Shown: positions 1-35,626 of the stretch, in pieces
Numbering within the stretch: the first letter of the stretch is position 1
Layout of the letters: each line of letters opens with the position of its first letter
NCBI GenBank assembly: GCA_043381765.1
Contig: JBHJMP010000236.1
Location: 1-35,626, forward strand
Reading direction: 5' to 3'
Origin: Collodictyon triciliatum
Taxonomy: Eukaryota
DNA length: 35,626 nucleotides
Made by a program: the position numbers and the translations under genes
Notes under the pieces: generated by a model
Database searches by the model: none
The model's input: only the letters and a program-made list of their open reading frames with translations
What the model was told of the DNA's origin: nothing

Positions 1-67
1 TGTTTTTGTTTTTGTTTTTTTATTTTTGTTATTTTTGTTTTTTTGTTTTTTTGTTTTTTGTTTTTTT
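1..67. repeat. T-rich (T4-7G)n low-complexity tract
   Basis: Directly visible at the window start. Confidence 0.9.
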
Positions 68-209
68 GAGGGGGCTGTGTCCAGACAACTGGGACCGTTC
101 TTGTGGCAAGCACGCTTCTTTGTGATCGAGAAAAGAAAATATAAAGAGGAAAGAAAAAAGAAGAAAAAAGACTCGTGGCCTTATTCCCCTCTCTTTTAGC
201 CCTGAGCCG

Positions 210-243
<34 letters not shown>

Positions 244-283
244 CCAACAAGAGCGGTTGCGCAAGGAAAAATTAAGAAGCGCA

Positions 284-3200
284 ATGCCGCGTGTGGACGA
301 ATCGGTTGAGCAGCTGGTCATGAGCGCAGAGCGGGGCGATCTGCAGCAAGTCAAGGACCTTGTGGAAGGCCAACAGGTTTCTGTGGACGCCCTCAGCTCG
401 CGCAGAGAATGTGCACTCCACGTGGCCGTCCGTCGTGGCCGAACAGAGTGTGTCCGGTATCTTCTTCTGCGGAATGCCTCGGTCGATATTGTCGATGCTG
501 ATGGAAACTGGCCGATACACTTGGCCGCTCGCTCGGGTTTGTGCGAAATGATTGCTAATGTGTGTGTGTGTTTTTTTTGTGCATATAGATACAAATGTAT
601 ATATCACAGTGGCGGCATTTTTCCTGTCATGATGATAATCTCGCTTCCAAACGGTACATCATATGCATTCGACATGTGCTAGCTCGACACGAAATTCTTG
701 GACTACTATTACGCAAGAAAAGACATCATGTCAATGTGCTGAACCCACAGGTAGGCATGTTGTGTTGTCTTTTGATTTCCCTCGTGCATTGCTTGATTTT
801 ATCTTTCAATGCCTCACATTAAGCATATATGCATATATTGATTGATAATGCCTGTTTGTTGGTGTTTACAGAGAGAATCGCCTCTTCACTTGGCAGCCAA
901 TTGGGCCGACATCGATACTGTTCGCATGCTTCTCGACTATAACGCTGATGCCACTTTGCCAGGTCCGGATATGCTCGGCACACATCTTGCTCACTATTGA
1001 CTCTCATTTCATACCTTGACTACATCCCCTATCTTTCCAAAAAAAAAAATATTGCATTTTGAAAATCCCAAAAATGTTTTACCCTAAAGGATACAACGGC
1101 CTCACTGCGCTGCATATCGCTTCTATGCGTGGAAAAGTCGATATAGCAGCTGAGCTCCTTGCCTGCGGAGCAAAGATTTCGGCCATCGATGAGACTGGAA
1201 AAACTGCTCTTCATCACGCCGCATACTGCCCAAATCCTCGAATGACTACATTCTTGATTGACAGAGGTATGCGTTTCGAGTGGTCACATCCATGCTTTTA
1301 CATCGTCTCGAATAAAAAAAAAATACGCTTTATTATTTGCTCCAGGTGCAAATGTGGACGCACTTGATGAAATAGGAGCCTCTGCTGTGCATTGGGCGTG
1401 CGCGTCTGGCCATGTTGATGTGCTTCGGGTGTTGCTCCAGGTGGGTGCAGAACCGAATCTGAAAACAACCAAGGGCAATACTCCGCTGCATTTGGCTGCG
1501 AAGGAAGGATTTGTATCCTGCGTCTCGCTTCTGCTGGAAATTGGCGTGTACAGTGACATCTTAAACCATTCTCGAGAAACGCCCATCGATCTTGCTCAAA
1601 GATTCCGTCATCCAGACGTTGTCCAACTCCTTTCATCGAACTCCAATCCCTCTCCTTTTAACCAGTCCCAATCTCAGGCTGCAGCTGATGTATGTTATTA
1701 ACAAAATTATTGCATATACGAATGAGAATTACAGGTGCAGACATTGTCCATCAAAAAAATTGATATTTTTATTGAAAATCATATTAGAGAGTAAGATATG
1801 CTGAAATGGCACACAAAACTGTAATTGAAAACACTCGCAATTTAACTCTGGATGCATCGGCACGGCCTACTGAAGCATCTGTGATGATGATGTCCAAAGC
1901 TGATGTAGTCATGTCAACAAAACCGACATTATCTATTCCTGATATTTCCCTTCCAGATTATTTCATCGAATCCATCGAGAAATACAGAGACAAGGTGTCC
2001 TCGAAATTTACCCAGTGTCTCTTTTCTTCTTTTTCTCTATCTATCTTTTCTACTTCTTTTCTTTCCTCGATAATTGTAATCACGAATATTTGGGCCCGGT
2101 ATATTTCGCTTTAGTGCGTCCTACTAATTTCCTAAACAAACCAGGTGGCCCTCGTGGATTTGTCATCGGGATATCAACTGACGTATAGGCAAATCTCTGT
2201 CGGGATTCGCCGTGTGGCTGCCGGTCTATATGAACAAGGCTTAGACTACCGCCAGACCGTTTCTCTACTTGCCCCCAATATACCTGAGACTATTGTTATA
2301 CTTCATGCCACTGGATACTTGGGAGCAACTCTCTCACCCATCAACCCATCATGGACAACACAACAAGTTGCGTATCATCTCGGGCATAGTGGGGCTTCTG
2401 TGGTAATCACCACCGTCGAATTTTTAAAGAAAGTGTTTGACGCCTGTGATATTGTCCAATCGGTGTCTAAAGTATACGTGATTGGCTCAGAGGGTCCCTT
2501 TGATGTATGTGTATCCCACGCTTTGTTTAGAAAACAAAATCACGTCCATATTTAACTTTTATAATAGAATTCCATTTGCTATTTTTCCCTCGCTTTTGCA
2601 TATTTTATTGTACATACAGTATGTGTGCGCGGTCGTTTAATCCATATTGTCTCAACTTGACACCACGCTTCAGAATGAAAATGTCTCGCCGTTCTCAGTA
2701 CTTTGCCAGCCGGGTAAACTTTTTCCAGAAGTCCCACTGCAGTTTCGGAAGGATGTTGTTTTTTCTCCATTTACGAACGGGAAGTCTGAAAATCCTAAAT
2801 GTGTCGAGTTCACCCATTATAACCTTGTTGCCCAACTTGCACAGGTAAAATTTCAATCAATCAATCAATCAATCAATCAAACAAACAAATTGTTGATGCC
2901 TTACTTCTAAATGTCTGAACGTCTATATGCCAGGGAGCGAGCTATGAAGATATATCTGAAACTGATGTGGTATTTGCGTGTATACCTTTTCACCATGCTA
3001 TCGGTTTGATTTATCAGGCTCATATGTCATTGATGAAAGGTTTGCCTCCCTTTACTTCTTTCAGTTAATAAATTCATATTGTACACAATTTGTTGGGAAG
3101 GAACGATAATGGTATAATAAGTCGAAGCTGAAACTGAATTTTTTTCTTGGTTTTTCGGTTTCGTTATTGATGTATGCACATGAATTAGGTGCCACTATGC

Positions 3201-5190
3201 TGCTGTCTCCCGATTCTTCAGTATCAACGTTGCATTCTGTGATAGAAGACAGATGTGTCACAAGACTCTTCTTAATGCCGCCCATACTCCGGGGATTACT
3301 TTATAATCCCGAGTCCAAGAGGAGAAGATTAACTTCAATTAAACAAGTGTGTGCTTTATATGGAAAATAAAATAGATATATGTATTTTTAATCATTCGTA
3401 TTTATTATAGTGTATTTACAAATATCAATCTAGATTTATTGTGGTGGTGCTGAATTACCGGTTGACCTTGCTGCCGAGGCAGGCCGTTTCTTACGGTGCT
3501 ATATCCGACAGTTGTATGGCTCGTCAGAAACTGGAGTAACATTGTCTGATGTTGGTGGCTACAATACCATCCCAGTTACATCCATCGGGCAGCTGCTCGC
3601 TAATATGGAGTGTAAGATTGTAAATCGGGATGGCCAACTTTTGAAAGCTGACCAACACGGAGGTTTGTTCTCTTCTCATTTATCTAATCTATTTTTCTTT
3701 CTGGTTCTTTTTTTCTTTTTCTTTTTTGGATTTGCAGTTGGAAATGATTCAAGTCCAGAAAAAAAAAAACATCTATTTCTAAATTACCATCAATTATATT
3801 TAGAGATATGTTTGAGAGGGCCCCAAATTTTTGTCGGCTACAAGAGCGAAGGAAGCAGTATTCGGTTGGATGCGCATGGTTGGTTTCGCACCGGAGACAT
3901 CGGTTATTTCGACTCACAAGGATATTTTTACTTTGTTGGCACCCAGAAGGATATAGCCCAGAAAGTACACAAGTTGTTTATATGCACTATTGCTCTAACT
4001 CGTGTCATGGTTGCTGGCTAGAATCACTGCTATTTTTAATCGAAAAATTAATTTCTTCAATCATTCGCAGAGAGCTCGTCCTGTCATTGAACCAGCATCT
4101 CAAACGAAAACGACCAAAGATGCTATAGAGAAGCCCTCAGTTGTGCAAAAGCCGCCACTCAAGCCAGCAACGAAATCTAAACCTAAGCAGGAAATTGATA
4201 CAAAGACGGACCAAAAAAATACCGCTGAACCTGCACAGAAACCTAATGCACTTTCAGCCTCGACTGTATCGTCTCACCCCAAGAAACCCATCCCGAAACT
4301 CAAGTCGCCTTACTCAACATCACTGGACGAAGACGAGTATAGTGACGATGATGACTTCAACAAGCCATTAGAGATTAAGAAACAACCTTACCCACATTCA
4401 AAAACTCAGACTCAGAAAACAGTCACCACTCCACCAAGTTCAAAACCTGTCATGGAGCATTCAGACACTGGCCCAAATTATATTCCAACAAATTCGGCTG
4501 TGCCAATTTCAAAGGCACCAACAACAGAAACACCCCATTTCATAGCACCAGAATCTGGAGGGGTACAGATACCAACCAATTTGATGAATATGTTCACCAT
4601 AGACAACGAAATACCTTCCAATATGCCCCAGCCCTCGCAAAGGGACGTGCAATTGAAATTACCAGCAAATCCCACCTTCGCTCCGAAACAAGAGGCCCCT
4701 ACTACAATTATCCAGACAGAAGCCATTAGCATTCAAACACCAGATGCAAACGAGGTATCGTCGCATCATAATCATACTCAACCACAAAGTTCAAGATCGG
4801 AGTATCAACAACCCAATCATGAACCCAATCATGAACAGGAAATTCAATCGAGCCCCAATACACAGTCGACCATTCATGCGCTATTCGATTTGACTGTATT
4901 CCACTGTCCTAACGAGCAGGCAGTTCGATACGAAAACCGTAGACTTACTTTCGCGATGCTCTCGGAGAGAGTCAATAAGTTGGCGAATGCCTTCATAAGG
5001 TTAATGATAGATATGTTTCTTATCGTGTATCATTAGTTTACGCTTTGTATGAGTTATGATAGAATCATAAATTGAAATTGGATGTACATAGATAGGTTGC
5101 AACGATGACTCTTTAGTAATTCATGCCTAACTAACTAACCCGGTGCGCACCTTTAGGATTGGCCTTAAAAAGTCTCATAAAGTCGTCATC
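284..5190 (+). CDS. Multi-exon fusion protein: ~9 ankyrin repeats + degenerate 4-coumarate-CoA ligase/luciferase-like AMP-binding domain + P/S/T/Q-rich linker + start of second AMP-binding domain (3' part runs into gap)
   Basis: ATG at 284. GT-AG exons approx 284-536, 683-750, 871-962, 1090-1267, 1347-1689, 1788-1994, 2145-2504, 2674-2844, 2934-3039, 3189-3346, 3434-3662, 3804-3964, 4071-4999, 5157-5190 keep one frame. Ankyrin motifs: ALHVAV, PIHLAA, SPLHLAA, TALHIAS, TALHHAA, TPLHLAA. ANL-family motifs: IPFHHAIG, CGGAEL, YGSSET, EICLRGPQIFVGY, GWFRTGDIGYFD. The second domain starts TIHALFD...LTFAMLSERVNKLANAFIRIGLKKSHKVV. Confidence 0.8.
2854..2889. repeat. Intronic (AATC)n/(AAAC)n microsatellite
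   Basis: caatcaatcaatc...aacaaacaaa. Confidence 0.85.
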
Positions 5191-5626
5191 NNNNNNNNNN
5201 NNNNNNNNNNNNNNNNNNNNNNNNNNNNNNNNNNNNNNNNNNNNNNNNNNNNNNNNNNNNNNNNNNNNNNNNNNNNNNNNNNNNNNNNNNNNNNNNNNNN
5301 NNNNNNNNNNNNNNNNNNNNNNNNNNNNNNNNNNNNNNNNNNNNNNNNNNNNNNNNNNNNNNNNNNNNNNNNNNNNNNNNNNNNNNNNNNNNNNNNNNNN
5401 NNNNNNNNNNNNNNNNNNNNNNNNNNNNNNNNNNNNNNNNNNNNNNNNNNNNNNNNNNNNNNNNNNNNNNNNNNNNNNNNNNNNNNNNNNNNNNNNNNNN
5501 NNNNNNNNNNNNNNNNNNNNNNNNNNNNNNNNNNNNNNNNNNNNNNNNNNNNNNNNNNNNNNNNNNNNNNNNNNNNNNNNNNNNNNNNNNNNNNNNNNNN
5601 NNNNNNNNNNNNNNNNNNNNNNNNNN

Positions 5627-5850
5627 CTCCTCGCTCCGAAAAACTTGAGGTGCCGAATATTTTTACGCAAGGTCACGTTCAAAAAGAACTCGTCGAATCT
5701 TTTAGATCTAAGGAAATCCGGGTTTATGAAGATGAGGAACACAAGTTCAGTGCCGAATTGGCTGAAAAGGTTGTCGAGGACATCATGGAAGAAATTGCAT
5801 CAGATATTTTAAGCCAATCCATAACTATGGGGGAGGAGGACGACTTTTGA
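5627..5850 (+). CDS. Terminal coding exon with acidic helical C-terminus; either the end of the preceding gene or of another gene lost in the gap
   Basis: Open frame from the gap edge, PRSEKLEVPNIF...EDIMEEIASDILSQSITMGEEDDF, ending at TGA 5848-5850. Coding-like composition followed by AT-rich sequence. Confidence 0.55.
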
Positions 5851-5962
5851 GAGCTCTCGGCACCTTCTATTCGCCGTTTGTATATCTGATGTTATAAAGC
5901 CTCACATTCCTTAAACATTATTAAGGTGTTATGTTATGATGTACTTTCTTTTTTATTCCTTC

Positions 5963-6058
5963 TATTTCTATTTCTATTTCTATTTCTATTTCTATTTCTA
6001 TTTCTATTTCTATTTCTATTTCTATTTCTATTTCTATTTCTATTTCTATTTCTATTTC
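5963..6058. repeat. (TATTTC)n hexamer microsatellite running into a gap
   Basis: About 16 perfect units. Confidence 0.95.
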
Positions 6059-6158
6059 NNNNNNNNNNNNNNNNNNNNNNNNNNNNNNNNNNNNNNNNNN
6101 NNNNNNNNNNNNNNNNNNNNNNNNNNNNNNNNNNNNNNNNNNNNNNNNNNNNNNNNNN

Positions 6159-6280
6159 AAAAAACAAAAAAACAAAAAAACAAAAAAACAAAAAAACAAA
6201 AAAACAAAAAACAAAAAAACAAAAAAACAAAAAAAACAAAAAAAACAAAAAACAAAAAAACACAAAAAGAACAAAAAAAA
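6159..6280. repeat. (A5-8C)n tract upstream of UBA5
   Basis: Directly visible. A (TTCC)n run follows at ~6371-6407. Confidence 0.9.
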
Positions 6281-6464
6281 GAAATCGGAAATCGGGAAAG
6301 AAGAGAAGCAAGGCGTTCGCCCTCTTTGGATCCCAAAGCTGGAGATGAAAGGCTGATGGGCCTCTGCGAATTCCTTCCTTCCTTCCTTCCTTCCTTCCAT
6401 CCATCCTTGCTTCCCTGCTCTCCTGCGCACAAGCGTTTTCTGATGCTGACAAAACAGAGAGGAA

Positions 6465-9380
<2,916 letters not shown>

Positions 9381-9393
9381 AACTCGTAGAACC

Positions 9394-9446
9394 AAAGAAT
9401 CAAAGAATCAAAGAAACAAAGAAACAAAGAAACAAAGAAACAAAGA
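9394..9446. repeat. (CAAAGAAW)n octamer repeat just after the UBA5 stop
   Basis: caaagaat caaagaat caaagaaa caaagaaa... Confidence 0.85.
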
Positions 9447-11148
9447 TACTTTAAAAATAAAAATTGGCCCCATAGTAGAGCTTGCCAACCTTTTCTGGCC
9501 TCTTTGATATATTCGTGCATATTACACTTTCGTGTGTAAGACCAATGGAGCAATTTTAAATACTTGATACGAAGGAGAGACGCCCCAAAAGGTGTTCTGG
9601 TTGTCTCTTTGCATAAAAATGAAAGCCCTGGAAGTCTGCGTGTCTCCTGGTATCCATGTAAATAGCACATCGGGTTTATCAACCACAATAAAGCGCATGG
9701 GAAAACAAGAGCTATCACCGAGGGTAATATAAGCGTATACATTCGACGCGATGTATGGTGGCGGTTTTTTTTTTCATTTTATTATGAGTAAAAGTTGTTA
9801 ATCTCTTGAAATTTAGTTGCATAATTATTTTTAATCGAATATAGGAAAAAAAAAAGAGTTAATTACATAATTTCTTTTTCAATCAAGATACTGCAAATTG
9901 TGCCTCTTCGTTTCAGTTAGGCAGGCTTTAAAATCTCCTAGTTATACCTTCGGGCGATGGTACTTCTGAGTAGGAGTTGTTTGCTCGAGCCACAATCTTT
10001 TGCTTATGCCACAGAGCTAAGAATCGCAATAAAGTCAGACTGTTTGCATTTGGACCCGCTCGCGTACTTGTCTTAGTAATGTTACCCACGGTGATTCAAA
10101 ATCAACAGCAAAGTTTTCGTTCAAATTATTGGATACCATGGCGAATCTGCATTTCGCCTCGAGGAACAAAAATCTACAGGCCAATCCATGTCTGGGATAT
10201 AAAAGTGTACTTTGGCATACACAAGACCAAATGCTTGCACGAATTCATTCTGCTCAAGAAATCTGAATCGCTGTTGTCGAAGAAATTGCGTATGACATTA
10301 GGATTGTTTGACCTATTGGTGTATTTCCTAACATATTATACGTGTGATTTCTTTTTTTGTTTCTCGACACAAAGTCCCAAATTCTGGCAGGAATGAATCG
10401 TCCGCCACTTGTTATTCATTCTATGACCTTAAAATTCAAAGTCAGTGTCTCTTTGAAGTTTGGATGAAAAATATTTCAGTAAATGAGTTGGCCTATATCC
10501 TCCATCAGAACAAAGTTATGTCGAGAGGTTAGACAGGAGTGGTTGTTCATATTTTCAATCAAATTTATTGTTCTTCCGAATGACAAGAAGAAAAAAATTG
10601 TCTTGAGATGATTTGCAAAGATGAACAGCATAACCCCAGTTCTCGAATGGCACTCATGAAGTGTTCCACAGACAAAATTGCACCAAAACGCACGCAGGGA
10701 CGAAAAGCGTTCGATTGATTATCACGCGCTTATCAATTTTGAAACAGTTGGTCATATGACTTTCTATCTTACCAATGAAAACAAAGAAAGAGGATTGCAT
10801 CCATCGTCACCCGATATGCTAGGTATTCAGACATTTTCTATCACATGATTATGACTATTGCGATTGTTGTGATTAATGAAACTATGGAGATATTATTAAT
10901 ATTCATTCCAGATTTAGTTTGAATTTTTTTTATGGTATCACTAGAACTCCGAGAAAAGGTGAAAAACCAAACATAAGGAATCCCAACCCCAACAAACCGT
11001 TCAAAGGCAGACTCAGTGCGCGACAAAGAAAGCACCGATCAAAGACCTGAGACAGTCTCCCCATTGGAGCCTTTCCATAAAACGCTATATCCTCCCGCAT
11101 AAAACCGCCTTTAATATATAATAATGTTTTACAAGAGTCCAGGCATCC

Positions 11149-13839
11149 ATGGAAATTCACGATCTTGAGCTTGACTACGAAAACCCTGGCCCGCAGCAAG
11201 TCCAAGAACGATCAACTAGCCATCACCCCTCGTCAAACACCGGGCTGTCAATTAAATGCGAAGTTTCTGTACCAGAGCAGCAGGAGGTCTTCGTTGAACC
11301 TGTTTTTCATGGCGACTTGCCTGAGCCCCAAGGATATGGCCTGAACATGCCAACTCATGAGGCTCCAACTCCAAAGCACCGCCGTGTTGTATTATTCACA
11401 GACTGCGATATGTACCTCCCGGTCGATCCCTCGGACACCATTGGTGGATATCTTCTCGGAAAACCTGTACTAGACTTTTTAACTTCATCGAAAGGAATGA
11501 AAGTTACAACGATGCTTGGGGCCTCGTTTCTTTTGTTTTTTGCTCTGCTGGCCGTTGTGAAACGTGCTGGGAGGTTGGATGACTATCAAAAATACTTTAT
11601 CGTTTTTTCTATCTTCCCTGTATGTTTTCCACTAGTCGGGGTTCTGCTTCAAATGCGATATATTTTCTTATTGACCTTCTCTCACTTTGAAACAATGTTT
11701 TTACTTCTTAACGGGACTTTGGCTGGTCTTACATACAGCTCCTTGGGTAAATATGAGTCGCTTGTGCCTTGCCTGACAATAATTTTTTTCGTAAGCGCCA
11801 CGCATTTGCTTTTTATGGACTCATGGATTATGAGATTCTCTATTGTTCATAGGAACATCATCTCCTTATTGGGCACCAAAACTAACGAAGTTGATTCAAA
11901 GATATTGCAAAGAGGCTCTGCTGATCATAAAAACCAAGCAGAGTTGTCAATTGTCCCGGTGGGCGAAAACACTAAATCTACAAAGAGCCACTTAATGAAT
12001 CAGCTCCGCCAAACATTAAGGCCGAGCGAAAGCTTCAGATCTCTTGTATTGAAAAATTCTTCATCTCTTGAATATGAATCTGATGCTCAGCTTAATCCTG
12101 CTACTTGCTTGATGAACGTATTCAACTTGTACTCCAGCTTGCTCGCATCTAGTGTAGTTACAGAATCGGGCATAATCCCACAAATAAGTCATTTTATGAA
12201 CAAAAGATGGAAATTGATTACGATTCTAGGATGGAAAACTATCTTCAGCAGCTTTGGTGCACTCGCTTTGTTTTTTTTCTTTTTTCTAGATATATCCATG
12301 TCAAATATTTCATCTCTCCAAAACCATAGAATTCCTCTCATCAAGGGGTATATCTCCACATATACAATTTTTAAATTAACGTGTGCCAATGTTATTATAT
12401 TTTGTATCCGAAGGATATTTCTGACCATCGCATACCCTTTGAAAGTGGTGTGCATCAGTAGGAAATTAAGAAGAATACCACTCACAGAGTTCCTTTTAGA
12501 ACTCTCAAAGTCAGAAAAAAAGAAAGCTGCCATAGAGAAACTAAAAGAATACTTATTAAGCAATCCTCCTCCAACTAATCACGGAAAGACCAACATCTTG
12601 CATCGAATCCCCCAAACTACCCATGAACTTATTCTTTGCAAAAGAGAAAAGAAATGCCTAAAACTGGGCTTGAGTTCGCAACCACCAGAGCAACTTCCAC
12701 CAATTGCTCTGAAACCAGTAAACAGATTTCTAGATGTAGATAAACTCTTTGTTCAGAGACAAGGCCTAAAATTAGTTGAAGTCTCTCAATGTTCGACCCA
12801 AAAAACAAAGAAGGAAGTTCTGGACAAAAAAACTGTCATATTTACCACACCAATAAATCAATCATTCGTATTGGACTACGAAGATTGTCTCCTAGACATT
12901 TTCCTGAAAAAAAAAACCTCTCGGCTCATAGCAAAACAGTCCAGGAAAGTTGTTCGCTTCACCGATTTCATACCCATAACATTCATGGTGCTGGCCCTTA
13001 TTCATTTTTGCTCGTCCAGCTCTGTCCTAGAAGACCTCGCTAGTATATTCTCCCTATTGGCATCTGTTCAGCGGATTATTTTCATGCTTTTGTTTTCGAG
13101 AAGTGCTCTGTGGAATTCGTTGAAAACGTTCGAGAGTTTTTACTGCATAACAAATGTCTTATTGTTTGGAATAGTGCTTGGGACCTACATACCCGACACC
13201 AAGTATAGCAAACTGGTTGTCTTTTTTGCAACATTTGGTACCTTAACAACACTCTTCGCTGATTCTTACCCCATACCATTTGGTCAGTTTGATGCCCTCC
13301 TACACAGAGAGTTCGAAGCCATCATATGTAAAGACAAACTTGCGGAAGATGACGCGGCTGTCTTGTCTTCGATTGTAGATATGAGTAACTTGATATGTGC
13401 CTTTGAGACAAACTCTGAATTTCCTTGCACCGAGGACTGGGAATCGTGTGAAAAAGTGGGCGTCCAGTACACTGATAGCTATTCACAAAGAATCCACTGT
13501 TGTGGTGTTAACCGAATCCGATATACACGAAGGCTGTTTTCGATTGTTTCCTATTCAGTCTTTGTGTCCATCCTCTTCCCAATCATCTGGGCGGTGATTT
13601 TTATTGTTGCTGTCTCCAACGATTGGATTCAAAATGCACGCCCAATCAGCATACATACGTCCCTGGGCAACTGGGAGACCAAAAGCATGCTCTGCACCTT
13701 TTGTTTTAACATTATTGTTGTGCTGAGTAGGAGATTGTGGAGCATTACAAAAGATCCGATGAGGAGTCTGGGATTCGACCGCCGCGTTATCAAGATGCCA
13801 TATGTTAATGCCTTTGATCAATATCACTCGCTGGCGTGA
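11149..13839 (+). CDS. Intronless 896-aa polytopic membrane protein of unknown function with two internally homologous halves
   Basis: Uninterrupted 2.7-kb ORF with many hydrophobic ~20-aa segments and motifs repeated in both halves (see findings). Confidence 0.85.
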   Translation: MEIHDLELDYENPGPQQVQERSTSHHPSSNTGLSIKCEVSVPEQQEVFVEPVFHGDLPEPQGYGLNMPTHEAPTPKHRRVVLFTDCDMYLPVDPSDTIGGYLLGKPVLDFLTSSKGMKVTTMLGASFLLFFALLAVVKRAGRLDDYQKYFIVFSIFPVCFPLVGVLLQMRYIFLLTFSHFETMFLLLNGTLAGLTYSSLGKYESLVPCLTIIFFVSATHLLFMDSWIMRFSIVHRNIISLLGTKTNEVDSKILQRGSADHKNQAELSIVPVGENTKSTKSHLMNQLRQTLRPSESFRSLVLKNSSSLEYESDAQLNPATCLMNVFNLYSSLLASSVVTESGIIPQISHFMNKRWKLITILGWKTIFSSFGALALFFFFFLDISMSNISSLQNHRIPLIKGYISTYTIFKLTCANVIIFCIRRIFLTIAYPLKVVCISRKLRRIPLTEFLLELSKSEKKKAAIEKLKEYLLSNPPPTNHGKTNILHRIPQTTHELILCKREKKCLKLGLSSQPPEQLPPIALKPVNRFLDVDKLFVQRQGLKLVEVSQCSTQKTKKEVLDKKTVIFTTPINQSFVLDYEDCLLDIFLKKKTSRLIAKQSRKVVRFTDFIPITFMVLALIHFCSSSSVLEDLASIFSLLASVQRIIFMLLFSRSALWNSLKTFESFYCITNVLLFGIVLGTYIPDTKYSKLVVFFATFGTLTTLFADSYPIPFGQFDALLHREFEAIICKDKLAEDDAAVLSSIVDMSNLICAFETNSEFPCTEDWESCEKVGVQYTDSYSQRIHCCGVNRIRYTRRLFSIVSYSVFVSILFPIIWAVIFIVAVSNDWIQNARPISIHTSLGNWETKSMLCTFCFNIIVVLSRRLWSITKDPMRSLGFDRRVIKMPYVNAFDQYHSLA

Positions 13840-13959
13840 GCACTCAGCCGCAAAACTGCCGTGATATCAGGATTGGTGGTGGTTCGGTGTATGCTTCTTC
13901 CGCCCTTGTGTACTTTTTCTTGTGTGTCTTTCGCCGAAGTGTAAGAAAATCGTCGCCGG

Positions 13960-14146
13960 AAAAAATAAAATAAAACAAAAACAAGCAAACAAAGAAAAAC
14001 AAACAAACAAACAAAAAACAAACAAACAAACAAACAAACAAACAAAAAACAAACAAACAAAAAACAAACAAACAAAAAACAAACAAACAAAAAACAAACA
14101 AACAAAAAACAAAAAAAAGAAAAAAAGAAAACAAAAGAAAACAAAC
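13960..14146. repeat. (AAAC)n/A-rich microsatellite between the 896-aa ORF and the QT-repeat ORF
   Basis: Directly visible. Confidence 0.95.
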
Positions 14147-14295
14147 AGTTCAAGTATGGCTTCCTGTTTGTCAAACTCGCCCGCTTCCAAACGATGGGAC
14201 TGAAGGACCAACGACCCAGGATTCTAGTGGGGTTTGATGCTTGCGCCTTCTCACCAACACAGAACATAGGAAACACAACCTGGTACACATGACGA

Positions 14296-15075
14296 ATGCA
14301 GGACAACCACTGGGATAACGACTTTGTCTCTGAGGAGGATTTGTTGGCCTTGGATATGATGTGCCGGCAAGCCGAGCAAACTTGGGGCTCGCAGTTCTCA
14401 CCCAGCACGACAACACAAACGCAAACAACCAACCAAACACAAACACAAACACAAACACAAACGCAAACGCAAACGCAAACGCAAACGCAAACGCAAACGC
14501 AAACGCAAACGCAAACACAAACGCAAACGCAAACACAAACGCAAACGCAAACGCAAACACAAACACAAACACCCGAAGACACCTCTTCCTCCAAGCCAGA
14601 TATTTGGGATGACTTCGACCAGCAACTACTCTGTGAGCACCTGGACGTAGTGGAGGCTGCTCTGAGCCAAGCAAACCAACCACAAAGGACCGAAGAGGCC
14701 CCCAAAATCCACTGCGCCGACCAGAGCCAAACAACACAGCAGCTGAGCCGATGTATCACGCAGCAGCAAACAGCCGAGCGCGTCAGATTGCTTCGGCTTG
14801 CATCCAAGAGTCCACATCCTACCCACCGGATGCCTTTTGCCTCGCCAATCCTCAGCAACCGCCCCACGCGGCTCAAAGTCCATCGCCTTGCTGAAGAGCT
14901 GCAGTCTTCGGAATCGCGTTTAGATAAGGCCCACTACACAGGCTGTTCTGCAGACGCTGCATCCAGTGTGACGCAACAAGTTGGGGCAGATTCATTGCCG
15001 CAGGTGTGGGCAACAAAGGACGGAGTCGGGCGCATTATGGTTGACGTGGACGTGGACCCCACATCGCTTGTGTGA
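14296..15075 (+). CDS. Hypothetical 259-aa protein with a Gln-Thr dipeptide repeat flanked by two acidic W-D-x(1-2)-F...LD motifs
   Basis: GC-richer open frame downstream of an A-rich tract. Variation in the repeat (ACA/ACG) is synonymous in this frame. Possible 3' splicing cannot be excluded. Confidence 0.6.
   Translation: MQDNHWDNDFVSEEDLLALDMMCRQAEQTWGSQFSPSTTTQTQTTNQTQTQTQTQTQTQTQTQTQTQTQTQTQTQTQTQTQTQTQTQTQTQTPEDTSSSKPDIWDDFDQQLLCEHLDVVEAALSQANQPQRTEEAPKIHCADQSQTTQQLSRCITQQQTAERVRLLRLASKSPHPTHRMPFASPILSNRPTRLKVHRLAEELQSSESRLDKAHYTGCSADAASSVTQQVGADSLPQVWATKDGVGRIMVDVDVDPTSLV
14410..14572 (+). repeat. Coding (CAAACR)n hexamer repeat encoding (Gln-Thr)n
   Basis: More than 20 units of CAAACA/CAAACG. 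Confidence 0.95.
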
Positions 15076-15288
15076 ATCCGCGCCTTTTACTCTCTTGTCT
15101 TGTGTGTTTGGTGCTATGGATTCTCCCGCTTCGCATGTGCTCATGGTAGAAAATGAAGCATCAGAAAATAGCATAGGATAAATAAAAGTGTTATTATTGT
15201 TGTGTCACAACTCGAGTGAAGGGTAGGGCCTAGGCGAGCATTAATTTTTTGAGGTGTGACTTTATGTGGTTTCGCTGGGCATTTGATT

Positions 15289-17412
15289 CTATTGCAAGTT
15301 TTTGAACCCAGAGTGTATCGCCGCAATTCCGTTTTGAAGGTTTTCATATCGCACGTGTTGGAAACCTGCCTGTCTACATACGATGAAAGCTTAGATATGG
15401 CGAATTAGGGTTAGGGGATGTGATACTTTATGAATCATCCAGGGCAGTAATCAGGGGAAATATAGAGATGATATTGTGTTCATGAACCAAAATCCTTGGA
15501 TGTTAATAAATAAATAAATAGAAAAATAAATAGAAAAATAAATAGATAAATAAATAAATAAACAGTCAGGAAAAATTGCGCTCTGCCAAATTACCTAATT
15601 ATATAGGCAAATTCCTCTTGGGGTGGAAACTGGCGGATGCTCTCGACCAGGTACTAAAGGAAAAAAAAATTGGGCGCGTATCAAATACAAGACCATACAA
15701 AAAAAAAAAAAAAGAGAAAAGGAATCATATACATTTCTTCATTCTTCTATATATTACAGGGAGGCCAGTCTTTCCGGCGAAATAATGCAGTGCATGCGGT
15801 GAAACATGCTTGAATCCCGGGTTATCATTATTGTTAATATTTAGCTCGCTGTGATATTCACAAAGAGTACCTGATATGGTTGGGAGTCTCCCGTAATCAT
15901 CTGCCCCATGGGCGGAATCACATTGAATGAATAGGTGTCATATAAAACGCGAAGAACAGGATTCTCCACACGACTAAACTCGAGGCAAAGAAAACGACCA
16001 CCTTGATAGAAATCGTGAGCGCAATTATTGCTTTTCAAAATATTTGTTATTGGCGGATCTTGAACTCCATCTCAATTGCTTTGTATTCGGGACCAAGAGC
16101 GTATCAATATAATCAGAAAGATAACAGTTGTCCTGTTAGCACTACAAAGAATATATCATTTTCTTTCAAGGTTGGCAGCTTCCGAGCTTTAAATGGATGC
16201 CAGAAGCATGGATGTCTGGGGTGTGGCGCGCGCTTACCTGGCTTGAGGACACGGTAGGCTTCACGACAGACTTGGTCTACGTGTGTGCAGTTACGGATTC
16301 CAAAGGCGATGGTGAAACTATCCACGGAGTTGGTTTCAAATGGAAGATTCTCGGCATCCCCTTGGATCCAGTCCAGTTCGACATCTGTGGGATAAAGGAA
16401 CCGAGTCTTATGACAACAGGCAACAAACAGAGTCCAACTATTCTCTCCATTTCGATTGTATTTGATGCTTGCTGAGGCTAAGGAAATTTGACTATGGTTG
16501 AGGGTGGTTACTTGAGCTTGGATTGTTAGCAAACTCCTCGTGCAATGACCTCTCCTTCCCAACTGCAAGCATCGATGCGTTTATATCAAAGACAATAATC
16601 TTGCTCCTGGTGCAAAATGTCACGGGTTCACTTATTTTCAGTGATTCTATTTGAAATTGATGTGTCCTTTTCCAACTCACTCAAAAAAAAAAAAAAAACA
16701 CCTTTAAGTTCAAAGCCATCAATATCAGTGAAGAGCAATGACACATAAATATAAAGGTTACTTCAGACCAGGGAATCCATCCTTCTTTTCTAAAAGCTTT
16801 CTTGCGATGCGGAATGAGATATCTCCTATTTAGCGATGAATTCAAAAAATTTCACGAACAGATAAGAGCATTGAGTCAGGAAAATATAGATAAATAAACG
16901 TCAAACCAGTTCCTCCGGCAGCATCAACGTGCACTGTACCAGGAATTGGATTCAACTTGGACACAAAGTAGTCCTACAAAGAATTCATGTGCTCTGATTA
17001 AAATTAAAGTAAGTTTAATTAGAGTTTGGACTATTAAAAATAAGAAGGCAAAGAATTGTTCGACATATCTAAAGAAATAATATGCTAACTCTGTGCTTGG
17101 AATCGAATGAAAGAATTAGGAAACAAACACTATGTATGAAAATAAAAAAAAAGAAGGCATGATAAGTAATGCGCATGAGAACGATATGTCATGTTAAACA
17201 AATATAATCTTTTGCATCTGAATAGCGTGCCATCATAGAGAAAAATAAAACCAAACGATGTGGAGACATTAACATACTTGAAAGATCAGAAAGGAGGCAC
17301 TCGTATTATTTTATTATTTATTTTTTTGGATATATTGGTGCTATACGCCCAAGCAATTTTTATTATTATCGAGAATTCGCATGTAATGATGTTGCTGAGA
17401 ATACCTTCCACA
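15289..17412 (-). CDS. COQ5: Ubiquinone biosynthesis C-methyltransferase (UbiE/COQ5 family), 5' end in gap
   Basis: Spliced translation gives [11 protein letters not shown]...[109 protein letters not shown]. Stop TAG at 15289-15291. Confidence 0.95.
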
Positions 17413-17813
17413 NNNNNNNNNNNNNNNNNNNNNNNNNNNNNNNNNNNNNNNNNNNNNNNNNNNNNNNNNNNNNNNNNNNNNNNNNNNNNNNNNNNNNNNN
17501 NNNNNNNNNNNNNNNNNNNNNNNNNNNNNNNNNNNNNNNNNNNNNNNNNNNNNNNNNNNNNNNNNNNNNNNNNNNNNNNNNNNNNNNNNNNNNNNNNNNN
17601 NNNNNNNNNNNNNNNNNNNNNNNNNNNNNNNNNNNNNNNNNNNNNNNNNNNNNNNNNNNNNNNNNNNNNNNNNNNNNNNNNNNNNNNNNNNNNNNNNNNN
17701 NNNNNNNNNNNNNNNNNNNNNNNNNNNNNNNNNNNNNNNNNNNNNNNNNNNNNNNNNNNNNNNNNNNNNNNNNNNNNNNNNNNNNNNNNNNNNNNNNNNN
17801 NNNNNNNNNNNNN

Positions 17814-20800
17814 TGCGGGGTCTTCTGCGAGGTGAATATATTCTGGTGGAGAACAAAATTTATTTTGTCATTATGATAGAATTTCAAGCATATAAAAGGA
17901 GTTATATGAGAACGATTCTTATGCTTTCGTATCTATAAGATTACATCAATGACGTCATATGCAACGCGAAGATCAGCGGTTGAAAACTCGTAAAACTTGA
18001 CCCATCCTTGAGGAATATAAACACGACGTTCTTGGAGAATCGCATGCAGCCATGCGAGAACAAATAATGCCTATGGATTGTTTCGATATATTGTCAAAAC
18101 CAGCATAATTTTTCTTAATTCATGCTCATTTATACGATTAGATATGGAAACCTGAGCACGGAAGGAAATATTTCCTTGTGTNNNNNNNNNNNNNNNNNNN
18201 NNNNNNNNNNNNNNNNNNNNNNNNNNNNNNNNNNNNNNNNNNNNNNNNNNNNNNNNNNNNNNNNNNNNNNNNNNNNNNNNNNNNNNNNNNNNNNNNNNNN
18301 NNNNNNNNNNNNNNNNNNNNNNNNNNNNNNNNNNNNNNNNNNNNNNNNNNNNNNNNNNNNNNNNNNNNNNNNNNNNNNNNNNNNNNNNNNNNNNNNNNNN
18401 NNNNNNNNNNNNNNNNNNNNNNNNNNNNNNNNNNNNNNNNNNNNNNNNNNNNNNNNNNNNNNNNNNNNNNNNNNNNNNNNNNNNNNNNNNNNNNNNNNNN
18501 NNNNNNNNNNNNNNNNNNNNNNNNNNNNNNNNNNNNNNNNNNNNNNNNNNNNNNNNNNNNNNNNNNNNNNNNNNNNNNNNNNNNNNNNNNNNNNNNNNNN
18601 NNNNNNNNNNNNNNNNNNNNNNNNNNNNNNNNNNNNNNNNNNNNNNNNNNNNNNNNNNNNNNNNNNNNNNNNNNNNNNNNNNNNNNNNNNNNNNNNNNNN
18701 NNNNNNNNNNNNNNNNNNNNNNNNNNNNNNNNNNNNNNNNNNNNNNNNNNNNNNNNNNNNNNNNNNNNNNNNNNNNNNNNNNNNNNNNNNNNNNNNNNNT
18801 TAAAATCATCATTCCAACCTTGTTTGCGAGGTCCTGCAGTTCTACTGTCGGGTCTGTGCCAGGAGATATAATAAACAGGACAGGCTCGATATTTGATGTT
18901 TCTTGCAATGCAATGCTCTCCAAATTGAATCCAACGGGAGCGAGGGATTGTAACTCCAGCATGGAAATAGCATACGCAGTAACTGAGAGCAAAAGATAGA
19001 AAATGATGGTATTTTGATGTGCATTCCTTTTACATGAAGACTGGACATAGTAAATGTAGCACATTCCAAATTATATAAATAAAAAAATATAACGAGTTGT
19101 CACATAAGTTCAGCTCATTACTTGCACTTTCCAAACGGTCTGGGCGGAATGTTTGCACGACAAGAACTTTCTGGAAAGGTCTTTATATATCACAATATAT
19201 ATATTAGTGTAAACGTATGAATAGAGTACATCATGCTAGGCAGAATACAATATATATATCATAGTGAGAATGTTTATTGCCTTTTTTTAAAATAAGAAAA
19301 ATAGTTACGATATGCTCCGACTAAGTTTGCTCGGAAATTCGACTTCACATTGAGGGCTCTTCGCCCATTTACCCCACATTTCAGCATCTCCAAATTTCAT
19401 CTCAGAAAAAACAGCAGGGAAAGTTGCCTAAAGAAGAAACAAACAAACATTACAGGGACATAAACTTCGTAATACATATACAACGGGGAAGGGTTTTCTT
19501 TACTTTTCATATCTATAACCGACTTGGATATTAAATGCATCATTGGAAATGGGATATTAGAAGTCTCATCTAAATACTACATACAGCAAAGAGGGTTATC
19601 ATAGGTTTGCGGTCGACTGAAGACCACGAAGGTATACTTGCACTTGAAGAACCTTCCAGTCCCTGAACAACTTGGCCAGTGAAGAACTCCCTATGTGTAT
19701 GTATGTGTTGTCAATACAATTCACCATGATAATTATCTGGAGCTAAAGGCTCAGATATTCAAGTACCCCAAATATTATTCGAATTTCATAGGAAATGTAT
19801 TGCTACCATTCATTCGACTGAAACGTTTCCCTGAATAACTTGTGAATCATGTGTAGTGCAAAGGTTGCCCGGTCAGCTTTGAAAATCGACCGAGATACAT
19901 ATCTAAAATTTGATAAAGGAAAAAAAAAAAAAGAAGAAAAAAAGAAGAGGAAGGTGCATGAGTGATATAGCTAAATGAAGAATAAATATTCGATCAACTT
20001 CAATATATTCATCAATTGTTTTAGATGGGTAATATCCTGTAATAGACGATTGAGGGGGGTGACAGACTGATAAACTAGATTTCGGAGCTTCTTGATTAAC
20101 GCATTCAGTCTGTCATCCACTTTGGTATATTGCTCGTTCGATGAAAGACTCTATTTTCAACCAAGCGTTGGCATCAATTTAGAGTCAGGCAATCAATGCG
20201 TGATAAATTTGTCATTGTTTCGAATAGTAGACAATTCGTATTTAAAGAGTTTACTTCCTTGAAGAGCTTCAAGTATGATGGCAAGCTAAACTGGTACATG
20301 TGATTGACTTTCTTCAAGTCGCGTATCAAAAGGTATAAATCGCTTGCCATCTTTGCAAATTTTCTATATTTTTTTTAACTTGAGGATAAAATCGTGAACC
20401 AAAATTAAGGATATAGTTACAAATACACAAATTCGCGACGTGGGCGATGCAAGAGAGATTAAATCAAGATTCATACCGATAGGTCTCTCGCTCTTGGTCG
20501 AGAGTGGCCTGGGTAGCTTTGGAATTCTCCAGGGCGTCGGCGATAGTAGAGCTCTTCTCTTTTGTCTCATTCAGTCGCTTAAGTAGAGACTCGTTCTTCA
20601 GAATGTTACCTGGTCAAGGCCAACATCTTGAAGAAAAATCGAGAGAAAATGGAGAGACAATAAATATTATTTTTTTCAGGATATATCGCCTTCGCTGGTC
20701 GCAAGTTCCTGGAGGAGAGATTTCTCGAGTTCAGACAGCTGAATTTTGAGCTCTTCCTCTTTAGCTAACAGCTCGCTCTTTGTCTTTTCTAACTCTGGTT

Positions 20801-22092
20801 TCTCACTCTGAATTGTCCTAGTTTGCGAAAAGATAAGAAATCCTTTTCACATTTAAATCATGCCAAAACAAACTAAAAAAAAAATACAAAAAGAAGACAT
20901 ATTATGTAGACCACATACAATCCTAGAAGCTGTCCCTCAAGTCCGGATCGAGTGACCGAGAAATTGATTTCAGTGATGATTGGCGATGCATCCTGATAGA
21001 ATATAGGAAGCAAATAACACATCAGAGAATACACATACTATTTTAAAATTATGGAACATGTTATTATTTGCCAGTGTAGTTTTGTTTGCATTTCATATGA
21101 AACATACAGGTGGAATATGAGGAGTCGGATTTCTAGTCACGAGATACAGTTGGAACTTGTCGTTATAGTCGATTGTTTTATCGCCAATTTGAACAACCAA
21201 GCGTGATCCCTATACTCGCCAATATGATTTTAAATATTCGAACTATGCATGCACGCCATTTACAATGAAAAGCATATACAAACGAACCGATTGGTTAAAA
21301 TCCTTTCTGATTAGGGGATACAGCAAGGGCTCAACACGATCAACTTCGCGGATGATGAGCGTTTTGCCAAATCTGACTGCAAGCTCAAGACTGTTCAGAA
21401 ACTTGGGGTCAGCAGGATTTGTGACCTCAACTGCGAGCTTTTTTGCCTAAAATGGGCGAGAATAAAGGTAAAATAAGAATGAAAATATTGGCGTTCAGAG
21501 CGAAATACAATCAATTCTCACAGTCAGATTTGCCTTCAGCCATTCAGCAGCTTGGGTTGTCGGGTCAATGATGAAAGGAACTCTGAGTGTGTCTCGGATG
21601 ACGATGGCGTTCTCGACGGAGAGGTTATCAGCAGGCAGTCCTTTATTTCCCCGGAAAAAATCACAAATTTATCAATCACTTATGTCATTAGTAACAATAT
21701 TTTGATTATTCGATAATAAAACTGCGCAAACAGATAATTGGGTTTTGTTTATTACAAAAGTAAAAAAAAAAAAAAAAAAATTGATGGAAACCTTCAGCTT
21801 TCCAAATCAGAGTTTCACTTTCTGTCGAAGTAAAGGAACGGAAGTCAAATTCATCAATGGCGCAAATTCTATGAAATCAGAAATGTTATCAGACAAAGAA
21901 TTGAGACACAGCTGTAACTTATTGGGTGGAGATTTTGAAAATGGAGTATGTTACTTTTTGAATTGAGTCATTAGGTTTGCTCGGACATCCTCAGGGAAGC
22001 GTGCTAGGTAAGTGACAAATGCAGCTGCCAACATAGAGTGATTTGGCATGTTGTCCAAGCTCGCATTCAATTGTTTTGCTTGGAGGTCCCAT
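17814..22092 (-). CDS. DYNC2H1: Cytoplasmic dynein-2 (retrograde IFT) heavy chain, internal fragment from the end of the stalk through AAA5 to AAA6; both ends in gaps
   Basis: Spliced translation gives [141 protein letters not shown]. These match dynein-2 motifs as I recall them (e.g. [15 protein letters not shown]). Confidence 0.9.
20605..20684 (-). other. Candidate U12-type (minor spliceosome) AT-AC intron in dynein-2 heavy chain; alternative reading is GC-AG at 20610-20689
   Basis: Minus strand reads GAA GGC GAT|ATATCCTG...GGCCTTGACCAGGTAAC|ATT CTG AAG. There is no usable GT donor before the in-frame TGA. Confidence 0.65.
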
Positions 22093-22793
22093 CTTTATGA
22101 AAATATGATCGAAGATAACAACAACAACAANNNNNNNNNNNNNNNNNNNNNNNNNNNNNNNNNNNNNNNNNNNNNNNNNNNNNNNNNNNNNNNNNNNNNN
22201 NNNNNNNNNNNNNNNNNNNNNNNNNNNNNNNNNNNNNNNNNNNNNNNNNNNNNNNNNNNNNNNNNNNNNNNNNNNNNNNNNNNNNNNNNNNNNNNNNNNN
22301 NNNNNNNNNNNNNNNNNNNNNNNNNNNNNNNNNNNNNNNNNNNNNNNNNNNNNNNNNNNNNNNNNNNNNNNNNNNNNNNNNNNNNNNNNNNNNNNNNNNN
22401 NNNNNNNNNNNNNNNNNNNNNNNNNNNNNNNNNNNNNNNNNNNNNNNNNNNNNNNNNNNNNNNNNNNNNNNNNNNNNNNNNNNNNNNNNNNNNNNNNNNN
22501 NNNNNNNNNNNNNNNNNNNNNNNNNNNNNNNNNNNNNNNNNNNNNNNNNNNNNNNNNNNNNNNNNNNNNNNNNNNNNNNNNNNNNNNNNNNNNNNNNNNN
22601 NNNNNNNNNNNNNNNNNNNNNNNNNNNNNNNNNNNNNNNNNNNNNNNNNNNNNNNNNNNNNNNNNNNNNNNNNNNNNNNNNNNNNNNNNNNNNNNNNNNN
22701 NNNNNNNNNNNNNNNNNNNNNNNNNNNNNNNNNNNNNNNNNNNNNNNNNNNNNNNNNNNNNNNNNNNNNNNNNNNNNNNNNNNNNNNNNNNNG

Positions 22794-31486
<8,693 letters not shown>

Positions 31487-32736
31487 GCCCGTTCCCTACG
31501 CGAATCCCAAAGTCGTTCCGTCTATGAAATTCACTATTGAGCAGCTTCATTAACAAACAAGTGTATGAGAAAAAGCACATGTATCCGAACCCTCCAGTAT
31601 GTTAGCAGGTGCAGGAGGCGCGGGTCATTATTGTTGTTTTATTGCTTATATCTACACTATTCTTCTTTTTTTTTTTTCATATCAAGTCCTCATATTAATA
31701 CCAACGGGATGAACTTTTCCAAGTCTGCCATTGACCCGCAGAGACGACTCGTCGTGGGTGAGACGAGCGTTACGTTAAAAAAAAAAAGAAGAAAAAAAAG
31801 AGGTATTCGAGTCGTGTGCCGAGCTTGTGTCCGAAAACACCGAGTTTCATAAGGATTCATACAAAATCAAAGTCTGCTTGCTCAAGGCACGAGCCGCAAC
31901 TTTATGCCTCTTCTTCATGGCCGTTTCCTGGTGCTATCTGTGGCCACCGCATGGCATTTGATCGACCGTGTGATTCGCGCTTTTTTTTTCTTTGATCATT
32001 TTTGATCAGTGATGTGATCGGATCTGATGGATTCGTTGGGTTTCGTGATGAACTCCACATATAGATATAGATGGTATAAAAAAGAAAAAGATCGCAGGTT
32101 TTTACAAGTTGTGCATGTTATTGTTTTCATTTTATGCGTGATTGATTGCATATTATATTTTTATACACGTATGACAGTTTCTATGAATGCCCATGAAAAA
32201 GTAGTAATAAATAATTTCCAGATATAACGTCAGAATATGAATGTTTGAAAATTGGAATACTTCCTCAAACTGTTACTTTGTCAATATCTTGCACCTAGTT
32301 ATTACAGGGTCCTCTTTTCTGTTAAATTATGTCAAAAAAATTAGCTTCGTTTTTCCCTTTCATGCTGCCATTCTTTATTTTTTTCCTTTCTGCTTTATAG
32401 ATTTGCATGAAATAGACGCGCAAGGTTATAACCAGTAAGCAAGAAATCTAGCGTCTCGTTGGTCAAAGGTGTTTCAAGACCGACATATGCTGCGCACAAA
32501 TGAAGCCATGGATGTCGACCCGCGTGTAATGATAACTTTCAAGCGTCGGTTCTTGCGAGTGCGCCATATTGCGAGTATCGCGATTTGGGCTGCATAATCA
32601 AAATTGGATAAAGAGAAACGAAGAAAAATAGCACTGTTGAGACAAACGCGATGTACAAAAAAGAGAAACGTTTTGTGCTGAGGACACACAATTCAAGTAT
32701 GCAGGGTTCCTGGTATAGGCGCCGACTGATATGGAT

Positions 32737-35383
32737 TTATTCAAAATCGTATTCACTCCCCAGCGTCCCACTAATACCCACAGTCGATCGCTTTGGCCGC
32801 CCCTGTGAGCATTAATTATTCGGAATCAGCAGCGGTTTCCATTTGTTTCTTAATAAATAAATAATAAATAAATAAAAACTGCACTTTGTAAAAGATATGG
32901 GAAAACGTCAAATATTTTGGGTCATAAATATATGGAGATTCTTTTCTCATGGCGGACTGTATCGTGTGTTTGATGTGGATTGGGTCTCCGGGAACTTCAA
33001 ACCTGCTCTTCATATTGTAACCTTGTGGTTGCCTCGTGATTAATTTCGTCTGCCCCATCCAAATCCTGAATGAGTTACACCTCTGAATTGAATATAATCG
33101 AAAAGAATACAAGCTTGTTTGTTTTACAAACAAAAAGAAAGGAGAAGATGGATGTGATCTCTTGAAATTCGCGCTGATTCATGTACCCCAGAGTCCAGTT
33201 CAGCGTAATTTATTCTCTTTCGGCTTCTTCTTTCGGATATTTCGATGATGTTTGATGTATCAAGACCATTTCTCTTCGCCGCCTTTTCTGAATTTATCTT
33301 TTTCTGATTTATGAAAGAGTGAATATTAAATGACCAAGTATTCTATAGTTACATTTAGTGATAGTATGGTGATGAAATAATGAAAAGGATATAAGAGAGG
33401 AAGGGATATAGTGAAAAAGTTCAATTGAAGGGATAATTCTACTAACAAAATCATGTGATAATGAGGAGATTTTTCAAACCGTACTTGTATCTTTTTATCT
33501 ATTTCCCCGATAATATTGCGGATACTATCACAAAGGGGACGGTTTTTCTTCTCCTTGGACAGTCTCACAACCAAGGCTTCCATTTCCTCCCTTGAGACAC
33601 ACGCCTGAAATATAACAAAGTATCCAGATGGTTGAGATACTCTCATAAAGAAAAAAAAGAGAAGTGTGAAAGTCAAATAAACAGTACCATTTATTGAAAA
33701 AAAGAAAGAAAAGATGGGACATGAATCTCACAACTTCTAGAATTTTGTATGGCTTTGGAGCTTCTTTGGACAACTGTAAATTGCGGGAACTCTTTCCGCT
33801 GGGTTTCGCGGGCAAAGAAATTTCATGATATATAACTGGTAGTGGCTCGTTACAGGCTAATTTTTTTTTTTGAAAAGAATTAATAACGCATCTGAATGGA
33901 TCAGGTGATTGTGTGCCCAAATACAGCTTCTTGTATAAAAAAATTGTAATTGTGTTGCAAATATAATATGAATCTTAAAATTACTTCCGAAATACCAATA
34001 CTGGGACAACTTGGAGTCGACTCCCAAAGGCTGCATTCTCTATTAATTAATCAAAATTGTGCTGGTATATTTAGATGGCTTTATATATTAGTGTTTATAA
34101 GATTTAAGAGATATGGACATGATTAAATATAATGTAATCATCTCGAAGGTTTACCCATAAATGCTGGTCTGGCTGCAACTTCATAAAATTAGTCAGAAGA
34201 TCACCGTCAAATGCACGCTCACATAAGGACTTAAGAACGAGTGACTACGGAGATATTTAGATATTTTCATTCGATTTATTGTTTGCGAGTGAAAAATATA
34301 TAAAAATTATTAACACAAGTGTATGAGCTCAGTGTTATACAATTTCATGAAAAAATCGCTCTTACTCGGATATGAATAGACAAATCTTGGTATCTTTCTC
34401 GAGTGGTGATGGAATAGAGACCATGTCCAAGAAAGTCAAATGATTTCCATAATTGAGGAAGCCAATTAGACTCGCTGTTTGGTTGAAGCAGTTTAGCGCA
34501 AGTATGAATAGGAAATATTGCGGATTTGTTTGATTTAATTTCGATTATTTTTCCTATAAAAAAAAAGAGAAGATAAAACAGTTTGTATATATGATAATAA
34601 AGCAAAATATTTTATTTGATGCACACTCATGATATACATCTCTTCACTCTGAATCGAATAAAGGGGAAAAATGATATACATTTCTTGGCACCTTTCTGTA
34701 AGAAGTAACAGACTTAAACATGTATACATTTAGAAAAGACATACCTGATAGGAGTGTTAAAAAGCTGTCGGAGAAGTTTGGAGTGAAAGCTTATCCACTT
34801 TTTTGATGGATTTGGAGATGCAATTTCGTATGATATTTCCTATTCACGATTTTGTTTACAGCTAGTTTTCGTAAGAGAAAGATACGTGGGAATTTACATA
34901 AAAAATATGCAATTCTCAAAAGAAAGAGCCAAGGAAAAATAATATTAACAGTATGAGTCGTGCGCTTTGTTTCTTTAACTAAATTTGTTATGGATATCAC
35001 GTATATCGACACTGGACTTTGGGCTTACTTCAGTCGAAAATGGAGGAATCCCCAGGACATGCCCGAAGTTCTGACAGAAAGTAAATATGACCGTCTGTAA
35101 GGAAACCGTGTCTTCTTCTGCTGTCATATATTGAGCATTAATGGATGATACCATCATACGCACTAGTTGGCGCACAAGGGAATAAATGAAATAGTGCTCA
35201 GAGCTGTCTGATTTATCGTGAGGCTAGAATAGAAATTCAGAATAGTCGATGAAATTCGATTTTGAGTTCGAATGAAAAATTGAAACAATATCCCTTTTAA
35301 ATGGAAGAGAAAGACAAGAAAATATTGTCAACAATACATCAGAAAAAAAATTCGAAACATGAATCCCAAACGGTGTAACACAG
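32737..35383 (-). CDS. DDT-WHIM1-WHIM2-WHIM3 domain protein (ISWI-associated; RSF1/CECR2/plant DDR-like); termini uncertain
   Basis: Spliced translation gives DDT-like VIFTFCQNFGHVLGIPPFSTEEISYEI...FHSKLLRQLF, WHIM1-like RYQDLSIHIRSLVLKSLCERAFD, WHIM2-like RMQPLGVDSKLSQYWYFG, WHIM3-like CVSREEMEALVVRL, then RRSRKRINYAELD. First and last exons are ambiguous. Confidence 0.78.
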
Positions 35384-35446
35384 CTACAAAAGCGGTTTTC
35401 TCTCTTAGTAGAGAAAAGAGGAGTTATCAATTATAAGTAGAACAAA

Positions 35447-35545
35447 ATAATAATAATAATAATAATAATAATAATTTTTTTTCCTTTATTCGATTCAAAG
35501 TGTAGCGAGGTTATGCCATACAAAGGGGCGGGATGGAGCGCATGG

Positions 35546-35614
<69 letters not shown>

Positions 35615-35626
35615 TAATAATGATAA
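35447..35626. repeat. Two (AAT)n trinucleotide tracts (35447-35475 and 35548-35626) flanking a short GC-richer island
   Basis: Directly visible at the window end. Confidence 0.95.

Follow-up and report, generated by a model that had tools for sequence, protein, structure and literature searches.

An ankyrin-led protein built around a ligase core that has probably lost its catalytic activity appears to be encoded on contig JBHJMP010000236.1 of the Collodictyon triciliatum assembly GCA_043381765.1 (positions 1-35,626, forward strand; this whole 35,626-nt stretch is the window). Gene modelling gave 14 exons and 13 GT-AG introns, generating a stop-free frame of 1096 aa from the ATG at 284 to an assembly gap at 5191. 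The modelled order is nine ankyrin repeats, a domain of the 4CL (4-coumarate-CoA-ligase)/luciferase type (domain 1), a 265-aa low-complexity linker and the first ~55 aa of another adenylation domain (domain 2). We hold, at roughly even confidence, that this is one spliced gene for an adaptor in which ankyrin repeats precede a non-catalytic, ligand-binding ligase core, a linker and an NRPS-type domain. A preliminary description of the locus had proposed ankyrin repeats followed by two AMP-binding domains, and that architecture proved largely real after two corrections, namely that domain 1 is a probable pseudoenzyme and that domain 2 does not look like a tandem copy of it. It is a single gene from a single draft genome, with a predicted splice and a predicted 3' end, and is a lead, not a system.

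Table. Features of the ankyrin-ligase gene and its surroundings in the window.
Feature	Position (nt)	Strand	Basis or remark
Exons 1-5, ankyrin repeats	284-536, 683-750, 872-962, 1090-1266, 1346-1689	+	Gene model, Pfam, repeat list
Predicted joining intron, 98 nt, phase 0	1690-1787	+	Gene model, acceptor score, composition
Exon 6, remainder of 57-aa spacer, then ligase homology from ~nt 1914 (aa 354)	1788-1994	+	Composition; P0102 alignment
Exons 7-12, 4CL/luciferase-type large N-terminal domain, ending at hinge	2145-2504, 2674-2844, 2934-3039, 3189-3346, 3434-3662, 3804-3964	+	
RNA-library contig in domain 1	2183-2364		Within exon 7
Degenerate P-loop, aa 534-544	2773-2805	+	Four near-invariant positions S>T, S>N, T>K, G>E; G>C further on
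Hinge-motif Arg to Thr, aa 768	3941-3943	+	
Low-complexity linker, 265 aa, exon 13	4071-4865	+	Composition; occupies the place of the C-terminal ligase subdomain
RNA-library contigs in linker	4098-4365, 4440-4673		Within exon 13
Start of second, NRPS-type adenylation domain, ~55 aa, cut by gap	4866-4999, 5157-5190	+	PDB matches, NRPS alignment
Assembly gap, 436 N, size unreliable	5191-5626	.	
Open frame with acidic end, stop at 5848-5850	5627-5850	+	May be last exon of the ankyrin-ligase gene or belong to another gene

The ankyrin repeats, which had been estimated at about nine, are spaced ~33 aa apart over aa 1 to ~296 as a tandem array and are followed by a short S/Q-rich tail encoded up to 1689; Pfam matched Ank on every ankyrin exon scanned (four of the five). 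The proposal that a 98-nt intron joins this frame in phase to the ligase frame was reproduced in our model, and the intron is well supported as an in silico prediction by its length, acceptor score and composition. Rival acceptors within it end at 1734 and 1740 and would give introns of 45 and 51 nt, below all 42 control introns (minimum 75 nt), which are themselves our own predicted models. A matrix derived from 30 introns in other genes gave the acceptor at 1787 a score of 5.1 and the rivals 1.6 and 0.7. The composition of 1735-1787 is intron-like, and 1788-1883 is exon-like, open and in frame. An internal YAG is skipped in 26 of the 42 control introns too. The TATTAG acceptor ending said to be shared with the CHD gene does occur there, closing 2 of the 19 CHD introns modelled, and gives weak support.

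The same region could be read as two adjacent genes, one encoding ankyrins alone and ending at 1701 or 1794, the other ligase-like and starting from ATG 1806 or 1884. Ligase homology begins at aa 354, just past the Met run at 1884, and this is the point at which stand-alone 4CL-like proteins begin; the 1690 donor is one of the weakest, its score of 2.9 equalling the lowest of 13 with a matrix from other genes, and the RNA pieces are confined to the downstream part. Against this, 11-182 nt would be left to hold a 3' end and a promoter. The distance from stop to ATG 1806 is 104 or 11 nt, whereas three other gene boundaries span about 460, 614 and 1768 nt; the earlier remark likewise was that a promoter has no room here. 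The 100 nt upstream of ATG 1806 contain 27% GC, as opposed to 38-50% upstream of five other starts, and the open, exon-like character of 1788-1883 also argues against separate genes, which we regard as unlikely. The one-gene reading is favoured. A bacterial promoter scan was set aside as not applicable to a eukaryote.

Three RNA-library contigs, originating from two studies, lie entirely inside predicted exons (about 0.01 expected by chance). At a depth of about 3, none spans 1689/1788 or any other junction of the gene model, and none lies over the ankyrin exons, an absence that is not evidence because of that depth. One X1 RNA contig, of depth 3, differs non-synonymously from the window within exon 7, which is uninformative.

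Homology in domain 1 (aa 354-771) covers the whole large domain, at profile positions 2-421 of 425 (E 2e-98), and stops at the hinge. PF00501 scored above the Pfam cut-off for exons 7 and 11, and alignment with P0102 (Clastostelium, EukProt) gave 31% identity over 437 columns (E 3e-63). The domain aligns end to end with the large N-terminal domain of 4CL, firefly luciferase and 4CL-like acyl-CoA synthetases (PDB 5bsm, 3a9u, 1ba3; P0102), and shares the His, YGxxE and TGD motifs with the active ligases. Unlike these enzymes, it is embedded between ankyrins and a linker, has no C-terminal subdomain with the catalytic Lys, and has its P-loop and hinge Arg replaced. When the whole window was searched by tblastn with two queries for the C-terminal subdomain (PF13193, catalytic Lys after the hinge), the best E values were 0.13 and 1.7. 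In place of an intact Ser/Thr/Gly-rich P-loop, domain 1 has N535, K537, E539 and C543, each found in none of 116 relatives; the hinge Arg, here Thr768, is present in all 114 relatives with a residue at that column (the other 2 of 116 are gapped), and a near-invariant Pro is replaced at aa 652. Altogether 7 of 23 near-invariant columns are changed, four of them in the P-loop, compared with a maximum of 5 among the 116 relatives. The 16 retained include the YGxxE and TGD motifs of the nucleotide pocket and the His of the substrate-pocket motif. The loss is concentrated at catalytic sites and the core is kept. Because the C-terminal subdomain with its catalytic Lys is absent and the P-loop and hinge Arg are replaced, domain 1 is, judged by its sequence, a probable pseudoenzyme. 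The architecture of the preliminary description stands for the ankyrins, domain 1 and the linker, with domain 1 reduced to the large N-terminal part; its tandem ligase domains are not confirmed.

In the accessible text of PMC4757408, the C domain of luciferase carries both catalytic lysines, an isolated N domain retains binding of substrate, ATP and adenylate with about 1e-5 of the activity, and the split N and C domains complement each other. Domain 1 might likewise be active through a C-terminal subdomain supplied in trans or by domain 2, but its replaced P-loop and hinge Arg sit on the N domain itself, beyond repair by a lent C domain, and we consider such activity very improbable.

The linker, expected to be disordered and ~270 aa long, is 265 aa of low complexity, 60% of it P/E/S/T/Q/K. 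At the start of domain 2, every one of the 26 PDB matches is to an NRPS protein (best E 1.6e-4) and identity with NRPS A-domain starts is 32-44%; the Pfam score is below cut-off (E 0.0011), and its ~55 visible aa do not significantly resemble domain 1 (E 0.12). Domain 2 therefore appears to resemble NRPS adenylation domains and to be of separate origin. The idea of two acyl-CoA-ligase-like domains is not supported in that form, and a second AMP-binding domain is retained only as the ~55 aa visible before the 436-N gap. Pfam detected no carrier (thiolation) domain in the visible sequence before the gap, which may hide one. Of the three other testable gaps in the window, two contain much more sequence than their N count implies, and the gaps can conceal kilobases, so domain 2 may be far longer than 436 N would allow. 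That domain 2 is a stub, 436 N being too short for a domain, was accordingly dropped, as only one of the three other sized gaps fits its content. The open frame after the gap has no clear family and gave weak unnamed clusters alone in the ESM Atlas.

Sequence searches, in which protists are poorly covered, found no ankyrin-plus-ligase protein, and homologue searches found no orthologue of the gene. The remote queries were single exons or a stand-in protein, not the spliced chain, and for that reason the missing homologues are weak evidence. The homologue search with exon 7 retained 0 of 192 candidates and another 1 of 1725 (28% identity); among the best 150 of 4812 in a further search, 145 were proteins of >3000 aa with several matched stretches and 5 were short and 4CL-like, with a top identity of 40%. 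Metagenomes yielded two loci (33-34% identity), viruses none, and the ESM Atlas returned generic AMP-binding clusters for exon 7. The ankyrin part matched none of 151 collected proteins and, by blastp, none of the 120 long 4CL-like proteins listed (of 1774 passing, 8000 scored), among which none carries an ankyrin family. An alignment of exon fragments with homologues was of poor quality and was excluded. No description of the architecture was found in a literature search of titles and abstract openings. The lack of a found orthologue, the lost catalytic residues and a long branch (2.28, median 0.43) would also fit a recent chance fusion or a decaying pseudogene without selected function. This is improbable given a frame intact across 13 introns and 1096 codons, losses focused on catalytic sites with the core retained, and exonic RNA-library pieces from two studies.

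Among the same 120 listed proteins (of 1774 passing), 17 are ligase core-PAS-histidine kinases without the C-terminal subdomain. In these bacterial AMP-binding-PAS-HisKA_3-HATPase_c proteins (P0206, P0210) a 4CL-like core stops at the same hinge and is joined to a signalling module, which suggests that hinge truncation of the 4CL core arose more than once. They offer an analogy for a possible sensing role of domain 1. Their output is a kinase, whereas the window protein has a linker after the core and no PAS, HisKA_3 or HATPase_c; they also keep the hinge Arg and most of the P-loop, so domain 1 is more decayed than its analogues and may perhaps bind no ligand. A literature search of titles and abstract openings found no description of the kinase architecture, which is apparently undescribed, and a prokaryote genome scan with P0206 gave four partial matches only. 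A quick tree of 53 hand-picked rows (10 of the 17 kinases, 6 of 15 hydratase fusions, 3 of 7 SDR fusions, 33 others and the window row) placed the window row outside the kinase clade on the long, unresolved branch given above; descent of domain 1 from the kinase family is neither supported nor excluded.

Under the preferred reading, the nine ankyrin repeats would, judging by their family, bind a partner protein. Domain 1, probably incapable of ATP turnover, would persist as a folded unit whose most likely ligand is an adenine nucleotide, an acyl-adenylate or a carboxylic acid; such a ligand might tune partner binding or the downstream domain. The linker would tether this unit to the NRPS-type domain 2, possibly the sole source of catalytic activity. 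The scaffold or metabolite-sensing role proposed earlier gains from the loss of the catalytic subdomain and P-loop and from the bacterial analogue truncated at the same hinge; binding and sensing themselves we infer. A possible but distinctly less probable reading is that domain 1 is a ligand-free structural spacer or protein-interaction surface, forming with the ankyrins a targeting extension of an NRPS-like or acyl-activating enzyme in domain 2. The lost phosphate-binding residues, hinge Arg and Pro at aa 652, the NRPS-like identity of domain 2 and the capacity of the gaps would fit this, but 16 of 23 near-invariant columns, pocket motifs included, are retained, and the remainder of domain 2 is hidden. 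Going further within the adaptor reading, we tentatively propose, with considerable doubt, a one-chain eukaryotic metabolite switch in which the lid-less ligase core senses an adenylate, nucleotide or acid and gates ankyrin binding; the ligand might be made by the NRPS-type domain further along the same chain. ANL folds are almost always regarded as enzymes, and a lid-less, P-loop-dead 4CL core set between ankyrins and another adenylation domain would clearly exemplify the conversion of this fold into a regulatory module, as the present data suggest. If true, the switch and the bacterial kinases together would mean that lid-less 4CL cores have evolved into sensor domains repeatedly.

Several known proteins resemble parts of this arrangement. 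ACBD6 and plant ACBP1/2 couple a non-catalytic acyl-CoA-binding module to ankyrin repeats that dock a partner, and use the small ACB fold, not the ANL fold. Like DIP2/Cmr2, the window protein places an interaction domain at the N-terminus, ahead of two ANL-type domains, an arrangement with a regulatory role in eukaryotes; DIP2, as presented in the available part of PMC12055004, combines a DMAP-binding domain with two FAAL-like domains and requires catalysis, and the window protein differs in its ankyrin N-terminus, its dead 4CL-type core and its unrelated NRPS-type domain. Fungal TmpL likewise has an AMP-binding domain outside an NRPS module and fused to unrelated domains; it joins membrane and flavin-binding parts to an NRPS-like domain, with no ankyrins described in the accessible text (PMC2766074).

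The ankyrin and ligase frames very probably form one gene. In the gene model, 13 GT-AG introns of 79-169 nt leave a stop-free frame of 1096 codons, in which nine ankyrin repeats (residues 7 to ~296; Pfam ankyrin matches on all four ankyrin exons scanned, the 68-nt exon 2 lying outside the scan) are followed by a 57-aa spacer, a 4CL/luciferase-type ligase core (domain 1, aa 354-771), a 265-aa linker consisting to 60% of P/E/S/T/Q/K and, C-terminal to the linker, the visible ~55 aa of domain 2. The about nine repeats and the disordered linker of ~270 aa proposed in the preliminary description were both recovered. Intron 11 is stop-free and its length keeps the frame, so its retention would add 47 residues to domain 1.

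Features of the ankyrin-ligase gene and its surroundings in the window
Feature	Position	Strand	Remarks
Ankyrin-ligase gene model	ATG 284 to gap at 5191		
Junction intron	1690-1787		98 nt; ankyrin frame to ligase frame
Intron 11	3663-3803		141 nt
436-N gap	5191-5626		cuts domain 2
Frame beyond the 436-N gap	5627-5850		
UBA5-like gene	6465-9380	+	intact, 12 exons; served as intron control
Intron-free frame	11149-13839	+	~896 aa
Frame with Thr-Gln run	14296-15075	+	
401-N gap	17413-17813		
662-N gap	22131-22792		

The junction intron was compared with 42 control introns, all from our own models (19 CHD, 11 UBA5-like and 12 others of the ankyrin-ligase gene; for the two neighbours, 4 and 8 open-frame solutions existed, of which one each was used). 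Its length is ordinary among the controls, which span 75-434 nt; the rival introns, of 45 nt to 1734 and of 51 nt to 1740, fall below all 42. The acceptor at 1787 scores 5.1 versus 1.6 and 0.7 at the rivals (matrix from 30 introns of other genes), 3-mer content is intron-like over 1735-1787 (-5.7 bits) and exon-like over 1788-1883 (+8.3 bits), and an internal YAG is passed over in 26 of the 42 controls too. Two separate genes, encoding an ankyrin protein and a ligase-like protein, would fit the donor at 1690 (score 2.9, joint lowest of 13) and a ligase homology that begins exactly where a stand-alone enzyme would; this arrangement is nevertheless unlikely, given the rival lengths, acceptor scores and 3-mer content, and it would separate ATG 1806 from the preceding stop by 104 nt if that stop is at 1701, or by 11 nt if it is at 1794; three further gene boundaries in the window measure about 460, 614 and 1768 nt. 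The uniting intron and the scant room for a promoter, both put forward earlier, are hence favoured.

Small shares of the gene region were present in two freshwater metatranscriptome runs, from which 7 records aligned to it; none contained a splice joint, including 1689/1788. Three matched at 99-100% wholly within exons 7 and 13 (the chance of three pieces of such length all being exonic is ~1 in 100), which hints at mRNA of the downstream part and is neutral on the junction. The other four, short partial matches with loose ends on the pyrimidine-rich part of intron 6, probably derive from other organisms.

Over 437 columns domain 1 aligned with the 4CL-like protein P0102 from the amoebozoan Clastostelium (31% identity, E 3e-63), and the match stops at the hinge. 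Searching the whole window with the C-terminal subdomains of two relatives revealed no counterpart (best E 0.13 and 1.7); that domain 1 works by complementation is the least probable of the readings considered. In an alignment with 116 relatives (6 of 122 were left out for covering <370 of 428 residues), a set biased to intact enzymes because all were found via conserved words, domain 1 kept 16 of 23 near-invariant columns; the seven changed are four in the P-loop, Pro at 652, hinge Arg at 768 and Lys at 774, the last at the extreme end of homology. The relatives had at most 5 of the 23 changed, and 87 of the 116 had none. The His, YGxxE and TGD motifs are retained, and domain 1 departs from active 4CL/luciferase ligases in three tested features. 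Decay of the gene is scarcely more probable than complementation.

In ANL enzymes the P-loop binds the ATP phosphates, and adenine, ribose and Mg are bound by the YGxxE and TGD motifs. According to PMC4757408, both catalytic lysines of firefly luciferase lie on the C domain; without it, the N domain has ~1e-5 of the activity yet retains binding of luciferin, ATP and the adenylate. Given these roles and data, the changed P-loop and lost C-subdomain make catalytic turnover by domain 1 very unlikely; judged from its residues, it is a probable pseudoenzyme for which ligand binding is plausible.

The proposal of tandem ligase-like domains held for domain 1; domain 2 showed no significant similarity to it (E 0.12) and is NRPS-type, all 26 PDB matches being NRPS proteins (best E 1.6e-4), with 32-44% identity to NRPS A-domain starts. 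That domain 1 binds no ligand and serves as a spacer in an NRPS-like enzyme is a doubtful alternative. Since the completeness of domain 2 hinges on the 436-N gap, three other sized gaps were calibrated. The 618-N gap agrees with the ~120 dynein residues lacking across it. Across the 401-N gap ~400 dynein-2 heavy chain residues are lacking, and the gap would have to contain them because COQ5 exons come next, with no dynein-like frame there; the 662-N gap, which has a C-terminal exon of CHD on one side and dynein position 3391 (of 4513) on the other, lacks >3000. These two of the three are undersized or scaffold misjoins; the 436-N gap could therefore conceal an entire domain, and the frame beyond it may be another gene's.

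We give about even chances to an ankyrin adaptor whose dead core binds a ligand and modulates docking or domain 2: the repeats would dock a partner protein, the core would bind nucleotide, adenylate or acid, the ligand-bound core would modulate ankyrin docking or the second domain, and the linker would supply reach. In its working the protein is likened to enzyme-derived sensors or adaptors; it is neither DIP2 as described in PMC12055004 nor TmpL as described in PMC2766074. No description of an ankyrin plus adenylating domain architecture was found in the literature, most subscription papers being outside scope, and neither orthologues nor ankyrin-ligase fusions appeared among the matches listed for single-exon or stand-in protein queries. 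The combination is a new variant; its parts are already known.

Among the matches listed, 17 of 120 long 4CL-like proteins (P0206, P0210, P0212, P0213, P0216 and 12 more; ~800 aa, mostly metagenomic) carry AMP-binding, PAS, HisKA_3 and HATPase_c without AMP-binding_C, a layout confirmed by Pfam in both scanned. All six inspected depart from the ligase pattern right after the hinge. These kinases retain most of the P-loop plus the hinge Arg, with a P-loop Gly-to-Ala change in 9 of 17; in a quick tree including 10 of the 17 they formed one clade, and domain 1 was an unplaced long branch. A literature search found no description of the ligase-core-PAS-histidine kinase architecture. They are candidate sensor kinases for acyl-adenylates, nucleotides or acids and, kinship with domain 1 aside, may illustrate by analogy how a ligase core without its lid could serve as input domain.

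The window is intron-rich eukaryotic DNA with UBA5-like, COQ5-like, dynein-2 heavy chain and CHD remodeller genes as modelled neighbours, the first resembling UBA5, the UFM1-activating enzyme. Pfam scans of two further frames gave zero matches: the intron-free frame, lying amid an intron-dense genome, has several hydrophobic stretches that apparently recur twice, and the other bears a long, microsatellite-derived Thr-Gln dipeptide run.
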